DNA of 63,999 nt, filler included, from Octopus bimaculoides (Eukaryota): assembly GCF_001194135.2 (NCBI RefSeq). It is 10 parts of 9 records of this genome, joined end to end, with 100 filler letters (N's around TTAATTAATTAA, not from the genome) between each part and the next. Parts side by side here need not be neighbours in the genome. Positions count along the whole stretch, not along the records: positions 10,386 to 14,916 come from NW_026368592.1; 9 more parts are not named here. One strand, given 5' to 3'. The position numbers and the translations under genes were made by a program. This document shows, piece after piece, positions 1 to 63,999 of this stretch. Below the pieces are notes generated by a model. The model was given only the letters and a program-made list of their open reading frames with translations. It had not been told where the DNA came from and made no database searches. Positions within the stretch are counted from its first letter, which is position 1. Every line of letters starts with the position of its first letter.

Positions 1-21
1 CGTTATAAAAATAAAACTACT

Positions 22-36
22 GAATAATAATAATAA

Positions 37-67
<31 letters not shown>

Positions 68-100
68 AAGAAGAAGAAGAAGAAGAAGAAGAAGAAGAAG

Positions 101-138
<38 letters not shown>
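22..138 (+). repeat. Compound trinucleotide microsatellite (TAA)n-(GAA)n-(CAA)n
   Basis: Three consecutive NAA repeat blocks read directly from the sequence. Confidence 0.97.
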
Positions 139-600
139 GTCCAATATAGTTTTAACATCATTAATTGGAATCTTACAGAGCTCCAACGCCTGGACAGGAA
201 GACAAGAAAACTACTAACTTCTAAGAACATGCACCACCCAAATGCAGACATTAATCGTCTGTACCTACCTAGAAGTAATGGAGAAAGAGGAATGATGCAG
301 GTAGAACTGTGCTATAAGACCTCCACTAGAGCAATGAACAGGTAATGATATAGTACAGAGGACCGGACGCTGCAACTTGAATACCAACACGAAAGCAGTA
401 AAACATCCCATTCTATTGTAAAGGAAGCTTGCAAATTCGCAAGGGAACTTGGCACTAATCCTGAAATATTTGAAGAACCTGAAACCACTGCCACAAAGCA
501 AGCAAAATGGATCAAGCAGACTGGAAAAAAAGAACGGGTAGAAACAGACTGAGGGACGGTGAAGCCAGAAGCCTCTGCAGGGATCCTGAAAGGGTGGAGG
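139..600 (+). mobile_element. R4/Dong-like non-LTR retrotransposon fragment (post-RT region), decayed
   Basis: From 138 reads VQYSFNIINWNLTELQRLDRKTRKLLTSKNMHHPNADINRLYLPRSNGERGMMQVE, matching the LDRKTRK..HHP.AD.DRLYLPR..GGRG block of R4/Dong-type ORFs; stops downstream. Confidence 0.85.
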
Positions 601-779
601 AAATATGAATGTATAACAAAAATGTTAAACAATTGCAATGTCCCATTAAACGGTTCACAACAAGACATACATACATACATACATACATTCATACATACAT
701 ACATACATACATACATACATACAGTTATCAGTATCATACTCACTTTCATAATTTATACTTAAATTTTATTTTTCATATT

Positions 780-1400
780 TAGCTAGGAACGTTTGAGGGC
801 TTTATAAAGTTATTAGACACTCAAAAAGACTATAGCGGATTTCGTACTTCTCTGAGGGAGTTACTTTGTTGGAGTCGGTTGTTAAAGATATAAAGATGAT
901 GTAATTGTGTACTACTATGATACTTCTAGTTTTCTCTGCAACAGTTTTTGTACTAGAGTTTTGATTAAAATGTGGTATGTTTATTGAAGCATTATCGAAG
1001 ATACTCTTTGACATTGATTTAAGATTAATTGGTGATGTATTCCAGAGAGACGGTTTGTGGTGGCGGGTGTGATGTTTAAACACTTATTAGATTAATAATC
1101 TGATTACTGGAAAAAATATTATACCCTCACAATTGTTGTAATTTATCATATTAAATAATGTTGTGCGGATTTTGTTCAATAATGGTCGTTGTTTACCTCC
1201 AAAGGCAAACTTGTGATAAAAAGTGTTTCAGCAGTGATCATCCTGTATTTTTCTATATCAAAAAACTATACTGTCCAGGGAACCTTTTCCCTCTGTAACA
1301 TAAAGGGGAACGATCTGGGAAATATTTGGCTGCTATTTCTACCCTCATTTTCTCAGTAGTGATCCATTTTGCTTGATTTTTATCGTGAATATTCGTTTCT
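780..1400 (-). mobile_element. Possible decayed LINE ORF1-like remnant
   Basis: Interrupted coding-like minus-strand frames (e.g. IVFDIEKYRMITAETLFITSLPLEVNN) loosely resembling L1/Tx1-type ORF1; no diagnostic motif. Confidence 0.25.
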
Positions 1401-2704
1401 GCATTTAGTTTTGTGATCTCGTGATGTCTGGTGTAGTTAGTGGTGTCTCCCTACTCTGTTCGTCACGCTGTGTATGTCACAAGGTCGACATTGTAGTCTG
1501 ACGTTTACAACTTTATTTCAGAGAAAATTGATATTTGTGGTTTCTCCGATTTACAGTTGAGGAAAATATATTGAAGAATCGAATTTAATGTAGCAGCTGT
1601 TGTTCATTGTCTTAAGACGGATCAATGGTGGAACAGCTTGTTCAATAGTCTGAAATTCATGTGGGTGCATATTTTATGGATATGCATGTGTATGCATGCG
1701 TTTCTGGGTATCCCTTAGTATTTGTGCATAGCTTTATGTTTACGAGTACGTGTGCTTATGGATGTATTTGTGAAGTGTACATATGCGTGTAAATGAATGT
1801 GTGCTTCGTGTAAGATATAAGTACAATAATCAGGTTTATATTCCTTCTTCAAAACCACAAACAACCACTAATGGCGAGACTCCGAGGAAGCTTCTCTGCA
1901 GTCGTTCGATCTGCAAGAGAAAGTAGTCAAATCCGGTGAATTAAGAGGCTACTGTTCTAAAATGGCTAAGTTACATTGGAGGCCTTAGTCTTTGAAAAGT
2001 AAGACGGGATAATCAATGCTGGAAAGTCTTTGATCATAGTCATGCTCAATCAGGTCTGGCTTCAGGATAAGCAATAATTTCCACGAGTGATTATCCTTAT
2101 AAGAATGTCCACTATTATCCTCACCAATACCACAACTACCGCCTCATCACAGGCCCACACGCATGCACACACATAGACAGACATACACACACACTCATGT
2201 ACACAAACCCATTGACTCACACTCGCACACATATACTTATATATACTCAATTTTATCTGTTAACTATTCAAAATGCCTGGCGAAATGGTTTAGTTATCTA
2301 ATTCATGTTATGCAATACATTTATGAACAAATAAATAGCCATGCTATGGAAACGTGTGTTGCATAATTTGAACACAATCACCACTCTGTTCATATTCTTT
2401 TAATATGTGTGTGTGCATTTGTTTTTCTTCTCAGTTTCTCTCCCTTTTCTGTACACTATATGCGTATATTATTAGTCTATGTGTGAGTTTATATACATTT
2501 ATGAGAAAGAGAGAACATATTGCCGTATATACAAAATATGGAGAAAGTACTCAATACATGAAGCGTTTTAGTAATAATAGCAAAAGAACTGAAGTTTCCG
2601 TGTCTGGCATCGCCACTGACGTTTATATTTTCAATTTTATACAATTATATGTTTATAAAATTATAAAATTCTGGTCAAAATGAGACATAAATATTGATTT
2701 CAAA

Positions 2705-2917
2705 CTATGGCACACGGCCTGCAAGTTCCAGGGAGGGGGTTAATCAATTTCGTCAACCCTAAGGCTCTACTAGTACTTATTTTATCGACACCAGAAAGAT
2801 GAAAGCAAAGTCGATCTTGGCGGAATTTGAACTCAGAAACTCGAGATATAAATACGGTCGAAGTGCCGCTTAGCATTTTGCCCGGCGTGCTAACGATTCT
2901 GCCTACTTACTGCCTTG
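2705..2917 (-). mobile_element. SINE family A copy (diverged)
   Basis: Reverse complement of ...GGCAGAATCGTTAGCACGCCGGGC...GAGTTCAAATTCCGCC.AG.TCGACTTTGC..., homologous to copies at 25195, 38700 and 39750. Confidence 0.85.
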
Positions 2918-3274
2918 AGGCTTATAAGAATTTTCTGGTTGAGCAGTTATTATTACATTAGTGAAAGATAGAGTAAAATCACAACGCGAGGTTCTCATGA
3001 GAAGACAATGGAGAAAGAAAATGAACGAAAGAGAGTGACAGAGGCCAGGAAAAAAATGAACACAAAAGGAAAAGGAAGTATAAAGGATAGGAAAGAGTGT
3101 GAAAGAAAGAAGTTAGGGAAGATAATAGGAAATGCCTTATTTGATGTATCACAATGGAAGTAAATGATACGGTAAATATTATTTCGAGAGAGGATGTTTT
3201 TATTAGGGAGAGAGTGAAAAAGAAAAGGTATGAAACGGAAGTGTGAGACATTGCGGCTATAAAAGAGGCCAAAA

Positions 3275-4205
3275 GCTGAAAGAGGAGAGAGAACAAGAGA
3301 AAATAGGAGAGAGAACAAGAGAAAGTAGGAGAGAGAACAAGAGAAAGTAGGAGAGAGAGAACAAGAGAAAGTAGGAGAGAGAACAAGAGAAAGTAGGAGA
3401 GAGAGAACAAGAGAAAGTAGGAGAGAGAGAACAAGAGAAAGTAGGAGAGAGAACAAGAGAAAGTAGGAGAGAGAGAACAAGAGAAAGTAGGAGAGAGNNN
3501 NNNNNNNNNNNNNNNNNNNNNNNNNNNNNNNNNNNNNNNNNNNNNNNNNNNNNNNNNNNNNNNNNNNNNNNNNNNNNNNNNNNNNNNNNNNNNNNNNNNN
3601 NNNNNNNNNNNNNNNNNNNNNNNNNNNNNNNNNNNNNNNNNNNNNNNNNNNNNNNNNNNNNNNNNNNNNNNNNNNNNNNNNNNNNNNNNNNNNNNNNNNN
3701 NNNNNNNNNNNNNNNNNNNNNNNNNNNNNNNNNNNNNNNNNNNNNNNNNNNNNNNNNNNNNNNNNNNNNNNNNNNNNNNNNNNNNNNNNNNNNNNNNNNN
3801 NNNNNNNNNNNNNNNNNNNNNNNNNNNNNNNNNNNNNNNNNNNNNNNNNNNNNNNNNNNNNNNNNNNNNNNNNNNNNNNNNNNNNNNNNNNNNNNNNNNN
3901 NNNNNNNNNNNNNNNNNNNNNNNNNNNNNNNNNNNNNNNNNNNNNNNNNNNNNNNNNNNNNNNNNNNNNNNNNNNNNNNNNNNNNNNNNNNNNNNNNNNN
4001 NNGAGAGAGAACAAGCGAAAGTAGGAGAGAGAGAACAAGAGAAAGTAGGAGAGAGAGAACAAGAGAAAGTAGGAGAGAGAGAACAAGAGACAGTAGGAGA
4101 GAGAGAACAAGAGACAGTAGGAGAGAGAGAACAAGAGAAAGTAGGAGAGAGAGAACAAGAGAAAGTAGGAGAGAGAGAACAAGAGAAAGTAGGAGAGAGA
4201 GAGAG
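3275..4205 (+). repeat. Purine-rich minisatellite, ~22-26 bp unit AAGAGAAAGTAGGAGAGAG(AG)AAC, spanning an N gap
   Basis: Tandem copies on both sides of the 3498-4001 gap. Confidence 0.95.
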
Positions 4206-4512
4206 CTAAAAGCAGGAAAGAAGAGAATGTATGAAGTGCACAAGACACTTGAGAGATGCTTTATTAATACGGTAAGAATAATGAAGAAATTGTCTGTTCT
4301 AATAGAACAGACAATTTCTTCATTATAGACATTGCCTTATAAACAGACAATAGGTGTAGTAAATTAACCTTGCTTTATCTTTCTAATATAAAAAGTTAAT
4401 GTAAGGTTAATTTAGTACGTGTATAAGGAGAGGAAGAACGGAAGGTGAACTACTGAAAAATAAAGTCTTGGAAAATAGTGTTAGAGTGAGAGATGTGCGT
4501 GTATGCGCGTGC

Positions 4513-4548
<36 letters not shown>

Positions 4549-4600
4549 NNNNNNNNNNNNNNNNNNNNNNNNNNNNNNNNNNNNNNNNNNNNNNNNNNNN

Positions 4601-4650
<50 letters not shown>

Positions 4651-6124
4651 GAGCGCGCGCGCGCACTTTGAAAATACATTAATAACTAATAAAGGAAAGA
4701 AAGAGGGTAAGAAAGCTAGCATAAAGGGAGGTGGAAGACTAAACAATTCCCCTAATTTTCCGTTCTTATTTCTCGCCATTTTCTCTCCCTTCTCCACAAG
4801 CAGTATTTTTCACAAACATACACACAGGTTTTTCTGGCCAAGAAATGATATCTGTTAGATCCAATTGAGGATATCATTATAAAAGTGGATCCTCCTTCTT
4901 CTGTAAGCAATAGCTGTCGTTTCTATAATTTTTTTATATGATGATATTAGACATGTACGGAGTTTGATGTGATATGTATTTGGCTAGCAAATAGATTGTG
5001 ATTCATTTTGTTTTTCATTGTTTCATGTTATTTCTAACTTTTATTTATTTTTCTTTAACTTTTGGGGGAAAATGCAGTCTAAGAAGACGTTTATGTTTGC
5101 CCCATCAAATATCAATATGGGACTAGCAAAACTTTCCCTCTTTTCGATCTCCTGAATCTATAAAGTTATTATAAAAGTATGAGGTCCAATGTACCAACCA
5201 CATTGTTGTTGTTGTTGTTGTTGTTGTTGTATACCTAAGGATTTTCAAATTTGAAAGTTTTCCTAATTGTTGCACATTGATTTCTGCGTCTCTGGACTTC
5301 CCACTAAAAACGGAAATTTCCGTTTTTAGCCATTTTCAAGGGATGAAAATTGGTATTTAGAGTAGTTTCAAATGCGGTATTTCTACATTTCTATACTCAC
5401 CATCATGTGTATTTTCATAATATATAGCTTCGACTTGGTGATAAGAAGTTATTATGGTTCAAAAATTGAAAAAACACTGAATTAAAAAAAAATTTTCACT
5501 TGATGCCATTTTTAACGCACACACACTAACACACACACACAAACACACTCACACCTGTTACACAAGAAAGCAAGATCTTGAGGAAGTGAATTTATATATT
5601 CAGTTATGATTTCAGACTTTAAGATGAGATTAGAGAAAGTAGGATGCTGACCAACTGTTGTTATTATTTACTCCCACTTAAACACTGATATTCCGTTAGA
5701 ACAAACTTTTCTGTGGTAGATACCATGACAGAAACTTATGTAGAATTTTGGTGCAGAATGCCCACTTGTTTGTTTATATCGGCAGCGGGGAGATAAATCT
5801 CATAGATACTAACAAATGGTGTCAATTTGTTAGTATCCAAATTTCGCGACAGACCTTTATTGAATTTCACTGGAATGACCACATACACAAACACACACAC
5901 ACACTCACACACAAACATGCACAAACACACACACACTCACACACACACACGCACATACACACGCACAGTTTCTCTTGATTACGTGTCCCTCCATTAGAAG
6001 AGGCAATTTCTTCAATAATATTCCTTCATAAATGTCTCTGGTATTTTACAACCCTTCCTCCCACACGAACTTTCTATTTGCTTCCTGCTCGCTATGCCCT
6101 TCCTCTTGTCGGGCGCTCTGTCTG

Positions 6125-6224
<100 letters not shown>

Positions 6225-6711
6225 TCTTCTTCTTCTTCTGGGCAGATTTTCTAGTTGCTTTCCTATCCACTTCTTAAAAAATATATAGTCTCTACAATTA
6301 TAATTTTAATGAATTATTTGGTACCCCAGAAACCGAAGTACGCCTTGCCAACGCTGCTTTCTATCTTTCTTTTCTCTTTCATTCTTTCCTCCTTCCATCA
6401 TATCGGGATATTTCTTCATATTTTCTTTCTCTTCATTGTCTCCTTCTTTCCCTCTTTTCCCTTGCCTTCGTCCACTGTTTTTTCTCTCTACCCTCCTATA
6501 TGTACGTCATAAGTCACTCTATCTTTCAATGACATAATGATATACCTTGTTATCTTATTCACGAGACAGATTCAAACTTATATTCGGAAGTAAAAGTCTT
6601 ATTAGTTTTGAACTTTGTTTTTGTAACCGTTTCAACTTGTAAACTAATTGCAAAGATGTTAATTCATATGAATAAGTGGTTATGTGTTACTCGGTGTAAA
6701 CAAACGTGAAA

Positions 6712-6792
<81 letters not shown>

Positions 6793-6884
6793 GATAGATA
6801 GATAGATATATTATATATATATGTGTTTGTATATATATACATATATATGTATATACATATACATATATATGTATNNNNNNNNNN

Positions 6885-6921
<37 letters not shown>

Positions 6922-7924
6922 ATGTATATATATATATGTATATATATATTGATACGCGGTACTGATCTCAGTTGGGTTCAAACTCAGTACGCAAAGAGAA
7001 TCGACTGACATTTGTCTGACGCGCCAATAATTCTGCCTGCTCGATGCCTTCTTCCAAAATATAAGGATGAGAGGAATTAATACCATTATACAAAACCTGA
7101 GGCCAGGATAATCCGCAAAAAAATGAATGACTTTTCATATCCCCGATGCAGGATCCAATCTCAGAAGGAAATGTTAAAATCTGAAACCATGATTATCGAA
7201 ATATTTTAAACATTTACATTTAGCAGAAATCTTGGTAAAACATTGTGACTCTGTTCGTCTTCCATACATTTTGAAATTGGTAATAAAAAATAACGTGGAA
7301 ACACGGTTGTGAGGGGATGGTATACAGAAAGAAAGAAACAAACAAACAAACAAACAAACAAAGGAAGAAAGAAAAGTAGAAGGAAACAATGTGAGAAATA
7401 TTGAGTAAATTGATGAATGGGAAAAGTAAATCTAGACTGATAGACATCTAATCAAATAGACAAGCAGACAGAGATAGCTAGAGAGATAAAGTTGTAGACA
7501 TGAAGACAGAGAAACAGATAGTCAATGTAGGTGAACAGGTAGACTAAACTACCTTAATTTGTATATGAATAACAGTGCATTATTGTCTAGTAAGAGCTTT
7601 CGAGTTATTTCATGACAGTGTATCATGAGGTTAAATGAACCTGTAGTTGATACATTAAGTAACCTATCTTCTAACCAAAGACTCAATCCATTAAGTTTAA
7701 TTTACACATGCAGCGTTAACTGAAATTTATAAATTTGTTTTATAGTACATTATAACAGCGAAATGAAACTCTGCTATCTCGCTAGTAATTAAGATTCACT
7801 TAGCTCTCTATCTAAACTCCATTAACTGTAAATAAGCAAGAATTATTCGCCTCTACACAACTGACTAGTTTTGGTTATTGTTTTTCTTTTTCTTGAACGG
7901 ATGGCGGGGAAGAAACCATTTTCT

Positions 7925-8330
7925 AATGGTTTGGTCTATCAGTGGTTTGTGTAGGTCCTCTGAGACTGGATAGATTAATGCTACAAACATTCTCCTGAAC
8001 TGTTTCAAGTCGATTGATGAAAAATAAACATGTGCAAAGAGAGTGGACGTTTCCAGATGACAAATGTTTTACGAAAGAAGAACTGGGTATAATGGTTAGT
8101 GCAGAGCTTGGCGTAGAGACAGCACGGATGCAGAGAGAGGGAGTGATTCCGGAATGCCTCAACAGCAATGAAAAGAGACGCACCAGTTTCAAGAACAGAG
8201 GCCATTGTAGTACTTCTATAAAACAGAGAAAGCACTGCAGGCCTGTCGAGAAGAAGTTGATGAGTGTTTGTGAATGACTTCACGCCAACCATTCGAGCGT
8301 CTTTAGTATATGGTAACAGGTTCAGATTCG
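7925..8330 (-). mobile_element. CR1/Jockey-group LINE 3' coding end, decayed
   Basis: Minus frames give AVLSLFYR... and HYTQFFFRKTFVIWKRPL, resembling ASLSLFYRYY...SFFPRT.RLWNSLP at the RT C-terminus. Confidence 0.65.
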
Positions 8331-10188
8331 TAAGTGGGGCTCTTAAAAGATGGATAACGCAGCGGAAACGTTAAAATGTCAAACAACAGGCCTTGCATAA
8401 TTTCTTCTGGCTTTTTGTACTGTTTTGATTACTGAAACATAGTTGTGGTTGGAATATAGAAAACATTCGAAATACAGATGCTGGTAAAAATATCAAGAAA
8501 ATATTAGAAAGGGTATATTTGAATGCACTAGGTTAATGTACGAGAAATGGCAAGCAAAGACAAATATTTGATGCTCTAGCCTGGCCAAGTCAATGATTTC
8601 TCATCCAAGTGTAGAAGATAATTCTAAATGTTTTTCATGTTTTAATGTTTAAATTATATTTTGTTTTAATTATTGTTTAGTAGTTTTTGTGTGTTTTTCC
8701 GTGTAATTTCTAATGTGTTCTTATAACTCTTTAAACCTGTCTCCATTCAAATCCCGTTACATCACTCATCCCACCTCTTTCATTTATATAATTTGAACGG
8801 GTCATTTACATATATTTGTAAATCTCTTTTTCACATGATATTTTATTGTATCTCTTCAAGACCTTTGTGGCTGACACAGAAAAAATTATTATATTTTGCT
8901 TTTTATTATAATGATTATTGCATTGGATGGGTAGAATTATTAAAACGTTAGAGAAAAGGGTTTTCGGAATTTAATTGATGTCCTTTTACTTTCTGGGGTC
9001 AAATCCCACAAAGATCAAATTTGTCTTTCAGTTTCCCATCATCAATAAAATAAGTACCATCCAAATAGGCTTTGTAGCCATGCTGGAAATCTCCATTTTT
9101 TTAGTTATTTTGCAATAGTAAGCTACGCATGTGAGGGTTTTAAGCTCCCTGCAGGATCTCAGCTGCTATCACCGCCATTATTTAATATATTTGGAAAAGA
9201 ACATCCTCTCTCCTCTAGAACTAACTCTTGCAATCAAGTACTATCCAAATATATGCCAACGTACTGTGGTCATTACTGGGCACTTAATCAATGCTTATTA
9301 ACTGTCAAAAAACTAAGGAGGGGAAGATATGGAAACATCCCTTGTTAAATATTACGAGAAAATTTGCTGTTTTGCCTAAGTCCGTGTCAGCCCTACTCAA
9401 GCAGAGCTATTTTGACCAAAACAGATACAAGTGTAACGGTACTGATTTTTTGTATATCCGAGGGTACAGTTTCCAATATCTCTTTACTTTTTTAACGATA
9501 GCAACTTTTGATTCGAGGAAGAGCTGTCTGACTATGAAGCCAAAGAGAAAGTATTTATGAGTAACCCTACTAAATCAAAATGGTTTTCTTAATAGAGTAG
9601 TTCAAATAGTTCTATAAAATCAGATCGCTTCCCAATCGCTACCAGAAAATTCCTCTCTTCCTACAAAAAATAGTCCAAGGATGTGTATAAGTGCCTCTCG
9701 GTTAAGTGACACTTACCGACACGGCAAAAGTTGGGAAATCACTAATTAAAATCTCCTCTCGCTAGTGGCTAAATGTACGCTTTTGCTTTAACGCTTAAGT
9801 CGGCCGAACATTAGGGAAGACTTTGCGTTGTTGCTAATTATTCATTTGACAAATTCATGGGGATTGGGGGTAAGAGAGTGAGTGAGTGTATTGGTGTGTG
9901 TGTGTATTGGTATGTGTGTGTGTATTGATGTGAGCGTGTGTTCATGTCTGTGGGTGGAGATGGGTGTATGTTTGTGTGTGTGCAAGACTGCGATAGAGAT
10001 GGTTAGAGAAATCCCTATTTTCAAAACTAGTGACAGCCTAGCAGTATGATATGATTCTAAATGACACCAATCGTGTGAATGCACAATGTCCTAACAATGT
10101 ATTCATGTGGATTTTTACACTGGAAAACACAAGATACGCACGCACGCAGACAAACACATACATATAGTTGTGCATGTATACTTACATG

Positions 10189-10221
<33 letters not shown>

Positions 10222-10248
10222 CTATCTATCTATATATATATCTATATA

Positions 10249-10285
<37 letters not shown>

Positions 10286-10329
10286 NNNNNNNNNNNNNNN
10301 NNNNNNNNNNNNNNNNNNNNNNNNNNNNN

Positions 10330-10341
10330 TTAATTAATTAA
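10330..10341. other. Artificial scaffolding spacer TTAATTAATTAA (also at 14961, 24591, 33261, 36063, 43776, 51171, 58461, 60892)
   Basis: Identical 12-mer with stops in all six frames, always embedded in N runs. Confidence 0.95.
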
Positions 10342-10529
10342 NNNNNNNNNNNNNNNNNNNNNNNNNNNNNNNNNNNNNNNNNNNNATATATATATATACA
10401 CATATATATATATATGTGTTTATATATATATATATGTATATATACATATATATTTATTTATTTATGGGTTTCAGCCTAGTGGCTGTTGTCATGTTGGAAC
10501 ACCACCGTGACTTTCCGTCTTTATGCTGT

Positions 10530-13500
10530 GTTCTCTTCACGTACGTTCGTTCGGTCGATCATTCGTTCGTTCGTACGTACGGACGTAAGTACATGCGTTC
10601 GTTCGTTCGTACATACGTACGTACGTATGTTCGTTCGTTATTTCGTACGTTCGTTCATTCATTCGTTTGTTCGATCGTTCATACGTACTTACGTTAGTTC
10701 GTTCGTTCGTTCGTTCATTCGTACGTACGTACGTTCGTTCATACGTACGTACGTTCGTACGTACTTTCGTTCGTTTGGACGTACGTACGTACGTTCGTTC
10801 ATTCATTCGTTCGTTTGTACGTACGTTCGTTCCGTCGATCGTACGTACGTATGTACGTACGTTTGTTCGTTCGTACGTACGTTCGTTCGATATTTCGTGC
10901 CCACGTAATACGTACGTACGTACATTCGTTCGTACGAATGAACGAACGTACGTACGTAGGTACGACCGAACGATCAAACGAACGAACGAATTACGTAGGC
11001 ACGAAATATCAAACAAACTTATGTAAGAACGAACGAACGAACGAACAAACGTACGTACGTACGTACAAACGAACGAACGAGCTAACGAGCGAGCGAATGA
11101 ACGTACGTACGTACAAACGAGAGAACGAACGAACTAATGAACGGAGAAGCGAATGAACGTACGTACGTACATCCAAAATAATGAACGAACGAACGAAACA
11201 AAGAACGAATGAACGAACGTACGTACGTATTACCTAGGCACGAAATATCGAACAAATGTACGAACGAACGAACAAAAGTACATACGTACGTACAAACAAA
11301 CGAACGAAAGAACTAACGAGTGAATGAACGAACGTACGGACGTACAAACGAACGAACAAATGAATGAACGTACGTACGTCCAAACGAACGAACAAACGTA
11401 CGTACGTACGAAGGGACGAACGAACGGACGTACGAAGGGACGTACGTACGTATGTACGAACGAACAAACTAAGGAACGAACGTACCTACGTAACTACGAA
11501 CGTACGTACGTACGAACGAACGTAGGTATGAACAAACGAAGGAACGAACGAACTAATGAACGAAGAAACGAATGAACGTACGTACTAACATCCAAAAGAA
11601 CGACCGAGCGTACGTACGAACGAACGAACTAACGAACGTACGTACGTACGTATGAACGAACGAAACAAAGAACCAACGAAGGTACATACGTATTACGTAG
11701 GCACGAAATATCGAACAAACGTACGAATGAACGTACGAACGTACAAACTAATGGACGAACGAACAAACGTACAAACGAACGAATGATAGAATTAACGAGC
11801 GAATGAACGAACGTACGTACGTACAAACGAATGAACGTACGTACATCCAAACGAACGAACGAACGAACGGACGTACGTACGAAGGGACGAACGGACGTAC
11901 GTACGAAGGGACGAACGGACGTACGTACGAAGGGACGAACGAACGTACATACGTAATTACGAAAGAACGAACGGACGTACGTACGAACGAACTAACGAAC
12001 GAAACAAAGAACGAATGAACGAACGTACGCACGTATCACCTAGACACGAAATATCGAACAAATCTACGAACGAACGAACGAACAAAAGTACATACGTACA
12101 AACAAACGAACGAAAGAACTAACGAGCGAATGAACGAACGTACGGACGTACAAACGAACAAACAAATGAATGAACGTACGTACGTCTAAATGAACGAACA
12201 AACGTACGTACGTACGAACGAACGAACGTACGTACGTACGATCGAACGAAGGTATGAACAAACGAACGAACGAAACAACGAACGTACGTACGTACGTATT
12301 ACGTAGGCACGAAATATCGAACAAACGTACGAACGAACGAACGTACGAACGAACGAAGGAAACAAAGAACGAATGAACAAACGTACGTACGTATTAACTA
12401 GGCACGAAATATCGAACGAACGAACGAACGTACGAATTAACTAGGCACGAAATATCGAACGAACGAACTAACGAACGTACGTACGTACGTATGTACGAAC
12501 GAACGTACGAATGAACGAACGAACGAACGAAACAAAGAACGAACAAACGTACATACGTACGTACAAACAAACGAAAGAATTAACGAACGAATGAACGAAC
12601 GTCCGTACGTACAAACGAATGAAAGTACGTACGTCCAAACGAACGAACGTACGAAGAGACGAACGAACGTACGTACGTATGTACAAAAGAACAAACTAAC
12701 GAACGAACGTACATACGTAATTACGAACGTACGTATGTACGAACGAACGAACGTACGGACGTACGTATGTACGAACGAACGTACGTACGAACGAACGAAG
12801 GAAACAAAGAACGAATGAACAAACGTACGTACGTATTAACTAGGCACGAAATATCGAACGAACGAACGAACGTACGAACGAACGAATAAATGGACGAACG
12901 AACAAAAGTACATACGTACGTACAAACAAACGAACGAATGAACTAACGAGCGAATGAACGAACGTACGGACGAACAAATGAATGAACGTACGTACGTCCA
13001 AACGAACGAACGAACGTACGTACGTACGAAGGGACGAACGAACGGACGAACTTACGCATTACGAAGAAACAAACTAACGAACGAACGTACCTACGTAACT
13101 ACGAACGAACGAACTAACGAACGAACGTACGTTGGTACGTATGTACGAAAGAACGAACGTATGCACGAAAGAACGAACGAACGTACGAAATAACGAACGA
13201 ACGTACGTAAGTACGTAGGAACGAATGTTCGTTCCTACGTACGTAGTTCGTTCGTTATTTCGTACCTACGTTCCTTCGTTCCTTCGTACGTACGTTCATT
13301 CGTTCCTTCCTTCGTTCTTTCATACGTACGTACGTTGCTTCGTTATTTCGTACGTACGTACGTTGTTTCGTTCCTTCGAACGTACGTACGTTCGTTCGCT
13401 CTTTCCTTCGTTCGTAATTACGTATCTACATCCGTTCTTTCGTTCGTACGAACGTACGTACGTTCGTTTGGACGTACGTACGTTCATTCATTTGTTCTTT

Positions 13501-14916
13501 CATTTGTTCGTTCTTTCGTTTGTACGTACGTATATACGTTTGTTCCTTAGTTCATTCGTTCGTTCATTCGTTCTTTCTTTCGTTCGTTCGTACTTACGTA
13601 TATACGTACGTTCATTCCTTCGTTTGTTCGTTAATTCTTTCGTTCTTTCGTTCATTCGATCGTACGTACGTATATACGTACGTAAGTTCGTTCGTTTGTA
13701 CGTAAGTTCGTTCGTTCGTACGCACGTTCGTTCTTTCATTCTTACGTCCGTACGTACGTACCTTCGTTGTTTCGATCGTTCGTTTCTTCGTTAGTTCTTT
13801 CGTTCGTTCGTTCGTTCGTACTTGCGTACGTTCCATCGTACGTGCGAAAGAATTGATGAACGAGCGAACGATCGAGGGAACGTACGGAAATTCGTTCGTT
13901 CGTTTGTACGTACTTACGTTTTTCGATAGTTCGTTCCTACTTACGGAGAAATGAACGAATGAACGAACGTACGTATGTAGGTACGACCGAACGATCAAAT
14001 GAACGAACGTACGTAAGTACGTAGGAACGAACGTTCGTTCTTTCGTACTTACATATGTACGTACATAAGTTCGTTCGTTCTTTCTTTCGTTCATTCGTTT
14101 GTTTGTTAGTTAATTCTTTTGTTCGTTCGTTCATTCGATCGTACTTACGTATGTACGTACGTAATTTCGTTCGTTCTTTCGTTCTTACTTACGTTCGTTC
14201 GTCCGTTCGTTCGTACGTACATTCGTTCTTTCGATCGTTCGTTTCTTAGTTCGTTCGTTCGTTCGTGCGTACGTACTTACGTACGTTCCATGGTACGTAC
14301 CTGCGCTCGAAGGAACGAAGTACGTACGTAGGTACGACCGAACGAACGAATGAACGAACGAACAAACGTACGTACGTACGTAGAAACGAACGACGGAAAG
14401 AACTAATGGGCGAGCGAACGAAAGAAAGTACGTACGTACGTACAAACGAAAGTACTAACGAACGAACGAACTAATGAACAAACAAACGAATGAACGAACA
14501 TAGGTACGTACGTACGAAGGGACGAACGAAGGAACGTACGTACGTACGAACGAACGTACTTAAGTATGAACGAACGAACGAAAGAAAGAACGTGCATACC
14601 TAATTACGAACGAACGTATGAAATAACGAACGAACGTACGAAATAACGAACGAGCGTACGTAAGTACGTAGGAACGAACGTTCGTACTTACGTATGTACG
14701 TACGTAAGTTCGTTCGTTCGTACGTACGTTCGTTCGTTCGTAATTATGTATGTACGTACCTTCATTCGTTCGTTCGTTTCTTCGTTAATTCTCTCGTTCG
14801 TTCGTTCGATCGTACTTACGTACGTAGGTACGACCGAACGATGAAACGAACGTACGTACGTATTACGTAGGCACGAAATATCGAACAAACGTACGTAAGA
14901 AGGAACGAACGAACAA
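10530..14916. repeat. CpG-rich complex satellite of CGTA/CGAA/TTCG tetramers with internal strand switches and a recurring 19-bp box
   Basis: About 4.4 kb of (CGTA)n interleaved with (CGAA)n or (TTCG)n; TAGGCACGAAATATCGAAC (or 1-2 nt variant) found 9 times forward and once reversed. Confidence 0.97.
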
Positions 14917-15016
14917 NNNNNNNNNNNNNNNNNNNNNNNNNNNNNNNNNNNNNNNNNNNNTTAATTAATTAANNNNNNNNNNNNNNNNNNNNNNNNNNNN
15001 NNNNNNNNNNNNNNNN

Positions 15017-15167
15017 TCTCTCTCTCTCTCTCTCTCTCTTTTTATCACACACACTTCTCCCTCTCTCTCTCTTTCCGACAACACACACCTCTCTCTCTCT
15101 CAGTCAATCACTCACATACTCACTCAAAACAGATGCGAGAAATAAATTTTTAAAATGTACGCTGTCA

Positions 15168-15214
<47 letters not shown>

Positions 15215-15425
15215 CTTCTCTCTCTCTCGCTCTCTCAAACACACATTTTCTATCTCGCACCTCACCATCAACATATACACACGTCCCTGTCATTTTCCCT
15301 CTCTCTTTCACTTTATGCTGACGTCAAACGAAATGTACGTTTCCACATCAAATAAATTTTTTTTTACGGAATTTAACTTAATAATCCTAACTTAATCCCT
15401 GGCAACTACGGGATAAACTGATAGT
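15017..15425 (+). mobile_element. Putative non-autonomous Helitron 3' end
   Basis: (CT)n/(CA)n body, then hairpin ATCCC-tggcaactac-GGGAT (15395-15414) and AAACTGATAGT (CTAG variant) before (TA)n. Confidence 0.5.
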
Positions 15426-15734
15426 ATATATATATATATGCTTAACAGTTTGGGTGTATGCTTCTTTACAAGATGGAGGTACAGAATGGGGAAGCCGTGT
15501 GTAGTCATTCAAGAATCATGGTAATAACTCTGCGGCTTAACCAGGAGAGACTCACTGATCTATGAGCTACGCACGTTGCTTAAGTATCTCTAGTGATAGC
15601 AAGCAGAAGGCTGGGGGTGAATTAGATGACAGAATTGCCGGTGCTTGCACCGTACTGCTCCAGCTCCAGTATTCGATCTTCAATAGACGAGACGTTGGTT
15701 AAAAAAAAAAAAAGAAAAGAGAAGCTAAACTCGC

Positions 15735-16346
15735 TACCTTAATTCGGTTCCCCTGTCGATCCTCACCCTGTGGTCTTGAATGATGGTCAATAACCCAAGG
15801 ATTACGATTGCGAACACAAGTAGTCGAAATGGAGTTGCTCCGAAAGACCTCTGGAGTAGCATTACTTGACAGGGTACGTAACTGAAAATCAGGGTATCTT
15901 TCCGAGTCGAGCCGCTACTAAGAAAAGGATAGTAAGGTGCCACCTCCTTTCTTCTATCCAGAAGTGATGGGAAGAGACCAGACGGTCTTTGTCCCTGTAT
16001 AAGAAATAGGTGCCTCATCTGGAACGCCAGAGTCTGTGACTTCTTTCCTCCCTCCCACATCTTGGATGCTGCGGTAAATGGGAGGGTCACTGCTTCCGTA
16101 GCCAAACGGAACAAAATCCTTAAGTATCGGGACCTGTTAGAAAACTATTTCTTCCAGCCTGTGGAGTTAGAGACGTTTGGAGGAGCTGGGCCGTTAACGG
16201 CGAAGTTCTTCTCATTGTTGGCAGCTCGCCTTACCGATGTGTCAGGTAATGTCCATGAGGGTGCTTGGTTGTTCCAACGCCTAAGCCTCGCCATCGCCTG
16301 TGGTAATACCGCAAGCGTGTTGGCTTACTTCAGTAGATTCCGTTAA
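15735..16346 (+). mobile_element. CRE-clade non-LTR retrotransposon C-terminal (restriction-like endonuclease) fragment
   Basis: RSDGKRPDGL...CLIWNARVCDFFPPSHILDAAVNG...KILKYRDL...FQPVELETFGGAGP...LFQRLSLAIACGNTASVL matches the DGKRPDG/WD.T/F.P..VET.G/QRLS.A..RGNA signature. Confidence 0.85.
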
Positions 16347-16837
16347 ACCTTATGGTATGCAGCCTTTTCCTTTTTCTTTCTTTTTTTTGTTTTAGTTTTC
16401 TTTTCTTGTTCCTCTTTTTCCATTTTTTCTCCCGGTTTTAGATTTATATTTTCAAAGTTTTGTATTACATATGTATCATATGCATACGTGTTATATTAAA
16501 AAAGAAGACAATAATGATGTATAATAAATTAATATAATATATACTATAAAAATAACATAAATAATGTACTTGAAATAATAAATTTATGTTAAAATACCTT
16601 CAACTAATGATAATTACCTAAATGTCAGGTATTTTTCTAGTATCTCCACTCATCCGTATAGTAAATAGAAGCAGAAAGAAATATATTAGCGAACAGTGGT
16701 AGTATTAATACCGAGAGGCAATATTTATCGCCACTTAAATGTTCTATTAGAACAAACTATACTGCGGTAGTTACCATGAGAAACTCTCATAGTTGTCTTT
16801 TTGGTGCAAAATGCACTCTTGTTGAAATCGCTAGTGG

Positions 16838-17205
16838 TGGAGGCGCAATGGCCCAGTGGTTAGGGCAGCGGACTCGCGGTCGTAGGATCGCGGTTTCGAT
16901 TCCCAGACCGGGCGTTGTAAGTGTTTATTGAGCGAAAACACCTAAAGTTCCACGAGGCTCCGGCATGGTGGCGAACCCTGCTGTACTCTTTCACCACAAC
17001 TTTCTCTCAATCTTTCTTCCTGTTTCAGTTGTACCCGTATTTCAAAGGGCCAACTGTGTCACGCTGAATATCCCCGAGAACTACGTTAAGGGTACACGTG
17101 TCTGTGGAGTGCTCAGCCACTTGCGCGGTAATTTCACGAGCAGGCTGTTCCGTTGATCGGATCAACTGGAACCCTCGACGTCGTAACCGACGGAGTGCCA
17201 ACAAT
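16838..17205 (+). mobile_element. Full-length tRNA-derived SINE (family B) with 13-bp TSD
   Basis: tRNA-like head with A box (TGGCCCAGTGG) and B box (GTTTCGATTCC); AAATCGCTAGTGG at both 16825-16837 and 17206-17218. Confidence 0.93.
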
Positions 17206-17469
17206 AAATCGCTAGTGGAGACATAAATCTCCGCTACCACCAGTCACATGATTTCCACCTTGTTTGGTCTTGTCAATGATGGACACTGAACCACAAGGGG
17301 CAGCAGCAGTTCATCTCGCCGTCAGTGATATATAGATTGATAGAGCCAAAATAGAAACTGGTGTTCCGATTAGCCAGTTAGGTTGTTTAAAAAAATGTAA
17401 TGATTTGAGAGTTGCTTCCCCTTATGAGGTGTTATTACTTCACATAAACGCTGTAAACAGAAACTGTAA

Positions 17470-17604
17470 AAGAGGTTGACTTCCGCTTGCAGCAGCAGCA
17501 GGATTCCACTGACATCTAAAATCGGTGATTGGGAGAGGATTTCGTTGTTAGCGGCGCATGCTTAATATGGCCGCTTACTCATGACATGTGGAGAGAGAGC
17601 ATTT
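17470..17604 (+). promoter_or_regulatory. Putative housekeeping-type promoter and non-coding first exon of the downstream gene
   Basis: ETS ACTTCCG 17479, inverted CCAAT 17527, NRF1-like GCGCATGC 17554, YY1-like AATATGGCCGC 17564, donor GTAAGT at 17605; 1.2 kb upstream of the first coding exon. Confidence 0.55.
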
Positions 17605-18837
17605 GTAAGTTGAACTATTATTTGTTCGACAATAATTGTTATTGACATATAAGCAAATCATCATCATTTTTAAAATATTCACGAAAATAATTATTCTTTA
17701 CTAGATATTCTATAAATATAATCAGTCTGCCGATATTAGTCATTATTATTCGTCTTGATAATATTATTGTTCTCTGTAGAAAGCATGGATATTTCACAAA
17801 CTTCTATAGAATATAAAAATCTGTTGCAGAGTGACTGACTGGGCACGGAATCGTCGTCGTCATCATCATCATTATTAAAAATTCGTGTTATTCACTTGTA
17901 TTTAAATTTCCTAGAATTCATTTATTTGGGAAGACAAAATATATAGATGATGTAGAAGTGGAAATTTTGTATCAAATGTCACTTGTGGAACCAATCGTAA
18001 TTTTCGACATTTTTAAAGATTTTGCTTGTGGCATAAATTTCTTGGTTTTTGTTTAATTTTCTCATTAGCTTTCATTTATACTTTTTTTTTTGTGGGGCGG
18101 GTAGGGCGCTATTTCTACTGATTCCTATAGAAATTTTGAGTTATAAAGCAATATATTTATTGAATAATATGTTTCGATTTATGTTAGTGTCAAATTGAAT
18201 ACATTTCTTTATCTCTATGAAAAGTTTCTCCAATGTCAGAAGGTTTACTGACTTACATAAAGTGTGATATTCATCTGATGAGGATTATGTCTCATGGACA
18301 AATGGATAAAGTTGATTGACTCTACCCTTGCTATATGCTTTTATTAGCCTCGAATATTAAGAAGGCAAAATATATAAAACTGTATTCTTAGAAGTTAATA
18401 TTATAATGTGGTTGTTGTCAGCTGTGATAAAACGGACACGGGATAAAAGGCGTTCTAGCTTTGCCAATCTGTCTTTTTATATATCAGTGACACAACATCG
18501 TACACTGTCTTTTTTTTTTTTTTTTTAATTATTATTACTTATGACTGTAGGATGTGTTGAGGGTGATTTAGCTGCCATTTCTAGCAGTCAAGCTACCGCA
18601 TATGGGCTCGTCATCGTGTCGTTATGTACCCGTAATGTATTGAATCATCAGAAAGTGTGCGTGTAGGAAGAATTATACATATATTTTCTTCATTTTATTT
18701 AAATAAGTCTTTACTAACGCAAGTGCTTACTTCTATAAAACTTTGTGATTTTATGTTTGTTTTATCTGTTATTTTCAAGTCAATATAAACTATAATGAAA
18801 TATTCACATACTGTTTGTAGAATTGGATATTCAAACT

Positions 18838-18959
18838 ATGGCAAAAGATCGAGATAAATTCATTCAAAATGAGTTACAGATTGTTGAAAAGGAATGGTCT
18901 CGTATGGAAGGATTCCAGTTACACACTTGTCTGGAGGCATTGGTTGCGATTACTATAAA
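18838..18959 (+). CDS. Uncharacterised RWD-like protein, first coding exon (MAKDRDKFIQNELQIVEKEWSRMEGFQLHTCLEALVAITIK)
   Basis: Acceptor ctgtttgtAG at 18820, ATG at 18838, donor GTAAGT at 18960; phase 2 joins in frame to the exon at 22505. Confidence 0.8.
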
Positions 18960-19236
18960 GTAAGTGTAATTTTTAAATATTTCTTTCGTGTATAGAAACA
19001 GCTGTATTTTCAGCGTGGCTGAAAAGTCACAATTTGAGCTTTAGGTTCCATAGTTATATTACCACACATCACGAAACACATCATCGTACGTGATAATTGG
19101 TGTGCAACCGTATTTGCTGATGTATATGGCATATTCACGCATAAGACACATCCCTGCTTTAGAAGTATATTTTGGGGAAAAATAAATTCAGCAGGTTTGA
19201 TCGTAGGCCTATTGAAAATATTTCCAAGTGGTTTTC

Positions 19237-19560
19237 ATCATCAACATTTAACATCCGTTTTCCATACTGGCATGGGTTAAACGACTTGACAGTAATTGGC
19301 AAAGCCAGAGGGCACACCATGTTCCATAGTCTGTTTTGACTTGGTTTCTACAGCTGGATGCCCTTCCTAATGCCAACCAATTTACAGTGTGTACTAGGTG
19401 CTGGCGATCTTAAATTACCAGTTCCAAAGCTGTCACTTAAACCACGGCCTATACCGTAAAAGGGTTTTAGGGTTAGGGAATTCCGTCCCTAACCCTAAGT
19501 GACAGCTTTGGAACTGGTAATGTAAGATCGCCCTAGGTGCTTTTTATGTGGCACTTTGGT
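19237..19560 (-). mobile_element. RTE-tail-type repeat (ends in ATG repeats) interrupted by a MITE
   Basis: CATCATCAACATTTAACATCCG...CTACAGCTGGATGCCCTTCCTAATGCCAACC shared with 23700-23885 and 55463-55640. Confidence 0.75.
19403..19532. mobile_element. 130-bp MITE with 36-bp TIRs, 9-bp TSD and internal TTAGGG hairpin
   Basis: TIR GGCGATCTTA(A/C)ATTACCAGTTCCAAAGCTGTCACTT (1 mismatch); TSD CTAGGTGCT at 19394-19402 and 19533-19541. Confidence 0.93.
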
Positions 19561-21599
19561 TTTAGGATCTCAGTTCTATTGTGGTGGGTGGGTCTTCTTT
19601 AGTATAGCAATGCACCACATATCTTTGTCCCCCGTCATCTCTTTCATAAGGTTCAGCATTTTGAGACTGGCCTGATTCTTTGCTCCTTGTCTTCCTGAGA
19701 AGAAAATGCCTAATTCTGTGCTTGTAAGTACATTGAAATAAAATATGAAACCATAAATTTATCATATGTAATTACATTATACAAATATCATATTTCAACT
19801 TTTTTATGTTTTTCCATATCAACTGTGTAGCTGTTTATATTTTGGTCAAGTGAATGGCCTTACACAATAGTAAAACTTGTATATTTGGCTATGATGTCTT
19901 GCATTACTGCATTCAGCCACCAGGGTGGTACACTATTATGATTCTGGTGTCATTCACTCATTGCAAACAGCTGACAGGTGACTGGAAGTTTAACACTCTA
20001 CATCTTTCTAGTAGAATTTTCATTTAGATAATTAAAAGCAAAATGCTTTTTAAAGGTAATGAGGTCATTAAATAAAGTAAGACACATATCAGGTGTGGGT
20101 TGTGTATGCTAGAGAAGGTGGTATGATGAAATAATGTGACCCCCCCTCCACATTACTGATTTACTGTAAGTAACTTTTCATAAGTTTTTGCGAGCAGACT
20201 GATATTTTGGCTTGTTTTCTATACTATTAACAATGATTAATGTGCCTAGTAGATCTTTTGCTCATCCAACTTCCTAGCTTGCAATACTCATTCTTGCATC
20301 CATAATACAACTGCATTGCATGTAGGGCAATATTTCAATACATTTTTTAAAATGCACTCTTTATATGCCAGCAATTATGGTATGTGGTCACTGGACTTGA
20401 TAGAAATAGTAACCAATCTTCTTTAAATTTTAGAGGGTAAGAGAATGTCATCCTTGGTACCTGTGAAAAGATGGCATGATCATGATTGTTATGCCTTTGA
20501 TCATAAGTTTATTTAATCAGAATTGCCCTGAAGCTTAACAACACCTTGCCATCAAATACAAGCTCTGTAGATTGTCAGAAGTAGCATGTTGAATGTCAGC
20601 TTAATGTTAAATTAGTTATCAAAGCCTGAGTTTGTTCATTTTTCTTTGTCTTGCATTGGTTCATGTTCATAACCATTTCAAAGTCTCTTAAGATGAGGTT
20701 ATGAGGAAGAAAAGTCCAAGTGAGATTTTACTACATAGTCCAAGAGCTCAAATCCTGCCACTGCTTACTTAAGTGGTAGATTTAATTGTTGCCCGGTTAA
20801 ACACCACTATATGGCACCTTGGATACCTTCAGCAGAGTCCACTCTGTTGCAAACATTTGAACCAAGTGTCTGGTTTGGATATACCTTCTTTCTTCCTTCC
20901 ACCAGCATTAGATATAGATATTGCTTTCCCTCTTGAATTAAAGATGAAATAATAAAAAAGTGACAAGACAGAATGAGACTTGTAACAAATGTACCAGTGC
21001 AGGGGTTGGGGGGAAGTGGCATTCAATTGATTTAAATAGAATTAGTATCGATAACAAGATAGAGTTTAAACTATTGTAGTAGTAATGAGAGACAGAGACA
21101 GTGAGTAATAGTCAAGTCATTATAATGTGTTGTTGAATGAAAGCTTGTTGAAGTAGAAGTTATTTTTCCTCTATTTTAAAAAAATTCTGGACATTGTCCC
21201 AGAATTTGAATGTATGTTTGAGAGCTGGTGTGAGATTGAAGTTAAAAAGCTTCTCAATTGCATAATTTCAGGTTTGATCTCATTGTGTGGTACTTTTAGC
21301 ATCTGACTTCTACCAAAGATTGGGTTGACCAAATTCCATTCACAAAGCCTTGTGTGTGGAATTAAGAAGTCAGAAACTGTGTGGAAGCCCACATACTGTA
21401 TATATTCTTGTCTGTTAGACCTAATCCATTATCTAGTTTAAATCTATTATATGACTCTTTAATGTTTCTTCTGTTTTTGAGTCAGAGGATAACTTCATAA
21501 TCTTAATCCACTTCTTCTAACTATAATAACTCTCAGTTCAGTGCTTCTTTTAACTTTCTCCAGCAGTCTTGGAAGACCTGTAATAGTTATGAGCACTGC

Positions 21600-22050
21600 T
21601 TTTCCTCTTGTCTAAGCATCTAAAACAATAAGTACAACATCCCAAATGTAAACATTATTGTTTTGTAAGCTATATACATGTTTTCCATATGGCTCTGCGG
21701 TATATATTGATTGTATGAGTGTGATTGACTAATGATTTTGTGAGCCTAGAGGTGAGCAACTTTGCTAGATTCTCAGGTCATAGGTTGTGTATTTTTAGCA
21801 AGTTTACTTCCACACTCTCTAGTTCAATCCTAAGATGCAGTATCTTATGCAAGCAGCTTCTCCCATATCCTTGGCTCTTCCAAAGCCTTATGAGTGAAAT
21901 ATGGAAACTATGGAAGCCTGTCAGATTATTCCTATTCTTGGACAGTGGATGTAACCTGTTACTGAGTCTAACACCACCATATGGCTCTTGGGTGACTTTT
22001 GTAGAGTCTATTGTTTTGAATGTGGTCAGGCCAATCTGAAAGTTTTCCTC
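21600..22050 (-). mobile_element. Highly decayed RTE-like RT remnant
   Basis: Broken minus-strand frames weakly echo RIG.AS..FGRL..RVW; many stops. Confidence 0.25.
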
Positions 22051-22504
22051 CTCCTTTTACTAAGTCATGAAGAAGTAATTTTCCCTCCTTCTTCTTGGTC
22101 TTTTATGAAATTCCTGGGTGCAGCAAAAGCTTTATTCTTTGTAATATTATAATTTGGTTTCTTGCACAGTTATACTAGAATTAACTTGGAAATAATTCTA
22201 TTGTGTATTTTTTTATATATGTTTTTAAAAACAAATTTTGAATTGAAAATAGCGGGCCGGCCTGCCTGCCTGCCTGCCTGCCTTTGTCACAGGTTTTCTT
22301 CTTCAGGCTTAACCTAGATTTAAATAACAACAATCTTTATCTTGAAATATTGGCTCTGTTCACATTAAATTAAACAATATCATTTGAATATTTGTAAATT
22401 ACAGCTTGTAAATTCTCTTGAAATGTCTGAATTTATTGTCCTATAAACGTAATTACATATTGGTAACTATGAAACTTTACTATGATTTACCTCTAATTTT
22501 GAAG

Positions 22505-22670
22505 GAAAACTTCATTCAAGTGTTTGTTAATGCGTATGCAATTTCCTGTCAACTATCCTCAAGAGGCAGTTATTATTGAACTGAGCAGCAAAACTTTGTC
22601 AGATAAACTACTTGATGGCCTCCAGAAAGTATGTGATGAAGAAAGTAAAAAATATTTAAATCAACCCCAG
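22505..22670 (+). CDS. Uncharacterised RWD-like protein, second coding exon (KTSFKCLLMRMQFPVNYPQEAVIIELSSKTLSDKLLDGLQKVCDEESKKYLNQPQ)
   Basis: Acceptor ttttgaAG at 22504, donor GTAAGT at 22671, open frame, F-P-x-x-Y-P RWD/UBC-like motif. Confidence 0.9.
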
Positions 22671-22858
22671 GTAAGTCTGTATCATTTTACAAAATTTCAT
22701 GATCTTTAATTCATTTCTTTTGAATAGCATGGAAAATTCTATTACATATTTATAGCTTACAAATATTTAGAAGTAAAATACAGTCTTTATTTAAGTTTTT
22801 TTTTTTTATTCTTTTGGATTTAAAAATCTGATATATTTTATCATTTTATTTCCCTTAG

Positions 22859-23079
22859 GTGGGGAATATGATAAACTTTGTAAGTCGCTTCCTGGATGAG
22901 AACAACTTATGCGTGTGCAGTAATGAAATATCAGAAATCAAACGCAACATGCTTGAGGAATGTGATGAAATTAAACTTCGGCAGAAAGCTTCTCAAATTA
23001 TCATTAAAGCTCAGCAAGAGAATTACTTTCTTCATTTCAAAGTTTCTGTCCCAATAGACTATCCTAAAACTCAGGTTGG
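22859..23079 (+). CDS. Uncharacterised RWD-like protein, third coding exon (VGNMINFVSRFLDENNLCVCSNEISEIKRNMLEECDEIKLRQKASQIIIKAQQENYFLHFKVSVPIDYPKTQV)
   Basis: Acceptor tttcccttAG at 22858 (phase 0, matches previous exon), donor GTAAGA at 23080; second V-P-x-D-Y-P motif. Confidence 0.9.
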
Positions 23080-23699
23080 GTAAGAAACATTTAAAAATTT
23101 CTTTACCTAATGGAGGTAATCCATTTGTACTATTGCACTACATTTTATATGTAATATTAGAAATACTCCTGAATATATTAGTTTTCTAATCATAACAATC
23201 ATTATGGCTTGGAATTTTGGGGAGAAAATTCTTCCACATAAAACTTTTTCATTTTGAGATTTAAAGTTTTGGAAAGAGTGATTTTATAATTGTTACAAAT
23301 GAAGTCAGTATAGCATCTGCTTTCAGACTGGCAAACTGTTGCTAAAAGTAAAATTTGTACAGTAAAACATCTCAAAATCTGTAGCAAAGGTACTGACATG
23401 ACATTGTGCATAGTTATTTGTTATTAAACTTGATTTCTATATCAGAAGTTTGTGGAATCCATTAATAAAACTATAAAAGTTGAGATTGAACTGATCATGG
23501 TCAAACAACTTTTAGTTTTGGTATTTGGATAAAAAAAAGTATGTAAGTGCCTTAAACAAGTGTGCATAATTTCTGAATAAGATCTTTGTGAGATAGAATA
23601 TATATAAGAATTTAATGAAGGTGGCTCTTCAATCTAAATTGTTGGATTTTACTGAATGTTATTTTTTTTTATTGCATTTGTTTTTCTAATATAAATGGC

Positions 23700-23885
23700 A
23701 TGGTTATGCCAAATTCTCTGTTTACATACCATTGGCATTAAGAAGGGCATCCAGCCTTAGAGCCCTTCCAAAGCTGACACTGTAACTCAGCACAAGCCTG
23801 CAGCTTGCTGGATCCTCTCAAACCATCCAATCCATTCCAGCATGAGAAATGGACATTAAATGATGACAATGATGATGATGATGAT
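23700..23885 (+). mobile_element. SINE/RTE-type 3' tail ending in (ATG)n
   Basis: TTGGCATTAAGAAGGGCATCCAGC...CCAGCATGAGAAATGGACATTAAATGATGA(C)AATGATG. Confidence 0.7.
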
Positions 23886-24346
23886 CACTTAATTTTTTTT
23901 ATTGCTAGTTGCTTTTTCTACTGTTAACTATTCAGCTGTGAATGAAATATAGAATCTTATTTGTCAGTTAGGAAAATTGAATGCAGAAATTATATCCTTT
24001 GCTAATGGATAAACCAAAGTGGCTATTGTAATAAAGTTTGAATTTCTTGACCACAAGTCATTGTTATGACCGATGACAGTGCCACCTGTAACTAATGTTA
24101 CTCTATGTTGTATAAGGTGATGGACAGCATAATCTTAGAAAATACTTTGCTGTCGTTAGTTATTTCCCTTTACCTTTTATCCTCTCGAAATCATTGTTTA
24201 TCGAGCATGGTTGTGTGGCTAAGAGTTTACCTCCCAACCACATGGCTCCAGGTTTGGCCGCACTTTGTAGCACCTTGAGCTAGTATTATTCCACCATGTA
24301 GGTTGAGCAATAGTTTGTGAGTGGTATTTGGGTGACAGAAACTGTG

Positions 24347-24382
<36 letters not shown>

Positions 24383-25194
24383 ATGAAAAATAAGGCAGAA
24401 TGCTAAAATGGAGGCATATTTTAATAAGGATTTCTAACCGGCTTTCATTGCGAAGCAAATTTTCAAGAAGGAGAATGAAAATGTTTTTTTACAAAGAAGT
24501 ACAAAATGAAGAAAATAATATATAAAAAAATAAATATACCAATACANNNNNNNNNNNNNNNNNNNNNNNNNNNNNNNNNNNNNNNNNNNNTTAATTAATT
24601 AANNNNNNNNNNNNNNNNNNNNNNNNNNNNNNNNNNNNNNNNNNNNTATATATATATATATATATATATTCAGCTACCCATCAAACTTAGAAATATATCA
24701 TACAATTTGTACGTCTTCACATATAGACAATGAAATATCTTGAATTCACGATCAGGGTGTAGAGGTTAACAGGATGCACTATCAGAAGAATATACATACA
24801 CACACCTTAACAACTGAATCTGATCCTATACGTGAAACTATATGTATTTCATATTTTAAACACGATATCTATAGGTATTATATAAGGATATACAAATTTT
24901 ATGAAATTAATCAAAATGTTCACAAAAAACTATAATAGTCATTATGTCTGGATGTAAGACAGTTAGATAAGTTTAGCTATTTATAGAATATTTGTAGAAT
25001 TAAGCTATGAATATATAATATTGTAACGGTACTATTTTAAAATGTTGAATTGAACATCTTAGGGTGATATTAAATAATATCTTTATATCACTTTAGTTTA
25101 ATACAGAGGTACCTTGCCATATGCCTACATGAAAACTTTTTCATCCCTCGTATTAACTAGGTTCCCATTCCTTTTCCTTATTGTATGGTTTTAA

Positions 25195-25410
25195 GGCGTC
25201 GAGCAGGCAGAAACGTTAGCACGCCGGGCTAAATGCTGTTCAATATTTCGTCTGTCTTTACGTTCTGAGTTCAAATTCTGCTTAGGTCGACTTTGCCTTT
25301 CATCCTTCGGAGTCTATAAATTAAGTACCAGTTGCGTACTGGGATCGATCTAATCGACTGGCCGCCTCCCTAAAAATTTCGATCCTTGTGCCTGGAGTAA
25401 AAAAGATTAT
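25195..25410 (+). mobile_element. SINE family A copy
   Basis: GCAGAAACGTTAGCACGCCGGGC...GTTCTGAGTTCAAATTC...GTCGACTTTGCCTTTCATCC...AAGTACCAG. Confidence 0.85.
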
Positions 25411-26264
25411 TGTATAGTTTTCTTCCAGGCACAATGTACAAAATTTATTGTTAATTTTGTAAGGAGGTACATGTGCTACGATGTTCCATTTGATTATGTA
25501 GTTAACATTGTTCTTTTCTTTTTTTCAGATGCCATATTGTTTTTTGAGAGTCCAGTACTGTTCATTTTGTTTTGGTCCCTGAATGTCGATTCGTGGTTCG
25601 TGATTCGTAATCTAATCTAGCTTTGTGTCGATCCGAAATAATGGTATTTAGTCGAATCCTGTATTATAATTGTTGCTTGGTATACTACATTTTTTTTCTT
25701 TTATACTACTTTTCTTTCTTTTATAATTCCTGTCTAACTTGCATGTTTTTGGATTTCTACAATTACAGTTATGTGTAGATAATGGAAAATTATTCTTCTG
25801 CTTTGTTGATTTATATAAGTTATTGTTAGTAGGGGTGTTTATATTGTTATTTGTACCATAATGTTCTACTTTTATAAATTTGTGTGTGTTTCAGTATCAA
25901 TTTGTTTTTTTTGTTTTTTTTCATAGAATAAATCTAGTTTTCTATTATTAAGGGAAGGTATTATCCTAAAAAGGTTGGGAGAAACTGATATGTTTATTAT
26001 TAAATATTTTTGCATATCTAGTGTTTTTATTTTTTATTGATAATCATTCTAATAGATTTAATAGAATTTGTCTTTAATCGTTTATTGAAAGCTATTATGA
26101 TCCATCTGGTTTTATCTAGGTCTACCTTGCTTATGCAATGATTTCTCGTCAGAGTATCATTTTTTCTCAGACATGGTATTAGTTTCTTTCTAACTATGCT
26201 TTTATTATCATTATATAATAATAATAATTATTATTATTATTATTGTTGTTGTTGTTGCTGTTGC

Positions 26265-26304
<40 letters not shown>

Positions 26305-26944
26305 ATTATTATTATTATTGTTAATAACCGTGCTCGGGTAATCATATTTTTCATTTTTGGTATTTTTATGTTTATATTCTTCTTTTATTTTAAGGTTACA
26401 ATAGTCGTTATTTACCAAAGTATTATTTTAAGGATTATTGGCATTCATGTTATAATAATGATAATTATTATGATTCTTGTTCTTATTTTTATTTTTATTT
26501 TTTTTTTGTGGGGTGGTATTATGTTCATCATGCTTTAGTTTAATTTCTTAATTATAATTCTCTTGTGTAAGATGTTTGTTATATTTATGACTGTTATTGA
26601 GAATTTTCATGTCTTATTTGTGCGAATATACTATTTCGTTATATGTGTCTAAGTGTCTGTTTTTTTATTTTTTGTATTTATTTTCAATATGGTTTTTCAG
26701 TGGTATAATTTCTATTGTACATAATTTCATACTTAATTATATTTGCGTTTATTAAATAATTCTTCGTTTGAAGATAGGTAATTGATTCTTCCCTCTATAT
26801 TTGTACTAAGGTTTTCTATAATATTATGTCGATGGTTACTGTTTGCGTTTATATATATAATGTTGGCGTTAGGATTTTGATCAGATACGTAAATACCTGT
26901 TTTAAGCTTCAAGCTAACGTCAAGAAACTTTAAAGAAATATTAT

Positions 26945-27810
26945 CGTTTTCAATTCATATCGATAGTCCTTGAGTCTTAAAGAATATAGTCCGTTTTGTA
27001 ATTTTCGAATTTTCTATTTGAATTGCTCCTTATTAAAAATAGGGCGTCCTCTCGGTATATTCCGGCTTCTAATTCAGGAAATTCCTCCTGAAATGTATGT
27101 AGTAGATAAATGCCGATTATGTCGGTTATTTCCGGGGAATCTTGTGCGCCTATTGGTATATCGAAACAGTCCGGTATATCTTTTCTTTCTCAATATTTAC
27201 CTGCTTTTCTAGCTGCGAGTATAATTTTTATTTCTTTCATGGACAAGTCTGTTTTATTCTTCGTAAATATGAGTGACTTATTTAATAAAATCGAGTTTAC
27301 AGATTGGTAATAATCGTTAAAATCCATATAGATAAAATTGCATTTTATCTTGTCTTGAATCTTCGTAGGCCAATTAATTGCATCTTGTGCTCTTGACCAT
27401 AGGCTAGGTTTAATTTTGGTTTTTAGAGAGTGTGTATATTTATCTATACTTATTTTACGAAGTTTTTCAAGGTCGGATTTACATGGGTATATCATCCTTA
27501 CTTTAGGATCAATTTCAAAATTGCCTTTATGGTCTATGGTCTTTTTGGCTTATTCTTGGTTTAGAATTTTCATAAATCTCTGTACGTCGTCAATTTTGCA
27601 TTCATTTATTATTTTCTTAGATTCATGATTAATAGATGTGAGAACTTTTTTATTTATTATTTTGTATTTTTTAAGTATTTCCATATGTAACAATTCGTGG
27701 TATAGTTTCACGGTTACACTATACAAATTTCCAGTTTCGTTCACTTGTACGATTATTTATTTTGAATTTATTGTGAATTTTCATATCATGAGCACTTCTT
27801 CCAGATTCAT
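26945..27810 (-). mobile_element. Penelope-like element reverse transcriptase fragment
   Basis: Minus strand: DHKGNFEIDPKVRMIYPCKSDL...FIYMDFNDYYQSV... then FDIPIGAQDSPEITDIIGIYLL...GIYREDAL, equivalent to the PLE DHK/NP.KS, MGS..GAE and GLYRDDGL motifs; frameshifted. Confidence 0.88.
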
Positions 27811-28197
27811 TTAGAAGGAACGTATGATGATGAGAATGCATATATNNNNNNNNNNNNNNNNNNNNNNNNNNNNNNNNNNNNNNNNNNNNNNNNNNNNNNN
27901 NNNNNNNNNNNNNNNNNNNNNNNNNNNNNNNNNNNNNNNNNNNNNNNNNNNNNNNNNNNNNNNNNNNNNNNNNNNNNNNNNNNNNNNNNNNNNNNNNNNN
28001 NNNNNNNNNNNNNNNNNNNNNNNNNNNNNNNNNNNNNNNNNNNNNNNNNNNNNNNNNNNNNNNNNNNNNNNNNNNNNNNNNNTATATAAATTCACAATAA
28101 ATAACAGGCTGTGATATTTTATTTGACTTTATAATATTCGCTGAAGAACCTGGAAGAATGGCTTAAGATATAATTTGACAACGAATCTCCAGACATT

Positions 28198-28560
28198 TTG
28201 CACATAATACGTGATTGCTTTTCAAGCCATGAATACGAAGAACATAAACAGCTGACTAAAACGCGGATTCTCTATACAGAATCTCGACTTGCGAATCATG
28301 AGACCTTCTTTAGAAATGTTAATAAAAGAAGTAGCACTGGCCTAAGTAAATTTATCTGGAAACTAAACGATAGCAATATAGTTTATAAAATTAAAAGGAA
28401 AACTTTAAACAACGCTCATGCGTACAAACTACCGGCCAAAACCTGTTCCCCTTGCCTATATGAGACACACAACATTTTATTCTCTAAAGGTAAACGTTTA
28501 AATGATAGATCCGACAAAATTTCCCAATGTTTACAAGTACACAAATATATTTGTTTCTAA
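28198..28560 (+). mobile_element. Penelope-like GIY-YIG endonuclease C-terminal fragment
   Basis: RLANHETFFRNVNKRSSTGLSKFIWKL...TCSPCLYE...RLNDRSDKISQC matches PLE NH..SF..STELSKYIW.LK..C.LC..E..LN.R.E..C.H. Confidence 0.85.
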
Positions 28561-28941
28561 ATATACATAATTCACCACTTTTTTTTCTCACAAAATAATA
28601 ATAATATATAATGCATCTGATATAACTGCTCTAATATATTCTATATAGACCGACCAACTCTGATTATACATTCCAGCTTAATCACAATTTTTTATATAAA
28701 CTCTGCCTTTTAATGTTCCAATCACACAATCAGTATTATCTATATACTCTCTAAATATTATTTAGTAACCCACGTTTAATACTATTTCTTATAAGAAATA
28801 TACTTATAACCCATATTCTAATTCGCATAATATCATTTAACTCCTCTATATTTTTTCTACATGAATCTAAATATTGTCAGTTCACTCGCATATATGTATA
28901 AAATATCATACGCGTATATGTTTGTGTATATGTATATGTGC

Positions 28942-28983
<42 letters not shown>

Positions 28984-29109
28984 GTGTGTGTGTGTGTGTG
29001 TACATATGCATGTATCTATATCATATACATAATTTATGTTTATACCTTCAGTATGCGTCGCTTGCAAAATAAATATTTTTCTTGTCTATATTCCCCACAT
29101 ACCTCTTTG

Positions 29110-29990
29110 TAAATGTGTTTCATCAAATCCAAATTCTTTCCCCTAAGTAGACGATGGGAGATAACCCGTTGTTCTTGATTGTAACATTTTTTAGAATAAG
29201 TAGTGAGGTTTTTTTAAAAAAAGCTCCTTATATTTTTCCTTTGTTTTGCACAAATATTTAAATTCCTCATAGACGTAAGTATGATATAATCTTTTCATCC
29301 ATCTAATAGTCTTTCTGCATAATTAAACGTATGTTATATTGAAATGCTTTAGAATAAGTAACCAAAACTTTTCTTCATAATCGAACGATAAAACTGTATC
29401 TTTAAATTTTATTTTACATGTATACCCTTCACTATTAATTGATCTTAACCAGCGAAGATATAAGCCTCTTTACGAGTGAATCGTTAATGAAATTTCTACT
29501 TTGTTATTACCTAAGTACACAATATAGCCTAATCTTTCTTAGCCATAACTTTAAAATATTAAAATCTGCACATATAATTTATTTTATATATCCCTAATCA
29601 CTTATTGCTTTTTATAACATCATTCGATTCACTAAAATTTCATTTCATTTTTCTTGTCCCTAGCAACTTTATTTCTCTGTATATTCCTACTTCATTACTT
29701 TTTGTTATCTCTCCCTATTTCTTATCTCTTCTCTTTAATTCAATCTTTTTACTTAACGTCTTCACAATATCTTACCCTAATTCCATAATGTCCCTCACAA
29801 CCCCTTCCTGTCTATATATTCTCTTAAATGATAGCGTAATGTTTCTCAAAGCACATAACCGTGTATTTTTCAAATTTCTAATAGTTTCCTAGAAAATATG
29901 GATTAGCAAATACCTACTCCTATAATTCCCTCCGCGTCCCCTCTTACTTTTCTAGCAAACTAATGTATACATTACGTAGATACTTAACAT
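29110..29990 (-). mobile_element. Possible decayed L1/Tx1-type ORF2 (EN-RT linker) remnant
   Basis: Purine-rich, stop-riddled minus frames loosely resembling the linker region; no intact motif. Confidence 0.3.
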
Positions 29991-32452
29991 ATGAATATGT
30001 GGTCCTTATCCATCTTAACTAGTAAGCTTTTTGCAACCAACTTGAATTCCTGTGAAAAAAAAAAACAAAAAAAACATGTAAGTATTAGCATTTTGCATGA
30101 GACTGCTCTGAAGATATCTGATCTCTTTGTGGTTATTTTTTACGTCTAAAACTGTTAACATGGTTCAAACCCTCCGAAGCACTGTTTACACAGTGACCAG
30201 ATTGAAACATGTGTAGGCACTTCTTGAGCTTATTTTATGCTAGTGTATGTTCATTTAAATATTTTTGCTTTAAACTATTTGCTGTGTTCTTAATGTGATA
30301 CAAATAAAATAAGTATCCACAATATTTTTCTCCGTTTTCTTATAGTAATATATATATATATATATANNNNNNNNNNNNNNNNNNNNNNNNNNNNNNNNNN
30401 NNNNNNNNNNNNNNNNNNNNNNNNNNNNNNNNNNNNNNNNNNNNNNNNNNNNNNNNNNNNNNNNNNNNNNNNNNNNNNNNNNNNNNNNNNNNNNNNNNNN
30501 NNNNNNNNNNNNNNNNNNNNNNNNNNNNNNNNNNNNNNNNNNNNNNNNNNNNNNNNNNNNNNNNNNNNNNNNNNNNNNNNNNNNNNNNNNNNNNNNNNNN
30601 NNNNNNNNNNNNNNNNNNNNNNNNNNNNNNNNNNNNNNNNNNNNNNNNNNNNNNNNNNNNNNNNNNNNNNNNNNNNNNNNNNNNNNNNNNNNNNNNNNNN
30701 NNNNNNNNNNNNNNNNNNNNNNNNNNNNNNNNNNNNNNNNNNNNNNNNNNNNNNNNNNNNNNNNNNNNNNNNNNNNNNNNNNNNNNNNNNNNNNNNNNNN
30801 NNNNNNNNNNNNNNNNNNNNNNNNNNNNNNNNNNNNNNNNNNNNNNNNNNNNNNNNNNNNNNNNNNNNNNNNNNNNNNNNNNNNNNNNNNNNNNNNNNNN
30901 NNNNNNNNNNNNNNNNNNNNNNNNNNNNNNNNNNNNNNNNNNNNNNNNNNNNNNNNNNNATATATATATATATATATATACATATACATTGATTTGATCA
31001 ATGATATGAACTGTACTCTTGATTCTACTGCGAATGTATGTAAACTTGTCAGTAGCCTTCGGTTACCAATATATTTCAGATGAAATATATTACAAATATC
31101 TGTGTTGACATGCATTGTAGATATCAAAGCGAGGATCGCTATAAATCAAATAATTTCTGGTTTGTTCACAACTATAAATATTATGGTACTATTTGATTTT
31201 CCTTTCTACTCAGGTTTATATTTTCTGAAATTATACTTAGTCAATTTATTCTAAGCAACAGCCAAATGTTTCTCACTAAATATCCCACCTACTTTAAAAT
31301 AGATGAAGCAGCTTAAAAAGAAATGCTTTAAAAATAAGGTAACATCAATTAAACAAACAATGCGCAAACATCTGCATGTGAAAAAAATTTCAAGAATTAT
31401 TACCAATTATTGCCAGGAAGTGAAATCTAATAAGTATTTACTTCTGCAAGACCAGAAGCAACCACCTTAACTTATTTTTCGCTGTCTTTATGTATTTTTT
31501 GTAGTCATGGTCTTGCATTTGTCCAAGTGGAACATTAGCCACATCGAGTTCGCTAGTTGTGAAGGTCCAAGCGAAGTTCTTCTTCTGGTCCAAACCAATA
31601 CAAAACGAATATTGCTGCATTGCTCTTGAAATCAAAGCAATTGGTTACTTGTGTCACATGAAATAGGAAAACGTTGCTGTTTCCATGCAAAACAAAGCAA
31701 GAAAGTAACTTCCATGGCGTAGGCTGCTCTTCTAGAGAAATAGTAACCAAATTATTTTCTTAAAGATGCATTGCTTTATGTAGTCTTAAAATAGAAGGGA
31801 TGGTAATGTCTTGAACAATTTTGATAATTGTCTTTTGGAGTAAGGAGCAACTGTTTAATCTCGCTTTGCCTGCCTGAAAGAAATTATGAAACAGATAAGA
31901 TTTTTTTTTTTTTTTTGGAAAGTAAAGTGAAATCTTTGAAAACTTGAACATGGAATTGAAAATATAGTAAATTATTTTTAGAGACTAATTATCTGAGATT
32001 GACGCAGGCTGTGATGAAAGTAATAGTTATGATATCTAATTTTAGCAATTCGATTGAGCTGATAAAGGCTTCCTTTTGAGGACTGTACATTATATCATTT
32101 GTAGCTTCCTCTCTGTATGTGTGTGTGTGTGTGTGTTTAAGAAATTCTTAATTTGTTTGGTTTCGACATCCAAGCAATCTAAAAGGTATTTAATAAAAAT
32201 AGTTTACACGATATAAATTTATCGAAAATATATTAATCAATCACTTTTAATTTTCATGATTTTTATAACTTTCCGTTATATAAAATTTCATGGCAATTAA
32301 ATTGTATCTAATACTGGCATCTTATACTGGGATATCGCAGCGAGTTTCGGCATATTTAAATAATGAGCCATAAATATATAATTAAAAATGGTTATGCTGT
32401 GAAAAGAAAATACAGTTCCAACTTAAGGACTATTATTAATTTGATTATTAAG

Positions 32453-32660
32453 GCAGGGAGCTGACAGAATCGCACACCGGGCGGCATTTCGTCCGTATTC
32501 ACGTTCTCAGTTCAAATTCAACCGAAAACCACTTTGCCTTTCATTTTTTTTTTTTTTTTTTTTACCTTATTTCGATAAAACAAGTATCATCTCAGTACTG
32601 AAACCGATGAAATCGATTCACCCCCTTTCCGAAATTGGTGGTCTTGTACCAAAATTTGAA
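32453..32660 (+). mobile_element. SINE family A copy (diverged)
   Basis: GGCAGGGAGCTGACAGAATCG...GTTCTCAGTTCAAATTC...CTTTGCCTTTCA. Confidence 0.7.
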
Positions 32661-32928
32661 ATCAATATTATTTTCATTATTTTCTAGCATGCTGGAAGAC
32701 AACTCAGGATATATTTCCGTCTTATAAAATACAATCAAATAGCTATACTTGCTTGTACTAACCCAAATAGTGAATTACTAATTAAATGCACAATATCATA
32801 TATATTTAAGAAAGAACGTCACTGAGGTTAATGACATAATGTTCTCATACACATTCAACGTTCAAATGGTAAATTAACGTTAATTAATCCTTCTCTGTTT
32901 GTCTCTCCCTTTTCTCTCTCTCTCTCAC

Positions 32929-32981
<53 letters not shown>

Positions 32982-33317
32982 AAGTTCTTGCTGCCACGTA
33001 TGATACTTCTTACACTGATGATGATGATGATGATGACGATGACGATTAGGATCGACGATGGTGCTTTGAAATGATGTTCTTCCTTCAAGTAAGAAGTTAT
33101 CACACTTATTTTTGCACCTCACATTACTCAGATTTGTAACATTTCTTTTGCAGTGGAAATTCAAATGCTGCGGCTGATAAAGAGGTGTTTGCTCAAAAAT
33201 ATTCTTTTATTCTTTTNNNNNNNNNNNNNNNNNNNNNNNNNNNNNNNNNNNNNNNNNNNNTTAATTAATTAANNNNNNNNNNNNNNNNNNNNNNNNNNNN
33301 NNNNNNNNNNNNNNNNG

Positions 33318-33834
33318 CAGAATGCCTCCGCATGTGCAAAATGGTCGTGAATGATATTTCCCACGGACCCACACTTATCTTCACTTCTTGGACTAGTTGT
33401 CGAATAGTTATGCGGCTATCCTCCAAAATGGCGGCTTCCACTCTATGGATGATGTCGTCATGAATGGCTAAACGTGGTCGTCCAGAAATAGGAGCGGTTT
33501 CCACCGATGTCCGACCACATTTGAACTGGCGATACCAGGGCTTGACTACGTCGTATGATGTTGCATTGTCTCCATAAACTTCTTTCATCTCATCGAAAGT
33601 CTCCTCTGGTGTACGACCTTTCAAGTATAAGAACCTGATCACTGATCTGCATTCAATTGCCTCCATTAACACACCTGAGGCCACTTCAGCAGCCGTAAAA
33701 GACAAACGAATACTAGTGGAAAACTGCAATTTACAATGTGGCATGTAGAGATATGTTTGATTATATCTATACAAGTTCCGTTTCCTGCAATAACCGGAAG
33801 TGAGTCAGTGGAAATCTTTAATGAACATACCTCG
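33318..33834 (-). mobile_element. mariner DNA transposon 5' end: TIR plus N-terminal transposase (ATG at 33666), truncated by gap
   Basis: MEAIECRSVIRFLYLKG...EMKEVYGD..SYDVVKPWYRQFKCGRTSVETAPISGRP...DSRITIRQL, a mariner HTH region; terminus TA|CGAGGTATGTTCATTAAAG with TA at 33835-33836. Confidence 0.93.
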
Positions 33835-33836
33835 TA

Positions 33837-34415
33837 TTGTTAGTTCGTTAGGCTACTGTGTTTTTTAGGCGTAAGAGAATATATTTTCAATGCCGTTGGT
33901 GTAAAAACACCTTAAAGTAAGTCATAAGCAAGAAAGACAACTCACATCAAATCCCATTTTCTCGGAGCGACAGTGATCGATGTTTTGACTCACCAATGCC
34001 ACATATCGAACAGGTTTCGCTACAAGCTATCTCACGGGCTATGACTGTTCTCAACGATTTAAGAACCATCTGCTGGCATGTCGCAACATTTCATGGCACG
34101 GAAAGAATTCAAATATGAATTAGAAGTAGCTCCAGGTATATAAACAAAATCAAGCACACATACATAAAGGGTGTGCATTGTTAGTTCGTTAGGCATCTGC
34201 GTATTTTAGGCGCGAGAGAATATATTCTCTATGCTGCTGATGTAAAAATACCTGAAAGTAAGTCATAGACAAGCGAGACAACTCACGTCAAATCCCCTTT
34301 TTTTTTCGGAGCGACAGACATCGATGTTTCACCATTGTTTTGAATTATCAATGCCACATACTGAACAGGGTTCGCTGCAAGCTATCTTGCCTGCTATGAC
34401 TATACGCTCAATGAT
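33837..34415 (+). repeat. Diverged tandem duplication (period 341 bp; similar segments 33837-34060 and 34178-34415)
   Basis: Both start TTGTTAGTTCGTTAGGC and share AGAGAATATATT, AAAGTAAGTCATA, GACAACTCAC, CGGAGCGACAG, AATGCCACATA, CAAGCTATCT. Confidence 0.9.
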
Positions 34416-34462
34416 ACATACATACATACATGCATACACCTCCCATCTATCTATCTATCTAC

Positions 34463-34513
<51 letters not shown>

Positions 34514-34573
34514 CATATATATATATATATATATATAGATAGATATAGATATAGATATAGATAATAGATAGAT

Positions 34574-34616
<43 letters not shown>

Positions 34617-34889
34617 TGATGGACTGTCCCGTCGAAAACGACACATGAGCATTCAGTTTTTGCCGAGCGACCTGTGCATATGATTCATTTGTAGTGACCA
34701 GATGTACGTANNNNNNNNNNCCCCCCGTCAATTCGACGTTGCTCGAACAGGTGCCGTCAGGTGCCGCAGTGATCGGAGAGCACCATGAGATGAAGTGTTG
34801 TGGTCAAAGACACAACGCATCACACGGTCTAGGAATTGAAATCACGATGGGTAGATCAACCTAACTTCTAAGTAATGAACCCTCTCATA

Positions 34890-34936
<47 letters not shown>

Positions 34937-34937
34937 A

Positions 34938-35005
<68 letters not shown>

Positions 35006-35672
35006 NNNNNNNNNNNNNNNNNNNNNNNNNNNNNNNNNNNNNNNNNNNNNNNNNNNNNNNNNNNNNNNNNNNNNNNNNNNNNNNNNNNNNNNNNNNNNNN
35101 NNNNNNNNNNNNNNNNNNNNNNNNNNNNNNNNNNNNNNNNNNNNNNNNNNNNNNNNNNNNNNNNNNNNNNNNNNNNNNNNNNNNNNNNNNNNNNNNNNNN
35201 NNNNNNNNNNNNNNNNNNNNNNNNNNNNNNNNNNNNNNNNNNNNNNNNNNNNNNNNNNNNNNNNNNNNNNNNNNNAAGAAGAAGAAGAAGAAGAAGAAGA
35301 AGAAGAAGAAGAAGAAGAAGAAGAAGAAGAAGAAGAAGAAGAAGAAGAAGAAGAAACAGCCGCAATAACAACAATTACAAAGACAACGAAAGCAACAACA
35401 TCATCGGCAATATTTGTGAATCTTATTCCATATGTATGTTAAATGTGACACAGCGACGGTCTCTGCACTCAGAACTGAGTCAACCACGTGGTGGTTGGGG
35501 AACATCTGTGTAATTCATTGATCTGCTAGAAACAACAGCCAAATTACCCACAACTCACACAAAACCCCATAGAAAGGAAGATAACATGGTCCTACGTATA
35601 ATGCTTGAAAAAAAAAAAAAAGAGAAAAAGGAACAATTTTACATATCTGTCTATCCGTTGTATCTGCCAGGC

Positions 35673-35722
<50 letters not shown>

Positions 35723-35750
35723 CTGTACACTCTCACTCTCTCTTTCTCCC

Positions 35751-35781
<31 letters not shown>

Positions 35782-35917
35782 TAAACTTGCATCTTTTACT
35801 TTCAGTCATTAGACCTCAGCCATGCTGTAGCACAGCCTTGAAGTGTTTAGTCGAACAAATCTGTTACTTATGCTTTCGGTTTCTTTTTGCCGAAGCATCA
35901 TATATGCATACATATAA

Positions 35918-35953
<36 letters not shown>

Positions 35954-35971
35954 CTATATCCATCCATCCAT

Positions 35972-36018
<47 letters not shown>

Positions 36019-36837
36019 NNNNNNNNNNNNNNNNNNNNNNNNNNNNNNNNNNNNNNNNNNNNTTAATTAATTAANNNNNNNNNNNNNNNNNNNNNNNNNN
36101 NNNNNNNNNNNNNNNNNNAAAGAGAGATACGTAGTAGTAACAGAGGAAGAACGAGAGGGGGAAAAGGTGATAGAGAAAGAGATAGAGTAGCGTCAGAAAA
36201 TATAAAGTTGAGATAACTACTTACAAAATTGGTGACGCTGGCGTTCGGTCATGTAAAAACAAATAATAAATGAGTGTATGCATATATACGTACAGGTATG
36301 TGCATACCGACATCCACCTGTATGTGTAGGTGCATATCTGGGTACAGGACATTGCAAATATATATATCATAATGGTGCTCCTACGACCCCATCTAAGTAT
36401 CGAGAACGCAAGTTCAAGGCACGGTCACTATTACTCTATATAGAAACTTAACTATGGAAGATTTATTGATAAAAGAAATAAAGGAACAAAGACATTCAGC
36501 ACACGGGAAATAACGCACGAATTCTATCAGGAATTAAACAGTTTTTAAGCTGTCGACAACGATTTTATTATTTATTTAAGTACTTCCATGATCCTTTGCA
36601 ATATGCTGCAAAGCGTGCTAACAGCATCTCACTAATACTGTCATTGCACACATAAGATGTAACCAAGATAGTTTTGAAGTATTAGTAAAATTAGCAACGC
36701 TATTGTTTCAAACTGGTCAAAATGGCTGAAACAGAAATGTTACTTTTAAACTGGTTGGACAGCATAACTTTTATGTATTAACGGCAGTTAAAAATTGCTG
36801 AAAATTCTCGAGTGAATGAAGAAGGAAATATGAAAAA

Positions 36838-36985
36838 CAAGTAGCTTGCTTACCAACCACATGGTCCCGGGTTCAGTCCCACCGCGTGGCATCTTGGGCA
36901 AGTGTCTTCTACTATAGCCTCGGGCCGACCAAAGCCTTGTGAGTGGATTTGGTAGACGGAAACTGAAAGAAGCCTGTCGTATATA
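36838..36985 (+). mobile_element. SINE family C, 5' head
   Basis: AGTAGCTTGCTTACCAACCACATGGTCCCGGGTTCAGTCCC...GGCAAGTGTCTTCTACTATAGCCTCGGGCCGACC. Confidence 0.9.
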
Positions 36986-37629
36986 TGTATATATATTATA
37001 TGTATGTGTGTATGTGTTTGTATGTGTGTATGTGTTTGTATATCTGTGNNNNNNNNNNNNNNNNNNNNNNNNNNNNNNNNNNNNNNNNNNNNNNNNNNNN
37101 NNNNNNNNNNNNNNNNNNNNNNNNNNNNNNNNNNNNNNNNNNNNNNNNNNNNNNNNNNNNNNNNNNNNNNNNNNNNNNNNNNNNNNNNNNNNNNNNNNNN
37201 NNNNNNNNNNNNNNNNNNNNNNNNNNNNNNNNNNNNNNNNNNNNNNNNNNNNNNNNNNNNNNNNNNNNNNNNNNNNNNNNNNNNNNNNNNNNNNNNNNNN
37301 NNNNNNNNNNNNNNNNNNNNNNNNNNNNNNNNNNNNNNNNNNNNNNNNNNNNNNNNNNNNNNNNNNNNNNNNNNNNNNNNNNNNNNNNNNNNNNNNNNNN
37401 NNNNNNNNNNNNNNNNNNNNNNNNNNNNNNNNNNNNNNNNNNNNNNNNNNNNNNNNNNNNNNNNNNNNNNNNNNNNNNNNNNNNNNNNNNNNNNNNNNNN
37501 NNNNNNNNNNNNNNNNNNNNNNNNNNNNNNNNNNNNNNNNNNNNNNNNNNNNNNNNNNNNNNNNNNNNNNNNNNNNNNNNNNNNNNNNNNNNNNNNNNNN
37601 NNNNNNNNNNNNNNNNNNNNNNNNNNNNN

Positions 37630-37895
37630 CGAGGCTCCGGTAGGGGATGGTGGCGAACCCTGCGGTACTCTTCCACCACAACTTTCTCTCACTCTTACTT
37701 CCTGTTTCTGTTGTGCCTGTAATTCAGAGAGTCAGCCTTGTCACACTGTCACGCTGAATATCCCCGAGAACTACGTTTAGGGTACACGTGTCTGTGGAGT
37801 GCTCAGCCACTTGCACGTTAATTTCATGAGCAGGCTGTTCCGTTGATTGGATCAACTGGAACCCTCGACGTCGTAAGCGACGGAGTGCCAACAAC
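37630..37895 (+). mobile_element. SINE family B, 3' part (head lost in gap)
   Basis: Near-identical to 16950-17205 including the tail GACGGAGTGCCAACAA. Confidence 0.92.
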
Positions 37896-38699
37896 ATCAA
37901 TATGACAAGACTAAAACTTTAGTCCTTAGACACCCACGACACGTCAATAGAGGATGTAACCGTACGGTCGACAGGGGAATCATGATCATTCCTGTCGATG
38001 TCAGATTTCCTGTATGCCTTCATGAGCGAGGGATTTACAGAAATGGCATCTAAATGCAGTAGGCGCACGTGATCTACGCCGATCGAAATATCGTCTATTT
38101 GTTAATACTTCCAGGTAGTTCGAGTTTTAAGCTGTGCTTGACCTCCCCTCACAGAAATAAAACAAACAAAACAAAACATAGGAAAAAAAACATGGGTGCA
38201 TAAAGTACTAACATATCAAATTTTAAAGTGACAAGTGCTTATGCAATACGAGAGCCACTTTCTCAATTTTTGAAGTCATTAAACAAACCAAAAATACAAA
38301 TGCAAGATGATCAGAAACTACAAGCACCACAGAACATCAAATCAGACCATCCATCTGTCATGTGTATTTATATACGCATGCGAACACTCACACGCACGTA
38401 CACACACACACACACGCACGCACGCACGCACGCACATACCCCCACATACGCACATATGCTCATACATACAAACACATTACTGGATAGCTGTAAGTTTTCT
38501 GGAGCTCGTCCGCCCACTGACAGGTTTTATTTTTCATTAGGCAGGGTGTCCATAAGTCTGTCTCCTCACTAACCAGACTTAGTGGGGGTTGCCGGATTAG
38601 TTACCGACCATGCATAGATTGAACTGGGTTACATGGTTACCAGTGGTTGGTCTCTGGTTATCAGATCGATGAGCTGACATACATACGTGCACATACACA

Positions 38700-38912
38700 G
38701 AATCGTTAGCACGCCGGGCGTAATGCTTAGCAGTAGTTTGTCTGCAGTTACGTTCTGAGTTCAAATTCCACCGAGGTCGACTTTGCCTTCCATCTTTTCG
38801 GGGTCGATTAAATAAGTTCCAGTTACCCACTGGGGTCGATGTAATCGACTTAATCCCTTTGTCTGTCCTTGTTTGTCTCCTCTGTGTTTAGCTCCCTGTG
38901 GGCAATAAAGAA
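38700..38912 (+). mobile_element. SINE family A copy
   Basis: GAATCGTTAGCACGCCGGGC...CTGAGTTCAAATTCCACCGAGGTCGAC...GTGGGCAATAAAGAAATA. Confidence 0.9.
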
Positions 38913-39749
38913 ATATATATGTTTGTACAAATGTTTATGTAAGTATATATATATATGCATATATATATNNNNNNNNNNNNNNNNNNNNNNNNNNNNNNNN
39001 NNNNNNNNNNNNNNNNNNNNNNNNNNNNNNNNNNNNNNNNNNNNNNNNNNNNNNNNNNNNNNNNNNNNNNNNNNNNNNNNNNNNNNNNNNNNNNNNNNNN
39101 NNNNNNNNNNNNNNNNNNNNNNNNNNNNNNNNNNNNNNNNNNNNNNNNNNNNNNNNNNNNNNNNNNNNNNNNNNNNNNNNNNNNNNNNNNNNNNNNNNNN
39201 NNNNNNNNNNNNNNNNNNNNNNNNNNNNNNNNNNNNNNNNNNNNNNNNNNNNNNNNNNNNNNNNNNNNNNNNNNNNNNNNNNNNNNNNNNNNNNNNNNNN
39301 NNNNNNNNNNNNNNNNNNNNNNNNNNNNNNNNNNNNNNNNNNNNNNNNNNNNNNNNNNNNNNNNNNNNNNNNNNNNNNNNNNNNNNNNNNNNNNNNNNNN
39401 NNNNNNNNNNNNNNNNNNNNNNNNNNNNNNNNNNNNNNNNNNNNNNNNNNNNNNNNNNNNNNNNNNNNNNNNNNNNNNNNNNNNNNNNNNNNNNNNNNNN
39501 NNNNNTCTTCTTCTTCTTCTTCTTCTTCTTCTTCTTCTTCTTCTTCTTCTTCAGTTTCTTTCTTTCTTTCTTTCTCCATTCATTAATTCATTTATTTAAT
39601 TTCTGACATATCTATATTTAACAGTCATACGATTTATTTAGCACGATCTTTTGTTTCAAAAACGTGTGGTAAGCTCGTCAGTGTGCAATTCTCTGAATGT
39701 TGCTTACGGTGGCCTTTAAACATCTTTTTAATATTATAGCTTCTTAGTT

Positions 39750-40142
39750 AAGGCAGCGAGCTGGCAGAATCGTTAACACGCCGGGGAAGATGCTTAGCGG
39801 CATTTTGTCCCTCTTTACGTTCTGAGATCAAATTCCACCGGGGTCGACTTCATCTTTCATCCTTTCGAGGCTAATAAAATGAATACCAGTTGAACACTGA
39901 GCCCATTCCCGCCGAACTTGCTGGCCTTGTGCCAAATTTTGAAAGCATTATTATAGCTTCTTAATTTTCGACCAATTTTTGGAAATGAAAACTCGGAAGT
40001 TTCAAGATTTTAGCTTTCAATAACATCTATTAACAACCAAAAATTTTGAGAGGGGAGAAATAGTCGATTACATGGACTCCACTACTCAACTGGTATGTAA
40101 TTTATCCGGCATGCTAACGATTCTGCCAGCTCGCAGACTTAA
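39750..40142. mobile_element. Two SINE family A copies in inverted orientation (39750-39950 +, ~40035-40142 -)
   Basis: TTAAGGCAGCGAGCTGGCAGAATCGTTAAC at 39748 and its reverse complement GCTAACGATTCTGCCAGCTCGC at 40112. Confidence 0.75.
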
Positions 40143-40183
40143 TAACATCTATTGATAGTAGTAATAATAAAGAGCATTAATCA

Positions 40184-40248
<65 letters not shown>

Positions 40249-40366
40249 GTGTGTGTGTGTATATACATACATACATACATACATACATACATGCATGCAT
40301 ACATACATACATGCATACATGCATACATACATACATACATACATACATACATACATACATACATAC

Positions 40367-42122
40367 TTAAGGAAGTCTGAAGGATGTCTCACTGGTTCAT
40401 AAGGAAACAGAAATACCAAAATTATGCAGTTTCTTCGTGGATGACTTGAAACTTTATACAAAGAATATGCATGAGATGAAAAAGAGCCTTGACCTAGTTA
40501 CAACATTCTCAAAGTATGTAGGGTTGGAGTTTGGCTAGGATAAATGCTGTTATATGGTTGTGAAAAGGGGGAAAACTATAAATCAAACTAGTAACATTTC
40601 CATCAATGTAACAAAACACCTGTAACAAAACACCTGTAACAAAACACGTGTCACTAAAGAATATTACAGCCGAATAAAGAAAATTTGGACCTCAGAACTT
40701 TCTGCAGTCAATAAAGCAGTGGCCCACAATGTGTTTACAGTGCCAGTGCTATACCAACATTCGGGCTGCTTGATTAGATGCTTGATGAGATCCAAGTCAT
40801 TGAAGTGAAAACCCGAAAAATACTAACAAGCGCACGTAATTTCCACATAAACAGTGACGTAGACCGCCTCTACCTAAAACGAAAACAAGACGGCAGAGGC
40901 CTTTGAATGTCGTATGATATCCCTTCGGCCACATATTCTAACCACCAAGTGTCGAAGTGTATTTCTTGGCCAAGTTTGCATACATGAGGCTGATAACATC
41001 GTAAAACTTGGAAGGCAGTTCCTTGAGCAATAATCTTTGTCTGATAACCGAGAATACATGCCCAAAGAAGTCGTATGACTCTACTACAACGTATCATCAG
41101 ATGAAAAGATGAGCCTATATGAGCAGAAGACTATGCATGGATATGGTACTAGAAAGCTCCGAGATGATAGTAACATCGATCATCAAAGCAGTTTATCGTG
41201 GACCAATAGCCAGAGTACTACCTCCCACTTTCAAGGGTATGCTTTTGCAATCCGGGATTAGGAAATGTCAACCAAGTACCTGATGCACAAAAGGGATAGT
41301 GGTGCAGGGAAAGCAGTAAAATGTGGCAACTGATGCAGACTTTGTGGAGTTAACACCGAAGATATCACCCACATCGTAAGCAGTTGTTCGAAAATGTCAT
41401 CACGATATTATCTACCGATGAGACATGATGTTGTAGCTTGGACATTCTATAAGGAAATCCGTCGGAAGGATAACCCCGAGGAAAAGAAATAAGAACCGAC
41501 AATATGGTAGAAGCCATAGCCACTCATAATAAAAAAGAGTACTGGTAGAATATCCCAGTAAAGACCTCAGTAAATGTAAGCACAACAGACCTGATATAAT
41601 GATTTGGGATAGAGAAGAGAAATTGTGCACAGTTTTAGAAATTAGCTGCCCAGCGGATGTCAACATAAAGCTGAAGATCAGTTAAAAAGAAAATATCTAC
41701 GCTGAACTATTGAAAAATCTACAGTTACACGTTCAGGTTTATACCTATAATTATTGGGGCCCTGGGATATGTAACACATTGCCTAAATAGCAATCTTGAG
41801 AAATTAGGCTTCTCAAAATCAGAAAGAAGAAAGCTAATTCGAAGACTACAGATCCAATTCATCACTGGAACTGTAAAAATCTGTAAATCTTTCCAGACGT
41901 TTATCATGTAAATATATATGAGCATGTCTAGATATGCAACTATATGCATGAGAATATATGCATAAAGAAAAACATACAAATCTGCACACATACATACATA
42001 CATACATACAAACAAAAATAGCCTGTTGTTGATGTTGAAATTCCAATGAAGGGACCTTGAATCTAGGTTAGAAACCGGCTCTTTCGCTGTTGGCAAGAAA
42101 TCTTGAAATAAAACTGAACAAT
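40367..42122 (+). mobile_element. 5'-truncated R4/Dong/HERO-type LINE with RT end, CCHC knuckle, RLE endonuclease and 3' UTR; pseudogenised
   Basis: FVDDLKLY at 40443, VDRLYLKRKQDGRGL, CRLCGVNTEDITHIVSSC at ~41334, RHDVV, HNRPDIMIWDR at 41581; (CATA)n at the 5' edge and in the 3' UTR. Confidence 0.92.
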
Positions 42123-42139
42123 GACATACATGTATGTGT

Positions 42140-42174
<35 letters not shown>

Positions 42175-43164
42175 NNNNNNNNNNNNNNNNNNNNNNNNNN
42201 NNNNNNNNNNNNNNNNNNNNNNNTGTGTGTGCCCCCCCCCGTTAGCGTGTGTGTGTGTGTGTGTGTCTGTGTGTATGTGTGTGTGTGAAAAACTACGCAT
42301 TCTGAAGGTGAGACTATGTAAGTCTAGAAACGTTGATGATGGTTGTAGGGACTTTATTGCTACAAAAGAGCCGCTAGAATCGCATACGAAAATACGAAGA
42401 ATACGAAGAAAAGTTTAATATATACTAGAACATTGTGGTATTTTCAATATATATCTAAAAGAATAGTTGTTCCCCACTTATACGAATACACACACGCACA
42501 CACATTCACCACACATATGCGATAACGATCGAATTTGAATCGTGGAATTACTCGCACAAGCATTCATTTCTTGTGTCCCAAAATAGAGAATTTTCGATTG
42601 GCCTTTCGAAATATATTTGTTCATTGGAAGAAACTTATGATATGGTCTACTTTTGCATTTGCACGACTGCTTATAAGCTTGTTGGCTGCAGAAATAAACT
42701 TAGTTGACATCTTCGCTGAACCGGAAAGACTTTATGACAGAATAGCAAACTGCTTGAATTCAAGAAATGATATTCTTTGTAATTGCTTGCATAGCGCAAC
42801 ATATTTGCGATGTAGTTTTTATGAGACGTTATAGAAACTTTTTGACGCAAAGTATTTAATACTCACATTTTTTGTTCTCATTTTTACTTTTGCTTTCTTT
42901 TCTGTTCCTTACTTTACCTTTCCTTCGTGTAGCAGCATATTTATTAAATCTGGGTTTGTGAACGGAAAGCGAATTCTGGGGGTGTTTTCAATGATAAATT
43001 TTTTCGCCGTAAATCTTATATCACGTTTTCTCATTTTCTCATCTTATGACATTCTTTGAAACATTTTATAGTATTTGAGTGTGAATGGTATTTTGTAAAT
43101 GACCTAAAATGCTTGCAATTTATATGACTGGATTATTCTGTTGATTATATTTATAGTCTTTTCT

Positions 43165-43310
43165 ACTCTAGGCACAAGGCCCGAAATTTTTGGGGAGGGG
43201 CCAGTCGATTAGATCAACCTTAGTCCGCAACTGATATTTAATTTATTGAATCCCAAAGGATGAAAGGCAAAGTCGACTCTGTTGTAATTTGAACTCAGAA
43301 TGTAAAGACA
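43165..43310 (-). mobile_element. SINE family A copy
   Basis: CTAGGCACAAGGCCCGAAATT...GATGAAAGGCAAAGTCGAC...TTTGAACTCAGAA. Confidence 0.8.
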
Positions 43311-43376
43311 GACGAATGATTATTTTTATATTGACTTTTAGTTGATTTTATCTTTACATACGCATCCAATGAAATG

Positions 43377-43731
43377 TGGAGGCGCAATGGCCCAATGGTT
43401 AGGGCAGCGGACTCGCTGTCATAGGATTTGCGGTTTCGATTCCCAGACCGGGTGTTTTGAGTGTTTATTGAGCGAAAACACCTAAAGCTCCACGAGGCTC
43501 CGGTAGGGGATGGTGGCGAACACTGCTGTACTCTTTCGCCACAACTTTCTCTCACTCTTACTTCCTGTTTCCGTTGTGCCTGTAATTCAAAGGGTCAGCC
43601 TTGTCACACTGTGTTACGCTGAATATCCCCGAGAACTACGTTAAGGGTACACGTGTCTGTGGAGTGCTCAGCCATTTACACGTTAATTTCACGAGCAGGC
43701 TGTTTCGTTGATCGGGTCAACTGGAACCCTC
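43377..43731 (+). mobile_element. tRNA-derived SINE family B, near full length (3' end in gap)
   Basis: TGGAGGCGCAATGGCCCAATGGTTAGGGCAGCGG..., near-identical to 16838. Confidence 0.93.
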
Positions 43732-43831
43732 NNNNNNNNNNNNNNNNNNNNNNNNNNNNNNNNNNNNNNNNNNNNTTAATTAATTAANNNNNNNNNNNNN
43801 NNNNNNNNNNNNNNNNNNNNNNNNNNNNNNN

Positions 43832-44212
43832 GCTAGAGCATTGATCGCTTCGATCCTGTTTCTCGCGTTCAGCTCTGTCTTCAGTATTGCTCTCACCCTG
43901 CGATAACATTCTCTTCTGATCCTTTCCCTCATCACTGAGTGCTTGATATTGTCCCCTTCAATTACCCCTAGGTATTTGTAGCTCTCCGCTGGTTCTAACT
44001 CTTTTATGACATTTTGCTGGTCAAGGTTCACATTAGATGTATTTGTCATTTTTCCTTTGATAAAGATAGCTTTTGCACATTTATCAAGGCCAAATTGCAT
44101 CCTGATGTCATCACTGAATTGTTTAACAATCGCTAGTAGGCCTTTGAGTTGTTGGTCATTTTTTGCAAAGAGCTTTAAATCATCCATGTAAATGAGATGA
44201 TTTATATTTTTA
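43832..44212 (-). mobile_element. R4/Dong-like LINE RT fragment abutting (TAA)n
   Basis: INHLIYMDDLKLFAKN...FGLDKCAK...YKYLGV...LKTELNARNRIEAINAL, open frame. Confidence 0.93.
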
Positions 44213-44256
44213 TCAAATATTATAAAAATATAAATATATTATTATTATTATTATTA

Positions 44257-44329
<73 letters not shown>

Positions 44330-44714
44330 TTATGTTTGACTTTTGTTTTGCATTTATTATTATTATTAATATTATTATTATTATTATTATTTATTTATTT
44401 ATTCATTTATTTATTTAATTCATTTTCTGCTGTCATGTTTTACTTCCTTGCTGATGACTGTGTTCTCTCTCTTGTATCCATTCCCCCGCTTCGTCTGGTT
44501 ATTATGATATTAACTATTTTTTTACTCAGTTTATTATTATCATTATTATTAGTAGCATTATTATTTTGCGGATGTCGATTTTGCCTTTCATCGTTCCGAA
44601 TTCGACAAATTCAATACCAGTTAAACAGTGGGGTTGTTGTAATCGACTAGTTCCACCCACAGCTCAGAATTTCAGGCCTTGTGTATATAATAGAAATGAT
44701 CATCACCATCATTA

Positions 44715-44747
<33 letters not shown>

Positions 44748-44799
44748 GTCGTTGTTGTTGTTGTTGTTATTGTTGTTGTTGCTGTTGTTGTTATTATTC

Positions 44800-44837
<38 letters not shown>

Positions 44838-44971
44838 ATTATTATGATTATTATTCCACCGAGGTCGATATTACCTTTCATCAATCCGAGGTCGATAAAA
44901 TAAGTACTTACCCACTCCTCCGAAATTGCTGGCCATGTGCCATAATTTGAAACCATCATCACCATCATTAT

Positions 44972-45009
<38 letters not shown>

Positions 45010-45017
45010 TCATCATC

Positions 45018-45093
<76 letters not shown>

Positions 45094-46484
45094 TTTCATG
45101 TTTTCACTTCTTTTATTTATCCTTATTTGTTTTCTTTTCATATTCACGTTTTCACATTTTACGCGCTCTTTATTCTTTTGTATGAATTCGTTTCATGTTA
45201 TTTTTTTTTTGGCGCACGTATTCATCAGTTTCGTCATTTTTCTTCTTTTATTTTATTCTGTTTAAATAATAGTTTCTTTCATTCGATGTCAAAATTAAAT
45301 TTCTAGTTGCTGATGCTGTTTTCTTCCTAATATTATGAACCTTATTTTTCTCTGTGATTTGTCATTATTGGTGTTGTTCATATTACCTATGATCAAATAT
45401 TTCTTACGGCTGTTCTTTTTGTTTAGCTTCGTCTTCAAAGCTGTTTTTCTTCGTTTCTTCTTTTGCGTCTTGTCTTCAGTAGTATCAATTCTATCAACAT
45501 ATAATTTCACTACAAGTAAAGTTAATATTATTTTTTCTTCTTTGTTTTTAGCACAGGGACTATTAAGACAAGTGAATTGCTTTGATATTAAATTGTATTT
45601 CTTACGTATAATTTCTTTCTCTAAATTGTATAGTTCCATCAACATTCTAAGACTACTTTCATTTTACTTAATAGATTTTTATTTTGAGTCAATAAGATTT
45701 AGAAACAATAAAGTTTGCGTTTTACATTTTTAGAAAACAGATCGAGTCATAATTTTATTTTATTTTTTCATCACTTTCCCCAACTATTGATTTTCAAGTT
45801 TTCAAGTGAAATAAATACAACATAACTAATAAATATGACATAATCTATTGAAATATGTTCATGTTTAACAAAAGCACATGGCAACGGAACGTATATTAAT
45901 ATCTAAAATCCTATAGTGATTTAAATTGTACGTATGGATTATTTTTGAAAAAGAAATACTTGCAAGACAACATATTTGTAAATTGATGTTCGAAAAAAAG
46001 ACGAGAAAGAGAAAGTATACATCGCTTTGATTCATTACAATATTAAATAAATCAAATTCATGCTACTTCTAAGTATTATTTTCAATCATGACAGAAGAAA
46101 AGGCAGGCATATTATAGAAGGAGAATAAATAGTTTCTGAAAAACACAATAATATTATTAGTGTAGCAGATTGCAAAGTAATATGTATACACAACATTCTG
46201 CCGAGCCAGTAACTAAGACACACAGGTTCAAATTTATTCGTATAACTATAGATCCGATTTTAGATAGAGACAAAAATATTAGTATCCAGTCAATATAAGT
46301 CTAAATATCGAAATAAATTTTCATACTAGTGTTTCAGTTATAATGAAGAATCCTCTAGCGCACACGAAGTGGATGTTATTAGTTTAGAATCTAAGAGACT
46401 CCTATCAATAGTATAAACGGCAAGAATGCTATATATATATGCAATATCTACAGACATCATAACCAGTAGTAATGTTTGTGCGTG

Positions 46485-46532
<48 letters not shown>

Positions 46533-47669
46533 GCATAAAATATAATATACGTAACGCTATATCTCACAAAAGCTGGGGAATTTATTTCACAGTATTATTC
46601 TATATAACGCTGATATGTGCGTTCAGATCGTATAAATCAGCCATGAAAAAAAAAAAGAAATGCTATAACCAATATCGTTTCATATTGATGTATATATCTC
46701 ACTTCCTTGTCATATGTTTACTTATGGAACATAGTATTATTGCGCGATGTTTGTATCTGGCCATAATGAAACGTTTCTTGCTTTTTGAATCTGTTATGCT
46801 CGATGTGTTCTGTACAATCAATTTTCCTCACTTCAGTTACCCAGATATTAGATTATCTGTAATATTTGTGACCTTTCCTCGGATGGATAATCAGTGTTGT
46901 TTCGAATAAACGCATTGTAAACGCATTGAGATATTGTTTTAAAGAAATGGAATGTTTATAATATTTCCTTGTTCTGCATTCCAAAATATTTTGATCAAAT
47001 ATAATTTTAAACGTATACGATCTGAACAAGAACATGTCAAATTCACTATTTAGTATCATCCAAGAAAATTGAGTGCGCCTCAGAACCATTTTGCAAAATG
47101 AAAATGAAACTAATAAAAAATAACTTTATTAAACTAGAAGCTGCTTCAATCAAAAGTAATAATATGGTAATTTGAAATTTGGAAGTTTATTCGGATCAAA
47201 CTGCCACAGATATAATCCTAACGTGTTGTTTTTATAGGTGATAGCGCTGGAAATTTTGACGTTAATTATAGATTTCTGTTAAGAAATGTAACATCACAGA
47301 ATTTTGTCGGTGATTGTCTGGAACAAATAGATTATTAAATATGCAGAAACGCATATATTTTTATGGTAAAACTATAAAGCAGTGAACAAAAAAGAATGAT
47401 ACTTTTTTTTTATAAAGCACCTTAAACATGATAAAAGCAGACTTAGATGAGGAGAACTTTTCTTTAATGCTCTAAATGTTAAATGATAAACTTAAGATGA
47501 AACGGAAAAGAAATTCGAATACCAACTCATCATTTCGAATAAAATGCAAATTGATAAATAGCGAGATGTAACATTGTAGGTTTATGCAATAACACAACTA
47601 ACACCAAAACCATCACTAACATCATCGTCATCATCAACGTAGTTGCCGCCTATGTCGTAGTCGTCGTCG

Positions 47670-47713
<44 letters not shown>

Positions 47714-47934
47714 ATCGGTATATCCTCTACCAAAACTACTTACATTCATATCACCGTGTTAATTACAACAGCCATTTGTATCAGCAACAAATTCGCCATT
47801 ACTGTCGTCAGCCGTTATATCATCCTAGAATATACCTCATATAATATTGTTACGTCTTAGATGCAAACAGGGAGAAAGAAAAACCCTTAAAATACTACAT
47901 TTTATTGGTCGGTAATACACACACATACACACTA

Positions 47935-47966
<32 letters not shown>

Positions 47967-48399
47967 CCCCTCACACACATATATATATATATATATATAN
48001 NNNNNNNNNNNNNNNNNNNNNNNNNNNNNNNNNNNNNNNNNNNNNNNNNNNNNNNNNNNNNNNNNNNNNNNNNNNNNNNNNNNNNNNNNNNNNNNNNNNN
48101 NNNNNNNNNNNTAGATAAATACGTAATAGACGAGCAAAGGTGACTCTCTATATTTGGATCAGGAGTTTTTCGCTGTGATCTCAATATTATTGTCTCCGTT
48201 TCAGAATGTATGGTATTCCTTCGGATTGTTCTGCTTAGTCGTGAAAGTGCATGTTTCAATGTGTATTTCAAGTATTTTTTCTTGTTTAATTTTTTTATAT
48301 TTCCTCTCACAGTAATGCAATATTTCAAAATCCGGTGCCAAGTTTTCGCCGTTAAACGCAGCTGCACCACTGTGAATACTTCCTATACTCTTTACTCAT

Positions 48400-48796
48400 T
48401 ACTCTTTTATTCGTTTTAGTCATTTGACTGCGGCCATGCTGGAGCACCGCCTTTAATCGAGCTAATCGACCCCGGGACTTATTCTTTGTTACCATACTTA
48501 TTCTATCGGTACCTTTTGCCGAACCGCTAATCACGGGGATATAAACACACCAGTATCGGTTGTCAAGCAATGCTAGGGGGACAAACACAGACACACAAAA
48601 ACACACACACATACACATATATATATACATATATAAGACGGGCTTCTTTCAGTTTCCGTCTACCAAATCCTCTCACAAGGCTTTGGTCGGCCCGAGGCTA
48701 TAGTAGAAGACACTTGCCCAAGGTGCCACGCAGTGGGACTGAACCCGGAACCATGTGCTTGGTAAGCAAGCTACTTACCACACAGCCACTCATGCG
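48400..48796 (-). mobile_element. Full-length SINE family C
   Basis: Head (rc of ...AAGCAAGCTACTTACCACACAGCC) through tail GGCCGCAGTCAAATGACT; homologous to 53840 and 60650. Confidence 0.92.
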
Positions 48797-49948
48797 CCTA
48801 TCATTAATATTCCTTTTTTTAAAAATCACATTTCATTGTTGAAATTACAAAAGTAGCACTAATTTTGTTTACTATGCTTTTTAGATTACACCTGATAGAA
48901 GATTTGGAATGCCAATCCTATTGCTGCATGAGTATAAGAATTCAAGTTTTCTTGCAGGCAATGATTATAGTTTAAATGATTTGTCCTGCTCTGTTGCAGA
49001 ACAGACCCATACATTTACTTTCATTTTCGTTTAGATCTAACTGAATTTTCTTACACATTCTATAGCTAGTTAATTTTAGCCTTAAGTCTGCTTATATCTA
49101 AATATACTCTCTAGGTCATTTAGATGAGCAATATATAGATAAATATGATTTCACTATACGTGTAATTGTTTGTCCTATTTTCCTTTTCCTCTTTCTTCTA
49201 AACTGTTACGTGTGGTTTCCTTTATATAATCGTTTTGAATATCTGGATAAACTATAAACAATAATACTGATATTTTCCTAATACTTGAAGAGAATTTTTG
49301 TGTATATATCAATCTATGACGTGCTTAGATTTTTCTGTTTTTTTCTAAAGTGAAATACATTTTTGAGATATAATATTTCCAGTCAGTTGAGCAATTTACT
49401 TATCAAAATAAACTGCGTAGTTGGTAATATTCTGAATAAACAATTTCGTAGTTGGTAATATTGTAATATCATGTGTTATCATGGAACTAGATAATGATTC
49501 TATTCTGTTCATATTTTCACTTTACCTCAGATACGTCTTATGCAATTATCTTGTAGTCTATATAGTATGACTATTTATTCATACAATATGTTGTAGTAAC
49601 TGTTCATTGTGTCAATTTTCTCCATATTTTTTATGTCATTTCAAACAATCCGTTATTTATTTTAAACAACTGATTCTCTAGACTCAGACACAAAAATAGC
49701 TTTTAAATCTTTCATCTTACATGTATTTAGAAGTCGCATTTTTATCATTTCCCCTTTGTTTACACACATATTCCTCGTCAATTGATACATTATTTTCTCT
49801 TAAATATTTTATTGACGTAGTTTCGATTACGGGCAAAAAGCACACTTACAAAACACTATAGAGTTGCTATCACTATAGAGTCGCTACACACAAGCAACAG
49901 CGGCGGCAGCAACAGCAGTTGCAGTAGTAGTAGTAGTAGTAGTAGTAG

Positions 49949-49984
<36 letters not shown>

Positions 49985-50755
49985 CAGTAGTAGTGTCAGC
50001 GGCAGCAGCAGCAGCAGCTGTAGCTCTGCTTTTATGAGCATGGTATCAAGGATATCGGCGAGAAATGCTGCTTTTTGGAATTAGCCATCATTTGGGGGAG
50101 CGAGTGACAGTGTGAAGTTGTGAATATAAAAAAACAAAGAAATCAGCACTACTAGGTTTGAAGAATTGATTGCAAAACAGAATTTCTAGGAGGACATATT
50201 ATTTTTTTTTCGTCCACATTTATTCGGAATTTTTAATAAATAAGTTTCTCTATTCCGAAATCTAAATTTTATTATGGAGAATATTGTATGATAATTTAAT
50301 ATATGAGACTAGCCAGCGTTACTCGATTCAAAGAAATATATACACAATATTTAACATCATTAATTATGCAATGATTAGTAAACATTTAGTGTAAATATGA
50401 TACAGTGAAGATTCAATGAAATTCAAGTAAATGAAAATATCATGTAGGATTTCTGTAACGACTATGTACAAATATTGAGGTAAGAAGAACAAATTCAATT
50501 GATATCGAATATAGCAGGCAGCAATGATTGCATATACATATATTTATATGTTGGTGTGCGTATAAATATATGTATGAATGCAGTATCAATATGTTTCCTT
50601 CTACATCATTATATGTATAAATATATATCAAGGGGAGGAGAGGTATTGGTGTCAAGAAGACTGAAAACTGTCAGGTATGTTGAGTAAGTGCTACGTATAG
50701 ACTATAGGTAAGTTCCAGGTTCGATAATGATACGCATGAGGAGTCCGACGTAGGT

Positions 50756-50802
<47 letters not shown>

Positions 50803-50821
50803 GGGATAATTAACGAAAAAA

Positions 50822-50997
50822 ACAAAAAAAAAACAACAGACGAGGACAGGTGGTGTAAACAACAAAAGGATGTATTAGTTTAACTCTCGGGAATACAGAA
50901 AGTCTTTAACGTTTCGAGCTACGCTCTTCAACAGAAAGAATACGGAGAAAACAAATAGAAAAACACGGAGAAAACATTGAATGGTTTGGTCAGCGAT
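50822..50997 (-). mobile_element. Penelope pLTR-like short repeat carrying a hammerhead-like motif (50901-50940)
   Basis: Minus strand TCTTT-CTGTTGA-A-GAGC-GTA-GCTC-GAAAC-GTT-AAAGA; flanked by (TA)n and (CA)n. Confidence 0.5.
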
Positions 50998-51092
50998 TTA
51001 TATGTACATGCCTACACACACACACACATACACACACACACAAACACACACACACACCCACACACACACAGACACACACACACCCACACAGA

Positions 51093-51126
<34 letters not shown>

Positions 51127-51226
51127 NNNNNNNNNNNNNNNNNNNNNNNNNNNNNNNNNNNNNNNNNNNNTTAATTAATTAANNNNNNNNNNNNNNNNNN
51201 NNNNNNNNNNNNNNNNNNNNNNNNNN

Positions 51227-51559
51227 TACCAGCAATTGCTTCATCAGCAATTGCCGTCCTAGCTCCTGCTAAAAGGGATTACCCTGCTATGTATAATCAG
51301 GGCAGCGCAAAAAGTTGTTTTGCACAAGCATTTCTATAGCCAATTACACGGATGAAATTTATGTATGCTTAATTATTTTACGCAAAACAGCCTTCAGACT
51401 TTCCCTATTAATTTCATCGTCTTTTGAATTATGAACATATTTACATCATAAGGGTTTTTTCGTTGTAAGGCTTTCTTTTTTAGTTGATTTTCAGCTAGCA
51501 AGACTTATCGTAGATGGCATAATAAGTCACACCCGGACAAGGTCGGGTTATACTGCTAG
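51227..51559 (+). mobile_element. Helitron-like 3' end
   Basis: Hairpin ACCC-G-GAC-AAG-GTC-GGGT (51531-51548), then TATACTG-CTAG (51556-51559) followed by T. Confidence 0.7.
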
Positions 51560-53839
51560 TATATATATATATGTATATATACATATAATATGCACACACA
51601 CACATATATATAAATGTTTGCAGATACTTATAGGGCTTCTGCAGATTGTCACCAAAATGAAAAATAGGGACCTCATCATTGAGGCCAGGGATTTAATGGA
51701 GATATTAGATAACATTGTGAGGAATTTGCTGGCATTCATGTAAGGGATGAACTTGAGTTAGTAAGCCTAAAAAAGAGAATCATTTTAAACCCGAGGCGTA
51801 CAGACTTCAATTTATTTCATAAATTTCAAGATAAAAGGACAACTACCATTAATTTCAAATTCTAGTGAAAGCCCAGTTTCCTTCAAGTTGTGTAAGCCAT
51901 TCATTTTGACAACAATTAAAGAATTGTCAGTGATCTGAAGAAGCCCTTGCTTGCCTTCTTTGCATGCAAACAGGAAATTTGCAACTGGATCAAAATTGTA
52001 AATAGTATAAGTTTATATAAACACTCATACACACATGCACACACAGCTATCCTCTCATTTTAGCGAAAGGGTTCTAATATAAGAGAGACTTTGCAATATT
52101 TCTAGGAGGTCAAGAAAACAGCAGAGGCTTCTGAAGGGTTCAGTCCACTGCTATAAGTTATAGGAATTTTGATTGATGAGTAATCTGTCAGCTATGAGTC
52201 TTATGTACTTAGGATGAAGAGGACCAAACACTTATTAATAATTAATGCATGATAGTTTAATCGTGAAAATATACCAATTATATAGAGAGATTTGATTAAA
52301 AACAATTGAGTTAACATTTACATGAGATAAATATATAATAACTAATTTAATAGCTTATAAAATTAGGAGAGGTGTTTACAAATGATAATAAGTCTCTGTT
52401 TTTAATCATATCCAAAACAAGCCTTGAAAGAGCAAGTTTTACAAAAATTATTGCTTACAGTAATAATGAATAAAATCCCTTTAACAATAATTAGTATGCT
52501 GGTGGTAGCATAAATTCTTACTCAAAGTGTAGTGTTTAGAATAGATTAGAATTAAAAGACTTGCTGAAAGCTAAGCATATGAAGTTAATGTTGCCAGCAT
52601 TGAATGATTTGTCTTAATTATTATAAATGAATATTTGGCTCTTCATTTGTCTTCATCAGTAATGTATTCAGTCATCTATGGATTTTTTTCTATATCCAAA
52701 AAGCTCAGACTGAACAGATTTACTAATTTTTCTGCTGAAATTATTTTCTGTGTTATCTTGATTTGGGATCAGCAAAATATTCAAAATTTGCATAGACGTT
52801 TTCTTTTAATATGCAGAAATCAGTGATAAGTAGAATTAAATTTGTAGCTTCGCTTGATTTCTTTTGTGTTATAGTGCAAAGTCAAGGAGTCATTGCCCCA
52901 AACAATTGTATCCCTCTGAAGCTGAAGAGCTCTTGATCATTTTGAATTTAATTTCCATTTTCAATGTAAAATTTCTCACTGTTTTTCCCTGCAGCAGTTC
53001 TTAGAAAATCTTTATAGAGTCACAGCATATCAATCATATTTTGTTTCGAGCAAAACAATAAATCATTTGCATACACTCAGAAATCAGTCTTTCTAAATAA
53101 TTTGGACGATCATCTGTTTGTCAAAAGAACTTGTAACAAAGAAACTAGTTTCCTCCTCTTGGTTCAGAGTAAATCTAAAATTGATTCAAAACAAGAAACA
53201 AGAAGCTAATAACAGAAGGCAAAAATCTATTGCCCTTCTTGCATTTTTTTAAATTTAAATTTGAAAATGCTAATGACACAAGTGGAGAGCTGACAGAATA
53301 CTTTGTCATGCACACACTTCTGATGATCAAATATCAGTTAAAATTCTTCAAAAATTGACTTTGAATTTTAGCTACTGTTTGTGTAACAATGTAACATGAA
53401 TGCATTGAATTAGTTACACCTCCTCTCCTTATGAAATTGGCTTTAAAAACAAAAAAAAATCCTTCTTTTTCTCATATTTCAAGAGGTGACAATCATAAAT
53501 GAAATATAATTATATTTGATATTTATACATTTCATACATACCTGCCTGTGCAATACTACAATGCAGTAAAATCTCTTAACGAATTAATTGTAGTGATGCT
53601 GTATAATCCATTGGGTTGCTTTTAATACTTTATATAAATACACACATACACACACACGTGTGTATGTGTGTGGTGCATGTATGTATACAGAAATACATAC
53701 GTCTCTGAGCCTGATGAGTTAGGTCCCATGGACAAGCCTTAAGTTGTATAGACCCAAATCAAACTGTCACTAAATATTTAACTCCCACCAAATCTGCTGA
53801 GTGCCATTTTCTTTCATTGTCCCCCCACTCGTATATAAT

Positions 53840-54185
53840 CTTTTACTCTATTACGTGTTTCAGTCATTTGACTGTGGCCATGCTGGAGTACCGCATTTAG
53901 TCGAGCAAATCGACCCCTGGACTTATTCTTTGTAAGCCTAGTATTTATTCTATCGGTCTCTTTTGCTGAACCACTAAGTTACAGGGACCTAAACACACCA
54001 GCATCAGTTGTCAACCGATGTTGGGGGGACAAACACAGACACACAAACATACATACGCACATACATATATATATACATATATATGATGGGCTTCTTTCAG
54101 TTTCCGTCTACCAAATCCACTCACAAGGCTTTGGTTGGCCCGAGGCTATAGTAGAAGACACTTGCCCAAGGTGCCATGCAGTGGG
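53840..54185 (-). mobile_element. SINE family C (head truncated by gap)
   Basis: Near-identical to 48400-48740. Confidence 0.9.
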
Positions 54186-54574
54186 NNNNNNNNNNNNNNN
54201 NNNNNNNNNNNNNNNNNNNNNNNNNNNNNNNNNNNNNNNNNNNNNNNNNNNNNNNNNNNNNNNNNNNNNNNNNNNNNNNNNNNNNNNNNNNNNNNNNNNN
54301 NNNNNNNNNNNNNNNNNNNNNNNNNNNNNNNNNNNNNTATATATATATATATATATATAAATATATATTTATCATTTATTTGTTTCAGTCATTTGACTGC
54401 AGCCATGCTGGGGCACCATCTTGAGTGGGGTTTAGTAGGCAATCCACCCCAGGACTTACTTATTCTATCAATCCTTTTTTGCTGAATTGCTAAGTTACAG
54501 GGACCTAAATACACCAACACCAGTTGCCAAGTAGTAGTGGGGAACTAACACAGACACAAAGACATGCACAAAGA

Positions 54575-54830
54575 CTTGCTGTGTAGCATGGCTGTTCGCA
54601 CACACACGCAACATACAGTCTGCCTTTCACTCTGAGTGAGAGGCACTTTGTTACCAACGGAGGTAGGAGCTCTCTGAACTTTACCCAGCCTATTCTTATT
54701 CTAACAGCTATGCTCCCAGAGCATCCATCCCTGCTACTTACTTGGTCACCTAGGTAATGGGAGCTATCGACTACTTCTAGCTCTCCCCCCCCGGAATTTA
54801 TTTTCTGCACCTTCCACACACAAAAACTAT
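54575..54830 (-). mobile_element. RTE-clade LINE RT C-terminal fragment
   Basis: LEVVDSSHYLGDQVSSRDGCSGSIAVRIRIGWVKFRELLPPLVTKCLSLRVKGRLYVACV, matching RTE YLG...RI..GW.KFREL.P.L...KG.LY.ACV. Confidence 0.9.
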
Positions 54831-55462
54831 CTTACCTGTTAACATTCCTCTGATATTGCTATACCTCTTATGTGTCCATAGCTTGCACCGGGTACATCTT
54901 ACAGAGTTTCTACCTACATCTTCCCTACAGTTTGAGCAGGGCCATCTATAAAAATCCAAGAGTGAAGGAATGGAGAAGATAAAATCTGGGCTATATATGT
55001 TTCATAGTGAGCAGAACCTCATAAGTGGTAAACATCCAAGTGAGGTGTATACCACAGGTTACTACAGGGCAAGGGTATCTTGGCCTGAAACATATAAAAT
55101 ATATATAGCCAGGATTTTATCTACTCCATTTCTTAACTGATGGATTTTTATTCACATACCTGGCAAATCTAGTTGCCAACTGTGAAATATAATATAGTTT
55201 TTTTCAGCTTATCATCCTTCAATACAGGAAAATTTCACAACCTTCTACCCCAATAAACCAATATTATTCCTGAAAGTTGATTTTTTAAATATTTTCTATG
55301 GATTGCTTGAAGCTCATTTTCTTCCTTCCTACACTTTGATCCTTGGATATATAAATATTTTTATATAGGAAAAATTTCATTGTCACTAATTGTGACTGAG
55401 GGTGCTGAAGCACCTATGTTGCAAGAAATAAGAGTTAAGAACTCTTAATGCTGTAAGAAATC

Positions 55463-55945
55463 ATCATCATCATCGTTTAACGTCTGTTTTCCATGCTAGC
55501 ATGGGCTGGACGATTTGACTAAGTTCTGGAGAGCCAGCAGCTGCACCAGGCTCCAACCTGATCTGGCAATCTTTCTACAGCTGGATGCCCTTCCTAAAGC
55601 CAACCACTCCAAAAGTGTAGTGGGTACTTTTTACGTGCCACCAGCACAGGAGCCAGACAGGTGGGCCTGGCATCGATCACTTTCAAATAGCACTTTTTAC
55701 ATGCCACCGTCACAGGAGCTAGTCAGGGGGTACTGTCATCGGCCATGTTCAGATGGTGCTTTTCATGTGCCACCAGCATGAGACCCAGTCAGTGGGTACT
55801 GGCATCAGCCACATTCGGATGGTGCTTTTTACATGCCACCAGCATGGGAGCCAGTCAGGCGGACCTGGCATTGACCACGTTCGGATGGTGCTTATTACAT
55901 ACCACCAGCATGGGAGCCAGTCAGGGGGCACAGGCTACAGCTATG
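55463..55945 (-). mobile_element. RTE-type 3' tail repeat with internal ~60-bp tandem units
   Basis: CATCATCATCGTTTAACGTC...CAGCTGGATGCCC; units GATGGTGC..TT.ACAT.CCACCAGCATG.GA.CCAGTCAG repeated at ~55751, 55818, 55885. Confidence 0.8.
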
Positions 55946-56786
55946 ATATTGGTTTTACTAATGCTGTAAGAAGTGTACAGTATATATATNNNNNNNNNNN
56001 NNNNNNNNNNNNNNNNNNNNNNNNNNNNNNNNNNNNNNNNNNNNNNNNNNNNNNNNNNNNNNNNNNNNNNNNNNNNNNNNNNNNNNNNNNNNNNNNNNNN
56101 NNNNNNNNNNNNNNNNNNNNNNNNNNNNNNNNNNNNNNNNNNNNNNNNNNNNNNNNNNNNNNNNNNNNNNNNNNNNNNNNNNNNNNNNNNNNNNNNNNNN
56201 NNNNNNNNNNNNNNNNNNNNNNNNNNNNNNNNNNNNNNNNNNNNNNNNNNNNNNNNNNNNNNNNNNNNNNNNNNNNNNNNNNNNNNNNNNNNNNNNNNNN
56301 NNNNNNNNNNNNNNNNNNNNNNNNNNNNNNNNNNNNNNNNNNNNNNNNNNNNNNNNNNNNNNNNNNNNNNNNNNNNNNNNNNNNNNNNNNNNNNNNNNNN
56401 NNNNNNNNNNNNNNNNNNNNNNNNNNNNNNNNNNNNNNNNNNNNNNNNNNNNNNNNNNNNNNNNNNNNNNNNNNNNNNNNNNNNNNNNNNNNNNNNNNNN
56501 NNNNNNNNNNNNNNNNNNNNNNNNNNNNNNNNNNNNNNNNNNNNNNNNNNNNNNNNNNNNNNNNNNNNNNNNNNNNNNNNNNNNNNNNNNNNNNNNNNNN
56601 NNNNNNNNNNNNNNNNNNNNNNNNNNNNNNNNNNNNNNNNNNNNNNNNNNNNNNNNNNNNNNNNNNNNNNNNNNNNNNNNNNNNNNNNNNNNNNNNNNNN
56701 NNNNNNNNNNNNNNNNNNNNNNNNNNNNNNNNNNNNNNNNNNNNNNNNNNNNNNNNNNNNNNNNNNNNNNNNNNNNNNNNNNNNNG

Positions 56787-57365
56787 CTACTCCACTACTA
56801 ATAACGTTGGTAACATCATCTCATCCTTTAACAAGTTTAAATTGTACAAGTTCTACAATAATAAATCAAGCCACACTCCAAATAATAATGATAGTAATAA
56901 TACAGACCAGCAAATAACTAACTGCACATGCAGAGACAAAACTAAATGCAAATTTAACAATAAATGTAATTTAGAGAATGTGGTATATCAATGTGTAGTT
57001 ACTCCTAATGATTATAATAAAAAAAATAGGCACAGTTTAAACACGATTTACACCGGCCCAACCTCTAATAAAATCAAATATCGAGTGGCTCAACATATGC
57101 ACTCTTTTAAGAATAGCAACTTAATTAATTCCACTGGCCTTAGCAAATACATATGGGACCTTAAATCGAAAGAATAAAATACAATTTAAAATGGGAAATA
57201 GTTTGTAAGGCTAAATTTTACCGAACAGGCAGTAAATTCTGCTCCTTATGCACTAACGAGTTTAAAGAGATACTATTCACTAATAATAAAAAATTAATAA
57301 ATTCCGAAGACGATCGAAACATTAAATGTAGACATAAACTCAACTTTTTATATAATAAGTTTAAA
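56787..57365 (+). mobile_element. Penelope-like element C-terminus with GIY-YIG endonuclease
   Basis: NCTCRDKTKCKFNNKCNLENVVYQC...IYTGPTSNKIKYRVAQHMHSF...STGLSKYIWDLK*..KWEIV..FCSLCTNE...KCRHK. Confidence 0.93.
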
Positions 57366-58227
57366 TAATTTTTCACACAACTCTATGGTAATATCTGCTT
57401 AGTTATGACCTCGTAATAGAGTATAAATTCAGGTAGTGAGTTGCGATAGCCTTGTGTTTAATACTCCGCTAATAGATATACACTAACCTTAGTCTTATTA
57501 TACTTATTGTTATAAACCCTCAGCAGTAATTAGTCTTGCTAGTATGTAGGTCTTGATTACACATGGTTCGAGATATTAACTTTCTACTTGGAGAAGCTTT
57601 ATAGGTCCACCGTAATACTACCTTCCTTCATTTTTGTCATTTTTAGTTATTGTATATTTTACGTACCCTTAATTACTTTTACATATTTGTTCCCATCACT
57701 TATTTCACTATTTTTTTCTTCTAAAGTTTTACATAACAGCATAATAGTGTTTGATTCCAGGTCTACGCATTTACCTTATCCTCATTTCTTCTTAATTTTT
57801 CTTCCCTCTTCTCCTTCCACGCCATGCTGTCTTGTGCCACACGTGTTTTAGTTCTAAACGTTAGTTTGACATTTTTGATCACGTGGTTTGCGCCATTTTG
57901 TCACGTGATACACATAGTATATATTTCTTTGCTTTTGGATAGTACCTCAGTCAGCCAAGTTTCCTTAAGTCGTTCGTATTTTGAAGGTTTCACCGAAAGG
58001 TTCGTTGTTTTGCTTTGCGTGCTGTTGATATTGTTGTAAATTGTATTTCGCTTGTTCCCGTAAGGGCGACTTTGATATTATATTATTTGTACTGTGAACT
58101 GTGATCCTCCCCCTTCGGGGGAAGGAATTTTGTGCTCAAGTGAGCTGTGTTGGTGTTAAACCAAACGATTATCTCTCCGTTAGACGGAGTTGTGTTGTGT
58201 TAAAAAATTATTTAAAAAAAAAAGGAA

Positions 58228-58416
58228 ATGGCTTCTATGGAGGTCCAAAATAATATGAATTTTGCAGCGGCCGTTGGCGGTCGTGAAATAATTCAATTTA
58301 AAATTGAAGGAATACAGAAGTTTTACGGGATGATAACAGAAAAAGATGGTGAAGCTAAGATCTCACCTCCAAGCGAACTACAAAACAAAATAAAAGAACG
58401 AACAATTATCTACAAA
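58228..58416 (+). CDS. Open ORF start, probably retroelement ORF1/gag-like, truncated by gap
   Basis: ATG in AAATGG context, 63 codons open to the gap, NFAAAVGG resembles the S[YF]AAAV motif common in LINE ORF1; preceded by a hairpin-rich leader. Confidence 0.4.
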
Positions 58417-60649
58417 NNNNNNNNNNNNNNNNNNNNNNNNNNNNNNNNNNNNNNNNNNNNTTAATTAATTAANNNNNNNNNNNNNNNNNNNNNNNNNNNN
58501 NNNNNNNNNNNNNNNNAATAGAAAGAATCTTTAATAAAGCTGGATGGTATGAAGGCATAGGAGTAGTATTGAAGGTGTTGGCGGTGGTGGTTGTGGTGGT
58601 GGTGGTGGTGGTGGTGGTAGTGGTAGTGGTGGTGGTGGTAGTGATGGTGGCGTGGATGTTGTTGTTGGCGGTGGTTGTTTTTAGTTGATTAACGAGTTTG
58701 AAATACCCGAAAAATTCGCTAACACAAATGCTGTTCAGGTATTCATTTTTCTTTTTGTCCTCTTCCCTATTCTCCTGCGTATTCTTCATTATTATCATCA
58801 TCATCACCACCACCACCACCACCATCAACTTTTCTTCTTTCCCAGCTGTCTTTCTTTCTTTCTCCCTTCCTTCCTTTCTTTTCCCCTTCCTCCCTTCCTT
58901 CCTTCCTTTCTTTTCCCCTTCCTCCTTTCCTTCTTTCCTTTCTTTTCCCCTCCCTCCCTTTCTTTCTTTCTTTCTTTCTCGTTATGACTTTTCCCTTCCT
59001 ATCGTAGTTGTTCAGCTGCTTCCTGCTGTTTATTTGACTTCAACTAAAATCTCTCTCTTTCTGTCTCCCTCCACCCACCTTTTTCTCTTCCCCTCACACC
59101 TTCTGTCTTCTACACCCCACACTCTGCCTCTGTCTCTGTCTCTGTCTCTCTCTTATTTAAATATGAGCGAGTAAAAAGACCACGAATCCAGCTTCAATTT
59201 TAATCAAATCCAAGAAAACCAAACACCACTAAAAATAAAGAAACGACGGTGAACAGGAGTATAAATTTATCGTATTAACGCTATGAAGAAAAGGAAGTGA
59301 CACAGACGTTTCGGAGAATTATTCTTTCTCAAGACAGATAAAAGGAGAAGAGAATAAAGCATAAAAAGAATACTAAAAACAAAACAAAGAGCGTATTGAG
59401 AAGGATAACAGTGAAACGTGGTGGTTTCAAGCAGAGAAGAGCGAACTGGATGAGGAAAAATGGAAGGCTAACATCAAACAAGCGAGGTTGTGTATAAGGT
59501 AGGGGAAATTAAGTATATAGCGGATTATGTGAATGCAGGTGACATTGATGCTGAAAATTTGAATATGACGTAACAGGATGTAAATCCTTTAGGTAAAGAT
59601 ATAAACATATTTTTTGTCTGTTATATTTTACTTGATTAAGTCGTTGGATGCGGCCATGTTGGGGCACTACCTGGAAGGGTTTAGTCGAAGAGTACTTATT
59701 TATTTTTGTTAAGTCTTATATCGTTTTTGGTTTCCCAAATTGCTAAGTTATTTTTCAAAAGTCCTCTATTGTTTTCGTTTTGCCGAACCGCTAAGTTACG
59801 AGGGCGTAGACCAACAACGATTGTCAAGCAATTGTGGGGGACACATACACACAGAAAGACACTGGTATACATACATCCATCCATCCATACATACTTCCAT
59901 ACACATACATACGAACATACACACATACATACAGACAGACATACATATACACACAGGTACATACACATATGCATACATACCTACATAAATACATACATAC
60001 ACATTTATACATAAATACACACACATACATATATGCATACACACATGCACATACATACCTACAAGCATACATACACACACAGATACATACAGAAATACAT
60101 ACATATACACACACATACATATATTCATACACACACGCACATACAAACATACCTACATACATAAATACAACCATACAAATCTTCACACGTACAAACACAC
60201 ATACATTCCTACATACATATGGTCATACATTTACGCATACACACGCACTTCCATCCATCTATAGATGCATAAACAGATTGACCGCTTGCTTCTCTAGGAC
60301 TGGTGAAAATGATGTAGCCACCTTCGATGAGAATCCAATAAGATTCATAATTCAATCAAGAAACAGTTTAATTAATCCTGTTACATATATCATACTTTGA
60401 TGCTGAACGGACCGAGTCCCCTCCCCCCGTCATATTATGTTGTTTGGATTTGCAAATTAGCAACTCAAGATTGGCTGCGTATTTCTCTGTGATTGGTCCA
60501 ACTGACGGAGACACCTCTGATGAGAGTTCAATAAGATACGTTAACCCTGTTTATATAGGTACCATATAGCGTGCACACACACACACACACACACACAAAC
60601 TTAAGTGTGTGCATGTGTGTGTGACTGTATATATTCTTTTATTCTTTTA

Positions 60650-60847
60650 CTTGTATCAGTCTATTTGACTGTGGCCATGCTGGAGCACCGCCTCTTTTTA
60701 GTCGAGCTAATCGATTCCAGGACTTATTCTTTGTAAGCCTAGTACTTATTCTATCGGTCCCTTTTGTCGAACCGCTGAGTTACGGGGACGTAAACAAACC
60801 AGCATCGGTTGTCAAGCGATGTTGGGGGACAAACAGACATACACAGA
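60650..60847 (-). mobile_element. SINE family C, 3' part
   Basis: TTTGACTGTGGCCATGCTGGAGCACCGCC...CCGCTGAGTTACGGGGACGTAAAC. Confidence 0.88.
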
Positions 60848-61058
60848 NNNNNNNNNNNNNNNNNNNNNNNNNNNNNNNNNNNNNNNNNNNNTTAATTAAT
60901 TAANNNNNNNNNNNNNNNNNNNNNNNNNNNNNNNNNNNNNNNNNNNNGTGTGTGTGTTTGTGTGTGTATGTATGCAAGCATGTATATATGTAGGTATGAG
61001 TGTATATGTATATATGTGTGTGTGTATATATATATATATGTAGGTATATGTATGTAAT

Positions 61059-61101
<43 letters not shown>

Positions 61102-61229
61102 ATATATATATGTTCTCTCTATCACTTATGTTTTTGCTCTATGTTTTCACGGCCTTCATTAAGAGAAGACCAACAATAGCCATGGTTGTCTTTGTTATTT
61201 GTTTTTGTCTTTTTCCTGTAATATGCCAC

Positions 61230-61556
61230 CACCCACAGAAAAATGGGTTTTATAGGCATACGCCAGAAAACGGTATCAAAGATTGATAAATCTGTCGTAC
61301 TCTGGGATATTGTAATATACGTAAGGGAGAGTGATCAACATTGATTTGTCAAATATTGTCATCGAAGACCACCAGGAAAGGAAATTCTTCTTTATCAAAG
61401 ATACGACCTCCAGACGATGATAATGTATCTATATCCGTCACAGAAATGAAGAAATTGTAAAATACGAAGATCTAGAAATAGAAATATCCACAAAGTGAGA
61501 AATGAAAACTGAAACAATTCCTGTAATAAATGGTGCCCTAAGAATGATTAAACAAC
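61230..61556 (+). mobile_element. R4/Dong-like LINE RLE C-terminal fragment, decayed
   Basis: FYRHTPE...VVLWDI...KYEDLEIEIS...MKTETIPVINGALRMIK echoes WYEHTPE..LWD..KYKDLEIE..MW..KTETIP..GAL. Confidence 0.8.
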
Positions 61557-61762
61557 GTAAAATTGAAAAGTCAGGTATATCCGTTTCACGGTGATTTTTA
61601 GATTTGTGCAAATATCACTTAGTATCTCCTCACCGAGTCTTACTGACCCAGGGTTATAGAGCTTGCGCATCTCATCCAATGTGTGCGATGACCGCTTTTA
61701 ATGCGGCAGCAAATTTTAAAAGGTGATCGAAGTGAATAGAAAAATTATAAAATATATATATA

Positions 61763-62327
61763 TATTGTTTACAATAATATCAGTGGCATAGCATACGTAA
61801 AAAAAAACATACAGGTAAAAATTATTAACTTATAATGAAGAGTACTTCAGGTAGCACCAGCATGCTAAAATAGTAGTCAAAACGACTCAAAGCTACAAGT
61901 TTTCACTTTTACACAAAGATTAAGTCGGGGGAACGAGCAAAACACCAAGACACCGTATCCATGACGAAAAGAATGGAAAATTGAAAAGTCAGCCGTATCA
62001 CAATCATTTCGAACTTTGTGAAAATATCCCTTAGTATCTCCTCAGCGAGTCCAACTTGAGATACTAAGTGATGTTTTCACAAAGTTCGAAATTATTGTGA
62101 TACGACTGACTTTTCAATTTTCCATTCTTTTCATCGTGGATACGGAGTCTTGGTGTTTTGCATTTTGTGTAAAAGTGAAAAACTTGTAGCTTTGAGTCGT
62201 TTTGACAACTATTTTAGCATGTTAGTGCTACCTGTAGGACACTTCATTATTAATTAGTAATTTTTAGTTTTATTGTTTTTTACGCGTGCTATGCCACTGA
62301 TATTATTGTAAACAATAATATCCTTAA

Positions 62328-62328
<1 letters not shown>
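61763..62328. mobile_element. Foldback (long inverted repeat) element, arms 61763-62040 and 62058-62317, 17-nt loop
   Basis: Arms are reverse complements (CTTAGTATCTC/GAGATACTAAG at centre; TATTGTTTACAATAATATCAGTGGCATAGCA at ends); flanked by (TA)n. Confidence 0.93.
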
Positions 62329-62360
<32 letters not shown>

Positions 62361-62380
62361 ATATTATATTATATTATATT

Positions 62381-62411
<31 letters not shown>

Positions 62412-62898
62412 GATCCACTTCATTGGACAGTTTTGTTAGAATATNNNNNNNNNNNNNNNNNNNNNNNNNNNNNNNNNNNNNNNNNNNNNNNNNNNNNNNN
62501 NNNNNNNNNNNNNNNNNNNNNNNNNNNNNNNNNNNNNNNNNNNNNNNNNNNNNNNNNNNNNNNNNNNNNNNNNNNNNNNNNNNNNNNNNNNNNNNNNNNN
62601 NNNNNNNNNNNNNNNNNNNNNNNNNNNNNNNNNNNNNNNNNNNNNNNNNNNNNNNNNNNNNNNNNNNNNNNNNNNNNNNNNNNNNNNNNNNNNNNNNNNN
62701 NNNNNNNNNNNNNNNNNNNNNNNNNNNNNNNNNNNNNNNNNNNNNNNNNNNNNNNNNNNNNNNNNNNNNNNNNNNNNNNNNNNNNNNNNNNNNNNNNNNN
62801 NNNNNNNNNNNNNNNNNNNNNNNNNNNNNNNNNNNNNNNNNNNNNNNNNNNNNNNNNNNNNNNNNNNNNNNNNNNNNNNNNNNTATATATATATATAT

Positions 62899-63045
62899 GA
62901 ACGCACACTGAGTAACTGGTTGAATCAGCTCAGGTTATATGAAATTTCGTGGACGTGAAGAAACGCAACCAGCTCTTCAGACATATGGAGACTGTGTGTG
63001 ACTGTGCGTGCATGTGTGTGTGTGTATGTGTGTGTGTGTTTTATT

Positions 63046-63104
<59 letters not shown>

Positions 63105-63374
63105 CCATTTTTCCTTATTGCTGCCAGAGCGACAGAGGCCGTGTCATTACATAGACAAGATATAGTAAAAATTAAATCATTGGCGTTTATATAGAACTAA
63201 ATGGAGGTACAATGTGAGCGATATGAGAAAATCTTTAGAGAAGGATCATCCCCCGAGGGCAAACAATTAACTTCTCAGATCTAGAATTCTTTAATTTTAA
63301 AAACGTGTATTTCTTCACGTCCACGAAATTTTATATAACCTGAGGAGATTCAACCTGTTACTGAGTATGTGTTT
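62899..63374. mobile_element. MITE with ~65-bp TIRs in (TA)n
   Basis: 62899-62963 is the reverse complement of 63310-63374 with about 7 mismatches; (GT)n and (GATA)n inside. Confidence 0.85.
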
Positions 63375-63560
63375 ATATATATGTTTTCCGTAAAAAAAGT
63401 CCGTTTTTTTTTTGTGCTTTGTTTATGTTCCCGTTCCTTTTTTGACGTCCTGTACCCGGATATGCATCTATATTATACATGTAGATGTAGGTATATACAT
63501 ATATGTATGTATACATGTATATGCTCATATATCATTTGTATTATTATTATATATATATAT

Positions 63561-63690
63561 TTAAGGATATTATTGTTTACAATAATATCAGTGGTATAGC
63601 ATACGTAAAAAACAATATAAGTAAAAATTTTTAATTAATAATGAAGTGTCCCAGAGGGAGTACCAACATGCTAACATAGCTGTAAACATC
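63561..63690 (+). mobile_element. Third copy of the foldback terminus
   Basis: TTAAGGATATTATTGTTTACATAATATCAGTGG..GCATACGTAAAAAA...CATGCTAA matches rc of 62215-62328. Confidence 0.85.
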
Positions 63691-63864
63691 CTCTTAGCTG
63701 TAGTCACCAGTCTACAGGCGCATGCTCTGCATAGGCTCTTTAACTGGGCTGTGCTCACCGATTTCTTAGTGCCAAAGCAAATCTTTCAGAAAATCTTGAT
63801 AAAGACCATCTGGGAAAACATGTCTCCTAATTGACGTTTGAATTCTAACTGGCGGAAAATATGT

Positions 63865-63999
63865 CGCAGAAACAAATGGAGAAACTATCAAAATGTAAAA
63901 ATTTGAAAAATAAATACGAAAAAAAAAAAACCAGAAGAGATATCTTCTAGAATGTGGGAAGTGAAAGCAGAATCAATTATCATAATAATAGGTGCCTTG
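63865..63999 (+). mobile_element. R4/Dong-like LINE C-terminal fragment
   Basis: KQMEKLSKCKNL...SRMWEVKAESIIIIIGAL echoes KEMEKLSKYKDL...RMW..KTETIP..GAL. Confidence 0.7.

What the first reader, a model, noticed from the sequence alone, without database searches (positions are those of the whole stretch)
10885..14890. Satellite switches strand repeatedly at re-used junction motifs (higher-order foldback units)
Seen: polarity alternates T-rich (10530-10925), A-rich (to ~13224), T-rich, A-rich and so on. Three A-to-T switches use GTAAGTACGTAGGAACGAA(C/T)GTTCG (13207, 14013, 14660). GTAGGTACGACCGAACGA follows the T-to-A switches at 10956, 13977, 14328 and 14824. At 13183-13265 the arms form an extended hairpin (GTACGTAGGAACGAA-TG-TTCGTTCCTACGTAC). 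Inference: an inversion arose once and was then amplified as a palindromic higher-order repeat, as expected from foldback, rolling-circle or template-switch amplification. It could extrude cruciforms or yield dsRNA.
Basis: partly seen in the sequence, partly recalled or inferred. Interest (0 to 1): 0.8.

Follow-up and report, generated by a model that had tools for sequence, protein, structure and literature searches.

The report
Tetranucleotide satellite with repeated strand flips
This is a non-coding, decayed four-base satellite array, most likely eukaryotic, that reverses orientation nine times at a few junction sequences that were themselves copied; such flipping satellites are already known, for example in flour beetles and at human centromeres.

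Summary
From 10537 to the piece's end the DNA is a degenerate (GWAC)n satellite. GAAC and GTAC units mark one orientation; GTTC and GTAC mark the other. Both reported motifs occur exactly where stated, only on the + strand and only near flips. Each is the satellite consensus plus two private substitutions, and unit shuffles never give more than one copy. The copies therefore descend from duplication.

The three A-to-T junctions are one palindromic junction present three times. Two copies match at 93% over 75 nt across the junction. The T-to-A junctions are related too, but differ by indels on the T side, and the motif lies 2-31 nt inside the A side.

Five of nine flips are locally palindromic. 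All flips keep the 4-nt register at the switch itself. Long-arm mirror symmetry rises above the 70-77% satellite background only around 13226.

The best reading is strand switching at self-complementary sequence, then duplication of the dyad cassettes. Mechanism, organism and read support could not be tested. The closest precedent is Tribolium satellite dyads with conserved inversion sites. I rate it a new member of a known kind, of moderate interest.

The parts
10537..10933 (-). T block 0: satellite in reverse orientation, starting 10 nt before an M1-like core (CGACCGAACGA on the - strand at 10547). It holds landmark L on the - strand at 10885-10908 and landmark K on the - strand at 10771-10788.
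10909..10958 (.). T-to-A junction alpha: local palindrome centred at 10933.5 on a GTAC unit, 22/25 pairs.
   Evidence: 10885-11014 folds at -40.8 kcal/mol, z -7.6
10956..10973 (+). Motif M1 (GTAGGTACGACCGAACGA), copy 1.
10934..13226 (+). Large A block: degenerate (GAAC/GTAC)n with a higher-order period of about 806 nt. Landmark L (GGCACGAAATATC) lies at 10998, 11237, 11700, 12043, 12306, 12401, 12444 and 12843.
   Evidence: 11183-11435 matches 11989-12241 at 92%; 12327-12436 matches 12769-12878 at 99%
13207..13225 (+). Motif M2 (GTAAGTACGTAGGAACGAA), copy 1.
13183..13265 (.). A-to-T junction delta-1: palindrome centred at 13226.5 (GGAACGAA-TG-TTCGTTCC). Mirror matches reach about 370 nt on each side.
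   Evidence: 12972-13030 matches 13497-13439 at 93%; 12855-13012 matches 13590-13433 at 80%
13227..13838 (-). T block 1. Its 3' part is homologous to T blocks 2 and 3.
13839..13888 (+). Short A segment between junction beta (13838.5) and junction epsilon (13888.5). It has neither M1 nor M2.
13889..13945 (-). Short T segment with a degenerate inverted L-like motif (GATAGTTCGTTCC at 13925). It ends at junction alpha' (13945.5).
13946..14032 (+). Mini A block: M1 at 13977-13994, 18 nt, then M2 at 14013-14031. 13955-14009 is 96% identical to 10934-10988.
14013..14052 (.). A-to-T junction delta-2: palindrome centred at 14032.5, 18/20 pairs.
14033..14300 (-). T block 2. It ends at junction beta (14300.5), and its T side is shared with 13838.5.
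14301..14679 (+). A block 2: M1 at 14328-14345 and M2 at 14660-14678.
14625..14734 (.). A-to-T junction delta-3: palindrome centred at 14679.5, 45/55 pairs. 14620-14694 is 93.3% identical to 13167-13241.
14680..14821 (-). T block 3. It ends in an M1-like arm on the - strand (14802-14819).
14802..14841 (.). T-to-A junction gamma: palindrome centred at 14821.5, 18/20 pairs. It equals junction beta minus 43 nt flanked by TACGTACGT.
14822..14916 (+). A block 3, cut by the piece's edge: M1 at 14824-14841 and L at 14863-14886. 14817-14914 is 88.8% identical to 10949-11042.

Best explanation
This is a genuine, non-coding, decayed satellite array, most likely eukaryotic, built from the 4-nt unit G-W-A-C (GAAC and GTAC).

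The reverse complement of GWAC keeps the same G..C frame, and GTAC is its own complement. The two strands therefore share register and short stretches of identical sequence everywhere in the array. I infer that replication or repair occasionally switched strands at such self-complementary points, by foldback priming, hairpin capping or template switching. That would create spacer-less palindromic tail-to-tail junctions (GGAACGAA|CG|TTCGTTCC) and head-to-head junctions within GTAC runs.

What is shown is that the junction-bearing segments were then duplicated as cassettes. The route could be unequal exchange, segmental duplication or a circular inverted-dimer intermediate. The cassettes later diverged by substitutions and small indels. 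The result is about three irregular dyad units (T block plus A block) at 13227-14916, next to a 2.3-kb one-way array.

The junctions can fold into hairpins or cruciforms. Whether they do so, or have any function, is unknown.
For: - Tandem 4-nt structure: 1076 units, 54% exact GAAC or GTAC. Identity is 70% at lag 4; see also the TRF result.
- Polarity blocks are very clean.
- The register is kept at all 9 switches. In 32-nt flanks it is kept at 8 of 9, against 91% at internal control points and 25% expected for random joins.
- Five switches are local palindromes scoring 12-18, where random juxtapositions of T and A pieces reach that score with frequency 0.007-0.034.
- Hairpin energies are far below shuffles at the junctions (z -10.9, -7.6, -4.4, -3.7, -2.2) but not inside the arrays (z about -0.4).
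- Copies arise by descent. M1 is present 4 times and M2 3 times, against at most 1 in 2000 unit shuffles.
- Junction-spanning and cassette matches: 75 nt at 93.3% spanning two delta junctions, 55 nt at 96.4%, 98 nt at 88.8%, and T blocks at 80-93%.
- Gamma equals beta minus 43 nt between 9-nt direct repeats.
- No Pfam family in the longest open frames and no Rfam family.
- Precedent and mechanism literature: PMC13081366 and PMC12581902 describe conserved inversion sites in Tribolium satellites. PMC4689423 describes hairpin-capped intermediates giving inverted dimers.
Against: - There is no read-level or second-assembly support, and no related DNA was found anywhere.
- Long-arm mirror identity of 74-77% equals the background between any two satellite stretches, except around 13226.
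- Four of nine switches are not palindromic.
- T blocks carry the variant GTAAGTAC 8 times and almost no landmark L. The interior of the large A block shows the reverse pattern. The arms are therefore not simple recent mirror copies.
- Unit lengths differ widely, so a regular rolling-circle product is not seen.
- The A-side arm of the delta junction is much better conserved than the T-side arm, which is unexplained.
Confidence: 0.6

Rival explanations
1. Assembly or sequencing artefact. Under this reading, chimeric or foldback reads, or mis-joins through self-complementary GTAC runs, created orientation switches that do not exist in the genome.
For: - Satellites are prone to misassembly.
- Every GTAC run is identical on both strands, which can confuse graph-based assemblers.
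- No reads or independent assemblies could be consulted.
Against: - Artefactual foldbacks give near-perfect arms. Here the arms are 74-93% identical and carry indels.
- The same junction occurs three or four times with diverged flanks, which points to an evolutionary history.
- The A-to-T junction centre is GAAC|GTTC, not a GTAC run.
Confidence: 0.1
2. Recurrent independent switching at hot-spot motifs. Under this reading, M1 and M2 are sequences where strand switches happen again and again, and no junction was ever amplified.
For: - The A-side arm of delta is identical in all copies while the T-side arms differ.
- T-to-A switch points lie at different distances from M1: 2, 22, 27 and 31 nt.
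Against: - Homology extends across the junction on both sides: 75 nt at 93% for 13226 against 14679.
- About 50 nt of T side is shared by 14033 and 14680.
- The T blocks are co-linear cassettes ending at one homologous point.
- The gamma/beta difference is a simple 43-nt deletion.
- The exact motifs with their private substitutions are absent from the 2.3-kb array interior, so there is no pool of unswitched hot spots in this piece.
Confidence: 0.12
3. A Foldback-type transposable element, or nested copies of one, whose long inverted terminal repeats are made of short tandem subrepeats.
For: - The piece holds inverted arrays of short degenerate tandem repeats.
- The left edge of the array at 10537 is sharp, with an M1-like core 10 nt inside it.
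Against: - There are nine orientation switches, not one central loop.
- No matching right terminus or target-site duplication lies within the piece.
- There is no transposase-like frame; Pfam returned nothing.
- The blocks are repeated as tandem cassettes.
Confidence: 0.05
4. The dyads are kept by selection as a structural or RNA-producing element, such as centromeric non-B DNA or a hairpin-RNA/siRNA source. This can coexist with the best explanation.
For: - The junction cores are better conserved (93-100%) than the arrays around them at 70-80%.
- Predicted hairpins are strong.
- Similar conservation is discussed as possibly functional in Tribolium (PMC13081366).
Against: - Conservation can simply reflect recent duplication.
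- There is no evidence of transcription, chromosomal location or copy number.
- Four junctions have no hairpin potential.
Confidence: 0.08

Closest known systems
Macro-dyad symmetries with conserved inversion sites in Tribolium satellite DNAs (TmSat1/TmSat2, TfSat01/TfSat03): PMC13081366 and PMC12581902
   Same: - Arrays are made of sub-arrays in opposite orientation.
- A small number of inversion-site sequences recur and are better conserved than the monomers.
- Cassettes have fixed key points and a variable number of repeats between them.
- Hairpins are predicted at the inversion sites.
   Different: - Tribolium monomers are about 110-360 bp or more, and sub-arrays run from several kb to tens of kb. 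Two intermingled satellites are joined by transition zones, and thousands of junction copies are confirmed on raw HiFi reads.
- Here the unit is 4 nt and the sub-arrays are 0.05-2.3 kb.
- No second satellite is seen, there is a single 4.4-kb sample, and the organism is unknown.
Satellites whose repeat unit itself contains inverted subunits (Tribolium brevicornis 1061 bp, T. madens MAD2 704 bp, T. audax TAUD2), as summarised in PMC12581902
   Same: An inversion arose once and was then amplified as part of a longer repeat unit.
   Different: Those units are regular and homogeneous. Here the dyad units are irregular (806 nt, 647 nt, more than 237 nt) and have been remodelled by indels.
Inverted duplications or triplications from foldback priming, hairpin-capped ends or ODIRA (PMC4689423, PMC10622511, PMC3907307)
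   Same: - Junctions lie at short self-complementary sequence and are palindromic at the centre.
- Head-to-head and tail-to-tail arrangements alternate.
- Palindrome centres are prone to later rearrangement.
   Different: Those are recent events in unique DNA with near-identical arms. Here the arms are old and diverged, they lie in low-complexity sequence, and no intermediate can be shown.
Strand switches within human centromeric and pericentromeric satellite arrays in complete assemblies (e.g. bioRxiv 10.64898/2026.07.22.740206, listed; otherwise my own knowledge)
   Same: The orientation of tandem repeats changes within a single array.
   Different: Those involve large blocks and are usually read as inversions. 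Re-used junction cassettes at sub-kb spacing are not the typical description.
Foldback (FB) transposons (my own knowledge)
   Same: They have inverted arrays of short degenerate tandem subrepeats.
   Different: They are single elements with two termini and target-site duplications. They are not a series of nine switches in tandem cassettes.

Membership tests
Satellite / tandem-repeat array with higher-order structure | Head-to-tail repetition of a short unit | tested here: met
   Identity at lag 4 is 70%. TRF reports period-4 arrays. There are 1076 GWAC-type units.
Satellite / tandem-repeat array with higher-order structure | Longer-period repeats above the basic unit | tested here: met
   An 806-nt offset gives 92% over 253 nt, and a 442-nt offset gives 99% over 110 nt. 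There are 118 non-consensus 18-mers with at least 3 copies, against 0.02 in shuffles.
Satellite / tandem-repeat array with higher-order structure | High genomic copy number and heterochromatic location | not testable with these tools
   The source organism is unknown and no related DNA was found in any searchable collection.
Satellite dyad symmetry with conserved inversion sites (Tribolium type) | Sub-arrays of opposite orientation within one array | tested here: met
   Ten blocks and nine switches.
Satellite dyad symmetry with conserved inversion sites (Tribolium type) | Few inversion-site types, each conserved between copies | tested here: met
   Delta occurs 3 times, identical over 34 nt, with 93% over 75 nt for one pair. 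The M1 block occurs 4 times, with 26 of 27 nt invariant.
Satellite dyad symmetry with conserved inversion sites (Tribolium type) | Multi-kb sub-arrays and two intermingled satellites with transition zones | tested here: not met
   Sub-arrays are 50-2293 nt and only one satellite type is present, although in two variants.
Satellite dyad symmetry with conserved inversion sites (Tribolium type) | Junctions recur genome-wide and are present in raw reads | not testable with these tools
   No reads or genome are available.
Foldback-inversion / ODIRA-type product | Junction centred on short self-complementary sequence | tested here: met
   Five of nine junctions score 12-18, against a null frequency of 0.007-0.034.
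Foldback-inversion / ODIRA-type product | The inverted arm is a copy of the adjacent arm over its whole length | tested here: inconclusive
   Matches rise above background only around 13226, out to about 370 nt each side at 80-93%. Elsewhere identity is 74-77%, equal to background. Variant content also differs between arms.
Foldback (FB) transposon | One pair of terminal inverted arrays with defined ends and a target-site duplication | tested here: not met
   There are nine switches in tandem cassettes, and only the left edge of the array lies in the piece.
Foldback (FB) transposon | Transposase-related coding sequence (present in some copies) | tested here: not met
   The longest frames are period-4 peptides with no Pfam match.
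Assembly hairpin or chimera | Near-perfect arm identity and a unique junction | tested here: not met
   The arms are diverged and carry indels, and the junctions are present in 3-4 diverged copies.
Assembly hairpin or chimera | Junction absent from raw reads | not testable with these tools
   No reads are available.

The most novel reading that the evidence does not exclude
Dyad cassettes with conserved inversion points, so far reported only in Tribolium, would be a general way for satellites to grow. A satellite whose unit frame is strand-symmetric (GWAC) would repeatedly shed hairpin-capped or inverted-dimer extrachromosomal intermediates. These would reintegrate and lay down alternating head-to-head and tail-to-tail units. 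The junction loops might also be maintained for a chromatin or small-RNA role.
Probability: 0.15. Interest if true: 0.6.

Novelty: new member of a known kind. Interest (0 to 1): 0.38.

Why it matters
If the junctions are real, this shows at base-pair resolution how a simple-sequence satellite can change strand without breaking its repeat frame. It also shows that the resulting dyads are then propagated as units. That would extend a pattern described in flour-beetle centromeric satellites to a very different repeat type and a much smaller scale. It would also provide a compact test case for models of palindrome formation and instability, since the junctions are short enough to clone.

On its own it is one 4.4-kb sample from an unknown genome, without read support. 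Its present value is therefore descriptive.

Tried and rejected
- **External DNA searches.** A 14-mer of landmark L in metagenome contigs gave only single chance hits, and none of those loci holds satellite-like sequence. M1 in prokaryotic genomes gave 6 chance hits. Three viral scans found nothing.
- **Literature search by sequence.** No paper contains the 16-mers of the satellite. Surveys of AACG microsatellites did not identify a taxon.
- **Protein route to the source genome.** A search with the frame spanning junction alpha returned only generic (NERT)n peptides, which are spurious frames over (AACG)n microsatellites, at 36-61% identity. Exact look-ups of two window frames found nothing. 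Two fetched contigs (L127, L128) hold only small compound microsatellites.
- **Genes and RNAs.** There is no Rfam family and no Pfam family. The stop-free frames of up to 189 aa follow from the period-4 composition.
- **Long palindromic arms.** With relaxed scoring every junction shows arms of 66-77% identity (about 75% at the four best). The same holds for any two satellite stretches, so I do not count this as evidence.
- **First palindrome null.** My first null took the maximum over 85 offsets and was too generous. I replaced it with single random juxtapositions.
- **Pure CpG-deamination decay.** Variants do concentrate at the C and G of the unit, but transversions are about as common as transitions, so this reading is not supported.
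Full report
**What is there.** The piece (10386-14916) opens with an (AT)n-rich microsatellite (10386-10465) and about 70 nt of unique sequence. From 10537 to the edge it is one degenerate tandem array. Parsed in register, it consists of 1076 four-base units. Of these, 32% are GAAC and 22% are GTAC. Most of the remaining units differ from these by one base, mainly at the C or G that form the CpG between units. The CpG observed/expected ratio is 3.4. Identity is 70% at lag 4, and no single longer period dominates. Strict self-comparison nevertheless shows higher-order structure. An 806-nt offset gives 92% over 253 nt, and a 442-nt offset gives 99% over 110 nt. Recurring landmarks confirm this: L = GGCACGAAATATC, K = GTACGTACGTCCAAACGA, and L' = CGAAATAACGAAC. 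Any two stretches of the array align at 70-77%, so that range is the background for every comparison below.

**Nature of the sequence.** No Rfam family matches. The longest stop-free frames (up to 189 aa) are period-4 peptides with no Pfam match. They follow from the base composition. I take the array to be non-coding satellite DNA, most likely eukaryotic. That last point is my inference from sequence type only.

**Check of the observation.** Orientation can be read from the 4-mers of (GAAC)n against those of (GTTC)n. A two-state segmentation gives blocks with almost no contrary 4-mers, for example 770 against 1 in the large A block. The AT-skew profile agrees. After refinement the blocks are:
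- T 10537-10933
- A 10934-13226
- T 13227-13838
- A 13839-13888
- T 13889-13945
- A 13946-14032
- T 14033-14300
- A 14301-14679
- T 14680-14821
- A 14822 to the edge

M2 (GTAAGTACGTAGGAACGAA) is exact at 13207, 14013 and 14660 and ends three of the four A-to-T switches. M1 (GTAGGTACGACCGAACGA) is exact at 10956, 13977, 14328 and 14824. It begins 22, 31, 27 and 2 nt after four of the five T-to-A switches. Each motif is the satellite consensus with two private substitutions. In 2000 shuffles of units within blocks, neither motif ever had more than one copy. Among 265 repeated 18-mers, the 18 that occur only near switches are exactly these two families. The hairpin at 13183-13265 is real: -38.8 kcal/mol, z = -10.9.

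**Junction families.** I label the A-to-T junctions delta and epsilon, and the T-to-A junctions alpha, alpha', beta and gamma.
- Delta (13226.5, 14032.5, 14679.5). All three copies share an identical 34-nt A-side arm and a centre of GAACGAA-YG-TTCG. The ancestral form GGAACGAACGTTCGTTCC is a perfect palindrome with no spacer, and the copy at 13226 differs by one C-to-T change. Copies 1 and 3 match at 93.3% over 75 ungapped nt spanning the switch. Copies 2 and 3 share about 50 nt of T side apart from an 8-nt indel.
- Beta (13838.5 and 14300.5). The two copies share the T-side sequence GTACTT(G/A)CGTACGTTCCAT(C/G)GTACGT.
- Gamma (14821.5). It is beta with 43 nt removed between two copies of TACGTACGT.
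- Alpha (10933.5) and alpha' (13945.5). They share 55 nt of A side at 96.4% and have an inverted L or L-like motif on the T side.
- All M1-bearing A sides share GTACGTA(C/T)GTAGGTACGACCGAACGA.
- Epsilon (13888.5) stands alone.

The three T blocks on the right are co-linear, at 80-93% in the segments matched by strict BLAST. Region 13227-14916 is therefore about three copies of a dyad cassette: delta, T block, T-to-A junction, M1, A block, M2. The lengths are 806 nt, 647 nt and more than 237 nt. The first copy also holds a small inverted insert at 13889-13945.

**Symmetry tests.** With strict scoring anchored at the switch, five junctions are local palindromes:
- 10933.5: 22/25 pairs
- 13226.5: 65/80 pairs
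- 14032.5: 18/20 pairs
- 14679.5: 45/55 pairs
- 14821.5: 18/20 pairs

Random juxtapositions of a T piece and an A piece reach those scores with frequency 0.007-0.034. My first null, which took the maximum over 85 offsets, was too generous and I discarded it. The other four junctions are not palindromic.

All nine switches continue the 4-nt register at the switch itself. In 32-nt flanks, eight of nine keep it, and the ninth has a 1-nt deletion 20 nt downstream. Internal control points keep it 91% of the time, and random joins would do so 25% of the time. The junction types are not independent events, but five or six types all in register is still unlikely by chance, roughly 0.001.

Long-range mirror symmetry exceeds background only around 13226. 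There, 12972-13030 matches 13497-13439 at 93% and 12855-13012 matches 13590-13433 at 80%, both on the dyad diagonal. The arms are also not the same variant. In the satellite's own orientation, GTAAGTAC occurs 8 times in T blocks, whereas in A blocks it occurs only in the three M2 copies. Landmark L occurs nine times in A blocks, once in T block 0, and never exactly in T blocks 1-3.

**Mechanism.** Three things are shown: the frame of the repeat is strand-symmetric, most junctions sit on self-complementary sequence without a spacer, and the junction-bearing cassettes were duplicated. I infer that a nascent or broken end within the array folded back or switched template at such a site, giving a palindromic junction. 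The spacer-less delta centre is what replication of a hairpin-capped end would leave. The alternation of tail-to-tail (delta) and head-to-head (M1) junctions is what an inverted-dimer intermediate would lay down, as proposed in the ODIRA model (PMC4689423). Foldback priming at breaks is documented in PMC10622511 and PMC3907307. The cassettes would then have spread by unequal exchange, or through such a circle, and decayed by slippage-type indels such as the 43-nt deletion. I cannot distinguish these routes. The irregular unit lengths argue against a recent, regular rolling-circle product.

**Comparison with what is known.** The closest precedent is Tribolium. Its major and minor satellites form sub-arrays of opposite orientation with a handful of inversion-site types conserved at 95-99.9%. 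They form cassettes with fixed key points and variable repeat number, confirmed on raw HiFi reads (PMC13081366; PMC12581902). The authors of the first paper state that such macro-dyads have been documented only in that genus. The present case differs in several ways. The unit is 4 nt rather than over 100 bp. Sub-arrays are sub-kb to 2.3 kb rather than several kb to tens of kb. There is no second satellite. The repeat frame itself is strand-symmetric. Strand switches in human centromeric satellites are a looser parallel.

**Caveats.** No related DNA, reads or organism could be found. An assembly artefact therefore cannot be excluded, though diverged arms and multiple diverged junction copies argue against it. 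The better conservation of the A-side arm of delta than of its T-side arm is unexplained. Cruciform extrusion, dsRNA production and any function remain conjecture.

**Verdict.** This is a new member of a known kind of satellite organisation. It is of moderate interest and would be worth following up only once the source genome and its reads are in hand.

Noticed in passing
window 10386-10536: An (AT)n-rich microsatellite with AC/GT interruptions (10386-10465) is followed by about 70 nt of unique sequence. This is the only non-satellite flank in the piece, and it is too short to identify the locus.
   Followed up: no
window 10537-10560: The array starts abruptly at GTACGTTCGTTCGGTCGATC. The core of junction motif M1 (CGACCGAACGA) lies here on the - strand, 10 nt from the array edge. 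It is the only copy that is not next to an orientation switch.
   Followed up: partly
window 12327-12436 and 12769-12878: A 110-nt direct duplication at 99% identity lies inside an array whose background identity is 70-77%. This suggests very recent unequal exchange or conversion.
   Followed up: no
window 11873-11944 and 12394-12460: There are local secondary tandem repeats. A 24-nt unit (GTACGTACGAAGGGACGAACGGAC) occurs three times. A 43-nt unit carrying landmark L occurs at 12394 and 12437.
   Followed up: no
window 10537-14916: Variant units differ from GAAC or GTAC mostly at the C and G that form the inter-unit CpG: about 340 of 415 single changes. Transversions are about as frequent as transitions, so simple methyl-CpG deamination does not explain the decay.
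   Followed up: partly
window 13445-13460: A single GAAC unit sits inside T block 1 (GTTC GTAC GAAC GTAC GTAC GTTC). It is either a one-unit orientation flip or a double substitution.
   Followed up: no
T blocks versus A blocks, window 10537-14916: The two orientations carry different sequence variants. GTAAGTAC, read in the satellite's own orientation, occurs 8 times in T blocks, whereas in A blocks it occurs only in the three M2 copies. Landmark L is almost confined to A blocks.
   Followed up: partly
L127 (ENA k141_707523) 270-360; L128 3480-3610: Unrelated public contigs hold small compound (GTTC)(GTAC)n(GAAC)n microsatellites. L127 switches orientation through a GTAC run and shares 23 identical nt with window 13196-13218. 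L128 contains CGAAATAACGAACGAACG, which matches L'. These are probably low-complexity coincidences.
   Followed up: partly
public protein collection (P0003-P0010): Predicted proteins with long (NERT)n or (NEQT)n runs are spurious frames read over (AACG)n microsatellites in eukaryote-like contigs.
   Followed up: no

What the first reader, a model, noticed from the sequence alone, without database searches (positions are those of the whole stretch)
10530..14916. 4.4-kb CpG-saturated CGTA/CGAA/TTCG satellite
Seen: almost every tetramer contains CG, whereas the unique flanks are AT-rich and CpG-poor. The array is dense in self-complementary TACGTA and CGTACG words. Established: methylated CpG decays by deamination, so such density implies recent amplification, homogenisation or lack of methylation. 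Inference: this may be a chromatin-organising satellite (methylation sink, centromeric or insulator-like), about 2.6 kb upstream of a putative housekeeping promoter, though a spacer join at 14961 makes that adjacency uncertain.
Basis: partly seen in the sequence, partly recalled or inferred. Interest (0 to 1): 0.75.

Follow-up and report, generated by a model that had tools for sequence, protein, structure and literature searches.

The report
CpG-rich tetranucleotide-derived satellite with inversions
This is a real, non-coding satellite at least 4.4 kb long, built from the rare four-base units ACGT and ACGA, copied in roughly 0.8-kb blocks and flipped at short palindromes; its CpGs show no methylation-type decay, and no function could be tested.

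Summary
From about 10539 to the piece's edge at 14916 there is a period-4 array with 691 CpGs in 4387 bases. CpG observed/expected is 3.38, and shuffles give 204 +/- 11 CpGs. Of 679 CG-to-CG gaps, 661 are multiples of four. "Almost every tetramer" overstates it: 65% of in-phase units keep CG, and pure runs never exceed 4 units.

It is a degenerate satellite with three tiers, not an active microsatellite:
- ACGA and ACGT units.
- A higher-order repeat of about 0.8 kb, with three copies sharing variant units and block pairs 78-99% identical.
- About nine strand switches at short palindromes that carry two recurring junction motifs (X four times, Y three times).

Coding is excluded by the period of 4. 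No Rfam family, tRNA or relative turned up in any collection searched.

CpG sites were lost only about 2.6-3.5 times as often as the neighbouring A. Between higher-order copies they changed no faster than other sites (10/77 against 25/173). This favours a lack of germline methylation over youth alone.

The claimed promoter adjacency lies outside the piece and is void. The organism is unknown. Modest interest.

The parts
10386..10465 (.). Flanking (AT)n / ATAC-type dinucleotide microsatellite; not part of the satellite
   Evidence: TRF period 2, 40 copies; GC 26%
10466..10538 (.). Short unique left flank, 73 nt; the only non-repetitive sequence in the piece
   Evidence: Sequence; no similarity to the array or to fetched loci; no tRNA
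10539..10933 (-). Arm in minus orientation (TTCG/ACGT as read on the + strand); an inverted copy of the same repeat family
   Evidence: AT skew -0.44; domain map; inverted BLAST hit 10865-10930 vs 12342-12277 at 94%
10909..10958 (.). Palindromic junction, minus-to-plus switch, centre 10933.5
   Evidence: Arm 25 nt with 22 matches; DNA fold of 10884-10983 has z = -3.6
10934..13226 (+). Main arm in plus orientation (ACGA/ACGT units), 2.3 kb, 362 CpG
   Evidence: TRF period 4, 570 copies; AT skew about +0.55; per-domain counts
11183..11988 (+). Higher-order repeat copy A (about 0.8 kb)
   Evidence: 11183-11435 vs 11989-12241 at 92%; alignment A1
11989..12788 (+). Higher-order repeat copy B
   Evidence: contains internal duplications of 43 and 95 nt at 12234-12487
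12789..13226 (+). Higher-order repeat copy C, ending at the inversion junction
   Evidence: 11183-11253 vs 12789-12859 at 96%; 12327-12436 vs 12769-12878 at 99%; alignment A1
11235..11253 (+). One exact copy of the non-simple marker TAGGCACGAAATATCGAAC. Exact or 1-mismatch copies start at 10996, 11235, 11698, 12041, 12304, 12399, 12442, 12841 and 14868 (+) and at 10885 (-)
   Evidence: 13 matches at up to 3 mismatches against 0.01 expected by chance
10956..10974 (+). Junction motif X, GTAGGTACGACCGAACGAT, found just after each minus-to-plus switch. It recurs at 13977, 14328 (1 mismatch) and 14824
   Evidence: 4 matches against 0.01 expected
13177..13276 (.). Strongest palindromic junction, plus-to-minus switch, centre 13226.5. 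It carries junction motif Y, GTAAGTACGTAGGAACGAA, at 13207; exact copies of Y also start at 14013 and 14660
   Evidence: DNA fold -41.5 kcal/mol, z = -9.8; Y motif
13227..13848 (-). Arm in minus orientation, 94 CpG, locally the most AT-rich part
   Evidence: inverted BLAST hits to the plus arm such as 12456-12649 vs 13630-13433 at 81%
13849..14032 (.). Patchwork of short plus, minus and plus segments, with X at 13977, Y at 14013 and a palindrome centre at 14032.5
   Evidence: fold of 13983-14082 has z = -3.5
14033..14290 (-). Arm in minus orientation
   Evidence: 13609-13843 vs 14088-14298 at 80% direct
14291..14693 (+). Arm in plus orientation, with X at 14328 and Y at 14660. It ends in a palindrome centred at 14693.5
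   Evidence: fold of 14619-14768 is -45.5 kcal/mol, z = -5.7
14694..14821 (-). Arm in minus orientation
14822..14916 (+). Arm in plus orientation with X at 14824 and the marker at 14868; cut by the edge of the piece
   Evidence: 10949-11042 vs 14817-14914 at 89%

Best explanation
This is a non-coding, simple-sequence-derived satellite DNA of a eukaryote whose identity is unknown.

Shown by the sequence:
- The base layer is a period-4 array of two units that differ by one base, ACGT (self-complementary) and ACGA. It is now degenerate: 65% of units keep CG, and pure runs are at most 4 units long.
- On top of this sits a higher-order repeat of about 0.8 kb. Three copies share the same variant units and a 19-nt non-simple marker.
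- The same family occurs in both orientations. About nine strand switches each sit on a short palindrome, and two junction sequences (X and Y) recur. The top-level module is therefore X-(plus arm)-Y-(minus arm), with arms from 36 nt to 2.25 kb.

Inferred mechanism:
- An ancestral ACGW tract grew by replication slippage.
- Once interrupted, it grew mainly by unequal exchange or segmental duplication of blocks of 0.04-0.8 kb.
- The self-complementary ACGT runs, which read the same on both strands, acted as pivots for fold-back or template-switch events. These produced inverted copies, and the junctions were then duplicated along with the blocks.
- CpG density persists because the array's CpGs are not subject to methylation-driven deamination in the germline. 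Most likely the genome, or this compartment of it, is unmethylated. Extreme youth is not the explanation.

No cellular function is demonstrated. The default reading is neutral or selfish repetitive DNA.
For: - Period 4 and phase: TRF rows; 661 of 679 CG-CG gaps are multiples of 4, with units ACGA 356 and ACGT 262.
- CpG excess: o/e 3.38, z = 43.
- Degeneracy: longest pure run is 4 units.
- Higher-order repeat: block pairs at 92%, 96% and 99% identity at offsets of about 800 and 442 nt. Three-copy alignment A1 has shared variant units over about 290 columns.
- Marker motif: 13 matches against 0.01 expected.
- Orientation domains. Minus arms are inverted homologues of the plus arm, for example 94% over 66 nt.
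- Palindromes at every switch, with fold z-scores of -9.8, -5.7, -3.6 and -3.5 against about -1 for interior controls.
- Recurring junction motifs: X four times, Y three exact copies.
- Non-coding: a period of 4 is not a multiple of 3. The ORFs are mechanical TNER, TYVR and FVRS translations of at most 189 aa on both strands. There is no Rfam match near any gathering score and no tRNA.
- No methyl-CpG decay. The unit's A1 is kept in 93.4% of units, C2 in 76.9% and G3 in 82.9%. Transitions account for only 37% of changes at C and 57% at G. Among singleton changes between higher-order copies, 10 of 77 CpG sites changed (6 ts, 4 tv) against 25 of 173 other sites. In pairwise duplicates, CpG transitions are 6.5% per site and transversions 5.5% per site.
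Against: - 'Satellite' in the sense of a high-copy family rests on this one array, which is truncated on the right.
- The decay tests use few events (35 singletons). Variant units propagated by block duplication are not independent counts.
- Homogenisation or biased gene conversion could also mask decay.
- The fold-back or template-switch origin of the inversions is inferred from junction anatomy only.
- No relative was found in any collection.
Confidence: 0.7

Rival explanations
1. Assembly artefact: a collapsed or chimeric low-complexity contig whose inversions come from fold-back chimeric long reads, so the arrangement does not exist in the genome.
For: The piece is short, ends inside the repeat and is almost all repeat. 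Palindromic junctions are a known artefact class of long-read libraries (my knowledge). No reads could be laid on it.
Against: The junctions are not one-offs. Motif X occurs 4 times and Y 3 times, in differing contexts and with point differences. Copies of blocks are diverged (78-99%) rather than identical. Minus arms carry their own substitutions. An artefact would more likely give one perfect palindrome.
Confidence: 0.1
2. A cluster of foldback-type or MITE-like mobile elements whose long inverted arms are made of tetranucleotide repeats, nested or tandemly inserted, rather than a satellite grown in place.
For: The modular X-(plus arm)-Y-(minus arm) layout has conserved junction sequences. 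An unrelated metagenome contig, L003, shows a (TTCG)n-(CGAA)n head-to-head tract of about 420 bp, bracketed by inverted copies of CTAGGGATTGATCC. Elements with this architecture therefore exist. Drosophila FB elements have tandem-repeat arms (my knowledge).
Against: No terminal unique sequences, target-site duplications or transposase are seen. The left flank is not repeated in inverted form anywhere in the piece. Arm lengths within a module are very unequal, for example 2.25 kb against 0.6 kb and 36 nt against 258 nt. Mirror symmetry extends only about 25-85 nt from each centre.
Confidence: 0.1
3. A functional chromatin element. This could be a centromeric or pericentromeric satellite using dyad symmetry, an insulator, or a sink for factors that bind unmethylated CpG or ACGT-core sites (CXXC proteins, bZIP factors).
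For: The CpG density is very high with no decay signature. ACGT, TACGTA and CGTACG dyads are dense and the predicted cruciform-prone junctions are strong. Dyad-rich satellites at centromeres are documented in other species (my knowledge).
Against: Nothing in the sequence requires a function. The units are degenerating, with 35% having lost CG. Block structure is irregular. No conservation in any other collection. A 'methylation sink' would be expected to show methyl-CpG decay, and this array does not.
Confidence: 0.08
4. A microsatellite tail of a non-LTR retrotransposon that expanded secondarily.
For: L004 shows a compound tetranucleotide tract (ACGA/ACGG/ACAG/ACAA) of about 300 bp immediately after an ORF whose C-terminus looks retroelement-like from memory.
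Against: Pfam gives no support for that ORF. The window's left flank is (AT)n plus 73 nt with no reverse-transcriptase reading frame. A size of 4.4 kb with inversions is far beyond known 3' tails.
Confidence: 0.02

Closest known systems
Human satellites 2 and 3 (HSat2/HSat3), derived from the pentamer CATTC (comparison from my knowledge)
   Same: A simple short unit has degenerated into a complex satellite. Higher-order blocks sit on top of it, and the strand orientation switches within arrays. CpG-containing variants are also present.
   Different: The unit here is 4 nt (ACGW), not 5 nt. There is no sequence relation. CpG density is much higher here. HSat arrays span megabases and map near centromeres, and neither size nor location is known here.
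Bkm-type GATA/GACA satellite (from my knowledge)
   Same: A compound array of two tetranucleotides that differ by a single base, interspersed in short runs.
   Different: Bkm has no CpG and is not self-complementary. It is conserved across vertebrates and enriched on sex chromosomes. No conservation or location is known here.
Ordinary AACG and ACGT microsatellites
   Same: The same unit motifs and the same period of 4.
   Different: These motifs are among the rarest tetranucleotide SSRs, and loci are short. Cnidarians have 1.0 and 0.2 loci per Mb. They make up 0.002-0.003% of moth SSRs. Meloidogyne incognita has 3 and 1 loci of 5 units. A quarter of the Xenopus tropicalis genome has 7 and 15 loci. 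Here the array is at least 4.4 kb, pure runs are at most 4 units, and there are higher-order repeats and inversions.
Foldback (FB) transposons and long-arm MITEs (from my knowledge; L003 is an example seen here)
   Same: Head-to-head inverted arms built from short tandem repeats, with strong hairpin potential.
   Different: No defined termini, target-site duplications or coding capacity. The arms are very unequal in length and the modules are tandemly chained.
CpG island
   Same: CpG o/e is far above 0.6, at 3.38.
   Different: GC is 43%, below the usual 50-55%. The sequence is wholly repetitive, and no gene or promoter lies in the piece.

Membership tests
Satellite DNA | Long head-to-tail tandem repetition of a non-coding unit | tested here: met
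   TRF period 4 over about 4.4 kb; 661 of 679 CG gaps in phase; non-coding
Satellite DNA | Higher-order repeat structure or block homogenisation | tested here: met
   Block pairs at 92-99% identity at offsets of about 800 and 442 nt; three-copy alignment A1
Satellite DNA | High genomic copy number, or several arrays in the genome | not testable with these tools
No copies in the metagenome, viral, prokaryote or protein collections, none of which is the source genome
Satellite DNA | Heterochromatic, centromeric or subtelomeric location | not testable with these tools
   Only 144 nt of flank is available; no chromosome context
Microsatellite (active SSR) | Unit of 1-6 nt | tested here: met
   Period 4
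Microsatellite (active SSR) | Long uninterrupted runs that sustain slippage | tested here: not met
   The longest pure ACGT or ACGA run in the main arm is 4 units
Foldback transposon / MITE | Inverted arms bounded by defined termini and target-site duplications | tested here: inconclusive
   Inverted arms and palindromic junctions are present. The left flank has no inverted partner. The right end is cut by the piece's edge
Foldback transposon / MITE | Dispersed multiple insertions | not testable with these tools
   No genome or reads available
CpG island | GC of at least 50% with CpG o/e above 0.6, in unique promoter-associated DNA | tested here: not met
   GC 43.2%, o/e 3.38, wholly repetitive
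Protein-coding repeat | Repeat period a multiple of 3 and one long open frame | tested here: not met
   Period 4. ORFs are at most 189 aa, in all frames and on both strands. No exact product on record
Structured RNA gene (Rfam) | Match reaching a family's gathering score | tested here: not met
   The best hit scores 40.5 bits against a gathering score of 211. All hits are generic hairpin matches at the palindromes

The most novel reading that the evidence does not exclude
The array belongs to a lineage-specific, germline-unmethylated satellite that is dense in CpG and rich in dyad symmetry. Its ACGT-core dyads and cruciform-prone junctions would be used functionally. One possibility is a centromere-type satellite specified by non-B DNA. 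Another is a titrating sink for CXXC or bZIP-type factors that recognise unmethylated CpG or ACGT cores.
Probability: 0.08. Interest if true: 0.6.

Novelty: new member of a known kind. Interest (0 to 1): 0.3.

Why it matters
Arrays built from CpG-containing tetranucleotides are unusual, because AACG and ACGT are among the rarest SSR motifs in every survey read here.

If the unmethylated reading is right, the array is a convenient internal clock. It places about 690 CpGs next to matched non-CpG sites in one homogeneous context, so it could measure CpG mutability in this genome's repeat compartment.

The recurring palindromic junctions are also a clean example of how a self-complementary unit can seed strand inversions inside a satellite. 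Such junctions are a common cause of assembly breaks.

Otherwise it is ordinary repetitive DNA. It should be masked rather than scored as a CpG island or promoter-linked element.

Tried and rejected
- Relatives by DNA pattern. The marker motif in metagenome contigs gave one chance hit with no array (L001). Two scans of viral contigs gave nothing. A compound-unit pattern in prokaryote genomes gave one unrelated short repeat in a Gemmatimonas MAG (L002).
- Relatives through spurious ORFs.
  - The first protein search returned only generic (TNER)n products of short AACG-type microsatellites, 36-61% identical and without the marker.
  - The second search, with a higher-order-repeat ORF, returned nothing.
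  - The window's own ORFs are not on record.
  - Loci L003-L005, fetched from the first search's hits, are unrelated short tracts.
- The repeat finder was swamped by the 4-nt periodicity, and long-lag autocorrelation was blurred by 18 phase breaks. Self-BLAST was used instead.
- Coding, tRNA/SINE and RNA-gene readings were rejected.
- An A-box-like 11-mer in the flank led nowhere.
- Literature searches by sequence strings and by motif words found no description of such a satellite. The zebrafish MoSat papers concern TGCT non-CG methylation and are unrelated.
- My first substitution classification put all A/G changes into the C/G classes. Only its CpG transition and transversion figures are used. 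The cleaner tests are.
Full report
**Scope**

**1. The observation**

The piece starts with an (AT)n/ATAC-type dinucleotide tract at 10386-10465 (TRF period 2). A unique stretch of 73 nt follows at 10466-10538. From the first ACGT at 10539 (TRF start 10540) a period-4 repeat runs to the piece's edge at 14916. The array is therefore truncated on the right, and 4.4 kb is a minimum.

- Over 10530-14916 there are 691 CpG in 4387 nt: o/e 3.38, GpC o/e 0.17, GC 43%.
- 1000 mononucleotide shuffles give 204 +/- 11 CpG, maximum 237, z = 43.
- Successive CpGs are 4, 8, 12 or 16 nt apart in 661 of 679 gaps, so the phase is kept almost throughout.
- Read on the A-rich strand in the frame xCGx, the units are ACGA (356) and ACGT (262), with few others.
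- TACGTA occurs 152 times and CGTACG 165 times.

The core observation is confirmed, with three corrections. Only 65% of in-phase units contain CG (687 of about 1057), not "almost every" one. Only one flank exists, and 2 CpG in 144 nt cannot show CpG poverty. The array is not uniform.

**2. Anatomy: three tiers**

*Tier 1, the units.* The array is a mosaic of very short runs. In the 2.3-kb main arm the longest pure ACGT or ACGA run is 4 units. This is a degenerate, "cryptically simple" sequence and not an active pure microsatellite.

*Tier 2, higher-order repeats.* Self-BLAST with strict scoring finds long off-diagonal matches:
- 11183-11435 vs 11989-12241, 92%, offset 806
- 11183-11253 vs 12789-12859, 96%
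- 12327-12436 vs 12769-12878, 99%, offset 442
- 11788-12228 vs 12576-13040, 78%, offset 788

Aligning 11183-11988, 11989-12788 and 12789-13228 shows that the first 290 or so columns share the same order of variant units (alignment A1). This gives a higher-order repeat of about 0.8 kb in three copies, with smaller internal duplications of 43 and 95 nt at 12234-12487. A 19-nt non-simple marker, TAGGCACGAAATATCGAAC, recurs 13 times at up to 3 mismatches against 0.01 expected. Of these, 10 are exact or 1-mismatch copies. The marker punctuates the blocks at irregular spacings of 43 to 463 nt.

*Tier 3, inversions.* AT skew flips between about -0.45 and +0.55. The domain map is:
- minus: 10539-10933
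- plus: 10934-13226
- minus: 13227-13848
- short alternating patches: 13849-14032
- minus: 14033-14290
- plus: 14291-14693
- minus: 14694-14821
- plus: 14822-14916

Minus arms are inverted homologues of the plus arm. For example, 10865-10930 matches 12342-12277 at 94%, and 11344-11412 matches 13507-13439 at 90%.

Every switch sits on a local palindrome, with centres at 10933.5, 13226.5, 14032.5, 14290.5, 14693.5 and 14821.5. Folded as single-stranded DNA, the junction segments are far more stable than dinucleotide shuffles, while interior controls are not:

| Segment | Energy (kcal/mol) | z-score |
|---|---|---|
| 13177-13276 (junction) | -41.5 | -9.8 |
| 14619-14768 (junction) | -45.5 | -5.7 |
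| 10884-10983 (junction) | -28.3 | -3.6 |
| 13983-14082 (junction) | -24.7 | -3.5 |
| three interior controls | -5.7 to -13.6 | -0.9 to -1.4 |

The junctions themselves recur. Motif X (GTAGGTACGACCGAACGAT) follows each minus-to-plus switch, at 10956, 13977, 14328 and 14824. Motif Y (GTAAGTACGTAGGAACGAA) precedes each plus-to-minus switch, at 13207, 14013 and 14660. The top-level module is thus X-(plus arm)-Y-(minus arm), repeated three to four times, with arm lengths from 36 nt to 2.25 kb. Because X and Y recur with point differences and in different contexts, the inversions are unlikely to be single chimeric-read artefacts.

**3. What it is not**

- *Not coding.* A 4-nt period makes all three frames read the same tetrapeptide repeat. 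The 28 ORFs of at least 60 aa, the longest 189 aa, lie on both strands and are mechanical TNER, TYVR and FVRS strings.
- *Not an RNA gene.* ARAGORN finds no tRNA. Rfam at E up to 1 returns only generic miRNA-hairpin models at the palindromes, the best scoring 40.5 bits against a gathering score of 211.
- *Not a CpG island in the usual sense.* GC is 43% and the sequence is wholly repetitive.

**4. CpG decay test**

It can be tested internally, because each unit has a non-CpG A next to the CG.

- Over 1057 in-phase units, A1 is retained in 93.4%, C2 in 76.9% and G3 in 82.9%.
- C and G were therefore changed 2.6-3.5 times as often as the adjacent A.
- C-to-T is 8.6% and G-to-A 9.7%, against A-to-G at 2.0%.
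- Transitions make up only 37% of changes at C and 57% at G.
- Of the 369 CG-less units, 168 (46%) have TG or CA in place of CG.

These counts include variants propagated by block duplication. As a more independent test I counted singleton differences among the three higher-order copies over the well-aligned 300 columns. CpG sites changed in 10 of 77 cases (6 transitions, 4 transversions). Other sites changed in 25 of 173 (11 and 14). That is 13% against 14.5%, so there is no excess. Pairwise duplicates give CpG transitions of 6.5% per site and transversions of 5.5% per site.

From established knowledge, methylated vertebrate CpGs undergo transitions at roughly ten times the background rate or more, and such changes are overwhelmingly transitions. 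A two- to three-fold GC-to-AT bias is general even without methylation. The data fit the second picture.

The copies are 8-22% diverged, so "very recent amplification" alone does not account for 65% CpG retention. The favoured explanation is absence of methylation-driven decay in the germline, as in the unmethylated intergenic compartment of most invertebrate genomes. Three caveats apply: the number of events is small, homogenisation is possible, and methylation was not measured directly.

**5. Mechanism (inferred)**

An ACGW tract arose and grew by slippage, and point changes then interrupted it. Later growth came mainly from unequal exchange or segmental duplication of blocks of 0.04-0.8 kb, which explains the shared variant patterns. 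ACGT runs read the same on both strands, so they are natural pivots for intrastrand hairpins and template switching. Fold-back events at such runs would create head-to-head junctions, and block duplication then copied those junctions (X and Y). The steps shown are the three tiers, the palindromic junctions and their recurrence. The steps inferred are the order of events and the molecular route.

**6. Searches for relatives**

- The marker motif found one chance match in metagenome contigs (L001, with no array) and nothing in viral contigs.
- A compound-unit pattern found nothing in viral contigs. In prokaryote genomes it found one unrelated short repeat, in a Gemmatimonas MAG.
- Using the spurious ORF 10537-11016(-) as bait in the protein collection gave 26 weak hits (36-61% identity). 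All are products of short AACG-type microsatellites in unnamed eukaryote-like contigs, and none carries the marker.
- An ORF from the higher-order repeat gave no hit.
- The window's own ORFs are not on record.

No second copy of this family was seen, but none of these collections is the source genome.

**7. Literature**

No paper describing such a satellite was found. SSR surveys show that the two motifs are among the rarest tetranucleotides:
- Cnidarians: AACG 1.0 and ACGT 0.2 loci per Mb on average (PMC4226868).
- Carposina sasakii: 0.002% and 0.003% of SSRs (PMC4813223).
- Meloidogyne incognita: three (AACG)5 loci and one (ACGT)5 locus (PMC3091743).
- Xenopus tropicalis: 7 and 15 loci in a quarter of the genome (PMC2735965).

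A 4.4-kb array is therefore unusual in composition, although it is ordinary in kind.

**8. Comparison with known kinds (from my knowledge)**

It works like human HSat2/3: a simple unit degenerated into a complex satellite with higher-order blocks and strand switches. It also resembles Bkm GATA/GACA arrays, which combine two tetramers one base apart. Its palindromic modules recall foldback elements. L003 shows that a bounded (TTCG)n/(CGAA)n foldback-like element exists elsewhere. Here, however, there are no termini, target-site duplications or balanced arms.

Membership of "satellite DNA" is met for tandem structure and higher-order repeats. It is untestable for copy number and location. Membership of "active microsatellite", "CpG island", "coding repeat" and any Rfam family fails on a tested defining feature.

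**9. Verdict**

This is a real feature, correctly spotted. It is a new member of a known kind, a simple-sequence-derived satellite, with an uncommon CpG-rich self-complementary unit and neat recurrent inversion junctions. The functional ideas (centromere, insulator, methylation sink) remain untested, and the sink idea sits poorly with the missing decay signature. Interest is 0.3. The most novel reading not excluded is a functional dyad-rich, unmethylated-CpG satellite, with a probability of about 0.08.

Noticed in passing
L003:595-1179: A JGI metagenome contig carries a (TTCG)n tract of about 420 bp that flips to (CGAA)n near 960. It is bracketed by inverted copies of CTAGGGATTGATCC (595-608 and 1166-1179). 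This is a bounded foldback- or MITE-like element with tetranucleotide arms. It has the same head-to-head architecture as the window array but no other sequence relation.
   Followed up: partly
L004:5260-5560: An ENA metagenome contig of 43 kb that looks eukaryotic has a compound tetranucleotide tract (ACGA, ACGG, ACAG, ACAA) directly after an ORF. The ORF's C-terminal motif looks retroelement-like from memory, but Pfam gives no support.
   Followed up: partly
L005:595-613: The contig contains a Nextera adaptor sequence (CTGTCTCTTATACACATCT) near its 3' end, followed by about 35 further bases, so it derives from untrimmed reads. It also holds short ACGT/ACGA and GTCC tetranucleotide tracts.
   Followed up: no
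window:10472-10482: CAGCCTAGTGG in the unique flank matches 10 of 11 positions of the pol III A-box consensus TRGCNNAGTGG (recalled from memory). ARAGORN finds no tRNA, and the flank is too short to test for a SINE head.
   Followed up: partly
window:10539-14916: There is a strand asymmetry in how the unit's CG was lost. On the A-rich strand, C-to-A plus C-to-G make up 14.5% of units, against 7.4% for G-to-T plus G-to-C. This may reflect variants such as AAGA and AGGA propagated by block duplication, but it is unexplained.
   Followed up: no
window:10386-10465: The array abuts an (AT)n/ATAC-type dinucleotide microsatellite that is itself nearly palindromic (arm 23 nt with 22 matches). Two different simple repeats lie within 75 nt of each other.
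   Followed up: no
L002:6780-6990: A Gemmatimonas MAG contig holds a degenerate CGTT/GCACGTTT-type tandem tract of about 200 bp in GC-rich DNA. It is unrelated to the window array.
   Followed up: no
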